In this document: positions 1 through 32,000 of the stretch, in pieces | Layout: each line of letters begins with the position of its first letter | Position numbering within the stretch: position 1 is the stretch's first letter | Source: Candidatus Nanopusillus sp. | Lineage (GTDB): Archaea; Nanobdellota; Nanobdellia; Nanobdellales; Nanobdellaceae | DNA length: 32,000 nucleotides | Assembly: GCA_049414405.1 (NCBI GenBank) | Contig: JBMSAQ010000022.1 | Coordinates: 1 to 32,000, forward strand | Direction: 5' to 3' | Made by a program: the position numbers and the translations under genes | Notes under the pieces: model-generated | Databases searched by the model: none | What the model saw: the letters and a program-made list of their open reading frames with translations, nothing else | What the model was told of the DNA's origin: nothing

Positions 1-2
1 TT

Positions 3-320
3 CTTTCTAATTCTACAAAATTTGATGGTGCATTAATAACTTTATTTGGATTTTATTGGGATTTAGTTCCAAATCCTGCTCAAGAAATATACGAACAATT
101 AATGAGTGGATTAACAGACAATTTTACTTTTGATGAAAACACAGGTATGAGAGGTAATAATATATATATGTATGGATCTTCTGGATATTCTGTATCATAC
201 ATAGAATTAGGTCAATGTATTTTTATGAGCATTTATGCTGCAAATATAAATGCTTCTATAAATCAATTACATAAATTTGTTTCTGAGGTAGAGTATTTTT
301 TAAAATCAACATTAAGATAG
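3..320 (+). CDS. hypothetical protein, 5' end cut by window edge
   Basis: Frame 3 is open from nt 3 to TAG at 318-320, so the ORF-track Met at 102 is internal. I recognise no family. It contains NFT and NAS sequons. Confidence 0.4.
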   Translation, partial: LSNSTKFDGALITLFGFYWDLVPNPAQEIYEQLMSGLTDNFTFDENTGMRGNNIYMYGSSGYSVSYIELGQCIFMSIYAANINASINQLHKFVSEVEYFLKSTLR

Positions 321-421
321 TAAAAATTTTTATGTAGGTAATAATATTTATATTTCTGTGTTTTTTGAAAGCTTAAAATCCGATATTAAATTTATTTAAT
401 CTGGAAGATAAATACTTATTT

Positions 422-493
422 TGGACCCGCCGGGATTTGAACCCGGGATCTCTGGCTAGCGAGGCCAGAATCCTACCACTAGACTACGGGCCC
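422..493 (-). tRNA. tRNA-Ala (anticodon CGC)
   Basis: The reverse complement reads GGGCCCGTAGTCTAGTGGTAGGATTCTGGCCTCGCTAGCCAGAGATCCCGGGTTCAAATCCCGGCGGGTCCA. It has a 7-bp acceptor stem with the G3:U70 Ala identity pair and a T-arm CCGGG/TTCAAAT/CCCGG. The anticodon arm is CTGGC/CUCGCUA/GCCAG, giving CGC. There is no intron and no encoded CCA. Confidence 0.92.
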
Positions 494-728
494 TAAAATA
501 TAATTATCTAAAAAATGGTTATATATTCAATATGATTTGAAGAAGTGTTGATATATCTAAAACAACAACACCTCCAGCTGCAAATTTTATATACTCATTG
601 CTAAAAAAAACGAAGGATTCCATGATAGATACAGTTCTATCAATGTATTTACTGTCTATATATTATATATGGCTTTGGAAATATAGGCTAATGCTTATCA
701 AATATGGTTTATAAATATTATAAAAAAT

Positions 729-1094
729 TTATATTATCAATTTTCCCTTTCCTGGAGATCTTATAGATTTCGCGATTTCTTCCCACTTTTCTCCAAAGTT
801 TTGTTTATATAACTCTATTATTTCACTTGTTAATAAATTCTCCTTCTTTAATTTCCAATATGATACTGGTATCTTGTTTTTTAACATTTCTTTTATTAAA
901 TCTTCAGTTTTTATTCCCTTATTTATCTTTAATACTTTATTCGTAGGTTCTAAATGTTTTATATTTACTCTTCTTCTTCTTATATCTCCATCTACTAATA
1001 CAAAATTGTTATCAATTATATCAATTACTACACAATATCTTCCTGCTTCCCTTCCCTTTAATTTTATACATACTCTACCAATGTCTAGCAACAT
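729..1094 (-). CDS. rpl14e: 50S ribosomal protein L14e (eL14)
   Basis: KOW-type N-terminus GRVCIKLKGREAGRYCVVIDIIDNNFVLVDG...RRRRVNIKHLEPT is typical of archaeal L14e. It sits next to L34e as in other archaea. The C-terminus is about 25 aa longer than usual. Confidence 0.85.
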   Translation of the reverse strand: MLLDIGRVCIKLKGREAGRYCVVIDIIDNNFVLVDGDIRRRRVNIKHLEPTNKVLKINKGIKTEDLIKEMLKNKIPVSYWKLKKENLLTSEIIELYKQNFGEKWEEIAKSIRSPGKGKLII

Positions 1095-1096
1095 TT

Positions 1097-1366
1097 TTAT
1101 TGATTAGAATTTAATACTTTTATTTTTTCCCTTACTTTTTCCTTTAATAAATTTTCTAAGCATTTATGACATAAATACCCCCCATACTTTCTGCTAATCC
1201 TCTTTTGCGATAAGTTTAATCTTCTATATCTTGAAGGATGCAATGATGGCAATCCTTGTAATCTTCTTCCACATATTGCACATCTTGGTATATTTCCTTT
1301 CTTTAATTTGACAATTACTGATATTTTACCAGAGGGTGTTTTTCTGATTAAATATGTCTTAGCCAT
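1097..1366 (-). CDS. rpl34e: 50S ribosomal protein L34e (eL34)
   Basis: TPSGK...PRCAICGRRLQG...RISRKYGGYLCHKCL matches the L34e zinc-ribbon signature. The spacer to L14e is only 2 nt. Confidence 0.9.
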   Translation of the reverse strand: MAKTYLIRKTPSGKISVIVKLKKGNIPRCAICGRRLQGLPSLHPSRYRRLNLSQKRISRKYGGYLCHKCLENLLKEKVREKIKVLNSNQ

Positions 1367-1982
1367 TTTTATTATCTATTTTAGATTTTTTTATAAATCT
1401 TGAGTAAATAATGTTATATACTAATAAAGAAATTTGCACTAGAATATACAATACTATATATAAGAGTAAAGGATTCAACCAATTTATATTTATTATTGGT
1501 AAATAAAATGGTAAAGTGTTTGTTATAACGTTTACAGATAATAATTCTGGTTCATATGTTCCGTTTAAAGTTATTATATTGTAGTTTGCACGATAAAAAC
1601 CTAGAAAACTATTATTATAATATATAGCAAAATCTTGATTATATAATATTGGATTTGTTATTAATATACTTGTTGTATTATTTATATTTGTAATATAAAA
1701 TCCTGATTGAAAAGCAAAAATAATAAAAATTAAAACAAAAATTCCAAATATAGTAATAATTATTATGTATTTCATTATTTTTGAATATATTTTAGTAACT
1801 TCCCCCATAATACTATTTAATTCTTCTAATTTTCCAGATTTAAAACTTTCAATATATCTTTTTTGTATCTCTTGCAATTTTTTTTGATGCTCTCTTATTC
1901 CAAGCTTCTTTTCAATTATTTTTATTACTATGGTTACTAATATAACTAAAAAAAGTACATAGAAGAATAGCGTGTTCATCAT
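1359..1982 (-). CDS. membrane protein, probable DUF106/EMC3-like (archaeal YidC/Oxa1-like) insertase
   Basis: Predicted topology is TM1, then a Lys/Glu-rich coiled coil (HQKKLQEIQKRYIESFKSGKLEEL), then TM2 and TM3. It occupies the conserved slot between secY and rpl34e that the DUF106 protein holds in other archaea. An unusual Asn/Tyr-rich loop lies between TM2 and TM3. Confidence 0.45.
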   Translation of the reverse strand: MMNTLFFYVLFLVILVTIVIKIIEKKLGIREHQKKLQEIQKRYIESFKSGKLEELNSIMGEVTKIYSKIMKYIIIITIFGIFVLIFIIFAFQSGFYITNINNTTSILITNPILYNQDFAIYYNNSFLGFYRANYNIITLNGTYEPELLSVNVITNTLPFYLPIININWLNPLLLYIVLYILVQISLLVYNIIYSRFIKKSKIDNKNG

Positions 1983-3334
1983 TTTAGATATTTTCCAATT
2001 AATGGTATTAAATATAACGCATCTGCCCTCTTCAAGTCGTTATATATTTGTCCAGCTATTACTATTAATAGCAATATACTCACCCCAGATATTGCAGAAC
2101 TTAATATATCACTCAAAGATGCTAATAATCCCATTAAAAATCCAGACAAATATCCTATAGGATCTATATATTTTCTTAACATATCTTCTACAATTCTTGG
2201 ATCTCTTGTATATAATGGGGAATTTGGGTTACTTGTTAAATAATTTGCTAAATTTTTTGGATCTAAACCCGTAGAATATATCCAAAATTTAGATATTAGC
2301 ATTCCACCAACTGCAAATAATAAAAAGTAGAATATCACATGAAATATATTGAACGGGACGTATAAATATTCAATTCCAAATAGTCCGATATTTATTATTA
2401 AGTTTGGTGGGGATAATAATTGTACAATTGGATTATTAGGATCAAATCCAAATAAAGATTGTAATTGAATTATTAATGCATAAATAAATATTGCGGGAAT
2501 AACAGAGGTATATAATAATTGTATTGGATATTTAATAATTTCCCCGTTAATGTTTAGATATAATAATGGAACATCTATTTTTAGTGATTGTAAATATACT
2601 GCAAATATTAAAATTCCAATAGTAATAATTGCAGCAAATAAAAATGCAAGACCTAAATTAATATTTCCTTGAGATAAATATAAAATTCCTTCTGGTATGT
2701 ATCCTGTTGGTTGTGTAAACAGACCTGTTGAAGCAGATGGTGGGGAAAGAGGATTAAATAGTCTTAGAACTAATGCAATACTTATTGTAGTTAAAATAAT
2801 AACATTAATTCCAGATGTAATTCCATACTTATATGAAAAATCATCTAATAATAATATAATGATACCACCAATAAATAATTGTAAAAATAAAATAATGTAC
2901 AAAATTATTGGATCTATTCCTAGAAATGTGTTTGGCGATATATTTCCACTGGCGATTAAAATAATACTTTCTATTATAATAAATGTTAATGCAATAAATC
3001 TTGCATAATTGTCAAATTTGGTTTTTCCTTCATCAGTACTTATGTCAATATTTATTATCCTAAGACCAACTAGCAATTGCATAAAAATTCCAGCAATTAC
3101 TATTGGAGCGATTCCTACACTTGCCAAAGTTCCTAAATTAGATCCAAATAACCATAAAAGTTGTTCAAGTCTTGTAGAAACTTCTGGAGACATTCCAAAT
3201 AAAGGTATTGATGCTAGAACAGTATATAATGCAATTACTAATAATGTATTGTATACCCTTTCTCTTAAAGATAATGTTTTTTTTGGTTCTTCGACGGATG
3301 GTAAGTATGAGACTACTTTATCTATTGTGTTCAT
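1979..3334 (-). CDS. secY: preprotein translocase subunit SecY
   Basis: 451 aa with about 10 TM segments. The N-terminal region LRERVYNTLLVIALYTVLASIPLFGM and the overall pattern are typical of archaeal SecY/Sec61alpha. Confidence 0.93.
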   Translation of the reverse strand: MNTIDKVVSYLPSVEEPKKTLSLRERVYNTLLVIALYTVLASIPLFGMSPEVSTRLEQLLWLFGSNLGTLASVGIAPIVIAGIFMQLLVGLRIINIDISTDEGKTKFDNYARFIALTFIIIESIILIASGNISPNTFLGIDPIILYIILFLQLFIGGIIILLLDDFSYKYGITSGINVIILTTISIALVLRLFNPLSPPSASTGLFTQPTGYIPEGILYLSQGNINLGLAFLFAAIITIGILIFAVYLQSLKIDVPLLYLNINGEIIKYPIQLLYTSVIPAIFIYALIIQLQSLFGFDPNNPIVQLLSPPNLIINIGLFGIEYLYVPFNIFHVIFYFLLFAVGGMLISKFWIYSTGLDPKNLANYLTSNPNSPLYTRDPRIVEDMLRKYIDPIGYLSGFLMGLLASLSDILSSAISGVSILLLIVIAGQIYNDLKRADALYLIPLIGKYLK

Positions 3335-3366
3335 AAATAAAACTAATTAAAAACATTTTTAAATTA

Positions 3367-5421
3367 TTAATCAACTTTCTCTCCAGAAAATGTTTCTTGC
3401 CTTCTGCCTGTTCCTCCAAGATCCATTGGTAATTGTGAAAATATTGAAATAGAATATGGAGAGTATCTTGTATATTGAATATAATCTGGAATAATCTGTG
3501 TTCCTCCATATGGCAAGATTGTATTAAATTGGTTTATAATATTTCCATATATATTATAAGGTCTAGCACCAGTAATTAAATTATAATATTCATTTCCATA
3601 CATTGTATGAAATTGATTAGCATAATATCCACCAGGTTCATGTACAATTGTTACTTTTTTATTTTCTAATATATCTCTAATTTTCTCTAATTCTGATGCA
3701 ATAACATCATCCCAACCCATTCCTAATGGTAAATGTGTATCTTCTCCAGCTTGTGCCTCATGGACGTGTAAATGCCTAATTTCTGGTTTAATTTCTTCAA
3801 CCCATTTTAATATATCTTCTTTCTTATATCCATACTTTTCAAACATTTTTATATGTCCAACATCCAATGTAGCTCCTACTCTTTCTTTAACAAATTCATC
3901 TACACTACCATATTTTTTCTCAATTTCTTCTTTTAATTTTTGATAATTATTTATTACTTTTTTTACTTCTTCTCTTATATTATTTAATAATTTTTTCCAT
4001 ATGTCTGGTCTTGTAGCAGGTGCTCCAGGATATGATCCTTCTATATATATATAACCCAAATACTTATCAAAATCCTTATACCACTCATCTTGATTTTTAT
4101 TTATTTCCCTTTCAATTAGCATTCTAATTCCTTCAGCTATTACTTCTGGAGCTGTTTTTATTGCAACTTCTTGATATGGTTTTACAATTGGAATTGGAAA
4201 TTCTGAAAATACTGTATTTTTTAGCTGTGATAATAGACGATTTGTATATTCAATAGATGATATCATATCATTTACAAAATCAAACGTTTTATTCATATAA
4301 TAATCTTTATATGCTGGGCTACTATTATTCTGTACAACTTCTTTAGCAAATTTTGATATTTCATTTTCATAGTTTTCTATTCTCTTTAAGCTATCTTCAA
4401 AATGTTGTTTGTAGAAGGATATCTTATTTCTTACAGCATCTCTTAAATTTGGATCTACTATATCATTTATATTATTTTCTATTGCGTCAATATATTCTTT
4501 TACCTTTTCTAAGAAAGATCTATATTTCTTTAGATCGTATAGAAATTCTCCTATTTTTTCTTGATCTATGCTAGTATATCCAAAATAACTTGTTAATTGA
4601 TAATTGTCTAATAATCTTTTTTTTATTGAATAAAGGTCTCTATCAATATCATTAAATATATTCATCCATACTTTTTCATTTTCTTTATAAATTTCATCAA
4701 CAACAGAAACCGGTTTTCTTGCCCTTCCTACAGCACCAGCCAAATATTTTTCAGGCATAACAAATCCAGCATATTCATAGTTTCCATTTAGATGAATATA
4801 TGCAGCTTCATGTTTTGCAAAGGCCCAAGATGGTACATTTTTTTCTAATGTTTCCATATCAACATTATTACTAACCAACCTATTATATTGTTCTGATGTT
4901 ATAAATCCCAATCTATATAATTTCTCTGCAAAAGATTTTCTAAATTCATAATTATTTAATAGTTCTTCTTTTAATCTTTTTTCAAAATCTTTATCCCATT
5001 GTGTTAATGTAAGATCTCCAGCATGCATGTTTACCTTAATCGGTTCTCCATATATTTTTGCCATTATTCCTGCATTTTCCAATATTACTGATGTTTTGTA
5101 AGCCATCTGCTTTATATTATCTATCCTTATATTCCCTCTTTCATCTGTTGCAGGTAATTGGAAATCACTTTCGGGAGCATGGATTGTAACTTCAACATTA
5201 TTTATTCTTGCATTTCTTGCAATTTCTTCAAATATTTGTCTTGGTATATTTGCCCATCCCTTTTTTCCAGAGAAAGTAAATGTTTGTATTTCTACTCCAG
5301 GATATCCAGCAGATATTTTTGATAAATATGCTTGTAGTTGATTTACAAGTGTAGGATCTGTGCTAGTAGATATTCTCCTATTATATAATTCCTCTGGATA
5401 TTTTTTATCTTCATTATCCAT
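3367..5421 (-). CDS. xylose-isomerase-like TIM-barrel protein, endonuclease IV (AP endonuclease family 2)-like, with large internal insertion
   Basis: By-eye motifs are IHAPES (H81), NMHAGD (H133), YIEGS (E461), LDVGH (D520, H523), LHVHE (H552/H554), EDTH (D561, H563) and IVHEPG (E595). Their order and most spacings match the nine metal ligands of Nfo. About 320 aa of helical sequence is inserted between H133 and E461. Confidence 0.5.
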   Translation of the reverse strand: MDNEDKKYPEELYNRRISTSTDPTLVNQLQAYLSKISAGYPGVEIQTFTFSGKKGWANIPRQIFEEIARNARINNVEVTIHAPESDFQLPATDERGNIRIDNIKQMAYKTSVILENAGIMAKIYGEPIKVNMHAGDLTLTQWDKDFEKRLKEELLNNYEFRKSFAEKLYRLGFITSEQYNRLVSNNVDMETLEKNVPSWAFAKHEAAYIHLNGNYEYAGFVMPEKYLAGAVGRARKPVSVVDEIYKENEKVWMNIFNDIDRDLYSIKKRLLDNYQLTSYFGYTSIDQEKIGEFLYDLKKYRSFLEKVKEYIDAIENNINDIVDPNLRDAVRNKISFYKQHFEDSLKRIENYENEISKFAKEVVQNNSSPAYKDYYMNKTFDFVNDMISSIEYTNRLLSQLKNTVFSEFPIPIVKPYQEVAIKTAPEVIAEGIRMLIEREINKNQDEWYKDFDKYLGYIYIEGSYPGAPATRPDIWKKLLNNIREEVKKVINNYQKLKEEIEKKYGSVDEFVKERVGATLDVGHIKMFEKYGYKKEDILKWVEEIKPEIRHLHVHEAQAGEDTHLPLGMGWDDVIASELEKIRDILENKKVTIVHEPGGYYANQFHTMYGNEYYNLITGARPYNIYGNIINQFNTILPYGGTQIIPDYIQYTRYSPYSISIFSQLPMDLGGTGRRQETFSGEKVD

Positions 5422-5444
5422 TATACATAAAGGTATTTCTGAAT

Positions 5445-7127
5445 TTAATAATTTAACATATTGAATGTTTTTTTAAATGTCATATATGTTTTCCATGCAG
5501 TATCTATTGTCTTTTCTTTTGTTTCTTCTATTATTAATTTTCTTTCTTCTTCAATACTTTTTCTTTTTATATTTTTTTCAATATTTGATAAATCCCTACC
5601 AAAAGTTGATATAACTTTAAGTAACCACATTATAATATTTCCTAAAGTTGGAAATATTAATGAAATACTGGATTCTTTTTTTTCTTCCTTCTTTTCCTCT
5701 TTTTTATCTTCTTTTTTTTCTTTTTCTTCGCTATCAAGATATTTTTTTATCCATGCGATACTTGATAATGATCTTTTTATTCTCCCATCTTTTTCTAACT
5801 CTTCTATAAGTTCTCTTGTCCATCTTATTTTATAAGGATCATTTCTTATTTCTTCTGGTTTTGCATCAGATTTTTCAGCAACTATTTTTAATAGTTTTTC
5901 ATCGCTTTTTATTATATCGTATAAAAATACTTCTAGAATTAAGCCAGACATACTTTTTATATAATCATCTGTTAATCCTGTTATATATGCCAAATCTTCA
6001 CTTTCTTGATTTATTATTATAGAATCATATTCTTCTTTTTCAACTAAATATGCTCTAATTACTATATCTATCCTTCCTAGGAAAGAATACATTCTTGCAT
6101 ACGTATCCGTTCTCCCAACCACAGTGGGTATCGCTCTAGTTTTCATATTTATTTCATATAACGGTATGTAATATTTTTCTATTTCTTTTCCTTCTTTTTC
6201 ATCATATTCTTTTACTTTTACCTCTTTTTGATTTGCTATTAATGAAATATTTATAATTGCCGTTTCAAATGCATTTACAACATCTACAGGTTGATCTGGA
6301 TTTTGCAATAATTTTCTTGCAAATTTAAAATATGGTTTTGCAAATTCAACATAATATAATAGAGAGCTCAATTCATGTTTTAAATAAGATTTTAATAAGA
6401 TTATTCTATCATACAAAACTTTTTTATTATTTTCAAGCCAACTATAAAAGTCTATTAATCTACTACTTAATAAATTATATATTCTTCTATTTATTATTCC
6501 ATTATTAAATAATTCATTTAAATCTCTTGGAGTAGTGTTTGCTTGATCATTAAATAATTTATTATATAATTCTTGACCTATTAATTTTTTATTCTTAAAT
6601 TTTTCAAGTTCAGATTTCAGATCTGCTAGAAAAAATAGATCTACAATACTTGGAAACCTTGATGTTTGTAAGTTAATTAAAGCACCCGTACCTCTTTTAT
6701 AATCAACATTAGATAACCACCTCTCTTTTAGTGATAAATAACTTACAAGAGCCTCTTCGGAATTTTTTGATAATAAATTTTCGTATAATACATATACTGA
6801 ATAGAGTTGTTTATATTCATTCAAAATAGAAATAATTGTTCTTGTCAATGCATTAATTAATTCTGCCAACGATCTTGCATTATTTAATACGTTTGTTAAC
6901 CTTTGTCCCATATCTCCAAAAAATGAAGATCCGACGGATGATGTAAAATCATCAGATAATTTATTAATATCCATCTTTAAACTATCTCTAATAAAATCTA
7001 CAAGCCAAAAATATATTTGTTCCATCCTTATATTTGGATTATCTAATATAAGTTTTATTTCTAATATTTTATGTTTATTGTCTTCAATCTTTTCATTTCT
7101 TAGATCATCAATTTTTATATTTTTCAT
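5445..7127 (-). CDS. hypothetical protein, 560 aa, mostly helical, with Lys/Glu-rich linker and C-terminal hydrophobic helix
   Basis: Long clean ORF lying 23 nt upstream of the TIM-barrel gene on the same strand. I recognise no family. The tract EEKEKKEDKKEEKKEEKKE (aa ~466-485) is followed by SSISLIFPTLGNIIMWLLKVISTFG. Confidence 0.7.
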   Translation of the reverse strand: MKNIKIDDLRNEKIEDNKHKILEIKLILDNPNIRMEQIYFWLVDFIRDSLKMDINKLSDDFTSSVGSSFFGDMGQRLTNVLNNARSLAELINALTRTIISILNEYKQLYSVYVLYENLLSKNSEEALVSYLSLKERWLSNVDYKRGTGALINLQTSRFPSIVDLFFLADLKSELEKFKNKKLIGQELYNKLFNDQANTTPRDLNELFNNGIINRRIYNLLSSRLIDFYSWLENNKKVLYDRIILLKSYLKHELSSLLYYVEFAKPYFKFARKLLQNPDQPVDVVNAFETAIINISLIANQKEVKVKEYDEKEGKEIEKYYIPLYEINMKTRAIPTVVGRTDTYARMYSFLGRIDIVIRAYLVEKEEYDSIIINQESEDLAYITGLTDDYIKSMSGLILEVFLYDIIKSDEKLLKIVAEKSDAKPEEIRNDPYKIRWTRELIEELEKDGRIKRSLSSIAWIKKYLDSEEKEKKEDKKEEKKEEKKESSISLIFPTLGNIIMWLLKVISTFGRDLSNIEKNIKRKSIEEERKLIIEETKEKTIDTAWKTYMTFKKTFNMLNY

Positions 7128-7191
7128 ATATCGATATTAAAATATGTTGGAAAATAAAAATTTTAATATATCAAAAGATATCTATATTTAA

Positions 7192-7734
7192 ATGAAAATG
7201 AATTTAATAATATTATCAAGTAGAGGGTTTGATGAAGACGATCTTTTTAACTTTTTAGATATATTGGATGGTAGAACATATATTGCTATAAGAAATAGAA
7301 AAATTGGAATAGGAAAATATAAAAGTAAAGTATTACCAGATTTTGATATACATGAAATATTCTTAATGAGAGAAAATCATTTTGATAGGTTGATATATAT
7401 TTCTGATGAAGGATATAAAGAATTTTTAAACGTAGAATCTCAAGCTATATTTACAAGATTTATAAATTCATACAGGACGGTTATATTATCTTCTTTATCA
7501 CAAATAGCATTTTTAAAATCCGGATTATTAGCTGGAAGAACAATAACATATAATTATGATGAATATCCACAATATTTAAAATTATTTCCAGATTTTGGTG
7601 TGAAATTGGTAACAAATGCAGATTATGTAGTAGATAGAAATCTAATAACTGTAAAGGGTAGAGACTCTATATATTCTTTAGGTGAAAAATTGAAAGATAT
7701 AGAAGAAGAATTAAGAAAAATTAGTAATATGTAA
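7192..7734 (+). CDS. DJ-1/PfpI-family-like protein lacking the nucleophile Cys
   Basis: By-eye alignment to PfpI: [15 protein letters not shown] aligns with VLFLTANEFEDVEL, and [26 protein letters not shown] with [39 protein letters not shown] aligns with VVVDGNWVSSR. The Cys-His dyad positions are Ser-Leu. Confidence 0.5.
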   Translation: [180 protein letters not shown]

Positions 7735-8313
7735 ATTATATTTACGTAATTCCTCATTAATATAATAAAATCCAATAAATGATAATATTAATAGTAATGG
7801 AAATGTAGATCCAATTATGGATATTCTAAAGTATTTATTTATATTTTGATTCTTTAAATGAACAACAATATTATATAATTTTTTTAGTATTAAATAATTT
7901 GATACTCCAATGATTATTAGCCCAAGATATGTAATAAAAATGGATATGAGTATTCCTATATATATCATTGAAAATAAATTATTTGGATAATATTCTCCAT
8001 TTATCATTTTTTCAATTATCCTAAATATCTTCTTTAAGTATTCTATAGATAAAAAATATGAAATAATAGAAATAATAATTAATATAATTAAAATTGCTCC
8101 AGGAGTAATTAAATTAAGGGAAATATACAGTATTGATAAAGATAATGATGGGCTAAATATTAGTGTAAATGGACTCATAGTACTATTATATGTAGAAAAA
8201 AAGGATAGAATTACAAATAATAAATATGATGAAAAACCTAAAATACTAGATATGTATGTAATTTTAGAATAACTATTTAAACTATTTATGAACTCTGATA
8301 AATTTTCATTCAT
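7711..8313 (-). CDS. hypothetical integral membrane protein
   Basis: 200 aa with 5-6 hydrophobic segments and no recognised family. It converges on the DJ-1-like gene with a 24-nt overlap. Confidence 0.55.
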   Translation of the reverse strand: MNENLSEFINSLNSYSKITYISSILGFSSYLLFVILSFFSTYNSTMSPFTLIFSPSLSLSILYISLNLITPGAILIILIIISIISYFLSIEYLKKIFRIIEKMINGEYYPNNLFSMIYIGILISIFITYLGLIIIGVSNYLILKKLYNIVVHLKNQNINKYFRISIIGSTFPLLLILSFIGFYYINEELRKYNLHITNFS

Positions 8314-8343
8314 TTTATATTTTTAAACTTAAATTTTTATAAG

Positions 8344-8427
8344 CGCCGCGGGTGGGATTTGAACCCACGCCCCCTTTCGGGGATATGGTCTCGAGCCATA
8401 CCCCTTGGACCACTCGGGCACCGCGGC
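8344..8427 (-). tRNA. tRNA-Ser (anticodon CGA)
   Basis: The reverse complement reads GCCGCGGTGCCCGAGTGGTCCAAGGGGTATGGCTCGAGACCATATCCCCGAAAGGGGGCGTGGGTTCAAATCCCACCCGCGGCG. This is a class II tRNA with a long variable arm (CCCC-GAAA-GGGG). The anticodon loop CUCGAGA gives CGA and the discriminator is G. There is no intron and no encoded CCA. Confidence 0.92.
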
Positions 8428-8459
8428 ATATTTATATAATTAATTTTGATATTTGATAA

Positions 8460-9611
8460 ATGAATGAATATAAAAATATTATAAATATATATGACGTAAA
8501 TATAAAGGAAGAAAAAGATTATGAAAGATTAATAAAATTTTTTGGTGTAAAAGAACTTGATGATATTATATTGAATAGTTTAAAATATCTAACTGGAGAT
8601 TTACATGTTTTATTAAGGAGAAAATTTTTTTACGCACATAGAGATTTTGATTTATTATTAAGTAAATATATTGAAGGGAAAAGGTTTTTTCTATATACTG
8701 GAAGAGCACCTTCTAAAAGTAAGATGCATATCGGTCATTTAATCCCATTTTTATTAACTAAATGGTTTCAAGAAAAGTTTGATGTAAATGTATATATACA
8801 AATACCAGATGAAGAAAAATATTGGGAAAAGAAGGCAGATAATTATGAAGAAATAAGGCAATATGCGTTGGAAGATGCAAAAACAATAGCATCTTTAGGA
8901 TTTGACCCAGATAAAACATTCATATTTATAAACTCTGAATATATAGGAAATATGTATAAGGCTACAATTTATGTTGCAAGAGAAATAAATCTAAATACTG
9001 CAAAGTCGGTTTTTGGATTTGATGATAACACAACAATTGGTTTGCCATTTTATATTGCATTACAAATTGTTCCTACATTCTTTGAAAGAAATATTCCATT
9101 AATTCCATGTGGAATTGATCAAGATCCATACTTTAGATTACAAAGGGATATTGCAGAAAAATTTGGATATTATAAAGCCTCTACAATTTTATCAAAATTT
9201 GTATGGGGATTACAAGGTCCATATACAAAAATGAGTGCATCAGATCCAAGATCTGCTATATTCGTTGATGATGATTATGATACAATAAGATATAAAATAT
9301 TTAAATATGCATTTTCAGGTGGGAGAAGTACATTAGAAGAACATAGAAAATATGGGGGAAATCCAGATATTGATATTTCATATTTTTGGTTATTTGTATT
9401 ATTTGAAGAAGATGATTATAAATTGAAAGAAATAAGAGAGAAATATATAATAGGAGAATTAACAACGGGAGAATTGAAAGAATATACCGCTAATAAAATA
9501 TGGGAATTTTTAAGTAACATACAAGAAAGAAGAAAAAATATTAATATTAATAAGTTTATGTATGATGGAAAATTGGCTAGAGAAATGTGGGAATGGGGGT
9601 TTAGAATATAA
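8460..9611 (+). CDS. trpS: tryptophanyl-tRNA synthetase (archaeal/eukaryotic type)
   Basis: YTGRAPSKSKMHIGHLIPFLLTKWFQEKF carries the HIGH motif in the TrpRS-specific context. KMSAS is also present. Confidence 0.92.
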   Translation: MNEYKNIINIYDVNIKEEKDYERLIKFFGVKELDDIILNSLKYLTGDLHVLLRRKFFYAHRDFDLLLSKYIEGKRFFLYTGRAPSKSKMHIGHLIPFLLTKWFQEKFDVNVYIQIPDEEKYWEKKADNYEEIRQYALEDAKTIASLGFDPDKTFIFINSEYIGNMYKATIYVAREINLNTAKSVFGFDDNTTIGLPFYIALQIVPTFFERNIPLIPCGIDQDPYFRLQRDIAEKFGYYKASTILSKFVWGLQGPYTKMSASDPRSAIFVDDDYDTIRYKIFKYAFSGGRSTLEEHRKYGGNPDIDISYFWLFVLFEEDDYKLKEIREKYIIGELTTGELKEYTANKIWEFLSNIQERRKNININKFMYDGKLAREMWEWGFRI

Positions 9612-10733
9612 ATGAAAATAAAAGAAAAACCAGAAGATTTTATTGTTAAAGAAATAATTGATTTAGATAAAAAGAAAGAGGGAGAAACATTTAGATATTT
9701 TTTAATGAGAAAAAGGAATATAAATACAATAAACGCAATTAAAATAATTGCAAGGAAGCTACATATTTCAAAAAGAAAAATATATTTTGCTGGGGAAAAG
9801 GATAAAAATACAATATCAGAACAATATATTGCAATAAGGAATTTTAATGATTTTAAGGATGAATATAATTTTGGAAATGTATATCTAAAATATATAGGAT
9901 CGTATGATGAACCATTAAGGATTTCTGATATAAAATATAACTATTTTAAAATAACCATAAGAAAATTGAGTAAAGAAGAAATTAATATATTCAATAGAAA
10001 TATAGAAATATTTGATAAATATTATTTTAATTATTTTGATGATCAAAGATTTGGAAATAGAGGAAACAACCATATAATTGGGAAATACATAATTAAAAGA
10101 GACTATGAAAATGCAATAAAAACATTTTTAACAGATTATAAAAACGAAAAAAATGAAAATGCAATAAAAGCCAGAAAATTCTTATATGAAAATTGGGGTA
10201 AATTTAAAGAGGCACTGAAAACATTTCCAAATTATTTGGATGTCGAAAGATCATTATTAATTTATTTATCTAAGGAGGAAAATTATAAAAGAGCGTTAAG
10301 ATATATACCAAAGAGATTGTTAAAGATGTTTGTCCATTCATATCAATCATATTTGTGGAATAAAATATTATCTAATTATATAAAAAATAATTATGGAGAA
10401 AAATATTTTATAGAAACAAAAATTGGGAAATTTTATATAATTAAGGATAAAGAAGAAATTGAAAAATTGAAGGATATGGGATTTCCACTAGTTGGATATG
10501 ATATAAAAGATAAGAATATATATAAAGATATTTTAGATGAAGAGGAAATAAATTATGAAGAATTAAAATTTGAAGATAAATCATCTTTAACATTATTATC
10601 AACGGAAAGGAATATTTTATCAGAAGTAAAAAATTTAGAATATAATATAAATAACGATATTATAGTAATTTCTTTCATTTTGGATAAAGGATCTTTTGCT
10701 ACAATGTATATAAAACATTTGTTCTCAAAATAG
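9612..10733 (+). CDS. truD: tRNA pseudouridine synthase TruD/Pus7 family
   Basis: N-terminal KEKPEDFIVKEI and the catalytic-Asp motif NYFDDQRFG are TruD signatures. The start codon directly abuts the trpS stop. Confidence 0.88.
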   Translation: MKIKEKPEDFIVKEIIDLDKKKEGETFRYFLMRKRNINTINAIKIIARKLHISKRKIYFAGEKDKNTISEQYIAIRNFNDFKDEYNFGNVYLKYIGSYDEPLRISDIKYNYFKITIRKLSKEEINIFNRNIEIFDKYYFNYFDDQRFGNRGNNHIIGKYIIKRDYENAIKTFLTDYKNEKNENAIKARKFLYENWGKFKEALKTFPNYLDVERSLLIYLSKEENYKRALRYIPKRLLKMFVHSYQSYLWNKILSNYIKNNYGEKYFIETKIGKFYIIKDKEEIEKLKDMGFPLVGYDIKDKNIYKDILDEEEINYEELKFEDKSSLTLLSTERNILSEVKNLEYNINNDIIVISFILDKGSFATMYIKHLFSK

Positions 10734-10737
10734 AAAA

Positions 10738-11310
10738 ATGATAGAAAAAGAATATATTGAAAATTTAAAAGAAAAATTTAGAGAATTTGAAAATAAAAAA
10801 GATAAAATAATTGAACTGGGGGTAAAATTAAATAGGACATCAAAATCAATAATATATTCAGTAATAAGAGGTGATATAAAATCTGCAAATGAATATATGG
10901 TTGAAATGAATAAATATAAGGAAGAAATAGATAAGATTGTAAGAGAAGAACCAAGATTGTATAATAATGCTCAAATAAGTTATCAGGAGTATGTAGAAGC
11001 AAAAATATTCTATAATTTTATGTTAAATAATAGAATACCAAAGAATGATGAATTAAAGGTTGATGAGTATTCATATGTTATGGGATTGATGGATTTTGTT
11101 GGAGAATTATATAGAAAATCTATAGAAGAAATGTTAAAGAATAATGTAGAATTTGCCTTGAGGGCTAGAGAAATCATATATGAAATATACAAAAATATGT
11201 TGTATATGGAATTTAAAAATTATGATATAAGGAGAAAGGTAGATTATGTTGGAGATATATATAATCTATTAACAGATAAAATATTTATAAGAAAAGTTGC
11301 TAGAGAATAA
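10738..11310 (+). CDS. translin/TRAX-family (C3PO-like) protein
   Basis: All-helical 190 aa with YQEYVEAKIF (ExxE) and GLMDFVGELYR, as in archaeal translin-like (COG2178) proteins. Confidence 0.65.
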   Translation: MIEKEYIENLKEKFREFENKKDKIIELGVKLNRTSKSIIYSVIRGDIKSANEYMVEMNKYKEEIDKIVREEPRLYNNAQISYQEYVEAKIFYNFMLNNRIPKNDELKVDEYSYVMGLMDFVGELYRKSIEEMLKNNVEFALRAREIIYEIYKNMLYMEFKNYDIRRKVDYVGDIYNLLTDKIFIRKVARE

Positions 11311-12403
11311 AAGAAATATTATATAATATTAAGATTAGCAATATTATAGATATTAATAGAGTAATTTTTCTTGACCATCTTTCATTTAAAAATATCTCCA
11401 ATATAGATTTCACAGTTTTTCCTCCGTCTAGTGGATATATTGGTATCATGTTACCAATACCAAGCCCAATATTTATTACAAATAGCCAGAATAATAATGA
11501 TCCAAGGAAATCGATTCCAGGAACTTTATAATCATATTCTTGTTTAGTTACAATTCCTATGAATGGTTTACCATCTTTATCGGATAATTCAATATTAAAT
11601 AATCCTGCACTTGTGTTTAACAAAACATACTCTCCTGGTTTTGTGTTATTTAAAACTTTTTCAATTTGATTTATATATAATATTTGATTTTCGTTGATAG
11701 AATATAAAATAGTATTATTTGGAATAACATTGTATGCATGTGTGTCTGGAAGAGTATATAATATTTTTACATATGGTAATGCTAAATTAAAAATAGAAAT
11801 TAAATATGAATAAAGTAAAAATAAAAATAGGAAAATTAGCCCAGCGATTATATTTATAGCAGAACCTGCACTGTATATTTTTATCTGCTCTTTTTTGTTT
11901 AATTTTTCTATTTCTTTTTCATCGGGTTCAACAAAAGCACCAATCAAAGGTCCTAAATAGAAGAATCCCCAAGATTTTAAATTTAAGTTATTTTTATACA
12001 CCAAAATACCATGTGCAAGCTCATGTATAAATGCTGCTATAAAAATTGAAATTATTGTTTGTACTATAGGTAATGTTATTGGACCGTATGATACACCTGG
12101 CAATGCTGGAACATATGTTGGTGTTTTTGTTAAAATTCCAAAGAATAAGAAAAAAACAGCCAATATTATCAGTATAGGACCTAAGATTAATGATGATATA
12201 GACAAAACTTTTGAAAATTTTGAGCTGGACAATTTTTTCATCATTTCTAATAGTTTTCTTGTCCTAAACATTCCATAAATAAATTTGTAGTCAGTATTCT
12301 CTTTTTTAAAGATTTTTAAAAATATAAATAGTACATTAATAGCTAAGAAAATTATTAATATGCTAAGAATACTGCTATTAGATATGTATAGATTATATTC
12401 CAT
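11300..12403 (-). CDS. site-2 protease family (M50) membrane metalloprotease with PDZ-like insert
   Basis: HELAHG zinc motif lies in a TM helix. The C-terminal GNMIPIYPLDGG (NxxPxxxLDG) motif is present, and the protein has multiple TM segments. Confidence 0.85.
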   Translation of the reverse strand: MEYNLYISNSSILSILIIFLAINVLFIFLKIFKKENTDYKFIYGMFRTRKLLEMMKKLSSSKFSKVLSISSLILGPILIILAVFFLFFGILTKTPTYVPALPGVSYGPITLPIVQTIISIFIAAFIHELAHGILVYKNNLNLKSWGFFYLGPLIGAFVEPDEKEIEKLNKKEQIKIYSAGSAINIIAGLIFLFLFLLYSYLISIFNLALPYVKILYTLPDTHAYNVIPNNTILYSINENQILYINQIEKVLNNTKPGEYVLLNTSAGLFNIELSDKDGKPFIGIVTKQEYDYKVPGIDFLGSLLFWLFVINIGLGIGNMIPIYPLDGGKTVKSILEIFLNERWSRKITLLISIILLILILYNISFIL

Positions 12404-12601
12404 CTACTTAGTTGTTTTTCCTGCTACTAATGTAATCTCTGATTTCTTTGGTCTTAATGCTGTTGATTTACATTTTCTACATCCAACAAGTCCTGCTCTT
12501 ACTTTATCAGGATTTGCTCTAATCCTAGCTCCACATTTTCTACATATAAATATCCTATCAAATTTTCTTGCTTTAATCTCTGGTAATAAGTTTGATGCCA
12601 T
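12404..12601 (-). CDS. rpl40e: 50S ribosomal protein L40e (eL40)
   Basis: ICRKCGARIRANPDKVRAGLVGCRKCKSTALRPKK is the L40e zinc-ribbon pattern. The stop codon abuts the start of the M50 protease gene. Confidence 0.85.
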   Translation of the reverse strand: MASNLLPEIKARKFDRIFICRKCGARIRANPDKVRAGLVGCRKCKSTALRPKKSEITLVAGKTTK

Positions 12602-12626
12602 TATAGGAATAAATTATCAATAACAT

Positions 12627-13157
12627 TTATAATAGTTTGTATTCTGCCATATTTATATATAAAGGACCTTGAGGTCTCAATATACTCTGTTTTATATAAA
12701 ATTTATCTATCAAAATATCATCAGATATATATTTAGATAGTTTTTCAATAGACTCTTTAAATTCCTTTTTATTTATTATTTCTTTTATTCTATATATTGT
12801 AATATGTGGAGAAAATTTATAATCCCTATCGATTTTTATTTTATATAGTTGCTCATCTATCAGATTATGTAGATTAATGATATCTTCATATCCTTCTTGT
12901 ATACCAATCCAAACCACCCTTTCTCCAAATGTTCCAATATTGCCAATTTTTATACTAAATTTATTATACTTTATATTATTTAATTCTTCTTTTATTTTTT
13001 CGAATATATTTGGTTGTACATCACCAATAAATTTTAACGTTATATGAAAATTTTCTTTTTCAACTGGTTTTCCATATATACCTCTTAAGCCCTTTTTAAT
13101 TTTCTCTATTTCGTCTTTTATCCTTTCTGGCAAATCTACTGCTATAAATATCCTCAT
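12627..13157 (-). CDS. thpR: RNA 2',3'-cyclic phosphodiesterase (ThpR/LigT, 2H superfamily)
   Basis: Two HxT motifs, FHITLKF and PHITIYR, sit at the expected spacing in a 176-aa protein. Confidence 0.85.
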   Translation of the reverse strand: MRIFIAVDLPERIKDEIEKIKKGLRGIYGKPVEKENFHITLKFIGDVQPNIFEKIKEELNNIKYNKFSIKIGNIGTFGERVVWIGIQEGYEDIINLHNLIDEQLYKIKIDRDYKFSPHITIYRIKEIINKKEFKESIEKLSKYISDDILIDKFYIKQSILRPQGPLYINMAEYKLL

Positions 13158-13687
13158 AAGAGAATTATTACAAAAAACATAATATAAATCATATAAGATA
13201 AATATTCTTGTAATTTTCTATTTTCTTTATTGTTTAAAATTGGTATAGCAAATTTATAGTTTGATATAGGATAAAGTGGTGTTATTCCAGATACTGTTAA
13301 TGAATCTTCAATGATATGTAATAAAAATGCTAAAGAAAATAAATAAAATATTTTCATTATAAATAATCCCATAAGGAAAAATATTATTATTGGGAATATT
13401 GAATGTGTAAATCCTCTATGTTTAAATAATTTTAATAAAAATAAAATAAATAAGTAATATGGATATGATAAATATTTTAGAATTTTTGATTTGTTTATAT
13501 TTTCATATTGTTTATTCGCCCAATTATAAATTTTATAATCATAATCGGGTATTATACAAATAAGCCCTACCATTATTGATATAATTATTGAAGATGCTTT
13601 ATCAAAATTGAATATATAGAAAAATATAAGATATGTTATAAATGATGATAATGCTTGATGTAGTCTGATTATCATAATTCTTATCAA
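13154..13687 (-). CDS. membrane-bound metal-dependent hydrolase, YdjM/DUF457-like
   Basis: Multi-TM protein with HRGFTHS and HIIEDS motifs typical of the family. It overlaps thpR by 4 nt. Confidence 0.6.
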   Translation of the reverse strand: MIRIMIIRLHQALSSFITYLIFFYIFNFDKASSIIISIMVGLICIIPDYDYKIYNWANKQYENINKSKILKYLSYPYYLFILFLLKLFKHRGFTHSIFPIIIFFLMGLFIMKIFYLFSLAFLLHIIEDSLTVSGITPLYPISNYKFAIPILNNKENRKLQEYLSYMIYIMFFVIILL

Positions 13688-13710
13688 TACTTAAAAAATT
13701 ATTAAATTAT

Positions 13711-14073
13711 ATGGGTGATATAGATTATGATAAAATAATTAACAATTTACTAGAACTTGAAAAGTATAATGAAGTTTTATTTGGTTTTAAAAAATATTTG
13801 GATAGTATAAAAGAAGACATAAGTAAATTAAAATCTGAAATTGAAAATAACAAAGCAGAGAATAAAAAAATAGAAGATAGATTGAATTTATTGGAAGACA
13901 AATATAATAGTATTTCAAATGATATAAAGAACGTATATAGTTTATTAGATGAAATAAATAAGAAGATAACTGAAATAATCAAGAGATTGAATGAAGAATA
14001 TATAAATGAAAAAATAAATAACTATAGATATAAATTACTATTGGAAAAATTAAAGGAATTAGATGGTATATAA
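13711..14073 (+). CDS. hypothetical coiled-coil protein
   Basis: 120 aa with heptad-like Lys/Glu/Leu/Ile composition and no recognised family. It overlaps the pth start. Confidence 0.45.
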   Translation: MGDIDYDKIINNLLELEKYNEVLFGFKKYLDSIKEDISKLKSEIENNKAENKKIEDRLNLLEDKYNSISNDIKNVYSLLDEINKKITEIIKRLNEEYINEKINNYRYKLLLEKLKELDGI

Positions 14074-14416
14074 ATTAGTAGTTGTAGTTAGAAAAGATTT
14101 AGATATTGGAAAAGGAAAATTATGTGCTCAAGTAGCTCATGCTGCTGTTGAGGCAGTTTTAAATCAATTAGAAAAAGATAAAGATATAGTAAAAAAATGG
14201 AGAGATGAGGGTGCAAAGAAAATTATTGTATATGTAAAAAATTTAGATGAGTTAATGAGCATATATAATCAGTCTATATCGCTAAATTTAAATACCGTTT
14301 TGATAAGAGATGCAGGATTAACACAATTAGAACCAGGAACTATTACTTGTATAGGTATAGGCCCAGACATTAAAGAAAAGATTGATAAAGTAACTGGTTC
14401 ATTAAAATTATTATGA
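14063..14416 (+). CDS. pth2: peptidyl-tRNA hydrolase, archaeal Pth2 type
   Basis: KLVVVVRKDLDIGKGKLCAQVAHAAV and the IRDAGLTQLEPGTITCIGIGP motifs are typical of Pth2. Confidence 0.92.
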   Translation: MVYKLVVVVRKDLDIGKGKLCAQVAHAAVEAVLNQLEKDKDIVKKWRDEGAKKIIVYVKNLDELMSIYNQSISLNLNTVLIRDAGLTQLEPGTITCIGIGPDIKEKIDKVTGSLKLL

Positions 14417-14763
14417 GTGTAGAATTAAAGGATGTATGGGATGTAGAGATAAAAACATCTTTTGATGTAAATAATATACTTTATGAAAAAAAGGTTTTAA
14501 TCATAATTAAAAATCATTCACCTTATGTTAGAAAATTCGAAATAGGAACTAAATATATAAATATAGAAGATCAATATGAAGCATTAAAATTTAGAATGCA
14601 TTATAATTTAATTTCTCCGGTAGTTATATCTATAAACAAATATAGAAAGGAAATTATTGAAGTTTTAATACCAAAGATAAACCATCATTTAGGAGACAAT
14701 ATCATATTTTATGTAAAAAATCTTGATAAGAATGAAGAAAAGGAAATACAATATAATCTATAA
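14413..14763 (+). CDS. hypothetical protein
   Basis: 116-aa ORF whose start overlaps the pth2 stop by 4 nt. I recognise no family. Confidence 0.45.
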   Translation: MSVELKDVWDVEIKTSFDVNNILYEKKVLIIIKNHSPYVRKFEIGTKYINIEDQYEALKFRMHYNLISPVVISINKYRKEIIEVLIPKINHHLGDNIIFYVKNLDKNEEKEIQYNL

Positions 14764-15040
14764 AAATATAGCAAAAAGAAGAATTTTTGAATTATATAAA
14801 TTGGCTATAGAAAATATAGATAATGTTGATTTAGCTAGAAGATATATATTTATACTGTGGAAGATAAAGAATAAGGCAAGGATAAAATTACCAAAAGAAT
14901 TAAGGAATAAATTTTGTAAAAAATGTTATACTCCATGGATTGTGGGAAAAACGCTACAGATAAGGGTAAGAAAAGGTAGAATTATATATAAATGTTTATA
15001 TTGTAATGGGGTAAAAAGGTTTATAATAAGAAAGGTTTAA
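14732..15040 (+). CDS. rnp4: RNase P protein component 4 (Rpp21/Rpr2 family)
   Basis: Helical N-terminus (AKRRIFELYKLAIEN...ARRYIFILWKI) is followed by the zinc ribbon CKKCYTPW...YKCLYCNG. I placed the start at ATG 14732, because the track start at 14723 is a TTG. Confidence 0.8.
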   Translation: MKKRKYNIIYKNIAKRRIFELYKLAIENIDNVDLARRYIFILWKIKNKARIKLPKELRNKFCKKCYTPWIVGKTLQIRVRKGRIIYKCLYCNGVKRFIIRKV

Positions 15041-15044
15041 AAAA
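15036..15044 (+). promoter_or_regulatory. putative TATA box for the 5S rRNA gene
   Basis: TTTAAAAAA lies about 24-32 nt upstream of the first helix-I G of 5S and overlaps the rnp4 stop codon. In so AT-rich a genome this is weak evidence. Confidence 0.3.
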
Positions 15045-15065
15045 CATTTATTTTAAAGATAATTC

Positions 15066-15180
15066 TAGGGCGGCCAAAGTGGCCGGGAAACACCCGTACC
15101 CATTTCGAACACGGAAGTTAAGCCGGCTTACGTCCGTGCGAGTACTGGCGATGGCCGGGAAAGCACGGAAGCCGCCCGAC
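15066..15180 (+). rRNA. rrf: 5S ribosomal RNA
   Basis: GC-rich island GGGCGGCC...CACCCGTACCCATTTCGAACACGGAAGTTAAGCCGGC...GCCGCCC. Helix I pairs GGGCGGC with GCCGCCC, and the conserved loop C region is present. It is not linked to 16S or 23S in this window. The ends are good to about 3 nt. Confidence 0.93.
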
Positions 15181-15249
15181 TAAATTTATAAAAATCTTTA
15201 CGCAAATATAGAATTTTTATGGACTCGGGTCGGTTTGGAGGAATGCGGT

Positions 15250-16215
15250 ATGAGATCTAATGGATATATAAAGTTAAGTTTAGATGAGATTTTACATATA
15301 TTAGAAGAGAGGGGAGGGAATTTGAATTTTATGTTTGCAAGACAAATAGCACCATATAATATAGAAACAATATTAGCATTACTACGTATTAAAAATATAA
15401 TAGATGCATATCCAGGTAAGGTAAAAGAAGTAATTGTGGATTTTTTGCAGTGGGGGGAAGATAAGTTCTCTTTAAATAATATTGAAAAGGGAATATTTGC
15501 TGAACCTCAAATATTAGATAGTAATGGTTTAAGATATTATATAGCAGTTCAACCAAAATCTAAATTGAGAGAAGAAAAAGATATTAAAATAAAGAATATA
15601 TATTTAGATACTACTGAAATAAGAAAAATGATAGAAAAGACGGGATTAAAATATATGGAAAAATCTTTAAATCATTTAATAGATAAAGGAAAAGCAGAAT
15701 ATAGTAGAGTAAACATATTAGACTTCTGGGGATTAACAACACTATATTATATATCTGAAATATCTAGTTATATTTTTAGAATTAGTAATTATGAAATAGA
15801 GGAATTTGAAGATGAAATAAGGTTAATAAATGGTAGTAAATATCATATATATGGATACAAATTAGAATTTGAATATAAAGGAGTAAAATTGAGGTTTAGA
15901 ATATATGATATAAGTCATATCCACGAAAAGGAGATCGAAAGATATGGAAGTAAAAAGAATGGATATATAGTCTTATCATTATATTCTGGAAGTGGATATA
16001 TACTATTTGAAGAAGATCTTGAAAAATCATCAGCAGCTGAAAAAATAATAGAATTCTCTAGAAAAGCAGAAGAAAGAACAAGATATGGTATATTATTATT
16101 TGAATTAAGTGAAGAAAAATTAATAAAAAACGGAATAATTGATAAGAAAGATTATGTAAAATTTATAGGTAAAAACTATGATGTCATTATAAATACCATA
16201 ATGAAAAATATATGA
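15250..16215 (+). CDS. hypothetical protein
   Basis: I placed the start at ATG 15250, which is preceded by GGAGG (15237-15241) at an 8-nt spacing; the track start at 15235 is a TTG. I recognise no family. The stop overlaps the next start (ATGA). Confidence 0.6.
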   Translation: MRSNGYIKLSLDEILHILEERGGNLNFMFARQIAPYNIETILALLRIKNIIDAYPGKVKEVIVDFLQWGEDKFSLNNIEKGIFAEPQILDSNGLRYYIAVQPKSKLREEKDIKIKNIYLDTTEIRKMIEKTGLKYMEKSLNHLIDKGKAEYSRVNILDFWGLTTLYYISEISSYIFRISNYEIEEFEDEIRLINGSKYHIYGYKLEFEYKGVKLRFRIYDISHIHEKEIERYGSKKNGYIVLSLYSGSGYILFEEDLEKSSAAEKIIEFSRKAEERTRYGILLFELSEEKLIKNGIIDKKDYVKFIGKNYDVIINTIMKNI

Positions 16216-17144
16216 AATATAAAATAATAAATATAATTAAAGATTTGGAAAAATTTTCTCCAAGGAATAATGAAGAATCTCTAAATAATATATCTAAATA
16301 CATAAAAGAAAATTTAGAGAAAGTTGGAATAGATTTTTTTGATCAATATTTTAAAGTTTCTATACCATTTGATGAAGGATCATATATTTTATTAGATAAT
16401 GGAGAAAAAATAATTGGAAAGGCAAATTCTTTTGTTTCTGGATATTTTGAAGAGAAAAATATATATTCAAGTCAAAATATAGATCAAGAAATACGTATAC
16501 CGCATATAAATTATAACCAATATTATGATGCATTTTCTGGAGTAATTTTCTATGATTTCCCAGTAATAAATATAAAAAAATCAGACTTAATTAAGATTAT
16601 AAATTCAGAAGAAATAAAGGTTTATGTTAATGTAAAAAGAAAATTAATAAAAACAGAAAACATATTAGTTGGAAATATAAAAAATCCAAAAAACATAATT
16701 TTTACACATTTTGATACGATATTTAATGGAGCTTTAGATAATTCTTCAGGCATAGCAACCTTGTTATATGGGGTAATGAATAATAAAATAAATATTAATG
16801 AAAATTTAATAGTATTTTCCGGTTGTGAAGAATTATCATACGATAGACCATATTATTGGGGACATGGCTATAGAGTTTTTGAATATGAATATAAAGAGAT
16901 ATTAGAAAAAAGTAAAAAGATTATAGCATACGATATGCTTGGACATTCAAAACCAATATTAACGAAAGATTATATTAAAGAAGCATTTCCAATAATGTCT
17001 GAATATTTATATGAAAAATCTATACTTATATCAGAATCTAATAACGATTGGATAAAATTTTATCACTCTGATGCGGATACAATTGATAAAATAAATGAAG
17101 ATTATATTGAAGAGGGTTTGAATCTATTATTAAAAATTTTATAA
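16212..17144 (+). CDS. M28-family metallopeptidase (aminopeptidase-like)
   Basis: The co-catalytic zinc ligand set is present in order: FTHFDT, GALDNSSGIATLL, SGCEELSY, AYDMLGH, FYHSDADTIDKI. Confidence 0.75.
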   Translation: MKYKIINIIKDLEKFSPRNNEESLNNISKYIKENLEKVGIDFFDQYFKVSIPFDEGSYILLDNGEKIIGKANSFVSGYFEEKNIYSSQNIDQEIRIPHINYNQYYDAFSGVIFYDFPVINIKKSDLIKIINSEEIKVYVNVKRKLIKTENILVGNIKNPKNIIFTHFDTIFNGALDNSSGIATLLYGVMNNKININENLIVFSGCEELSYDRPYYWGHGYRVFEYEYKEILEKSKKIIAYDMLGHSKPILTKDYIKEAFPIMSEYLYEKSILISESNNDWIKFYHSDADTIDKINEDYIEEGLNLLLKIL

Positions 17145-17202
17145 ATTTTCAGTTTGCCCATCAATCATCATTATTCAGATCGTTGATCCATCATCATCTT
17201 TC
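17145..17202 (-). ncRNA. C/D box sRNA (2'-O-methylation guide)
   Basis: On the minus strand the C box AUGAUGA lies at 17197-17191. The 12-nt guide UGGAUCAACGAU follows, then D' CUGA (17178-17175) and the spacer AUA. Next come C' AUGAUGA (17171-17165), the 12-nt guide UUGAUGGGCAAA and D CUGA (17152-17149). All four boxes are perfect and the 7+12+4+3+7+12+4 architecture is canonical for archaea. The outer ends are approximate. Confidence 0.8.
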
Positions 17203-17210
17203 TAGAAATA

Positions 17211-17235
17211 TTATTTTTAAATCTATTTATAATTT
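17211..17235. promoter_or_regulatory. putative back-to-back TATA elements (rps17 operon on +, C/D sRNA on -)
   Basis: ATTTTTAAAT (17213-17222) is centred about 27 nt upstream of the rps17 ATG, which suggests a leaderless mRNA. On the minus strand, ATTATAAATA (17233-17224) lies 27-36 nt upstream of the C box. Confidence 0.35.
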
Positions 17236-17244
17236 AATCATAAA

Positions 17245-17580
17245 ATGGTACAGAAGACTTATGTTAAGGATATTGGAATTGAAGGTATAAATCCACCAGA
17301 AAAGGTATGTGATGATAAAAAGTGTCCGTGGCATGGAGAAATAAGGATTAGAGGATTCTTATTTGAAGGAAAAGTTGAGAGAATTAGGAGAAGAACAGCA
17401 TTAGTAACCTTTTATAGATATTATTATGTTCCAAAATATGAAAGATATATGATAAAAAGATCGAAAATTAAAGCTCATGTTCCAAAATGTTTGGATATAA
17501 AGGAAGGGGATGAAGTTATTATTGGAGAAACAAGGCCATTGTCAAAGACAATAAACTTTGTTGTAATTAGTAAAAAATGA
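17245..17580 (+). CDS. rps17: 30S ribosomal protein S17 (uS17)
   Basis: CPWHGEIRIRGFLFEGKV... and IGETRPLSKT are typical of archaeal S17. Confidence 0.92.
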   Translation: MVQKTYVKDIGIEGINPPEKVCDDKKCPWHGEIRIRGFLFEGKVERIRRRTALVTFYRYYYVPKYERYMIKRSKIKAHVPKCLDIKEGDEVIIGETRPLSKTINFVVISKK

Positions 17581-17981
17581 AACCAATTAGTGCAAAAGTA
17601 ACTAGAGGAATTACTGTTGGTACTGTTTTAAAGGTTGCAGATAATTCGAAGGCAAAATTAGCAAAAGTGATTGCTGTAATTGGATATAAAGGCGTAAAGA
17701 GAAGGTATGCAAGAGCAGGAGTTGCTGATATGGTTTCTGTATCAATAATAGACGGTGATTTATCATTAGTTGGAAAGGTAATGAAAGCAATTATAATTAG
17801 GCAAAGAAAGGAATATAGAAGGAAAGATGGTACAAGAATAAAGTTTGAGGATAATGCATGTGTAATTATAAAAGATGAAAAAACTGGAACGCCAGCAGGT
17901 ACAATTATTAGAGGACCAGTAGCAAGAGAAGTTGTTGAAAGATGGCCTGAAATTGGAAAAATAGCAAGTATGATTGTATAA
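17577..17981 (+). CDS. rpl14: 50S ribosomal protein L14 (uL14)
   Basis: VLKVADNSKAK...IIRQRKEYRRKDGTRIKFEDNACVII matches uL14. It overlaps rps17 by ATGA. Confidence 0.95.
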   Translation: MKPISAKVTRGITVGTVLKVADNSKAKLAKVIAVIGYKGVKRRYARAGVADMVSVSIIDGDLSLVGKVMKAIIIRQRKEYRRKDGTRIKFEDNACVIIKDEKTGTPAGTIIRGPVAREVVERWPEIGKIASMIV

Positions 17982-17982
17982 A

Positions 17983-18507
17983 ATGGTTCTAAAAATGAAA
18001 AATATCGATTATGAAGATTGGAGTGCATCTTGGAAATCTTCTAGAAGCTCTAGAAAACAAAGAAAATATATAATTAATGCACCTCTACATATTAGAGGTA
18101 AATTAATTTCTTCAATGTTATCAAAGGATATAAAAAATCTAATTAATATAAATTCCCTACCTTTAAGGGTTGGAGATTATGTTAAAGTTTTAAGAGGTAA
18201 ATATAGAAATACTGAAGGATTTGTAATTTATATAGATAGAAAAAGATATAAGGTATATGTGGATAATGTTAAATTTACAAATAAGGCAAATAGAGAAGTA
18301 TATAGACCTCTTCATAGTTCAAAATTATTAATATTAAGGTTGAATTTAAAAGATAAAAAGAGAATAGAAATTATAAAGAGAAAAATGAGAACAAAAAACA
18401 TTGAAGAAAACAAAATAGAAGAATTAATAAATCAATTAATAAATAATTTTTCACTAAAGGAAGATGAATTGGCAAAAGTAATGGAAATGAACAAAAAATT
18501 TAAATAA
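17983..18507 (+). CDS. rpl24: 50S ribosomal protein L24 (uL24) with C-terminal Lys/Glu-rich extension
   Basis: KOW motif LRVGDYVKVLRGKYRNTEGFVIYIDRKRYKVYVDNV. I placed the start at ATG 17983, 2 nt after the rpl14 stop; the track start at 17974 is a TTG. Confidence 0.85.
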   Translation: MVLKMKNIDYEDWSASWKSSRSSRKQRKYIINAPLHIRGKLISSMLSKDIKNLININSLPLRVGDYVKVLRGKYRNTEGFVIYIDRKRYKVYVDNVKFTNKANREVYRPLHSSKLLILRLNLKDKKRIEIIKRKMRTKNIEENKIEELINQLINNFSLKEDELAKVMEMNKKFK

Positions 18508-18544
18508 GAAAATATTTTAAAAATAATTATCAAAAAATAATAAA

Positions 18545-19276
18545 ATGGCTCATGTTTCCAATAAAAGACATCTAAGAAATATTACAATACCAAAAACATG
18601 GCCAATAAGTAGAAAGAAATATTATTGGATTATTAGGCCATCAACAAACGGATATAAATTTGAATATAGTATGCCAATATTATTATGGTTAAGGGATTAT
18701 TTGAAAATTGTAAAAAATAAGAAAGAAGCAAAATATTTATTAAGAAATGGAAAAGTTTTGGTAAATAATAAGAAAATAAAAGATTTGGGATATAATGTCG
18801 GTCTATTCGATGTTATATCGGTAAAAGATTTAAATAAAAATTATAGAGTTGTCATGTCTAATAATTTAAAATTAAAATTAGTTGAAATTTCTGAACAAGA
18901 AAAAGATTTGAAAATAATAAAAATTGTTAGGAAGAATCTTGTTAAAGATGGAAAAATACAAATTACCGGAATTGATGGTAGAAATTTTATAATTGATGAT
19001 AAGGATATAAAAACAGGAGATAGTATTTTATTTAATACAAAAGAAAATAAAATAGAAAAGATAATAAAAATGAATAAAGGAAATCTAATATACATATTCT
19101 ATGGAGCAAAAGTAGGTGTTATTGGAAAATTAGAAAATATAAAGATATTTAGAAAACCTTTTGGACATACAAAATTTATAGAATATATAAATATGGATAG
19201 TAACAAGAGAGAAGAAACAATATTTGAGTATTCTATTGTAATAGGCGAAGATAAACCTTTAATTACTGTAAGATGA
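18545..19276 (+). CDS. rps4e: 30S ribosomal protein S4e (eS4)
   Basis: The N-terminus MAHVSNKRHLRNITIPKTWPISRKKYYWIIRPS is typical of S4e, and S4 and KOW regions follow. Confidence 0.93.
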   Translation: MAHVSNKRHLRNITIPKTWPISRKKYYWIIRPSTNGYKFEYSMPILLWLRDYLKIVKNKKEAKYLLRNGKVLVNNKKIKDLGYNVGLFDVISVKDLNKNYRVVMSNNLKLKLVEISEQEKDLKIIKIVRKNLVKDGKIQITGIDGRNFIIDDKDIKTGDSILFNTKENKIEKIIKMNKGNLIYIFYGAKVGVIGKLENIKIFRKPFGHTKFIEYINMDSNKREETIFEYSIVIGEDKPLITVR

Positions 19277-19803
19277 ACTCTAATAAAAGTAATATAATGA
19301 GAAGAATTATTATAGATAAAGTTACAATAAATATCGGAGTAGGTAAACCTGGTGAACCATTGGAAAAAGCAGAAAAATTATTAAAAAAGATGTTCTCAGA
19401 TCTAAAACCTGTTAGGACAAAGGCAAAGAAAAGAGTACAAGCTTGGGGAATAAGGCCAGGATTGGAAATTGGGATTAAGTTAACAATAAGGGGTAAAAGG
19501 GCTGAAGAAACATTAAGATGGTTGTTGAAAGCTGTGAATAATACACTAAAAGAATCACAATTCGACAAGTATGGAAACTTTGGATTTGGAATAAAAGAAT
19601 ATGTATGGATACCAGGTATGAAATATGACCCATCAATTGGAATATATGGTATGGATGTTATAGTGACTGTCAGGAGACCTGGATATAGAATAATTTACAG
19701 AAGAATTAAGAGGTCAAAAATGCCAGAAAGACATAGAACTACAAAAGAGGAAGTTATAGAATATTTAAAAAATAATTTTGGTGTAAATATTGTAAAAGAA
19801 TAA
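19273..19803 (+). CDS. rpl5: 50S ribosomal protein L5 (uL5)
   Basis: IDKVTINIGVGKPGE...GNFGFGIKEY...DPSIGIYGMDV matches uL5. It overlaps rps4e by ATGA. Confidence 0.93.
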   Translation: MNSNKSNIMRRIIIDKVTINIGVGKPGEPLEKAEKLLKKMFSDLKPVRTKAKKRVQAWGIRPGLEIGIKLTIRGKRAEETLRWLLKAVNNTLKESQFDKYGNFGFGIKEYVWIPGMKYDPSIGIYGMDVIVTVRRPGYRIIYRRIKRSKMPERHRTTKEEVIEYLKNNFGVNIVKE

Positions 19804-19834
19804 TTTTTAATACTTTTTATAATATAAAGATAAA

Positions 19835-20368
19835 ATGAGACTCTCAATTATGATAGATTATGTAGAAATACCAAATGGTGTAAATGTATCAATAGAAGAC
19901 GGAAAAATATATGTAAAGGGACCTAAAGGAGAAAAATACAGAAATATAAATAACAGAAATATTGTTATCGAAATAAAAGAAAATAAGATAATATTTAAAG
20001 CATATTTTCCTTCAAAGAAAATAATTAAGGATATGAATACAATGGTTGCTCATATAAGAAACGATATTGAAGGTGTAACAAAAGGTTTTGTATATAAATT
20101 AAAGGGTGTTTCAATACACTTTCCATTGAAATTAAAATTACAAAATAATAAGTTAATAATTGAAAATTATTTGGGTGGAAGAGATATAAAGGAAATAGAA
20201 ATACCTAGAGGAGTAAAAGTAACATTGAATGAAAATGAAATTACATTGGAAGGACATGATATAGAATTATTAGGAAATTTAGCTGGATTGATAGAAAATT
20301 CAGTAAAGCCAAAAGAAAAGGATTTAAGAAAGTTTCAAGACGGAATTTATATTATTCAAAAACCATGA
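19835..20368 (+). CDS. rpl6: 50S ribosomal protein L6 (uL6)
   Basis: VEIPNGVNVSIEDGKIYVKGPKGE and the duplicated L6 domain pattern are present. An alternative start is ATG 19850. Confidence 0.92.
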   Translation: MRLSIMIDYVEIPNGVNVSIEDGKIYVKGPKGEKYRNINNRNIVIEIKENKIIFKAYFPSKKIIKDMNTMVAHIRNDIEGVTKGFVYKLKGVSIHFPLKLKLQNNKLIIENYLGGRDIKEIEIPRGVKVTLNENEITLEGHDIELLGNLAGLIENSVKPKEKDLRKFQDGIYIIQKP

Positions 20369-20742
20369 TGAACAAATTATTAAAATTAAGAAAAATAATT
20401 AAGAGGAAAAAACCAGATTATCTTAGATTTCAGTGGTGGAAAGTAATAAAATTGAGAAACAAAAAAGAATCTTGGAGAAGACCAAGGGGTATACATAATA
20501 AGGTAGGGAAAAAATTGAAAAGTAGAGTTTCTATGGTGGAAGTTGGATATGGTTCTCCTAAAGAAGTGAAAGGGTTATTACCAAATGGTAAGAAACCTGT
20601 ATTAGTACATAATGTAGAAGAATTAGAAAAAATAGATAAAGAAAAAGAATGTGCAATAATTGCTTCTAGTGTTGGAAAAAGAAAAAGAGAACAAATAATA
20701 AATAGGGCAAAAGAACTAAATATTGAAATTTTTAATATCTAA
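20365..20742 (+). CDS. rpl32e: 50S ribosomal protein L32e (eL32)
   Basis: SWRRPRGIHNKVGKK and GYGSPKEVKGLLPNG are L32e signatures. It overlaps rpl6 by ATGA. Confidence 0.92.
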   Translation: MMNKLLKLRKIIKRKKPDYLRFQWWKVIKLRNKKESWRRPRGIHNKVGKKLKSRVSMVEVGYGSPKEVKGLLPNGKKPVLVHNVEELEKIDKEKECAIIASSVGKRKREQIINRAKELNIEIFNI

Positions 20743-21281
20743 TGTTTGTATAATTTGAAGTAATCTAGTATAAAATTTCTTATTTTTTCAGAACTATTAT
20801 ACAAATCTCTTCCAGATATATCTATTAATTTCTTTTTTCCTCTGACTTTTTCTAGATTAGATTTCATTGAACTTAGCACATTTGAAAAACCCAACCTTAA
20901 TAAAATTTTTTCAATTCTATTAGCTTTATTTATATCGAAATCTTTAAATTCTTCTACATTATGAAAACTTTCTATACTTACATCCAAATCGCCAACAGAT
21001 GTATTTATGTTATAAGCATTAATTATTATTGTTAGCTCAATTTTCCAATTAATTTTCGGTTCTTCTTTCCAATAATTTTTATAAGCTTCCCATTTGGCTT
21101 CTACAAACAACAAACCTTCTGGAGTTAATCTATGAAAATAGTATTTTTCATATCTATCTTTTTTAAATATTCCTTCCCATTCATTGCTTTCAAGAAATTT
21201 TTTGAATTTTTCATAAAAATCTTGCGGAATAAATTTTATTTTTGATTTTACTCTCGCTTTATATATTGTTTCCCAAGTCAT
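20739..21281 (-). CDS. hypothetical protein (possible paralogue of upstream neighbour)
   Basis: 180-aa ORF whose start overlaps the stop of the 161-aa ORF by 4 nt. I recognise no family. Confidence 0.55.
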   Translation of the reverse strand: MTWETIYKARVKSKIKFIPQDFYEKFKKFLESNEWEGIFKKDRYEKYYFHRLTPEGLLFVEAKWEAYKNYWKEEPKINWKIELTIIINAYNINTSVGDLDVSIESFHNVEEFKDFDINKANRIEKILLRLGFSNVLSSMKSNLEKVRGKKKLIDISGRDLYNSSEKIRNFILDYFKLYKH

Positions 21282-21763
21282 AATTTAAATGATGCTGTAA
21301 AGTCTTTTGCTAAATCTAGAAAATCATCTGCAATTTTTCCAACATTTTTTTTATGATCTTTTAATTCACTGTCATATAAATATTTTTCAAATAATCCTCT
21401 AAGAAATATATTAAATGGTTTATCTCCAAAATATTTCTGATAATCTGTTATTAGATCTCCATTTATTTTTATATTTAAATTTTCTGCATATTGTTTCATA
21501 TTGTCAATTAATTTTAAACTGTCTACGCTAATACTTATATCATAACTATATGTTACATAGTCGGTTATTTTCTTTTCTGTGTGCCACTCTAAATTTATAG
21601 ATCTAGAACCATCATCTTTTACCTTTTCTTCATGTTTATTTTCAAGGAAGTCAAATCCTTTATTATCCCAAAATTCTTTCAATGATTTATAGAATTTTTG
21701 AAAATCAATTAGTCCAGTATACGAGAATGTTTTACCATCAACAATTCTTTCCTTTGGTGGCAT
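21278..21763 (-). CDS. hypothetical protein
   Basis: 161-aa ORF and first gene of a two-gene unit. I recognise no family. Confidence 0.55.
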   Translation of the reverse strand: MPPKERIVDGKTFSYTGLIDFQKFYKSLKEFWDNKGFDFLENKHEEKVKDDGSRSINLEWHTEKKITDYVTYSYDISISVDSLKLIDNMKQYAENLNIKINGDLITDYQKYFGDKPFNIFLRGLFEKYLYDSELKDHKKNVGKIADDFLDLAKDFTASFKL

Positions 21764-21807
21764 AATAAATAAAAAAACTTTAATAATTAAAAGTTAAACT
21801 TTCTATA

Positions 21808-22194
21808 ATGTATAAGGTAATATCTTTTTTGTATAGGCTAAGAGAGAAGAGTGGTTTAATTATAATTGTAGAAGGTAAGAAAGATAAAGAAGTATTAAAA
21901 GAGTTTGGATTTAATAATGTATATACAATATATGAATTGAAAAAGGATGGTCGGGTATTTTTAAATTATAGAGAGGCAATTATATTAACAGATAATGATA
22001 GTAAAGGAAGAATGTTATATAAATATGTAAGAAATTTATTAGAATCTGATGGGATAATTGTAAATGATATTGAAAGGAGAAAATTCTTTAAATATTTTAG
22101 AGTAAGAGAAGTTGAAGATTTAAGGAAACATATTGAGAAAATAAAGTTTTATATTAATTATTTTGAGAATCTAGAGAAAATTTTGTACTCTTGA
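21808..22194 (+). CDS. small Toprim-domain protein (COG1658 / RNase M5-like)
   Basis: LIIIVEGKKDKEVLKEFGF supplies the conserved Glu and AIILTDNDSKGRMLY supplies the DxD motif, in a 128-aa protein. Confidence 0.65.
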   Translation: MYKVISFLYRLREKSGLIIIVEGKKDKEVLKEFGFNNVYTIYELKKDGRVFLNYREAIILTDNDSKGRMLYKYVRNLLESDGIIVNDIERRKFFKYFRVREVEDLRKHIEKIKFYINYFENLEKILYS

Positions 22195-23545
22195 TTTTCT
22201 TGATTGGGTAGGATGAAGGGTTTTTAATCAATGAACAGATATTATCTGGAGTACATACTCCAATATCTTTATAATATATTTCATTATTGCAATTTGGAGT
22301 TAAATATTTTTTATTATTTTTATATAATTTTTTGTGCCATTCTAGTTGATATTCTATATATCTATCTTTTAACGGATCTTGTAAACTTTCATTCCACTCT
22401 TTTATATATTTTTCAATTTTATTCCAATCCCACCCAATATTTGCGAAGAAATTTATTAATATAAATAGAGATCTTTTTCTACCATCATCCATTTCTTTAT
22501 TGTTTAATATATTTTTTATACATGGGGGAAATAAATCTTCATTTATTTTTATTTTTCTTTTCTTTATTTCTTCTACATCTTTTTTTATTTCTTCAAATCC
22601 TTCCTGATTTTTGTAATTTTCTGCTAATTTGCTAAATTTTATTATTTCAAATTCATTTTTTATTTTCCATAATAATGAATCATTGATTAATTTTTTTAAT
22701 TCCTTAGATTCTTTTCTTTCTAAATCTTCGGTTAAATATGGTATGCCTTCATACGAATAATTGTTTATATTAGAATCTTCGGGATTTAACTTTTTTATAT
22801 AATTCTCTTTTATCGGTATGGATAAATTTTCCGTTTTTTCATTTATCGAATATAAGCATCTAATTAAGTGTCTTGATGATATTAATACTGTATCTATTTC
22901 AATAATATCATATGGATTAAATTCTTCTATATCATTTACCCCATATTCTTTTAATTCATCTTCACTAAATTTTAATAATATTACCTTCTTTAATTTTTCT
23001 TCTATTTCTTTTGATATATATGATGCTAAGATTCTTGCAAGATCAGGGAATAATTTCCTAGTTTCTTCTTCTACAAGATTATCTTTTTTGTATACATTTA
23101 TTATTTCTGGAAATATTTCCCAAGGAATTGCTATATGAAAACCTTTTCCCCCAGAATATTTTATATATACGGGATTAATATTTTTTTCTTTTAAGTAATC
23201 AAATATAATCCTTGCAGCAATTTTAGATAGATCTAAAGATTTTGCATCTATATCTATTATGAAATCCCATCCTAATCTATATTCATTTAAATCCTTTTTT
23301 GAAACTTTCTCACTTAAAATATTTAAATCAACCCATCTTTCAATCGATATATGAAATGAAATAGCACCTTTTTTGATATAATTTATTATATCTTCTTTTG
23401 TTTCTATTTTTGATGGCCTATGTCCAAAATTATTATTTGATAATAAATATCCAACTTCTCTATTTTGTGAAATTTTTACCATATCTTCCAAAATCTCTTT
23501 GTTATTTTGATAAAATTTAATTAAATCATTTATCATTATGCTCAT
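22154..23545 (-). CDS. DNA primase, single-chain fusion of the PriS catalytic domain and the PriL Fe-S C-terminal domain
   Basis: AEP motifs are WDFIIDIDA (DxD), YSGGKGFHIAIPW and IEIDTVLISSRHLIRCLYSINEKT. These are followed by LFPPCIKNIL...GRKRSLFILINFF...YLTPNCNN...GVCTPDNICSLIKNP, the four-Cys PriL-CTD pattern. Confidence 0.85.
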   Translation of the reverse strand: MSIMINDLIKFYQNNKEILEDMVKISQNREVGYLLSNNNFGHRPSKIETKEDIINYIKKGAISFHISIERWVDLNILSEKVSKKDLNEYRLGWDFIIDIDAKSLDLSKIAARIIFDYLKEKNINPVYIKYSGGKGFHIAIPWEIFPEIINVYKKDNLVEEETRKLFPDLARILASYISKEIEEKLKKVILLKFSEDELKEYGVNDIEEFNPYDIIEIDTVLISSRHLIRCLYSINEKTENLSIPIKENYIKKLNPEDSNINNYSYEGIPYLTEDLERKESKELKKLINDSLLWKIKNEFEIIKFSKLAENYKNQEGFEEIKKDVEEIKKRKIKINEDLFPPCIKNILNNKEMDDGRKRSLFILINFFANIGWDWNKIEKYIKEWNESLQDPLKDRYIEYQLEWHKKLYKNNKKYLTPNCNNEIYYKDIGVCTPDNICSLIKNPSSYPIKKIKSTKFSLDSQNN

Positions 23546-23583
23546 AATAATTTTTTATTGTAAAAAAATAAAAATTACAAAAG

Positions 23584-23602
23584 TTTATAAAAATTTATAA
23601 AA
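23584..23602 (+). promoter_or_regulatory. putative TATA box(es) for rpo7
   Basis: TTTATAAAA occurs twice in tandem (23584-23592 and 23594-23602). The first copy is centred about 26 nt upstream of the ATG at 23614, which suggests a leaderless transcript. Confidence 0.35.
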
Positions 23603-23613
23603 TCATTCTAATA

Positions 23614-24159
23614 ATGTTTTATGAAGTTCAAATATATGATGTAGTAAGGGTACCGCCAAATGAAATAACAGATGATGTAAAAGAAATGATAGAAAAGATA
23701 TTATTAAATAATTATGTTGGAATGGGTGGGAAAGAATATGGAATAATCGTAACAATAAAGTCTATAGATGAAATATCTGAAGGTATAATGGTTTTTGAAG
23801 ATGGGGGGGTGTATTATAAGGTGAAATTTACTGCAATTTCATATTTTCCAATTATTTCTGAACTAACATATGGATTTGTATCATCTATAACAGAATTTGG
23901 TGCATTTATAAACATAGGACCCGTAGATGCATTGGTTCATATTTCTCAAATAATGGATGATGAGGTATCTGTTTCTGGAAGGGAAGCATTAATTGGAAAA
24001 AATAGCAAAAGAGTATTGAAAGTAAATGATGTGGTAAAAGCAAGGATAGTTACAGTAAGTTACAAGGGCGTGTCAAATGTGAGGATTGCAATGACAATGA
24101 AACAGCCAGGATTGGGAAAATTAGAATGGCTTGAACAAAAGAAAAAAACTGGTAAATAA
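23614..24159 (+). CDS. rpo7: DNA-directed RNA polymerase subunit Rpo7 (E')
   Basis: The N-terminus MFYEVQIYDVVRVPPNEI is followed by the S1 domain (GFVSSITEFGAFINIGPVDALVHISQI). Confidence 0.9.
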   Translation: MFYEVQIYDVVRVPPNEITDDVKEMIEKILLNNYVGMGGKEYGIIVTIKSIDEISEGIMVFEDGGVYYKVKFTAISYFPIISELTYGFVSSITEFGAFINIGPVDALVHISQIMDDEVSVSGREALIGKNSKRVLKVNDVVKARIVTVSYKGVSNVRIAMTMKQPGLGKLEWLEQKKKTGK

Positions 24160-24362
24160 TGGCATATAGAAAACCAAAAAGAAAAATATGTAGAAATTGT
24201 AAAGCAATAATTGATAAAGATGTGGATAAATGTCTATATTGTGGTTCTACAGATTTATCTGAAGATTTTTCTGGATTTATTATAATTGTAAATCAAGAAA
24301 ATTCTGAATTTTCCAAAAAGTTAAATTTAAAAGAGGGAAAGTGGGCAATAAGAGTGTTATAA
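24159..24362 (+). CDS. spt4: transcription elongation factor Spt4 / RNA polymerase subunit E''
   Basis: Zinc ribbon CRNC...CLYCGS is followed by FSGFIIIV. It lies immediately downstream of rpo7, as is usual. Confidence 0.85.
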   Translation: MAYRKPKRKICRNCKAIIDKDVDKCLYCGSTDLSEDFSGFIIIVNQENSEFSKKLNLKEGKWAIRVL

Positions 24363-24363
24363 G

Positions 24364-26076
24364 ATGGATATAAATAAATTAATAAAAAAATGGATACTAT
24401 ATAATAAATATAAGTATGGAAATGTAGATTTAAATTCAGTCATATCAAAAATAGTATATGAAAATCCAGATTTAAAGAAAAATATAAAAGAACTAATTCC
24501 AAAAGTTAAAGAAGAAATTAATAATTTGATTAATATATCTAGAGAAGAAGCTTATAATATATTATTAAAAGAATATCTGGAATTATTGGAAGAAAAGAAA
24601 AAAGAAGAAAGAAAAGGATTACCACCATTAAAGAATGCAATAGAAGGAAAAGTTAGGACAAGATTTGCCCCAAATCCTTCAGGATATTTACATATAGGTC
24701 ATGCGAGAGCAATTATATTGAATTATGAATATGCAAAAATATACAAAGGGAAATTTATATTAAGGATTGAAGATACAGACCCCAAGGTTAAAAAACCAGA
24801 TCCAAATGTATATGAATCAATAAGGGAAGATGTTGAATGGTTAATAAATGATAGGGTAGATGAATTTTATATACAATCAGAAAGGTTAGATATATATTAT
24901 AAATATATAAAAGAATTAATTGAAAAAGGGTTTGCATATGTGGATCTTTCTCCAAAAGAAATAATATCAAAATATAGAGCAGAAGGAATTCCTACAGAAT
25001 ATAGGTTAAAAGAACCAGAATGGCATTTAGAACAGTTTGAAAGAATGTTAGATGGATATTATGACGAGGAAAAAGCAGTAATAAGAATTAAAACTGATTT
25101 AAACCATCCAAATCCATCTATAAGAGATTGGATTGCATTTAGAATTATTGATCCAAATAAAAATCCGCATCCATATTTATTAAAAAAATATGGAAAAAAT
25201 TATGTAGAAAGATATTGGTTATGGCCAACTTATAATTTTTCTGTATCTATAGATGATCATTTAATGGGGATAACACATGTTTTGAGGATGAAGGAACATG
25301 AAGTAAATACTTATAAGCAAAAATATATTTATGAATATTTTGGCTGGGAGTTTCCAACAGTAATAAGTTATGGAGCTTTGTTAGTAAAAGATTTACCATT
25401 GCATAAATCTGAAATAAGAAAATTAATAAAGGAAGGAAAAATATCTGGATGGGACGATCCATTTTTACCAACATTGAAAGGATTGAAGAGGAGAGGAATT
25501 GATAGAGGGGCAATAAAAAAATATATTGTAGAAATGGGTCCAAATCCTGTAGATGTGATTATAAATTGGGATAAGATATATACATACAATAGAGAAATAT
25601 ACGATAAAAAGGCCAAGAGATTTTTTATAATAAGAAATCCAATAAAAGTTATAATAAATAATTTACTATTAAATAAAATAATAAAAGTTAAGAATCATCC
25701 GGAGGTAGATTTAGGATATAGAGAATTTATAATAAAATCAAATATAATTTATATAGATAGAAATGATATAAATAATAAATATTTAAGATTATTTGAAGGA
25801 TTTAATATTGAAATAGTAGATAGAAGGGAAGATTACATTATTGCCAAATATTTATCAGATAGTATAGAAGATATAAGAAGATTAGATACAAAAATTGTAC
25901 AATGGGTGCCCGAAGAATATAAGATTAATATAAGAATATGGGAAAAAGACAGTATAATAGATGCAATTGCGGAAAAATATGTATTGGAATTAACAAAAGA
26001 TGGAGAGATAATTCATGGAATAAGGTATGGATTCTTTAAAAGAGAAAAAGATTATCTAATATATATGCACAAATAA
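24364..26076 (+). CDS. gltX: glutamyl-tRNA synthetase (archaeal type)
   Basis: RTRFAPNPSGYLHIGHARA carries the HIGH motif. LRIEDTD is present, and the length (570 aa) is typical of archaeal GluRS. Confidence 0.92.
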   Translation: MDINKLIKKWILYNKYKYGNVDLNSVISKIVYENPDLKKNIKELIPKVKEEINNLINISREEAYNILLKEYLELLEEKKKEERKGLPPLKNAIEGKVRTRFAPNPSGYLHIGHARAIILNYEYAKIYKGKFILRIEDTDPKVKKPDPNVYESIREDVEWLINDRVDEFYIQSERLDIYYKYIKELIEKGFAYVDLSPKEIISKYRAEGIPTEYRLKEPEWHLEQFERMLDGYYDEEKAVIRIKTDLNHPNPSIRDWIAFRIIDPNKNPHPYLLKKYGKNYVERYWLWPTYNFSVSIDDHLMGITHVLRMKEHEVNTYKQKYIYEYFGWEFPTVISYGALLVKDLPLHKSEIRKLIKEGKISGWDDPFLPTLKGLKRRGIDRGAIKKYIVEMGPNPVDVIINWDKIYTYNREIYDKKAKRFFIIRNPIKVIINNLLLNKIIKVKNHPEVDLGYREFIIKSNIIYIDRNDINNKYLRLFEGFNIEIVDRREDYIIAKYLSDSIEDIRRLDTKIVQWVPEEYKINIRIWEKDSIIDAIAEKYVLELTKDGEIIHGIRYGFFKREKDYLIYMHK

Positions 26077-26107
26077 TTTTTAAATAAATTTTTTAATATA
26101 ATAAAGA

Positions 26108-26464
26108 ATGGTTAGTGAAGAAGAAATTGCATCAAAGTATGAAGAGTTTGAAAATTTAAGGCAAGCATATTTATTAATAGAAAATAAAAGACAGAAGGTT
26201 CTACAGGATTTGATTGAGACAGAAAATGCATTAAAAGAATTATCAATCTTGCCGGATGATAAAAGGGTCTATTATATGATAGGCAATGTACTAATAGAAA
26301 AAGATAAAAAAGAATTAATAAATAAGCTAAATGAAGATAAAGAAATATTAAAAATTGAAGCAGAAAAGTTAAAAAAACAGTCTGATATATACAAAGAAAA
26401 GCTAAATTCTTTAACTAAGGAGTTAAACGATCTATTAAAAAGATCAAATTTATCATCTAAATAA
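26108..26464 (+). CDS. pfdB: prefoldin subunit beta
   Basis: Coiled coil, beta-hairpin, coiled coil layout with ETENALKELSILPDDKRVYYMIGNVLIEKDKKEL. Confidence 0.85.
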   Translation: MVSEEEIASKYEEFENLRQAYLLIENKRQKVLQDLIETENALKELSILPDDKRVYYMIGNVLIEKDKKELINKLNEDKEILKIEAEKLKKQSDIYKEKLNSLTKELNDLLKRSNLSSK

Positions 26465-26533
26465 ATAATATCATAAAAGATAATCAAAAACATTAACCAA
26501 AGGCATAAAAATGATGGAGAAATATATATTTAT

Positions 26534-26926
26534 ATGGTATCTTTAGGGAGCATATTTAAGTCAAAGAGGAAAGAAACTTCTGATCAGTATGTAGAAGTAG
26601 TACCAACCCAGAAAGCTGAGGAAGTGAAGATTTATGTTAGAGTATTTAGAATAAAAGATCCATCAGAAGTTAAGGCTGTTGTAGATTCATTAAGGGAAAG
26701 AAATTATATAGTATTTGTAGATATATCTGGATTAAATACTGGTAAAGACCTTGTAGAAGTAAAGAAAGTTGTATCTAGAATAAAGTCTGTTGTAGATGCA
26801 ATTGGTGGAGATATAGCTGCTGTAAGTAAAGATTGGATCATTGCTACACCTTCATATGTGAAAATTTGGAGAGGACATCAAATGTCCGCAGTTGAAGAAA
26901 TAAAGCAGGAAAATCAAAGATCTTAA
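26534..26926 (+). CDS. sepF: cell division protein SepF-like (DUF552)
   Basis: The segment from RVFRIKDPSEVKAVVDSLRERNYIVFVDISGL to RIKSVVDAIGGDIAAVSKDWIIATPSYVKI matches the SepF core pattern. Confidence 0.7.
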   Translation: MVSLGSIFKSKRKETSDQYVEVVPTQKAEEVKIYVRVFRIKDPSEVKAVVDSLRERNYIVFVDISGLNTGKDLVEVKKVVSRIKSVVDAIGGDIAAVSKDWIIATPSYVKIWRGHQMSAVEEIKQENQRS

Positions 26927-27411
26927 TATATTTTTGATAGTCCTTTTTCATCTTCTATTATTATAGTTAATTCCTTCTTATTATTCAATACATCTTCTAT
27001 ATAATTTATTTTTTCAATTATTTTATCATATTTCTCTTTATCATCAGAATATAATATTTTAAATCTTTCTAAATTATTTTTTATATTTATTAAAAAATCA
27101 TCTATTGCTTTAATTTCAAATTTTGATTCAATACCCGGGGTTATTTCTATTTCAATTTCTTTTAATATTACTTTTGCATAAGGAGATTTTAAAAATAATT
27201 TTCTAGCTTTTTCTTTATTATCTATCTTATATTCTATTTTTATATAACCTTTATCTTCTAATGGTATTATTTCAAATGTTTTATAATCACAAGAATTACA
27301 TTTAAATACATAAAGTAATGACTTACCAATTTCTGGAAAATTGTATTCAATTGTTTTTATTTCAACATCTTTTGAATTACAAACCGGACAAGAATCTGTT
27401 AAGATTATCAT
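26923..27411 (-). CDS. ZPR1-type zinc-finger protein (COG1779)
   Basis: CPVCNSKDVEIKTIEYNFPEIGKSLLYVFKCNSCDYK is a C4 ZPR1 zinc finger, and a beta-rich domain follows. Confidence 0.72.
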   Translation of the reverse strand: MIILTDSCPVCNSKDVEIKTIEYNFPEIGKSLLYVFKCNSCDYKTFEIIPLEDKGYIKIEYKIDNKEKARKLFLKSPYAKVILKEIEIEITPGIESKFEIKAIDDFLINIKNNLERFKILYSDDKEKYDKIIEKINYIEDVLNNKKELTIIIEDEKGLSKIY

Positions 27412-27577
27412 GTATTTTTAATAATCTAAATATTAAATTCATTTGAGCTCTTGCTTTTGATAGATCTCTTTTATTAATTATTATAATATTGTTTTCAATT
27501 TTTATTCTCTCTTGAGATTCTAAAAATTTTAGTATATCTATTAACTCTTGATCTTCAATATTAATTATTATCTTCAT
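27377..27577 (-). CDS. small protein, possible KEOPS subunit Pcc1 homologue
   Basis: IKIENNIIIINKRDLSKARAQMNLIFRLLK resembles the Pcc1 core (..LEGKKIILDIKATDSSALRGTVNSYLRWIK..). Its position after L37Ae and RpoP matches the archaeal exosome/KEOPS neighbourhood. This is a by-eye match only. Confidence 0.4.
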   Translation of the reverse strand: MKIIINIEDQELIDILKFLESQERIKIENNIIIINKRDLSKARAQMNLIFRLLKIHDNLNRFLSGL

Positions 27578-27714
27578 ATAGCTTTTATTTTTTTAATTGT
27601 GTTTGATCTCAATTTTACCAATATTTTTGATCCGCAATAAATGCATTTAACTTTTTTTAATGCAGTTTCTCCATCTATTATTCTTTTACAGTTTATACAA
27701 ATATACCGGGTCAT
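27574..27714 (-). CDS. rpo12: DNA-directed RNA polymerase subunit Rpo12 (RpoP)
   Basis: 46-aa ORF missing from the ORF track: MTRYICINCKRIIDGETALKKVKCIYCGSKILVKLRSNTIKKIKAI. The CxxC...CxxC zinc ribbon and the C-terminal ..IKAI resemble crenarchaeal Rpo12 (..[24 protein letters not shown]). It overlaps both neighbours by ATGA. Confidence 0.82.
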   Translation of the reverse strand: MTRYICINCKRIIDGETALKKVKCIYCGSKILVKLRSNTIKKIKAI

Positions 27715-27929
27715 TGTATATTATAAGCTTTTCCAGTAAATTTTTTACCACAATGTATGCAATACCATATTCCATAAGATAACCTTTTTACCGATATATT
27801 ATTACAAAATGGACACTTTAATCTCTTATTTTTATATTTTTTTTCTGTTTCAGCTACAAGCGCTCTTATCTTTTTTCCATATCTAGAACCAAATCTTGCA
27901 GCAGGACCTAATAATTTAGTATGACTCAT
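27711..27929 (-). CDS. rpl37ae: 50S ribosomal protein L37Ae (eL43)
   Basis: GPAARFGSRYGKKIR...KCPFCNNISVKRLSYGIWYCIHCGKKFTGKAY is the L37Ae zinc ribbon. Confidence 0.93.
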   Translation of the reverse strand: MSHTKLLGPAARFGSRYGKKIRALVAETEKKYKNKRLKCPFCNNISVKRLSYGIWYCIHCGKKFTGKAYNIQ

Positions 27930-27972
27930 AATTTACATATATTTTAAAAATGTTTTATAAATATTGCATATT

Positions 27973-28482
27973 ATGGTATCTGTAAGAGATGTGAATGGTC
28001 AGATGCTTGTAGAAAGATTAGCTAGATATTTATTTGAAAATTATAGAGATATAATAAAACCACCTAGCTGGGCATTTTTTATTAAAACAGGACCGGATAA
28101 GGAGAGAAATCCAGATTTTCCTCCAGATGTAGATTATGATGGTGGACCTGGATGGTGGTATTATAGAGCAGCATCGATTTTAAGAAAAGTATATTTATAT
28201 GGACCTATTGGGGTTTCTAGATTGAGAAGAAAATATTCTGGATTAAGAAAAAGAGGAATGGAACCTGGAAAGGTTGTAAGAGGATATGGAAAACTAATAA
28301 GAGAAATATTACATCAATTAGAAAATGCAGGATTAGTTATGGAAATAACTGAAGGAAAGAAAAAGGGAAGAGTTGTAACGAATAATGGAAGAAGTTTATT
28401 AGATAAATTGGCCAATGAAATATATAAAGAATTAAATGACGAAAATAAGAATTTAATTAATTATATAAAATCTGTTTCATGA
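27973..28482 (+). CDS. rps19e: 30S ribosomal protein S19e (eS19)
   Basis: VRDVNGQMLVERLARYL...PPSWAFFIKTG...WWYYRAASILRKVYLYGPIGVSRLRRKYSG matches eS19. I placed the start at ATG 27973; the track start at 27964 is a TTG. Confidence 0.92.
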   Translation: MVSVRDVNGQMLVERLARYLFENYRDIIKPPSWAFFIKTGPDKERNPDFPPDVDYDGGPGWWYYRAASILRKVYLYGPIGVSRLRRKYSGLRKRGMEPGKVVRGYGKLIREILHQLENAGLVMEITEGKKKGRVVTNNGRSLLDKLANEIYKELNDENKNLINYIKSVS

Positions 28483-28949
28483 AAAGTATAAGCTTATGGG
28501 TTGAATTTTTGATATATACAGCATTTGCTATTTCTATACTTTCTTTTGTAATATACTTTGTTCATTTAACAGCTCAAAATAAACAAGATGAATTAAACCT
28601 AAAATATATTATAAATTTATTGACAAATTTGAACTATCAAATAGAAACAATTGGATCTTGTTATTCATGTAATTATAAAGTTTTTGAAAATTTACCACCA
28701 AAAACAACCATATATATTTATCAGGGAAAAATAATGTGTATATATTATTCTACTGCAAATTATTCTCTACAAGTTCCCCCATATATAGATTTAAATATAA
28801 CTAAATTATCCCCAAATAATTATAAATATAATTTTACTATTAATACAATCCCATTTAATTTATTAAATGGATCCAACCTTACAATTACAAATAATCTATG
28901 TTTATTATTAGATAAAAATCAATCAGGTCTATATATTGGTTTATGTTAA
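28479..28949 (+). CDS. putative secreted/pilin-like protein with class III (prepilin-like) signal peptide
   Basis: N-terminus MKS|ISLWVEFLIYTAFAISILSFVIYFV. The mature part is Asn/Tyr/Cys-rich with NYS, NIT, NFT, NGS, NLT and NQS sequons. The start overlaps the rps19e stop (ATGA). Confidence 0.45.
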   Translation: MKSISLWVEFLIYTAFAISILSFVIYFVHLTAQNKQDELNLKYIINLLTNLNYQIETIGSCYSCNYKVFENLPPKTTIYIYQGKIMCIYYSTANYSLQVPPYIDLNITKLSPNNYKYNFTINTIPFNLLNGSNLTITNNLCLLLDKNQSGLYIGLC

Positions 28950-29386
28950 ATACAAAAGAAATTAATATAATAACTATTGGAACTACTTACATTATAACAA
29001 AAACAAATCCAATCTGGAGGATTATATAAAATAAAGTTTTCATTACAATATTTTAGTATACTTTTATTTACAATAAAATATCCATTAAAATAATAGCAAC
29101 AATTTATATTATTTCCAGTACATTCTTGGATAAATAAATTATATGAAGATATACAAATGAAAGAAAAATTATAATTAATATATTTTGTGTAATTCTGAAA
29201 ATGTAATGTATAATTAGATATGTAGATGTATCCAAAGTTTTGATATATGTATATTATTTGATCTTTAAAATTTTTTCCTATTAAATTCGGATTAATGTTA
29301 TCTATTGGGGAAGGATTATAATATGTAATGAAAGATAAAATAATAATAATTATAATTGTTGCTAATAATATATATTGAGATCTCAT
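28946..29386 (-). CDS. putative secreted/pilin-like protein, Cys/Asn/Tyr-rich
   Basis: N-terminus MRS|QYILLATIIIIIILSF. I count 9 Cys by eye, and there are very few Lys or Glu. It is the last gene of a 4-nt-overlapping minus-strand operon. Confidence 0.45.
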   Translation of the reverse strand: MRSQYILLATIIIIIILSFITYYNPSPIDNINPNLIGKNFKDQIIYIYQNFGYIYISNYTLHFQNYTKYINYNFSFICISSYNLFIQECTGNNINCCYYFNGYFIVNKSILKYCNENFILYNPPDWICFCYNVSSSNSYYINFFCI

Positions 29387-29703
29387 TTAAATATAATTAG
29401 TATATATGGATCAAAATAATCTTGGCCAGCATATAAATATTCAAATACCGGTCTATAATTTTGTATATATGTAGAATCTACATGTTTTCCAAAATAACAT
29501 ACTGTAATACTATTATTTGTTAAGTTTATTATCTTATATACATATAGATTATTGTTGCATGAAGAATTTAAGTAAATTAAATTATTAGGATCAAAAGTAT
29601 AAATATTGTAATTATTATATTTACTATAATAAGTATATAAAAAGAAAAATGTTAATATTGTTATTGAAAATGCTAATTCGACCATAATTATCCAACCTCT
29701 CAT
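29383..29703 (-). CDS. putative pilin-like protein
   Basis: N-terminus MRG|WIIMVELAFSITILTFFFLY. It is 106 aa, Asn/Tyr-rich, with two Cys. Confidence 0.45.
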   Translation of the reverse strand: MRGWIIMVELAFSITILTFFFLYTYYSKYNNYNIYTFDPNNLIYLNSSCNNNLYVYKIINLTNNSITVCYFGKHVDSTYIQNYRPVFEYLYAGQDYFDPYILIIFK

Positions 29704-31925
29704 TTTATATATATTATTAATTGATCTTTATATAATGCATTTATTATCGTATTATTTAATACATATATATTAAAGCTTTCAGAATATCTGTAATTATTCA
29801 CAATATTCCCTACGTATACTGTACCGTTAAATATTGTTATATTTAAATTATTAAAATAAAAATATACATCTTGATAGTTTTTAGATATATTAATTAAATT
29901 ATTTAAATTAATTACATTTATTGGTTCAATATAATTTATTTTGATATATGGAATTTGGGTAGAAAATGCTAAATATAATGCTGTTTGTCCATCTAAATTT
30001 GGGTTTGAATATAGATAAAAATAATAATTTAGATAACTATATTTATAATTTAATGTTGCATTTGTGAAATAAAGATTATTATAGTAGTCATACGATGAAA
30101 CATAAGAAATATTTATTATAGGATTATAATTTGTGTATAATATAGAATTTAAGTGTCCTGAACAAATAAAAGTTTGTGTGTAGCATCTTCTTAATATTAT
30201 ACCATTTTTATATTCATGATATAGATATCCATTATATAAATCGTCTAGATCAAATATCTTATTATAAATGTTTGTAGATTTTAAAATAAATCCATATTTG
30301 GGTTGAAAAGTGTTCCAAAATATCATATTATTTGAATAATAATATTTTTGCGTATTAAATATATACCAATAAGTGTTAGAAAATATTATATTCTTTATTG
30401 ATAAATTTGTAGAATTATATAAATACAATAAAGCTAATGAGGCATTATAAATATAGGGAGTTAAATTATAAGGTCCATATTCAGAAGTATAAAATGAAAA
30501 TCCAACTTTAATATATGAAAGAAGGTTTGTAGAATAAGTTGTTGGAATGGAATAATAGCTTCTATTATACATACCTGTTATGTAAGAAAAATATGCTAAA
30601 TTATTATTATATATTGCAAGATTATTATAAGAATTTGGTAATGAAATTTTTCCCTTATCTAGATCGTTATATTGAGAAAAATCATAAGTTATATTTGGAC
30701 CTATAATAAATTTATAATTTTTAGTTAAATTTGGTTGATAAATTATTCTTGTATTTGGTATTACATTATATGGAATTAAATTTATATAATATGCATTAAT
30801 ATTTTGACCAGATACTTGTAACTTAACCTTGTCCCCATCATTATAACAATAATAAACATATAAAGAATCTGAATTTCTAGAAGATTGTAGAGTTATATTA
30901 CAATTATTTCCCAATTGCATATAGGCATTATTAGATGGTATTAAATTTTGAATATTGTTTTGAATATTAAATAATATTAAATAATTGCCTTTTGGAATTC
31001 TATTATTATAAGTAATTGTAAAGGTATTATATCGTATGCAAAAATTACCGTAATATAGAGAACAAGAATAAATATTATTTCCCGGATTCATATATGAAAC
31101 ATTTATAGGAGTATCATTTCTCCAATATTGGCTGAATTGTTGATAACTTTGATAACTAAAATTATCATATACTAGGAATATTCTTTTTCCATCAATTGAA
31201 TAAATACTTATTTCATTTATCGGAGAAATATTTAATATTATATAGCCATATGAAGATATATTTAAACCAACCCAAATTCCATAGGCACCATTATTAAAGC
31301 TATCACAATTTAGATTATTGTTTAAATAACAAAAATAATAATTATTTTCATTTAAATCTTTTACAGATAAATTGTAACCATTTTGTAGCCAATAAAGTAT
31401 AACAGTAGAAGTTATGAATACAGGATAATTGATTAAATTTTGGTTTGATGGATTTGAAACATTTATTAAAACATATTGGGGTTGACTATTATCTATATTA
31501 AAATTTAGAAAATTTGCATAAAAAAACACCCCGACATTTGGATCTAGATATGTATTATTTGTATTATTTAATACCCCAGAATACTTTGTTAAAAAAGATA
31601 TATTCAATGGGTAATAAATTGGAAATGATGTACAAAAATCTTTGTATGCATTTTTATAAATTAAATCGTCATATATTGGAGAATTTGGTAAGCATTGATA
31701 ATACATAGATAAAGGTATTGAAACATTTAGAGATAACAAATAATATTTGGTTTTGATAGAATTCATTATATCATTTATATAATTATTATAATAGTTTATT
31801 TGATTATAATTACTAATATTGTTTATTAAATATCCTTTATAAACTGTTAAATAAAATGTTAAAAATGAAATAAAAATTACAATGGCAATTATACCCTCTA
31901 CTTCTTTTATTATCCCTCTAACCAT
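29700..31925 (-). CDS. large (741 aa) Asn/Tyr-rich putative surface protein with prepilin-like N-terminus
   Basis: N-terminus MVRG|IIKEVEGIIAIVIFISFLTFYL. I count roughly 26 N-x-S/T sequons by eye and about a dozen Cys. It is strongly depleted in Lys and Glu relative to its neighbours. Confidence 0.55.
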   Translation of the reverse strand: MVRGIIKEVEGIIAIVIFISFLTFYLTVYKGYLINNISNYNQINYYNNYINDIMNSIKTKYYLLSLNVSIPLSMYYQCLPNSPIYDDLIYKNAYKDFCTSFPIYYPLNISFLTKYSGVLNNTNNTYLDPNVGVFFYANFLNFNIDNSQPQYVLINVSNPSNQNLINYPVFITSTVILYWLQNGYNLSVKDLNENNYYFCYLNNNLNCDSFNNGAYGIWVGLNISSYGYIILNISPINEISIYSIDGKRIFLVYDNFSYQSYQQFSQYWRNDTPINVSYMNPGNNIYSCSLYYGNFCIRYNTFTITYNNRIPKGNYLILFNIQNNIQNLIPSNNAYMQLGNNCNITLQSSRNSDSLYVYYCYNDGDKVKLQVSGQNINAYYINLIPYNVIPNTRIIYQPNLTKNYKFIIGPNITYDFSQYNDLDKGKISLPNSYNNLAIYNNNLAYFSYITGMYNRSYYSIPTTYSTNLLSYIKVGFSFYTSEYGPYNLTPYIYNASLALLYLYNSTNLSIKNIIFSNTYWYIFNTQKYYYSNNMIFWNTFQPKYGFILKSTNIYNKIFDLDDLYNGYLYHEYKNGIILRRCYTQTFICSGHLNSILYTNYNPIINISYVSSYDYYNNLYFTNATLNYKYSYLNYYFYLYSNPNLDGQTALYLAFSTQIPYIKINYIEPINVINLNNLINISKNYQDVYFYFNNLNITIFNGTVYVGNIVNNYRYSESFNIYVLNNTIINALYKDQLIIYIK

Positions 31926-31999
31926 AACCTCTTTCTAATTAAAGTTGGATCTGAACCCCCATGCCAAGAAACCCTAGGTTTCATTTGAACAGGATATAT
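31910..31999 (-). CDS. 3' end of an ORF entering from the right window edge
   Basis: The minus-strand frame is open from 31999 to TAA at 31912-31910 (..IYPVQMKPRVSWHGGSDPTLIRKRLWLEG*). It overlaps the start of the 741-aa gene by 16 nt. Its identity is unknown. Confidence 0.3.
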   Translation of the reverse strand: MYPVQMKPRVSWHGGSDPTLIRKRLWLEG

Positions 32000-32000
32000 T

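Follow-up and report, generated by a model that had tools for sequence, protein, structure and literature searches.

The E. coli endonuclease IV, Nfo, coordinates its metals through H69, H109, E145, D179, H182, H216, D229, H231 and E261 and, according to what Hosfield et al. reportedly found in 1999, inserts Tyr72 and Leu73 into DNA. Sugar enzymes of the superfamily have one- or two-metal E-D-H-E sites, without the two N-terminal histidines and the D-x-H pair. The 293-aa protein MJ1311 of Methanocaldococcus jannaschii (PDB 3WQO) consists of nothing but one xylose-isomerase-like TIM-barrel domain; its structure, by Uechi et al. in 2014, is said to lack a DNA-binding groove. The same protein has been described as a predicted EndoIV homologue (PMC2770678). 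Within the Nanoarchaeota, Nanoarchaeum equitans has an ordinary endonuclease IV of likewise 293 aa, NEQ368 (PMC3149612), and there is therefore no known need for a replacement. Finally, the cobamide-remodelling phosphodiesterase CbiR, an AP_endonuc_2 member, shows that fold and metal site can also hydrolyse phosphodiesters other than DNA.

Here, we analysed a window of 32,000 nucleotides from a Candidatus Nanopusillus-type nanoarchaeon, whose ORF list includes a gene for a split TIM-barrel metalloenzyme (3367..5421, minus strand; ATG start, 684 aa plus stop codon; PF01261 match above cutoff). The gene lies 23 nt downstream of a 560-aa orphan ORF (5445..7127, minus strand) and 32 nt upstream of secY (1979..3334, minus strand; Pfam SecY, E 3.4e-43). 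All three are co-oriented, confirming the gaps and orientation given in an earlier reading of the sequence alone (hereafter, the sequence-only reading).

Two half-barrels around a helical insertion

The protein folds as a (beta/alpha)8 barrel and belongs to the xylose-isomerase-like (AP_endonuc_2) superfamily. In line with the TIM barrel proposed in the sequence-only reading, the window protein matches Pfam PF01261 (39.8 bits, cutoff 31.1; best stretch, aa 507–573), and a Woesearchaeota member reaches 42.1 bits. The N part by itself matches profile positions 6–73 (E 0.0021, sub-threshold) and the C part positions 145–206/230; because these matches are collinear, both halves can be assigned to one barrel. 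The suggested AlphaFold check led to the same result, the insert being flanked by four strands on either side. This AF2 model, built with 140 sequences (pLDDT 88, pTM 0.87), has eight barrel strands with the insert between strands 4 and 5, and supersedes a first model from 11 close sequences (pLDDT 70) that gave uninformative Foldseek matches. Foldseek returned local matches of high probability to endonuclease IV 1xp3 (prob 1.00), UVDE, UlaE and glucose isomerase, and further ones to giant-virus AP endonucleases; with the insert interrupting the local alignment, E never fell under 0.02. Against the PDB, the N-terminal half alone yielded no TIM barrel and only spurious leucine-rich-repeat matches, and single-sequence and shallow-profile searches with the full protein returned nothing or coiled-coil noise.

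The N-terminal half-barrel (aa 1–136; 5014..5421, minus strand) comprises strands 1–4 (AF2 strands 18–20, 42–46, 77–81 and 129–133) and carries E44, H81 and H133. It is followed by the inserted helical domain (aa 137–415; 4177..5013, minus strand), modelled with pLDDT mostly above 90, and by a long helix leading back to the barrel (aa 416–455; 4057..4176, minus strand), the equivalent of barrel helix alpha-4, which in the model spans 416–449 immediately before strand 457–461. The C-terminal half-barrel (aa 456–600; 3622..4056, minus strand) supplies strands 5–8 (AF2 strands 457–461, 515–520, 548–553 and 591–594, with a hairpin at 555–564) and holds E461, D520, H523, H552, D/E555, D561, H563 and E595. 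A conserved Tyr/Gly-rich C-terminal tail (aa 601–684; 3370..3621, minus strand) completes the protein, as seen from the family motif and its conservation. The enzyme (684-aa sequence) has neither a signal peptide nor a transmembrane segment.

The reported extent of the insertion held: H133 and E461 are 328 residues apart, and aa 137–455 correspond to nt 4057–5013. So did its helical character, with AF2 placing short helices (144–201), a beta-hairpin (204–221) and long helices (240–278, 287–318, 324–365 and 369–407) in the domain between strands 4 and 5. It is not, however, a peculiarity of the window gene but family-wide architecture, the stretch from H133 to E461 measuring 214–347 aa across the family (median 259). 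Barrel helix alpha-4 is expanded into a helical domain of about 260–320 aa. The return helix has the family consensus 'TFxNxAxxxYKK' and, in a spliced profile, its alignment with MJ1311 and Nfo runs through the splice point. The insert sequence is poorly conserved save for N248, W252 and P411 (about 97%), finds only generic helical bundles in the PDB, and by hhalign is not homologous to the orphan partner, the 'mid' ORF (see below), the nucleotidyltransferase or other neighbours.

The tail, first described as a Tyr/Asn/Gly-rich extension of 85 aa, follows a family motif (...YWNQ...GYG..LPE.HF..YG.GFS.LP.ELGG....SRFSG.P); Tyr (12.9% vs 6.3% elsewhere) and Gly (10.6% vs 4.7%) are indeed enriched, whereas Asn is hardly raised (8.2% vs 7.2%). 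It is conserved like the barrel (top-residue frequency 0.47 vs 0.47–0.55), and from residue 621 onwards its pLDDT lies below 50. The idea that the tail is retained only beside an adjacent partner gene was rejected, the motif being present with or without adjacency. No region of the protein is basic, the charge of barrel, insert and tail ranging from neutral to slightly acidic.

The split-barrel architecture is common to the family across the GTDB phylum Nanoarchaeota (Nanopusillus, Woesearchaeota and Pacearchaeota). The family comprises at least 170 clusters at 50% identity (E below 1e-10), and its 150 best representatives are 586–721 aa long, apart from a few entries that are short or truncated. 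We found 498 matching stretches in species-representative genomes, and among the matches listed the labels are Nanoarchaeota-type (Nanopusillus, Woese/Pacearchaeota) or just 'archaeon'. The 63 close homologues, labelled hypothetical protein or sugar phosphate isomerase, occur in Nanopusillus and Nanopusillaceae, and a profile query for homologous proteins retrieved Nanopusillus proteins only. No protein of N. equitans came up when a marine relative served as the query, which does not prove its absence there. Literature searches found nothing on the enzyme family.

The predicted metal site

The residues cited in the sequence-only reading as candidate ligands are all in place, namely H81 (TIHAP), H133 (NMHAGD), E461 (YIEGS), D520/H523 (LDVGH), H552/H554 (LHVHE), D561/H563 (EDTH) and E595 (VHEPG). 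In 141 full-length homologues sharing only about 20% identity, H81, H133, E461, D520, H552 and E595 are invariant, while H523 and E44 are each kept in 138. The D561/H563 (D-x-H) pair is kept in 102 of the 141 and H-x-E occurs in about 34; with either pair at the third site, a histidine and a carboxylate are therefore still offered. H554 is not conserved in the family (mostly T or S), so the equivalent of Nfo H216 is H552, after which the conserved acid is D/E555.

By hhalign, these residues pair with those of E. coli Nfo as follows: H133 with H109, E461 with E145, D520/H523 with D179/H182, H552 with H216, D561/H563 with D229/H231 and E595 with E261. H81 falls outside the alignment and was assigned to the Nfo site by its 'HAP' motif and strand position. 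The alignment to the single Nfo sequence is weak and covers strands 4–8 only (E 0.0033, probability 10%), and a full-length version (mact 0.01) was discarded, its N-terminal half being meaningless. The predicted site retains nine ligands for the three-metal centre of endonuclease IV. Such conservation at so low an identity is not a matter of chance, and a metal site that does not work would hardly account for six invariant ligands.

The same residues bear on the question of whether the enzyme might be a sugar or sugar-phosphate isomerase, epimerase or dehydratase. JGI labels several members 'sugar phosphate isomerase/epimerase', there are weak matches to fructoselysine 3-epimerase (NF007360) and hydroxypyruvate isomerase (TIGR03234), and Foldseek gives weak matches to UlaE, glucose isomerase and 3p6l. 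UlaE, D-tagatose/psicose 3-epimerase and xylose isomerase also have a TIM-barrel fold in common with the window protein, as well as the H-x-D and E motifs on strands 5–8. Yet the two model matches score 13–26 bits against cutoffs of 305 and 353, respectively, and, unlike sugar isomerases and epimerases, the window family conserves two N-terminal histidines and the D-x-H (or H-x-E) third-site pair. As a disordered tail and a conserved partner gene would be foreign to such enzymes, too, we consider a sugar substrate quite improbable.

An orphan partner and candidate functions

In 55 of 82 related loci, the orphan gene lies upstream of the TIM-barrel gene on the same strand. The two genes are immediate neighbours (23–25 nt apart) in Nanopusillaceae, and the orphan is present in 41 of the 55 Woese/Pacearchaeota loci with at least 3 kb of upstream sequence and also found in loci L084–L086. 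An orphan of about 500–560 aa travels with the TIM-barrel gene across the phylum, from thermophilic Nanopusillaceae to Woese/Pacearchaeota. Searches of Pfam, NCBIfam, PADLOC and the PDB yielded nothing for this partner, nor did scanning 27 members singly. A gene of ~355 aa in its place at some loci was considered and set aside as unrelated, being no partner homologue. secY adjoins the TIM-barrel gene only in Nanopusillaceae and other close relatives (L001–L010, L084–L086), not in Woese/Pacearchaeota loci, and thus represents lineage-specific synteny outside the conserved module. Of the two neighbours singled out originally, the 560-aa gene has thereby become a phylum-wide partner, whereas the adjacency of secY is limited to thermophilic lineages.

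In most Woese/Pacearchaeota loci, a low-complexity ('mid') ORF separates the partner from the enzyme gene. This ORF would fit a structural or scaffolding protein, with bundle, tail and partner serving assembly and the barrel being a catalytically irrelevant relic; insert, tail and partner also account for over half of the conserved mass, and conservation of the tail equals that of the barrel. Six invariant ligands and a compensated third-site swap at ~20% identity speak against a relic, and we deem a purely structural role highly improbable.

The flanking genes differ between lineages. In the thermophilic ones, an EMC3-like insertase gene and secY share one block with the TIM-barrel gene, while the Woese/Pacearchaeota neighbours are a nucleotidyltransferase and translation genes. 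This nucleotidyltransferase is of the Pol-beta type and, in 50 of 60 Woese/Pacearchaeota loci, is the next gene downstream. Pol-beta-type nucleotidyltransferases need 3′-OH ends, and a pathway link to the enzyme is possible. An origin in defence or mobile elements was rejected in view of the housekeeping flanks, the lack of relatives on viral contigs and the lack of a defence model match; in PADLOC, the enzyme matched only LeoBC (coiled-coil-type, E 1.5e-4, inside the insert).

We propose, with about even confidence, that the protein acts together with the orphan partner as a three-metal phosphodiesterase, its probable targets being abasic (AP) sites or the ends of nucleic acids. By analogy with Nfo, a metal-activated water would attack the phosphodiester. 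The insert would emerge on the catalytic face, immediately behind the ligand of strand 4, and may form a cap or substrate-selecting platform there, and insert and/or tail may dock the orphan partner. In the weakest step of this scheme, the substrate would be nucleic acid, with the enzyme incising AP sites or removing 3′-blocking phosphates to leave 3′-OH ends. Against an AP endonuclease count, at the sequence level, the Nfo DNA-inserting loop, which is not conserved, the lack of a basic region and the lack of an Nfo model match. A canonical nfo or insertion-less paralogue was not found in the window and roughly 0.9 Mb of related loci, a sample too small for a genome-wide claim.

Missing loop and basic region would also suit a three-metal phosphodiesterase with a substrate other than nucleic acid, such as a phospholipid or glycerophosphodiester head group or, as for CbiR, a nucleotide-containing cofactor. 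Such an enzyme might salvage or remodel host-derived molecules for these symbionts, whose own biosynthesis is poor, its helical bundle binding a lipid or carrier. The cobamide phosphodiesterase CbiR (NF041277) is indeed the best NCBIfam similarity of the C-terminal half (25–28 bits, E about 1e-6, cutoff 105 bits), the insert weakly matches ApoLp-III (E 0.0098), BAR and apolipoprotein A-IV bundles, and the block with secY and the EMC3-like insertase gene in thermophilic lineages points in the same direction. However, neither the CbiR nor the lipid-bundle similarities reach the threshold, and long helical bundles of any kind typically give such matches; the enzyme carries no signal or membrane-spanning sequence, secY adjacency is missing in most of the phylum, and the Woese/Pacearchaeota flanks consist of nucleotidyltransferase and translation genes. 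Such a substrate therefore strikes us as unlikely, albeit less so than a sugar.

A more speculative extension of the phosphodiesterase proposal, to which we assign a similarly low likelihood, holds that orphan and split barrel constitute a Nanoarchaeota-specific two-protein machine, in which an Nfo-type three-metal phosphodiesterase no longer serves base-excision repair. Its task might be to process phosphodiester-linked material that these biosynthetically deficient symbionts must take from their hosts, such as nucleic acids (nucleotide salvage) or lipid head groups, or heal RNA/DNA 3′ ends for the neighbouring nucleotidyltransferase, with the insert and the disordered tail serving assembly and substrate handling.

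Nanoarchaeota are tiny symbiotic archaea. Most of the genes left in their very small genomes are regarded as indispensable, and many conserved ones are unnamed. The present analysis defines one such gene pair, an orphan and an enzyme whose recognisable Nfo-type metal centre is, judging by its conservation, evidently working. Should the enzyme prove to be the AP endonuclease of these lineages, it would fill a gap in their DNA-repair inventory and show a repair enzyme rebuilt around an accessory domain; should its substrate be another, it would reveal a phylum-specific process, possibly tied to host dependence. The family is well defined, widespread and amenable to in vitro work.

Comparison with known enzymes

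Nfo (Nfo/Apn1) shares its fold with the window protein, as reflected in the Foldseek probability for 1xp3, and the family sequence 'HLxDN...G..D.H...G.G' resembles a stretch of 22 residues in Nfo. The strand-3 histidine region is likewise comparable, H81 of the window protein lying in an 'HAP' motif. The two differ in that Nfo has 36 residues where the window protein has 328, and in that the Nfo loop 'HDSYLINL' is replaced in the family by 'SxHAPxxDPxGF', leaving no DNA-recognition loop of the Nfo kind; where the family has I, L, V or M at position 84, the window protein has E. An Nfo family model was listed for neither the full nor the spliced protein at E up to 1 or 0.1, UVDE and other equivalog models were not matched, and PDB profile searches at E up to 10 returned no Nfo chain. 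CbiR has no insertion, and just ~95 residues align.

Not Nfo, the reference of the sequence-only reading, but MJ1311 is the closest solved relative and the only significant one in the PDB (spliced profile, E 4.5e-13; full family profile, E 3.5e-14; domain E 1e-11 against the C-terminal barrel half). MJ1311 aligns collinearly with the window protein, and its aligned segments contain the corresponding ligand motifs HAP, VHPG, LEN, FDIGH, HVHAHD, DDEH and SIEN. Relative to this barrel, the window protein and its family add 214–347 residues between strands 4 and 5, a conserved tail of ~80 aa and a conserved partner gene—a domain insertion and tail without precedent.

One barrel from two halves

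The enzyme gene encodes a 684-aa protein (ORF 3367..5421, minus strand) that matched the xylose isomerase-like TIM-barrel family PF01261 with 39.8 bits (cutoff 31.1), the best stretch—residues 507-573—corresponding to profile positions 145-206. Residues 1-140 alone matched positions 6-73 (E 0.0021), and since the two matches fall on successive parts of the profile, both halves map collinearly onto one family. Taken alone, the N-terminal evidence for a barrel is weak: among the N halves of 22 members scanned, PF01261 was the most frequent match, yet only four reached it, and a PDB search with the N half by itself found no TIM barrel.

Structure prediction agreed with the sequence-only reading, which had proposed a single barrel split by a helix-rich insertion at nt 4057-5013, coordinates that proved correct. 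From 11 close homologues, AF2 modelled the protein poorly (pLDDT 70); with a 140-sequence alignment, pLDDT rose to 88 (pTM 0.87; all five models at 86 or above), low confidence being limited to two loops and the tail from residue 621 onwards. In this model, the barrel has eight strands, four before the insert (18-20, 42-46, 77-81, 129-133) and four after it (457-461, 515-520, 548-553, 591-594), placing the insert between strands 4 and 5. The insert itself is dominated by helices, with short ones at 144-201, a hairpin at 204-221 and long helices at 240-278, 287-318, 324-365 and 369-407, before a short strand and a 34-residue helix (416-449) run into strand 457-461. As the insert splits the match, Foldseek E-values never came down to 0.03; the high-probability local matches were nonetheless superfamily members, namely B. 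anthracis endonuclease IV (1xp3; probability 1.00, 128 columns, rmsd 4.0), SacUVDE, UlaE, glucose isomerase and DgpB-C and, in the viral library, giant-virus AP endonucleases.

Every residue previously cited as a candidate metal ligand was found at its position in the ORF. We aligned 141 full-length members, which share ~20% identity with the query, using MAFFT: H81, H133, E461, D520, H552 and E595 were invariant, H523 and E44 were each kept in 138, and position 555 was always D or E. Of the two alternatives proposed for one ligand, H552 and H554, only the former held, H554 being unconserved. D561 and H563, which sit on a predicted hairpin (555-564), occurred as a pair in 102/141 members, and about 34, roughly a quarter of the family, carried H/E ('EHTE') at these positions. 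In the latter—for example, members P0109, P0145 and P0157 ('NFGxEHTELP'; window aa 559-563)—H-x-E replaces the third-metal D-x-H, apparently a compensated exchange between ligand types that would leave one imidazole and one carboxylate.

Insert, tail and family

An insert between H133 and E461 was present in all 141 members (214-347 aa, median 259), and in the Nanopusillaceae its first part is longer by ~50 residues. It was poorly conserved (top-residue frequency 0.19-0.24), with the exception of N248, W252 and P411 (~97%), matched only generic or designed helical bundles, and was homologous to none of the neighbouring genes with which we compared it. As modelled, the insert would exit the barrel right after the strand-4 ligand, on the catalytic face, and could plausibly serve as a cap, substrate selector or docking platform. 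The C-terminal tail (aa 601-684) was as conserved as the barrel (0.47) and carried a clear motif ending LP.ELGG....SRFSG.P. It had been described as Tyr/Asn/Gly-rich: Tyr and Gly are indeed enriched, but Asn hardly so. AF2 left the tail unplaced, as it might a stretch that adopts its fold upon binding a partner. The protein has no basic region, with median net charges by region of -4 to 0.

The closest homologues (80-90% identity) are annotated Candidatus Nanopusillus, and farther ones (43-54%) stem from strain YN1 and Nanopusillaceae MAGs; database names are hypothetical protein or sugar phosphate isomerase. An exhaustive HMMER search returned 282 clusters (50% identity) at E < 1e-3 and 170 at E < 1e-10; among the 150 best matches, lengths were nearly all within 586-721 aa, and most of these matches aligned in two stretches. 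Scanning one genome per GTDB species, we found 498 stretches encoding relatives, the best 80 of which belonged to Nanopusillus, Nanobsidianus, Nanopusillaceae, Woesearchaeota, Pacearchaeota, unclassified Nanoarchaeota or 'archaeon' MAGs. Viral contigs yielded no relatives, and our literature search retrieved no paper on the family, its insertion or its partner.

Gene neighbourhood and the upstream partner

As read from the sequence alone, a gap of 23 nt separates the enzyme gene from the 560-aa ORF upstream, the partner (5445..7127, minus strand), and one of 32 nt separates it from secY downstream (1979..3334, minus strand; Pfam SecY, E 3.4e-43); the ORF coordinates bear out both gaps. Past secY follow a 207-aa membrane protein (1359-1982, minus strand), L34e and L14e; for the membrane protein, Pfam gave weak, unrelated matches only. 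The relative locus L084 carries an EMC3/TMCO1-like (Oxa1-type insertase) gene in place of this membrane protein. Divergent from the partner gene lies a 180-aa ORF (7192-7734, plus strand) without a Pfam match; at this place, the related loci L084 and L085 carry a DJ-1/PfpI gene, of which the ORF may be a degenerate homologue.

Housekeeping genes fill the remainder of the AT-rich window (G+C ~25%): TrpRS, TruD, translin, an M50 protease, GluRS, S4e, a fused PriS-PriL primase (463 aa; 22154-23545, minus strand; PF01896 for the small and PF04104 for the large subunit), a stand-alone 5S rRNA gene (15066-15180, plus strand; 80 bits), tRNA-Ala(CGC) (422-493, minus strand) and tRNA-Ser(CGA) (8343-8427, minus strand). 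For ORFs of 741 aa (29700-31925, minus strand) and 326 aa (15235-16215, plus strand), Pfam gave nothing at E ≤ 0.001.

The partner had no match in Pfam, NCBIfam, PADLOC or the PDB. A homologue lay upstream on the same strand in 55/82 loci. It directly adjoins the enzyme gene in Nanopusillaceae and strain YN1, and also occurs in more distant relatives of the window protein and in 41 of the 55 Woese- and Pacearchaeota loci with enough upstream sequence. The usual order in these two groups is partner, a ~190-aa low-complexity ORF, enzyme and a Pol-beta-type nucleotidyltransferase. The low-complexity ORF (K/E/S/P-rich; e.g. L012:5278-5886, L019:5333-5914) directly preceded the enzyme gene in 51/66 loci, at a mean identity of 18%; it had no family match, probably encodes a disordered product and is absent in Nanopusillaceae. 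The nucleotidyltransferase (~285 aa; NTP_transf_2/Polbeta plus a further C-terminal domain; e.g. L015:7853-8770, L022:6894-7772) directly followed in 50/60 loci and was well conserved (56% mean identity). Enzymes of the Pol-beta type need 3'-OH ends. Homologues of neither gene were found in the window. In L084, the locus of a more distant relative of the window protein, a 287-aa lipoprotein-like gene (6092-6955; signal peptide and Cys lipobox), unrelated to the low-complexity ORF and to the nucleotidyltransferase, lies between partner and enzyme.

The secY gene adjoined the enzyme gene only in Nanopusillaceae and other close relatives; elsewhere the flanks consist of housekeeping genes, GluRS, PPDK and L10e among them. 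Given the co-occurrence, the lineage-bound secY, the housekeeping flanks and the absence from viral contigs, the conserved unit is partner plus enzyme, in a core chromosomal setting.

Relation to known TIM-barrel enzymes

The sole solved structure significantly related to the insert-spliced family profile was the 293-aa MJ1311 (PDB 3WQO; E 4.5e-13, and 3.5e-14 with the whole-family profile), whose aligned segments bear the window family's ligand motifs. With E. coli endonuclease IV (Nfo; sequence from NC_000913.3), the spliced profile aligned weakly in hhalign (E 0.0033) but in exact register, pairing H133 with H109, E461 with E145, D520/H523 with D179/H182, H552 with H216, D561/H563 with D229/H231 and E595 with E261; Nfo has 36 residues at the site of the insert. 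Owing to conservation, the MJ1311 motifs and this register, the earlier ligand assignment stands, H81 being placed by motif and strand position only. Known TIM-barrel enzymes with such a nine-ligand site are phosphodiesterases (Nfo, UVDE), and the one- and two-metal sugar enzymes of the fold lack both N-terminal His as well as the pair at the third site. CbiR (name from NCBIfam) is a further phosphodiesterase of the superfamily. As the whole site, including the N-terminal His and the third-site pair, is strictly conserved, the alignment argues for an active three-metal hydrolase.

Nucleic acid would be the most economical guess for the substrate, because the Nfo register is exact, the EndoIV homologue listed for M. 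jannaschii is MJ1311 (PMC2770678), and a nucleotidyltransferase lies downstream in most Woese- and Pacearchaeota loci. Several points speak against it: no curated Nfo family model matched, the family lacks Nfo's DNA-inserting loop and any basic region, and N. equitans has its own ordinary, abundant 293-aa endonuclease IV (PMC3149612). Canonical nfo or xthA was found neither in the window nor in the related loci examined. A further point against nucleic acid is that the MJ1311 structure reportedly shows no DNA-binding groove.

The window protein belongs to the PF01261 superfamily and is related to MJ1311. Nfo-family membership is not demonstrable: the protein has that family's ligands but neither matches its model nor carries its DNA loop. 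We infer the function of a family that is well defined and testable, in organisms whose every remaining gene matters. Its fold and metal centre are already known, whereas the inserted domain, the conserved tail and the orphan partner occur across the phylum and are, as far as our literature search went, undescribed.

What the first reader, a model, noticed from the sequence alone, without database searches (positions are those of the whole stretch)
28479..31999. Convergent cluster of four (possibly five) Asn/Tyr/Cys-rich proteins with prepilin-like N-termini: candidate surface fibre / host-attachment module
Seen in sequence: all four ORFs start with a 2-4 residue basic N-terminus that runs straight into a ~20-residue hydrophobic helix. 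The N-termini are MKS|ISLWVEFLIYTAFAISIL (28479-28949, +) and MRS|QYILLATIIIIIILSF (28946-29386, -). The other two are MRG|WIIMVELAFSITILTFFF (29383-29703, -) and MVRG|IIKEVEGIIAIVIFISFL (29700-31925, -). Three of them carry a Glu 4-6 residues after the putative cleavage point. This is the layout of archaeal class III (type IV prepilin-like) signal peptides: [K/R]-[G/A/S] followed by a hydrophobic stretch, as in the QxSxEF-type pilins of methanogens. The mature parts are depleted in Lys and Glu, which dominate every cytoplasmic protein in this window. They are enriched in Asn, Tyr, Cys and N-x-S/T sequons, so they look extracellular and glycosylated. The three minus-strand genes overlap by 4 nt each, and a further ORF running off the right edge overlaps the start of the 741-aa gene. 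The plus-strand member is translationally coupled (ATGA) to rps19e. Inference: this is a set of pilin or minor-pilin proteins plus a large tip or adhesin protein. The rest of the gene content suggests a reduced, host-dependent archaeon, and in such an organism this would be the prime candidate for a cell-cell attachment apparatus. I recognise no family-level homology for any member.
Basis: partly seen in the sequence, partly recalled or inferred. Interest (0 to 1): 0.8.

Follow-up and report, generated by a model that had tools for sequence, protein, structure and literature searches.

The report
Nanoarchaeal pilin-like adhesin gene cluster
Four neighbouring genes of a tiny host-dependent hot-spring archaeon (Nanopusillus) most likely encode small type IV pilin-like proteins plus a large tip-adhesin-like protein, which may be the pilus subunits that earlier surveys of nanoarchaeal genomes could not find.

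Summary
Four real genes lie at 28479-31925 and are under purifying selection. Each encodes a short basic N-terminus, one hydrophobic helix and an Asn/Tyr/Cys-rich, sequon-enriched ectodomain. The genes overlap as described. The "possible fifth" ORF is not a member; it is the C-terminus of a cytosolic HerA/FtsK-type (DUF87) ATPase.

Residues 153-256 are a DUF2341 domain (hhalign 98.7%, E 4e-16). That domain marks the predicted tip adhesins of archaeal type IV pilus loci. AlphaFold gives this protein a 56-residue N-terminal helix followed by beta-sheet, which is a pilin-like layout.

In sister nanoarchaeal lineages the same cluster abuts PilB/FlaI-type and TadC-type genes, or an archaellin-type gene paired with a second DUF2341 gene. 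Proteins with p156-like N-termini sit directly upstream of PilB-type ATPase genes there.

Caveats:
- Three of the four proteins fail the FlaFind pattern.
- The proposed -1 residue is not always G/A/S.
- No prepilin peptidase is annotated in N. acidilobi.
- None of the four proteins was detected in the published N. acidilobi proteome.
- N. equitans lacks the family.

Verdict: a lineage-specific member of a known kind, a type IV pilus minor-pilin/adhesin module. Confidence is about 0.6. A host-attachment role is plausible but untested.

The parts
28479..28949 (+). p156: a 156-aa pilin-like protein. It has the leader M-K-S, then an ISLWVEFLIYT core whose residues S5-T14 are invariant across lineages, then one TM helix. 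Four Cys are conserved (C61, C64, C141, C156). It is translationally coupled (ATGA) to rps19e.
   Evidence: ORF. Alignment A1, with invariant residues 5-14. ATGA junction. dN/dS 0.12-0.29. The N-terminus resembles proteins encoded directly upstream of T2SSE genes in L025 and L034. The AF2 model is poor (pLDDT 43; helix 2-60 then strands).
28946..29386 (-). p146: a 146-aa pilin-like protein. The N-terminus is M-[KR]-[ST]-Q-Y-I-L followed by a TM helix, with no Glu. Eight Cys are invariant.
   Evidence: The MKSQ N-terminus is kept even in the distant L012 homologue. dN/dS about 0.2.
29383..29703 (-). p106: a 106-aa pilin-like protein. The N-terminus is M-R-[GSN]-W-I-I-x-V-E followed by a TM helix. 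E9 is invariant and two Cys are conserved.
   Evidence: dN/dS 0.18-0.31.
29700..31925 (-). The 741-aa large protein. It has an N-terminal pilin-like helix, a conserved head with a DUF2341 domain, and a variable beta-rich C-terminal region. It is the predicted adhesin of the set.
   Evidence: 54 homologues, all Nanopusillaceae, YN1 or Nanoclepta. AF2 model: pLDDT 65 overall, residues 1-250 confident. Profile search of 1.84 billion representatives. 26 sequons. dN/dS is 0.17 for residues 1-260 and 0.33 for the rest.
31755..31925 (-). Residues 1-57 of the large protein. AlphaFold predicts one continuous alpha-helix (residues 2-57). The hydrophobic core is IIAIVIFISFLTFYL. E10-G/A11 is conserved and is the only FlaFind-type site.
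31158..31469 (-). DUF2341 (PF10102) domain, residues 153-256 of the large protein. It includes the conserved FCY...C Cys pair (C199, C207).
   Evidence: hhalign of A7 against the DUF2341 alignment A8: probability 98.7%, E 4e-16. All ten distant hits of the profile search that were scanned (10 of P0197-P0212) carry Pfam DUF2341. Family member P0188 passes the Pfam gathering score for PF10102.
29703..31157 (-). Variable C-terminal region of the large protein (residues 257-741). It is beta-sandwich-rich, partly modelled at low confidence, and the fastest-evolving part. Its length varies: the whole protein is 528-755 aa among full-length relatives.
   Evidence: Foldseek gave only weak jelly-roll or lectin-like matches (TM about 0.1), which are not interpretable.
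31910..32000 (-). C-terminal 29 codons plus the stop of a 432-439-aa DUF87/HerA-FtsK-superfamily ATPase (arCOG00284 in N. acidilobi). It overlaps the start of the large gene by 16 nt. This is context, and possibly a partner.

Best explanation
The cluster is a Nanopusillaceae-specific set of type IV pilin-like proteins. Three are small 'minor-pilin-like' subunits (p106, p146, p156). The fourth is a large DUF2341-domain protein that is the equivalent of the predicted tip adhesins of archaeal type IV pilus loci.

Shown:
- All four are conserved genes under purifying selection.
- Each has a 3-4-residue basic leader (up to 11 residues if the large protein is cut at G11) that runs straight into a very conserved hydrophobic N-terminal helix. 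In three of the four that helix carries a Glu at precursor position 8-10.
- Each has a disulfide- and sequon-rich ectodomain.
- The large protein has a 56-residue N-terminal helix plus a beta head, and a bona fide DUF2341 domain.

Inferred:
- The proteins insert N-in/C-out by their N-terminal helix.
- They may be trimmed by a class III signal peptidase that has not yet been identified.
- They are lifted out of the membrane by the PilB/FlaI-type ATPase and TadC/FlaJ-type platform proteins. Those are encoded elsewhere in the Nanopusillus genome but next to the cluster in a sister lineage.
- Their helices bundle into a short fibre or a priming/tip complex. This displays the variable, glycosylated C-terminal region of the 741-aa protein for adhesion, plausibly to the host cell surface.
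For: - Anatomy and composition.
- N-terminal conservation: the N-terminal 25 residues are the best-conserved part in three of the four proteins. The leader varies in length and sequence (MKS, MKG, MRD, MKKN) in front of a conserved [IV]SL[WF][VI]EFLIYT core. This is the pattern expected of a removable leader.
- DUF2341 domain. Makarova et al. 2016 describe large DUF2341 proteins in archaeal T4P loci as predicted tip adhesins flanked by several minor pilins. A DUF2341 gene lies inside the M. maripaludis epd pilus cluster.
- Structure: AF2 predicts helix 2-57 then sheet, with pLDDT about 80-90 for residues 50-250.
- Neighbourhood in L012: DUF87 ATPase, large homologue, p106-like and p146-like genes are followed directly by two T2SSF genes and one T2SSE gene.
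- Neighbourhood in L025: a PF01917 archaellin-type gene (MKG|IASV...) and a second DUF2341 gene are transcribed divergently from the cluster. A 171-aa protein with a p156-like N-terminus (MKSINLYLEY) and a 56-aa protein (MKATISLE) precede a T2SSE gene 8.5 kb away.
- Neighbourhood in L034: the order is a 169-aa gene (RFQSLFLEY), a 96-aa gene (MRGQLLLE, FlaFind-positive), T2SSE, then a gene fragment I read as T2SSF-like by position only; no T2SSF similarity was detected in L034.
- Machinery in Nanopusillus: N. acidilobi encodes a T2SSF protein and a T2SSE-type ATPase (arCOG01818, detected by proteomics) plus archaellum genes. Published work reports two T4P systems and four TadC homologues in these organisms. 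It also reports that the pilins for one clade of nanoarchaeal T4P ATPases could not be identified.
- Evolutionary rate: the four genes evolve much faster than the adjacent ATPase, and the adhesin's C-terminal region is the fastest part.
Against: - No Pfam, NCBIfam or PDB sequence hit to any pilin, archaellin or class III signal family for any of the four proteins.
p106, p146 and p156 fail it.
- The putative -1 residue is D, N, T or I in some lineages.
- Glu is at +6 rather than +5 for most of the proteins, and p146 has none.
- No prepilin peptidase is annotated in N. acidilobi. None was found in two nanoarchaea by Makarova et al..
- In Nanopusillus itself no T2SSE or T2SSF gene lies within 10 kb of the cluster.
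- The AF2 model of p156 is unusable. No fold match to a pilin could be obtained, because only whole-chain Foldseek was available.
- The four N. acidilobi orthologues (Nps_02805-02820) were not detected in the proteome.
- The co-transcribed ATPase is of the HerA/FtsK type, not the PilB type.
Confidence: 0.6

Rival explanations
1. The four proteins are ordinary signal-anchored (type II, uncleaved) surface glycoproteins. They form a membrane-bound envelope or host-contact complex that has nothing to do with type IV filament assembly. The DUF2341 and beta-sandwich region would act as a cell-surface lectin or adhesin held directly on the membrane.
For: - Three of the four fail FlaFind, and the -1 residue is not strictly G/A/S.
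- There are no pilin-family hits.
- No prepilin peptidase is annotated in N. acidilobi.
- No T4P genes lie nearby in Nanopusillus.
- DUF2341 also occurs in large exoproteins outside pilus loci, with LamG, PKD or CARDB domains.
- Other small proteins with an N-terminal TM helix and Asn/Tyr/Cys-rich sequence exist in the genome, for example the 97-aa ORF beside ftsZ. The composition alone is therefore generic for secreted proteins of this organism.
Against: - The N-terminal helix is the most conserved part, with an invariant Glu. That is unusual for a mere anchor.
- The AF2 helix of 56 residues extends about 30 residues beyond the membrane span.
- Neighbourhood links to T2SSE/T2SSF and PF01917 genes recur in two sister lineages. 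Similar N-termini also head T2SSE operons.
Confidence: 0.22
2. The unit is a HerA/FtsK-type ATPase-driven apparatus. The arCOG00284 ATPase, the large protein, p106 and p146 would work together as a VirB4/Ced-, Zot- or T7SS-like export or uptake device. The ATPase would energise assembly or substrate transfer across the symbiont membrane. PilB-type machinery would play no part.
For: - The four-gene unit (ATPase, large gene, p106-like, p146-like) keeps overlapping or abutting stop and start codons in lineages whose flanking genes are completely different (L012 against Nanopusillus, Nanoclepta and L025).
- The ATPase gives weak matches to Zot, EssC/EccC, CedD and FtsK-like models.
Against: - The ATPase has no TM segment.
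- It is conserved at 45-50% identity in Woesearchaeota and other DPANN. In all three loci examined there it stands alone among housekeeping genes with no pilin-like neighbours.
- Compact nanoarchaeal genomes couple unrelated genes, as with p156 and rps19e.
- None of the membrane proteins resembles VirB2, VirB3, VirB6 or CedA (single TM helices only).
- It evolves under far stronger constraint than its neighbours.
Confidence: 0.1
3. The small proteins are divergent archaellum accessory proteins (ArlF/ArlG-like) belonging to the Nanopusillus archaellum rather than to an adhesive pilus.
For: Nanopusillus and Nanoclepta have archaellum genes scattered rather than in a single operon. ArlF and ArlG are small proteins with an N-terminal TM helix.
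Against: None of the four hits PF01917, whereas a true PF01917 protein in L025 is readily detected. FlaD/E, FlaF, FlaG, FlaH, FlaI and FlaJ have already been identified in Nst1, and FlaI, FlaH and FlaD/E are annotated in N. acidilobi. A DUF2341 partner is typical of adhesive pilus loci, not archaella.
Confidence: 0.04

Closest known systems
Large DUF2341 proteins (arCOG03508 and relatives) with accompanying minor pilins in euryarchaeal/DPANN 'system 1' type IV pilus loci, e.g. the Methanococcus maripaludis epd cluster
   Same: A large secreted protein carries a DUF2341 domain and is encoded beside several small proteins that have short basic leaders and hydrophobic N-termini. The predicted role is tip adhesin plus minor pilins.
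   Different: In this window the module is separate from the ATPase and platform genes and from any prepilin peptidase gene. The small proteins match no pilin arCOG or Pfam model. The DUF2341 domain is too divergent for Pfam to call directly in the window protein. A HerA-type ATPase is co-transcribed with the module.
Bacterial minor-pilin priming/tip complexes with a large adhesin (FimU-PilVWX + PilY1 of type IVa pili; GspH-I-J-K of type II secretion)
   Same: The logic is the same: about four non-homologous pilin-like proteins share only the N-terminal helix, one member is large, and one lacks the conserved Glu (here p146). Such a complex caps and primes a fibre.
   Different: There is no sequence or demonstrated fold similarity. 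PilY1 itself is not a pilin, whereas here the large protein carries the pilin-like helix. The comparison is an analogy, not membership.
Crenarchaeal/nanoarchaeal subsystem 4A type IV filament loci (two platform proteins, one ATPase, a pilin and often a PilY-like adhesin)
   Same: The L012 neighbourhood has two T2SSF genes and one T2SSE gene next to the cluster. That matches the published description of subsystem 4A / system 1 loci in some Nanoarchaeota and DPANN.
   Different: I did not classify the ATPase phylogenetically. The pilin arCOGs named for subsystem 4A (arCOG11238, arCOG06117) were not tested.
HerA/FtsK-superfamily ATPases (HerA, VirB4/CedB, Zot, EssC)
   Same: The upstream ATPase passes the Pfam gathering score for DUF87 (HerA central domain). 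It matches HerA-family C-terminal regions in solved structures.
   Different: It is about 435 aa and falls far below every curated NCBIfam cut-off. It belongs to arCOG00284, which is distinct from the canonical HerA arCOG00280 also present in N. acidilobi. No NurA partner was seen.

Membership tests
Type IV pilin-like proteins (archaeal class III signal peptide substrates) | A short, positively charged leader immediately followed by a hydrophobic stretch of about 20 residues at the extreme N-terminus | tested here: met
   All four proteins, in nearly every lineage, start M-[KR]-x or M-V-R-G and then run into a single hydrophobic segment within the first 6 residues. The L012 p106-like protein (MLQ...) is the exception.
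Type IV pilin-like proteins (archaeal class III signal peptide substrates) | A cleavage motif with G/A (or S) at -1, matching the FlaFind pattern [KRDE][GA][ALIFQMVED][ILMVTAS]x3 | tested here: inconclusive
   My regex implementation matches only the large protein, at E10-G/A11|[IVL]IAI, in 7 of 9 lineages. p106, p146 and p156 fail it. Residue 3 is G/S in most lineages but D, N, T or I in some. SignalP 6 and the real FlaFind were not available.
Type IV pilin-like proteins (archaeal class III signal peptide substrates) | Sequence match to pilin, archaellin or class III signal models (PF07790, PF04021, PF01917) or to solved pilins | tested here: not met
   No hit at E<=1 in Pfam or NCBIfam. No hit in PDB profile searches.
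Type IV pilin-like proteins (archaeal class III signal peptide substrates) | The 'lollipop' fold: a long N-terminal alpha-helix (about 50 residues) packed on a beta-sheet head | tested here: inconclusive
   In the large protein AF2 predicts helix 2-57 then strands, with good confidence for residues 50-250. In p156 the same layout appears, but at pLDDT 43. No pilin fold match was obtainable. p106 and p146 were not modelled.
Type IV pilin-like proteins (archaeal class III signal peptide substrates) | Genomic association with a PilB/FlaI-type ATPase and a TadC/FlaJ-type platform protein | tested here: met
   The association is not seen in the window or within 10 kb in Nanopusillus. The cluster is directly adjacent to these genes in L012. 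Similar N-termini head T2SSE operons in L025 and L034. Such genes exist elsewhere in N. acidilobi.
Type IV pilin-like proteins (archaeal class III signal peptide substrates) | Processing by an A24-family prepilin peptidase present in the genome | not testable with these tools
   I could not scan a whole Nanopusillus genome. The published N. acidilobi gene list has no prepilin peptidase entry. Makarova et al. found none in two nanoarchaea.
DUF2341 (PF10102) domain proteins | Significant profile match to the DUF2341 domain, including its motifs (NPN..L..YQV; FCYE..GEC; IWVKVP.IPA; VF.FYDDF) | tested here: met
   hhalign gives probability 98.7% and E 4e-16 over residues 153-256. A reciprocal HMM search finds only DUF2341 proteins outside the family. 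Homologue P0188 scores 24.5 bits against the gathering score of 23.4. The window protein alone is below Pfam detection.
HerA/FtsK-superfamily ATPase (upstream gene) | DUF87/HerA central P-loop domain above the Pfam gathering score | tested here: met
   PF01935 scores 42-44 bits against a cut-off of 23.2. There are matches to HerA C-terminal regions in the PDB.
PilB/FlaI (T2SSE) secretion ATPase (upstream gene) | Match to PF00437 or to PilB/GspE/FlaI family models | tested here: not met
   No PF00437 hit. There are only chance-level P-loop matches to GspE and PilT (E 0.03-0.9).

The most novel reading that the evidence does not exclude
The HerA/FtsK-type ATPase (arCOG00284) is a dedicated partner of the pilin-like/DUF2341 module. 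The four-gene unit (ATPase, adhesin, p106, p146) has stayed fused through rearrangements that changed everything around it, in organisms where no prepilin peptidase can be recognised. If the link is functional, terrestrial Nanoarchaeota build or regulate a pilin-like host-contact structure with a non-PilB motor. That would be a hybrid between type IV filament subunits and an FtsK/HerA (Zot/VirB4-like) pump, possibly tied to the uptake of host material.
Probability: 0.13. Interest if true: 0.8.

Novelty: new member of a known kind. Interest (0 to 1): 0.5.

Why it matters
Nanoarchaeota live attached to other archaea and take nearly all their building blocks from them, yet the molecules that make the contact are unknown. 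Earlier censuses reported type IV pilus ATPases and platform proteins in nanoarchaea. They also reported that the pilins for one clade of those ATPases could not be identified. Population data singled out single-TM 'hypothetical external' proteins as fast-evolving.

This cluster supplies concrete candidates: Nps_02805-02820 in N. acidilobi and Nst1_318-321 in Nst1. They comprise a DUF2341 adhesin-like protein with a pilin-type helix and three companion subunits. The cluster is conserved in the three cultivated terrestrial nanoarchaeal lineages examined (Nanopusillus, Nanoclepta and strain YN1) and absent from N. equitans; Nanobdella was not recovered. The candidates can be tested directly by antibody labelling, filament proteomics and cryo-ET. 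The finding extends a known kind of system rather than revealing a new one.

Tried and rejected
- **Exact-sequence lookup.** Lookup of the window's 741-aa protein failed. The window differs by about two residues from the JGI contigs L001 and L002.
- **Family libraries.** Pfam, NCBIfam and PHROGs scans of the four proteins gave nothing meaningful.
- **Paralogy among the four.** hhalign finds only N-terminal TM similarity between them. p156 against the T2SSE-linked 171/169-aa proteins aligns over the first 20 residues only (E 0.008).
- **PDB profile searches.** Searches with the families' alignments (A1-A4) and the DUF2341 alignment (A8) gave no pilin or other informative hit.
- **p156 structure.** The permitted shallow alignment gave pLDDT 43.
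- **S-layer protein idea.** I consider this unlikely, because Nps_02805 is undetected in a proteome where abundant envelope proteins would be expected.
- **Candidate peptidase in the window.** The 4-TM ORF at 7711-8313 has no GxGD-type motif.
- **Pilin-like neighbours of the ATPase in Woesearchaeota.** None were found.
- **Search for N. equitans or wider homologues of the large protein.** None were found beyond the Nanopusillaceae-related lineages.

Full report
**Source and setting.**
The window is about 25% G+C. Its genes match Candidatus Nanopusillus (Nanoarchaeota, Nanopusillaceae). The 741-aa protein has 54 database relatives, and every one that carries a source name is from Nanopusillus, Nanobsidianus, Nanopusillaceae MAGs, strain YN1 or Nanoclepta. 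Near-identical JGI hot-spring contigs (L001, L002) and an NCBI MAG (L003) carry the same locus.

- Each protein has exactly one hydrophobic segment, at the extreme N-terminus.
- K+E is 5-8%, against mostly 15-31% in the window's soluble proteins.
- Asn is 12-17% and Tyr 10-15%. Cys counts are 5, 8, 2 and 10.
- Sequons (6, 5, 3, 26) exceed composition-preserving shuffles by z = 1.9-3.0.
- The 4-nt overlaps, the ATGA junction with rps19e and the overlapping convergent stops are all present.
- dN/dS against two relatives is 0.12-0.31, so these are real proteins under constraint.
- The order ATPase, large gene, p106, p146, then convergent p156-rps19e recurs in every Nanopusillaceae, YN1 and Nanoclepta locus fetched that spans it. 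The small-protein lengths 106/146/156 are kept in almost all of them.

1. The ORF that runs off the right edge is not a fifth member. It is the last 29 codons of a 432-439-aa cytosolic ATPase.
   - It has a DUF87/HerA central domain (42-44 bits against a cut-off of 23.2) and HerA-like C-terminal matches.
   - It is not a PilB/FlaI-type ATPase.
2. The large protein does have family-level homology.
   - A profile of the family was searched against 1.84 billion representative proteins. It found its own lineage and then a tail of unrelated-length proteins matching only profile positions about 150-260.
   - All ten of those that I scanned carry Pfam DUF2341 at the matching place.
   - Profile-profile comparison of the family with an alignment of those domains gives 98.7% probability, E 4e-16, over residues 153-256.
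   - One full-length family member (P0188) passes Pfam's own gathering score for PF10102.

**Why DUF2341 matters.**
- Makarova, Koonin and Albers (2016) found large DUF2341 proteins in archaeal type IV pilus loci.
  - They predicted them to be tip adhesins, by analogy with PilY1.
- The M. maripaludis epd pilus cluster contains such a gene, and transposon hits in it abolish transformation.
- The window's arrangement of one large DUF2341 protein plus three small proteins with basic-leader, hydrophobic N-termini follows this published pattern.

**Structure.**
- AlphaFold2 with a 31-sequence alignment gives the large protein a mean pLDDT of 65.
  - Residues 1-250 are mostly modelled at 77-91: a single helix from residue 2 to 57, followed by a beta-sheet domain.
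  - That matches the pilin 'long helix plus head' layout.
- The rest of the protein is beta-rich and partly unreliable.
- p156 modelled poorly (pLDDT 43), although the same helix-then-strands layout appeared.

**N-termini.**
- Across lineages the first 25 residues are the best-conserved part of the large protein, p106 and p156. Against Nanoclepta, for example, they are 72%, 52% and 56% identical, compared with 28%, 30% and 26% for the rest.
- In p156 the leader varies (MKS, MKG, MRD, MKKN) in front of a conserved [IV]SL[WF][VI]EFLIYT core. p106 keeps E9, and p146 keeps MKSQ in nearly all lineages (MKTQ in Nanoclepta), including the most distant one. A variable leader before a fixed mature end is what a cleaved leader would look like.
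- The evidence is mixed, however.
  - Residue 3 is D, N, T or I in some lineages.
  - The Glu is mostly at +6 rather than +5.

**Neighbourhoods in relatives give the strongest support.**
- L012 is a 30%-GC nanoarchaeal MAG whose ATPase is 67% identical.
  - The same unit (DUF87 ATPase, a 541-aa homologue of the large protein, a p106-like 92-aa gene and a p146-like 130-aa gene) is followed immediately by two T2SSF (TadC/FlaJ) genes and a T2SSE (PilB/FlaI) gene.
- L025 is another Nanopusillaceae MAG.
  - A PF01917 archaellin-type gene (MKG|IASVISY..., FlaFind-positive) and a second DUF2341 gene are transcribed divergently from the cluster.
  - 8.5 kb away, a 171-aa protein beginning MKSINLYLEYIF and a 56-aa protein beginning MKATISLE directly precede a T2SSE gene.
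- L034 has the order: a 169-aa gene (RFQSLFLEYIL), a 96-aa gene (MRGQLLLEQ, FlaFind-positive), T2SSE, then a gene fragment I read as T2SSF-like by position only. The tblastn screen found no T2SSF similarity in L034.
- N-termini of the p156 type therefore belong to proteins that sit in PilB-type ATPase operons.
- In Nanopusillus itself no such gene lies within 10 kb.
  - The N. acidilobi gene list does include a T2SSF protein next to a T2SSE-type ATPase (arCOG01818, detected by proteomics) and archaellum genes.
  - The literature reports two T4P systems and four TadC homologues in these organisms. It also states that the pilins for one clade of nanoarchaeal T4P ATPases could not be identified.

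**Evidence that keeps confidence moderate.**
- No prepilin peptidase is annotated in N. acidilobi, whereas its host has one. Makarova et al. also found none in two nanoarchaea.
- The four orthologues, Nps_02805, 02810, 02815 and 02820 (each listed with one TM), have no proteomic signal. That is weak evidence, because glycosylated membrane proteins are hard to detect.
- N. equitans has no detectable homologue. Whatever the cluster does is therefore not universal to nanoarchaeal symbiosis.

**The ATPase.**
- It has thousands of relatives. It is 45-50% identical over its full length to proteins of Woesearchaeota and other DPANN.
- In all three loci examined there it sits alone among housekeeping genes with no pilin-like neighbour.
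- It evolves far more slowly than its neighbours (dN/dS 0.02-0.10).
- In N. acidilobi it is arCOG00284. This is distinct from the canonical HerA (arCOG00280), which is also present.
- These points suggest a general cellular ATPase that is merely co-transcribed, just as p156 is coupled to rps19e.
- Yet the unit ATPase-large-p106-p146 stays fused in L012, where every flanking gene differs. A functional link therefore cannot be excluded. I carry it as the novel reading, at about 13%.

**Conclusion.**
The most likely reading (about 0.6) is a lineage-specific type IV pilin-like module. It comprises three minor-pilin-like subunits and a DUF2341 adhesin that carries its own pilin-type helix. It is assembled by PilB/TadC-type machinery encoded elsewhere in the genome. 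It presents a fast-evolving, glycosylated C-terminal region, plausibly for host adhesion.

The main rival (about 0.2) is an uncleaved, signal-anchored surface glycoprotein complex unrelated to filament assembly. The finding is a new member of a known kind. Its value is that it supplies named, testable candidates for pilus subunits not yet identified in terrestrial Nanoarchaeota.

Noticed in passing
window 31910-32000 (-); full gene in L001:8697-10016, L003:8718-10016: A DUF87/HerA-FtsK-superfamily ATPase (arCOG00284 in N. acidilobi) is 45-50% identical across Nanoarchaeota, Woesearchaeota and other DPANN. It matches no curated family and has no solved relative over its N-terminal half. It stays fused to the pilin-like operon in three divergent nanoarchaeal lineages but stands alone elsewhere.
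   Followed up: partly
L001:691-984 (+), next to ftsZ; outside the window: Another small (97-98 aa), conserved protein with an N-terminal TM helix and Asn/Tyr/Cys-rich sequence (MKLESTFPMIILPALIIAAS...). It is encoded divergently from ftsZ in the Nanopusillus, YN1, Nanopusillaceae-MAG and Nanoclepta loci examined. It may be a further pilin-like or surface protein.
   Followed up: no
window 28479-28482: The pilin-like gene p156 is translationally coupled (ATGA) to ribosomal protein S19e in most lineages examined (the two genes are about 60 nt apart in L025). This odd pairing may give it high constitutive expression, or may simply reflect genome compaction.
   Followed up: partly
window 1359-3334 (-): secY (1979-3334) overlaps by 4 nt a downstream 207-aa three-TM gene that has only a chance-level Pfam hit. 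It may be the divergent archaeal YidC homologue that Makarova et al. 2015 describe next to secY.
   Followed up: no
window 7711-8313 (-) and 5445-7127 (-): A 200-aa four-TM protein and a 560-aa protein have no Pfam match. The four-TM protein has no GxGD motif, so it is not an obvious prepilin peptidase.
   Followed up: partly
window 20739-21763 (-): Two overlapping genes of 180 and 161 aa have no Pfam family. They are conserved as a pair between the Toprim and rpL32e genes in every related locus fetched.
   Followed up: no
P0203: One of the distant DUF2341 matches to the large protein's profile is a 653-aa protein of Ignicoccus hospitalis with two matched DUF2341 stretches. I. hospitalis is the host of Nanoarchaeum equitans, and N. 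equitans itself lacks the family.
   Followed up: no
L025:6009-7852 (-): In one Nanopusillaceae MAG, a PF01917 archaellin-type gene and a second, Pfam-detectable DUF2341 gene occupy the space upstream of the ATPase. In the window's lineage that space (about 760 bp in L001:7937-8696) holds no called gene, which may be a remnant of a lost pilin/adhesin pair.
   Followed up: no

What the first reader, a model, noticed from the sequence alone, without database searches (positions are those of the whole stretch)
29700..31925. 741-aa giant with extreme Asn/Tyr bias, ~26 N-glycosylation sequons and paired cysteines
Seen in sequence: after the N-terminal helix the protein is almost free of Lys, Glu and Arg. 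It is dominated by N, Y, I, S and L. By eye I count about 26 N-x-S/T sequons (NIS, NVS, NNT, NLS, NFS, NDT, NIT, NLT, NRS, NAS, NST, NAT, NGT). About a dozen Cys occur in local pairs: FCYLNNNLNCD, YSCSLYYGNFC, NNCNIT..YYCY, RRCYTQTFIC. AT-rich codon bias alone does not explain this, because neighbouring cytoplasmic proteins spend the same bias on Lys, Glu and Ile. Inference: it is a heavily N-glycosylated, disulfide-stabilised beta-rich extracellular protein, such as an adhesin, a fibre tip or an S-layer-like component. I see no clear internal sequence repeat, so it is not a simple repeat adhesin.
Basis: partly seen in the sequence, partly recalled or inferred. Interest (0 to 1): 0.65.

Follow-up and report, generated by a model that had tools for sequence, protein, structure and literature searches.

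The report
Nanoarchaeal pilin-like surface glycoprotein with DUF2341
The 741-residue protein is a real, conserved cell-surface protein of the tiny parasitic archaeon Nanopusillus; it probably carries many sugar chains, is a candidate for host attachment, and sits in an operon with small pilin-like proteins and an unusual ATPase, but its function is untested.

Summary
ORF 29700-31925(-) encodes 741 aa with N 16.6%, Y 14.4% and K+E+R 6.3%. It has 26 N-x-S/T sequons (15.8±3.4 expected from composition, p=0.003) and 10 Cys in five local pairs.

The window is Candidatus Nanopusillus (Nanoarchaeota/DPANN). Orthologues occur only in Nanopusillaceae-type nanoarchaea. Most sequons and three Cys pairs are conserved, and a fourth pair is gained or lost together.

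Three neighbours (106, 146, 156 aa) share the same composition and sequon density. The bias therefore marks this organism's extracellular proteins in general, not this protein alone.

New here:
- Residues ~153-261 are a divergent DUF2341 domain (hhalign 97.4%, E 1e-11). Large tip-adhesin candidates in archaeal type IV pilus loci carry this domain.
- The N-terminus (M-x-R-G, conserved Glu, hydrophobic helix) is pilin-like. Two of the three neighbours have the same layout; the 146-aa protein lacks the Glu.
- The gene overlaps by 16 nt the end of a soluble HerA/FtsK-superfamily ATPase gene. That pairing persists in a distant relative with different flanking genes.

Best reading: an N-glycosylated, disulfide-stabilised surface or pilus-associated adhesin. 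It is not the S-layer protein. Structure models were poor, the N. acidilobi proteome did not detect it, and function is untested. It is a new member of a known kind, of moderate interest.

The parts
29700..31925 (-). Target gene: a 741-aa surface protein, the orthologue of N. acidilobi Nps_02805 and Nst1_321. Layout: N-terminal pilin-like segment (aa 1-33); helix plus a small alpha/beta domain with the invariant C78-C98 pair (aa ~40-140); divergent DUF2341 beta-sandwich with C199-C207 (aa ~153-240); an optional beta-rich middle region (aa ~245-395), absent in Nanoclepta-type homologues; and a C-terminal beta-rich region of unknown fold (aa ~396-741).
31146..31469 (-). DNA encoding the DUF2341-like domain and the start of the next domain (aa ~153-260). 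It includes the FCY-x5-C and IWV motifs and the 'DGKRIFLVYDNF' junction motif.
   Evidence: Profile search hits to Pfam-confirmed DUF2341 proteins. hhalign probability 97.4%, E 1.2e-11. pLDDT 76-86 in model 2.
31827..31925 (-). N-terminal pilin-like (class III-like) segment, MVRGIIKEVEGIIAIVIFISFLTFYLTVY. A basic residue plus Gly lies at positions 3-4, conserved Glu at 8 and 10, then a hydrophobic helix of about 20 residues.
   Evidence: Hydropathy, near-invariant columns, and a long N-terminal helix in the models (low confidence).
29383..29703 (-). 106-aa pilin-like small protein (MRGWIIMVE..., single N-terminal helix, 2 Cys, 3 sequons). It overlaps the target's stop codon by 4 nt. Orthologue of Nps_02810.
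   Evidence: Its length is conserved in all genera.
28946..29386 (-). 146-aa Cys-rich small protein (MRSQYILLAT..., single N-terminal helix, 8 Cys, 5 sequons). It is a weak paralogue of the 106-aa protein. Orthologue of Nps_02815.
28479..28949 (+). 156-aa pilin-like small protein (MKSISLWVEF..., single N-terminal helix, 5 Cys, 6 sequons). It is convergent with the operon and overlaps the S19e gene by 4 nt. Orthologue of Nps_02820.
31910..32000 (-). 3' end (last 29 codons plus stop) of the upstream gene for a soluble 432-aa DUF87 / HerA-FtsK-superfamily ATPase (Nps_02800, arCOG00284). It overlaps the target's start codon by 16 nt. The rest of the gene lies beyond the window.
   Evidence: frame and stop; context; family

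Best explanation
The gene encodes a lineage-specific cell-surface protein of Nanopusillus-type nanoarchaea.

Shown:
- It is a conserved, purifying-selected gene.
- It has one N-terminal hydrophobic helix and a large ectodomain poor in charged residues.
- Sequons are in excess and conserved.
- Cys pairs are conserved or co-vary.
- It carries a divergent DUF2341 domain.
- It lies in an operon-like arrangement: ATPase, 741-aa gene, 106-aa gene, 146-aa gene, with a convergent 156-aa gene.

Inferred mechanism: the protein is inserted through the Sec system or the type IV pilin pathway by its pilin-like N-terminus. AglB N-glycosylates it at roughly 20 or more sites. Four or five short-range disulfides stabilise it for about 80 °C and acidic surroundings. 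It is then displayed on the cell surface.

The display could take two forms. One is the large tip or accessory subunit of a type-IV-pilus-like fibre, primed by the three small pilin-like proteins, much as minor pilins work with PilY1 or as GspH-I-J-K work in type II secretion. The other is a membrane-anchored spike. In either form the DUF2341 and following beta-sandwich domains would bind a ligand, most plausibly the glycosylated envelope of the crenarchaeal host.

The N/Y/I/S/L bias is what AT-rich codons give when charged residues are avoided on an acid-exposed surface.
For: - Real gene. There are 54 homologues. Orthologues are 74-89% identical within Nanopusillus, 49% in YN1, 45% in Nanobdella and 43% in Nanoclepta. 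dN/dS is 0.27.
- Sequons. 26 against 15.8±3.4 expected. 21 of 26 are conserved in at least 25 of 34 sequences. Sequon Asn conservation is 0.89 against 0.80, and +2 Ser/Thr 0.87 against 0.72.
- Cysteines. Pairs 78/98, 199/207 and 342/360 are invariant. Pair 288/296 is present together or absent together in 18 and 16 sequences.
- DUF2341. An HMM of the family hits Pfam-confirmed DUF2341 proteins at E 6e-13 to 8e-4 in a library of 1.8 billion proteins. hhalign gives 97.4%, E 1.2e-11. Large DUF2341 proteins are proposed pilus-tip adhesins in archaeal T4P loci (PMC4858521). The one in the M. maripaludis epd pilus locus was hit repeatedly in a transposon screen for transformation-defective mutants (PMC10133366).
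- Pilin-like N-termini. All four proteins begin M-(x)-[RK]-[GS] followed by a helix. Three of them have a conserved Glu six residues after the G/S. The models give a roughly 58-residue N-terminal helix, at low confidence.
- Pilus machinery. Nanoarchaeal T4P ATPase and TadC genes exist, but their pilins 'could not be identified' (PMC4858521; Nps_01915/20 and Nps_03250-60).
- Rate of change. It is the fastest-evolving gene of a 24-gene syntenic block. Variation is concentrated in discrete segments: 281-300, 321-340, 421-480 and 581-600.
- Lineage biology. N. acidilobi surfaces bind wheat germ agglutinin (PMC4935971), and aglBDE is present in Nanobdella (10.1101/2023.10.27.564410).
- Acid adaptation. 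K+E+R is 4.5-6.4% in orthologues from acidic springs and 13.6% in Nanoclepta. That Nanoclepta's habitat is less acidic rests on my own knowledge and was not checked here.
Against: - There is no direct evidence of glycosylation, disulfides, surface location or pilus association.
- Nps_02805 and its four cluster partners were not detected in the N. acidilobi proteome.
- The Pfam DUF2341 model itself does not hit the protein at E<=0.1.
- Both AlphaFold models are poor (pLDDT 49.8 and 57.7). Foldseek gives no PDB match at E<=1e-3.
- No PilB-type ATPase, TadC or prepilin peptidase lies in the cluster.
- Only the second candidate cleavage site, EG/IIAI, fits my recalled FlaFind motif, and the small proteins do not fit it.
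- A prepilin peptidase is reported missing from two nanoarchaea (PMC4858521) and is not named in the N. acidilobi gene table.
- DUF2341 also occurs in ordinary Sec-secreted proteins such as P0066 and P0071, so the domain does not prove a pilus link.
Confidence: 0.6

Rival explanations
1. It is a membrane-anchored envelope protein: a type II signal-anchor that is not processed as a pilin and is not part of a fibre. It would sit between the membrane and the S-layer or project through it, as a structural or receptor spike. The three small proteins would be unrelated single-pass envelope proteins.
For: Each protein has a single N-terminal helix, and no prepilin peptidase has been identified in nanoarchaea (PMC4858521). 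No T4P genes lie adjacent. The small proteins have no Pfam pilin or archaellin hit. Many nanoarchaeal 'hypothetical external' proteins have exactly this topology (PMC6142677).
Against: A Glu is conserved at a fixed distance from an [RK][GS] motif in three of the four proteins. That is hard to explain for a simple anchor. DUF2341 is recurrently linked to T4P loci (PMC4858521, PMC10133366). The four genes are clustered tightly and keep their lengths across genera.
Confidence: 0.25
2. It is the extracellular component of a previously undescribed export or cell-cell transfer apparatus. The apparatus would be powered by the adjacent soluble HerA/FtsK-superfamily ATPase (arCOG00284). The single-pass proteins would form the membrane and extracellular part, in a role comparable to Ced/Ted DNA import, T4SS or T7SS machines.
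For: The ATPase stop and the target start overlap by 16 nt. The pairing is kept in Nanopusillus, Nanobsidianus, YN1, Nanobdella and Nanoclepta. It is also kept in a distant homologue, P0062 in L023, with a 4-nt overlap and different flanking genes. The ATPase is a second paralogue, distinct from the repair HerA (Nps_01240) that goes with NurA. Distant ATPase homologues lie beside giant sequon-rich surface proteins in L020 and L021. The ATPase has weak hits to the EssC, FtsK, Zot and CedD families.
Against: The ATPase has no membrane segment. In four of seven contexts outside this family it has no surface-protein neighbour. Synteny of the whole region is high among Nanopusillaceae, so adjacency there carries little weight. 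The ATPase evolves like a housekeeping gene (89% identity against 58% for the target; dN/dS 0.08). No polytopic channel protein lies in the cluster.
Confidence: 0.12
3. It is the S-layer protein, or an S-layer anchoring protein, of Nanopusillus.
For: It is large, sequon-rich, poor in tryptic sites and undetected by proteomics. The same was said of the predicted S-layer protein of N. acidilobi (PMC4935971).
Against: The predicted S-layer protein is a different gene: Nps760 rather than Nps_02805. In Nanobdella the S-layer candidates are MJ1_0160 and MJ1_0707, with Ig-like folds and C-terminal anchors. Here the anchor is N-terminal and the gene sits in a small operon behind an ATPase. There are no S-layer domain hits.
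Confidence: 0.03

Closest known systems
Large DUF2341 (PF10102, MJ1470-type) proteins with class III signal peptides in archaeal type IV pilus loci (Methanococcus Epd locus, arCOG03508; Makarova, Koonin & Albers 2016)
   Same: It has an N-terminal pilin-like hydrophobic segment, a DUF2341 beta-sandwich with the FCY...C / IWV motifs, and further beta-rich domains after the 'G-x-x-[IV]F-x-x-YD-x-F' junction. It is encoded beside several small pilin-like proteins. The proposed role is tip or accessory adhesin.
   Different: The DUF2341 domain is too divergent for the Pfam model. No PilB, TadC or EppA genes lie in the cluster; a HerA-superfamily ATPase lies upstream instead. The roughly 350-residue C-terminal region has no detectable relatives. 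The family is restricted to Nanopusillaceae-type nanoarchaea.
Bacterial minor-pilin/PilY1 priming complex, and the T2SS GspH-I-J-K pseudopilus tip
   Same: Functional analogy only. Three small pilin-like proteins and one much larger partner are encoded together. [quoted passage not shown]
   Different: There is no sequence homology. PilY1 lacks a pilin N-terminus. The Glu would be at +6 rather than +5. The processing enzyme is unidentified.
Ced/Ted DNA-import systems of Thermoproteota (CedA, CedA1/A2, CedB HerA/VirB4-like ATPase)
   Same: A DUF87/HerA-superfamily ATPase is encoded with small membrane proteins in a hyperthermophilic archaeon.
   Different: There is no polytopic CedA. The small proteins have one helix, not a VirB2-like hairpin. 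The ATPase lacks a membrane segment and scores only E 0.003 against the NCBIfam CedD model, which was the only Ced model hit.
'Hypothetical external' proteins of Nanoarchaeota (Jarett et al. 2018) and the lectin-, pectin-lyase- and thermopsin-like glycoproteins of Nanobdella (Kato et al. preprint 2023)
   Same: It shares their topology (single N-terminal helix), many sequons, elevated non-synonymous variation and a proposed role in host recognition.
   Different: Neither paper singles out this family. It was annotated only as 'predicted membrane or secreted protein'. The DUF2341 domain and the ATPase coupling are pointed out here.

Membership tests
DUF2341 (PF10102) domain family | Significant match to the family profile | tested here: inconclusive
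   The Pfam HMM gives no hit at E<=0.1 on the protein itself. However, the family HMM retrieves Pfam-confirmed DUF2341 proteins at E down to 6e-13. Profile-profile hhalign gives probability 97.4%, E 1.2e-11 over residues 153-261. It is a member by remote-homology criteria, but falls below Pfam's own threshold.
DUF2341 (PF10102) domain family | Conserved motifs: N-P-x at the first strand, F-C-Y-x(4-6)-C, I-W-V, and the following G-x-x-[IV]-F-x-x-Y-D-x-F junction | tested here: met
   The alignment and the sequences show SNPSNQ, YFCYLNNNLNC, GIWV and DGKRIFLVYDNF. C199 and C207 are invariant in the family.
Archaeal type IV pilin-like proteins (class III signal peptide substrates) | N-terminal [KR]-[GA] cleavage motif followed by a hydrophobic helix (FlaFind-type pattern, recalled from memory) | tested here: inconclusive
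   The N-termini are MVRG/IIKEVEG/IIAIVIF..., MRG/WIIMVE..., MRS/QYILL... and MKS/ISLWVE.... Only EG-IIAI fits the strict pattern. S at -1 and W at +1 are atypical.
Archaeal type IV pilin-like proteins (class III signal peptide substrates) | Processing by a prepilin peptidase (PibD/FlaK/EppA) encoded in the genome | not testable with these tools
   None is named in the N. acidilobi gene table. Makarova 2016 reports none in two nanoarchaea. The whole genome could not be searched here.
Archaeal type IV pilin-like proteins (class III signal peptide substrates) | Genomic association with a PilB/FlaI-type ATPase and a TadC/FlaJ platform | tested here: not met
   The neighbours are a DUF87 ATPase, S19e and L37ae. 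TadC and VirB11-type genes lie elsewhere in the genome, at Nps_01915/20 and Nps_03250-60.
Archaeal type IV pilin-like proteins (class III signal peptide substrates) | Pilin fold: a roughly 50-residue N-terminal helix packed on a beta-sheet | tested here: inconclusive
   The models show helix 2-59 with a kink at ~35, followed by strands, but pLDDT is 39-63 there.
Archaeal N-glycoproteins (AglB substrates) | N-x-S/T sequons on an extracytoplasmic domain, in excess and conserved | tested here: met
Archaeal N-glycoproteins (AglB substrates) | Oligosaccharyltransferase AglB in the organism, and glycans attached | not testable with these tools
   aglBDE is reported for Nanobdella, and wheat germ agglutinin stains N. 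acidilobi. No OST is named in the N. acidilobi table. No glycoproteomics exists.
Archaeal S-layer proteins | It is the predicted or most abundant lattice protein; C-terminal anchor or SlaA/SlaB-like architecture | tested here: not met
   The S-layer candidates are different genes (Nps760; MJ1_0160/0707). The anchor here is N-terminal and there is no S-layer domain hit.
Ced/Ted DNA import system | Polytopic CedA, two-helix CedA1/TedC pilin, and a membrane-anchored CedB ATPase | tested here: not met
   All four neighbours have one hydrophobic segment. The ATPase has none. The CedD model scores E 0.003, 16 bits against a 600-bit cutoff.

The most novel reading that the evidence does not exclude
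The five-gene unit (HerA/FtsK-superfamily ATPase arCOG00284, the 741-aa DUF2341 protein and three small pilin-like proteins) is a previously undescribed filament or attachment machine of nanoarchaea. A non-PilB ATPase would drive assembly or extrusion of leader-poor pilin-like subunits, in a lineage that appears to lack a prepilin peptidase. The 741-aa glycoprotein would be its host-binding tip. It would then be part of the long-sought molecular basis of nanoarchaeon-host attachment.
Probability: 0.15. Interest if true: 0.8.

Novelty: new member of a known kind. Interest (0 to 1): 0.45.

Why it matters
How nanoarchaea and other DPANN archaea recognise and hold on to their hosts is unknown at the molecular level. 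Type IV pilus machinery has been found in nanoarchaeal genomes, but its pilins have not (PMC4858521). This cluster offers concrete candidates: one large DUF2341 glycoprotein and three small pilin-like proteins. All are conserved in the two cultivated systems, Nanopusillus-Acidilobus and Nanobdella-Metallosphaera, where they can be tested. The variable segments mapped here are candidate host-specificity determinants. The tight coupling to a DPANN-wide HerA-like ATPase of unknown role is a second lead. If the protein is only a generic envelope glycoprotein, the finding is ordinary for a secreted protein of an AT-rich acidophile-associated archaeon.

Tried and rejected
- Direct family searches on the target and the three small proteins found nothing: Pfam, NCBIfam and PHROGs by sequence, and PDB by both single sequence and profile.
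- AlphaFold2 on the full length (34-sequence alignment) and on residues 1-410 (19 sequences) gave pLDDT 49.8 and 57.7. Foldseek against PDB gave no hit at E<=1e-3, only weak CBM6/CBM35, GH38 beta-sandwich and toxin receptor-binding domains. I do not rely on these.
- The third large protein search, with an extended alignment, returned no new distant members.
- S-layer identity was rejected (see rival explanations).
- A Ced-like system was rejected on its defining features.
- A spurious ORF or a pure AT-bias artefact was rejected, because of conservation, dN/dS 0.27, and conserved Cys and sequons.
- A universal link between the ATPase and surface proteins was tested in seven non-syntenic contexts. 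It held in only three (L020, L021, L023), so it is kept as a minority hypothesis.
- I looked for a divergent prepilin peptidase (GxGD motif) among the window's unannotated membrane ORFs and found none.
- Literature searches for arCOG00284, and for DPANN together with DUF87, found nothing.
Full report
**Observation**

The ORF at 29700-31925 on the minus strand is real and encodes 741 aa.
- Composition: N 16.6%, Y 14.4%, I 12.1%, L 9.0%, S 8.1%, with K+E+R only 6.3%.
- Comparison: cytoplasmic ORFs of this 25%-GC window have 20-37% K+E+R and 4-19% N+Y.
- Sequons: 26 N-x-S/T. Shuffling the mature sequence gives 15.8±3.4 (p=0.003), so sequons exceed what the Asn-rich composition alone produces.
- Cysteines: ten, in five short-range pairs (78/98, 199/207, 288/296, 342/360, 581/588).
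- Topology: a single hydrophobic segment at the N-terminus.
- Repeats: no internal protein repeats and only trivial AT-rich tandem repeats in the DNA.

One correction is needed. The three adjacent small ORFs are 106 aa at 29383-29703(-), 146 aa at 28946-29386(-) and 156 aa at 28479-28949(+). They have the same composition and sequon density (2.8-3.8 per 100 aa) and the same single N-terminal helix. The bias is therefore a property of this organism's extracytoplasmic proteins, not a peculiarity of one protein.

**Organism and distribution**

An identical protein and 53 homologues exist in metagenomes and genomes, all from Nanopusillus-type nanoarchaea.

| Relative | Identity to the window protein |
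|---|---|
| Ca. Nanopusillus / Nanobsidianus | 74-89% |
| Unnamed Nanopusillaceae | 56-58% |
| Strain YN1 | 49% |
| Nanobdella aerobiophila | 45% |
| Nanoclepta | 43% (shorter protein) |

A search of 1.8 billion representative proteins adds a few more distant, shorter relatives, P0055-P0063. [quoted passage not shown] The paper's predicted S-layer protein, Nps760, is a different gene.

**Constraint on the features**

- 21 of the 26 sequons are conserved in at least 25 of 34 aligned sequences.
- Sequon Asn is more conserved than other Asn (0.89 against 0.80, p=0.006). The +2 Ser/Thr is more conserved than other Ser/Thr (0.87 against 0.72, p=0.004).
- Three Cys pairs are invariant. The 288/296 pair is present together in 18 sequences and absent together in 16. 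Cys counts are even in 31 of 34 sequences.
- Tyr is highly conserved (0.88), which suggests a structural role.
- Among seven Nanopusillus loci, dN/dS is 0.27 for this gene. The small neighbours give 0.09-0.26 (s106 0.09, s146 0.19, s156 0.26), housekeeping neighbours 0.05-0.14 and the ATPase 0.08.
- It is the most diverged protein of a 24-gene syntenic block: 58% to YN1, where the others range from 62% to 89%.
- Variation clusters in segments 281-300, 321-340, 421-480 and 581-600.

Selection is therefore purifying overall and relaxed relative to the neighbours. The variable patches fit a surface protein. Gene-wide diversifying selection is not shown.

**What the protein is**

Direct searches of Pfam, NCBIfam, PHROGs and PDB sequences find nothing. 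The family profile, however, hits many proteins through query region ~150-260. Those proteins carry Pfam DUF2341. Profile-profile comparison gives 97.4% probability, E 1.2e-11, for residues 153-261. The characteristic motifs are shared: NP-x at the first strand, FCY-x5-C, IWV, and the G-x-x-[IV]F-x-x-YD-x-F junction.

DUF2341 (MJ1470-type) is annotated as a predicted component of type IV pili-like systems. Makarova et al. found it in large proteins of methanococcal pilus loci and proposed that they are tip adhesins (PMC4858521). The DUF2341 gene of the M. maripaludis epd locus was hit repeatedly in a transposon screen for transformation-defective mutants (PMC10133366). The domain also occurs in Sec-secreted proteins such as P0066 and P0071, so it points to a surface role but does not prove a pilus link.

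Shorter family members (Nanoclepta, P0055, P0058) lack residues ~250-395, so that region is an optional module. Residues ~396-741 have no detectable relatives.

AlphaFold models are poor (pLDDT 49.8 and 57.7). They are beta-rich, reasonably confident only for the DUF2341 part (76-86), and show a long N-terminal helix. Foldseek gives only weak, non-significant jelly-roll and CBM-like matches.

**N-termini**

All four proteins start M-(x)-[RK]-[GS] followed directly by a hydrophobic helix. In three of them a Glu is conserved across genera six residues after the G/S: MVRG-IVKEIE, MRG-WIILVE and MKS-ISLWVE. This resembles type IV pilin N-termini. Only one candidate site (EG/IIAI) fits the strict archaeal motif as I recall it. 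A prepilin peptidase has not been identified in nanoarchaea and is not named in the N. acidilobi table. Pilin-type processing is therefore an inference.

The 106- and 146-aa proteins are weak paralogues of each other. None of the small proteins hits a pilin or archaellin model.

**Genomic context**

The target's ATG overlaps by 16 nt the stop of an upstream gene whose last 29 codons lie at 31910-31999(-). In longer contigs that gene encodes a soluble 432-aa DUF87 / HerA-FtsK-superfamily ATPase with Walker A motif GKRGQGKS. It is annotated arCOG00284 in N. acidilobi (Nps_02800). It is distinct from the bona fide HerA (Nps_01240, arCOG00280) and from NurA.

The order ATPase, large protein, 106, 146, then a convergent 156, is kept in Nanopusillus, Nanobsidianus, YN1, Nanobdella and Nanoclepta. 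The whole region is syntenic there, so this alone is weak evidence. More telling, a distant homologue (P0062, 25% identity) in a contig with different flanking genes still follows the ATPase with a 4-nt overlap.

The ATPase itself is DPANN-wide, with more than 4000 hits and 46-52% identity to Woesearchaeota. In six further contexts it lay beside giant sequon-rich surface proteins twice (L020, L021). Four times it did not (L019, L024, L025, L026); three of those (L019, L024, L026) carry a conserved 99-aa ORF just downstream, two of these also have CBS-domain and SurA-like genes nearby, and L025 has RadA and RPA-like genes instead. A functional link between the ATPase and the surface proteins is possible but unproven.

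**Mechanism proposed**

Most likely (0.6): an N-glycosylated, disulfide-stabilised surface protein held or delivered by a pilin-like N-terminus, exposing DUF2341 and further beta-sandwich domains for binding. It would act either as the large tip or accessory subunit of a type-IV-pilus-like fibre together with the three small proteins, or as a membrane-anchored spike. Host-envelope recognition is the plausible target.

Several points from the literature fit this.
- Nanoarchaeal T4P ATPase and TadC genes lack identified pilins (PMC4858521).
- 'Hypothetical external' proteins carry excess non-synonymous SNPs (PMC6142677).
- N. acidilobi has a GlcNAc-positive surface (PMC4935971).
- aglBDE is present in Nanobdella (10.1101/2023.10.27.564410).

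Charged-residue depletion looks like acid adaptation expressed through AT-rich codons. K+E+R is 4.5-6.4% in orthologues from acidic springs but 13.6% in Nanoclepta. Nanoclepta's less acidic habitat is from my own knowledge.

Rivals: a plain signal-anchored envelope protein (0.25); part of a new ATPase-driven export or transfer machine (0.12); an S-layer protein (0.03, rejected).

**Against and unknown**

The orthologue and its four partners were not detected in the N. acidilobi proteome. Few tryptic sites and glycosylation make this weak evidence, but low expression in culture is possible. Nothing here demonstrates glycosylation, disulfides, localisation or binding.

**Verdict**

The S-layer option is rejected, and the claim that this protein is compositionally exceptional is tempered. 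It is a new, divergent member of a known kind (large DUF2341 surface or pilus-associated proteins) in a lineage where attachment factors are sought. Interest is moderate.

Noticed in passing
window 31910-32000(-) and L001:8718-10016: The upstream DUF87/HerA-superfamily ATPase (arCOG00284) is a highly conserved, DPANN-wide paralogue, distinct from the repair HerA. In Woesearchaeota-type contigs it is followed by a conserved ~99-aa ORF and often a CBS-domain gene, with a SurA-like PPIase upstream. Its function is unknown.
   Followed up: partly
window 29383-29703(-) and 28946-29386(-): The 106-aa and 146-aa small proteins are weak paralogues (cross-genus BLASTP E ~3e-4). The 146-aa protein carries 8 conserved Cys in about 115 ectodomain residues.
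   Followed up: partly
alignment A1, P0054 (Nanoclepta) compared with the Nanopusillus/YN1 orthologues: Charged-residue content of the orthologues differs sharply: K+E+R is 13.6% in Nanoclepta and 4.5-6.4% in relatives from acidic springs. This suggests the 'no Lys/Glu/Arg' feature is an adaptation of exposed surfaces to acid.
   Followed up: partly
window protein residues 581/588 (DNA ~30162-30185): C581 is unique to the window's protein. Most orthologues keep C588 but carry the other Cys near residue ~467, which implies that those two regions are close in space and that the disulfide partner has been swapped.
   Followed up: no
L023:8311-9764: In the distant relative's contig, the ATPase-plus-large-protein pair is followed by an NTPase gene, a ferredoxin gene and then archaellin-type (PF01917) FlaF/FlaG-like small genes, instead of the 106/146/156 trio.
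   Followed up: no
window 5445-7127(-): A 560-aa Lys/Glu-rich ORF with a poly-(E/K) tract near the C-terminus and no Pfam family at E<=1e-3. The adjacent 684-aa ORF (3367-5421) matches Pfam only over a short AP_endonuc_2 segment.
   Followed up: no
window 22154-23545(-): A 463-aa ORF whose orthologue carries both the small and the large DNA primase subunit domains, that is, a fused PriS-PriL primase.
   Followed up: no
window 28479-28482 and 27964-28482(+): The 156-aa surface-protein gene overlaps by 4 nt the end of the ribosomal protein S19e gene and looks co-transcribed with it. That is an odd pairing for an envelope protein.
   Followed up: no
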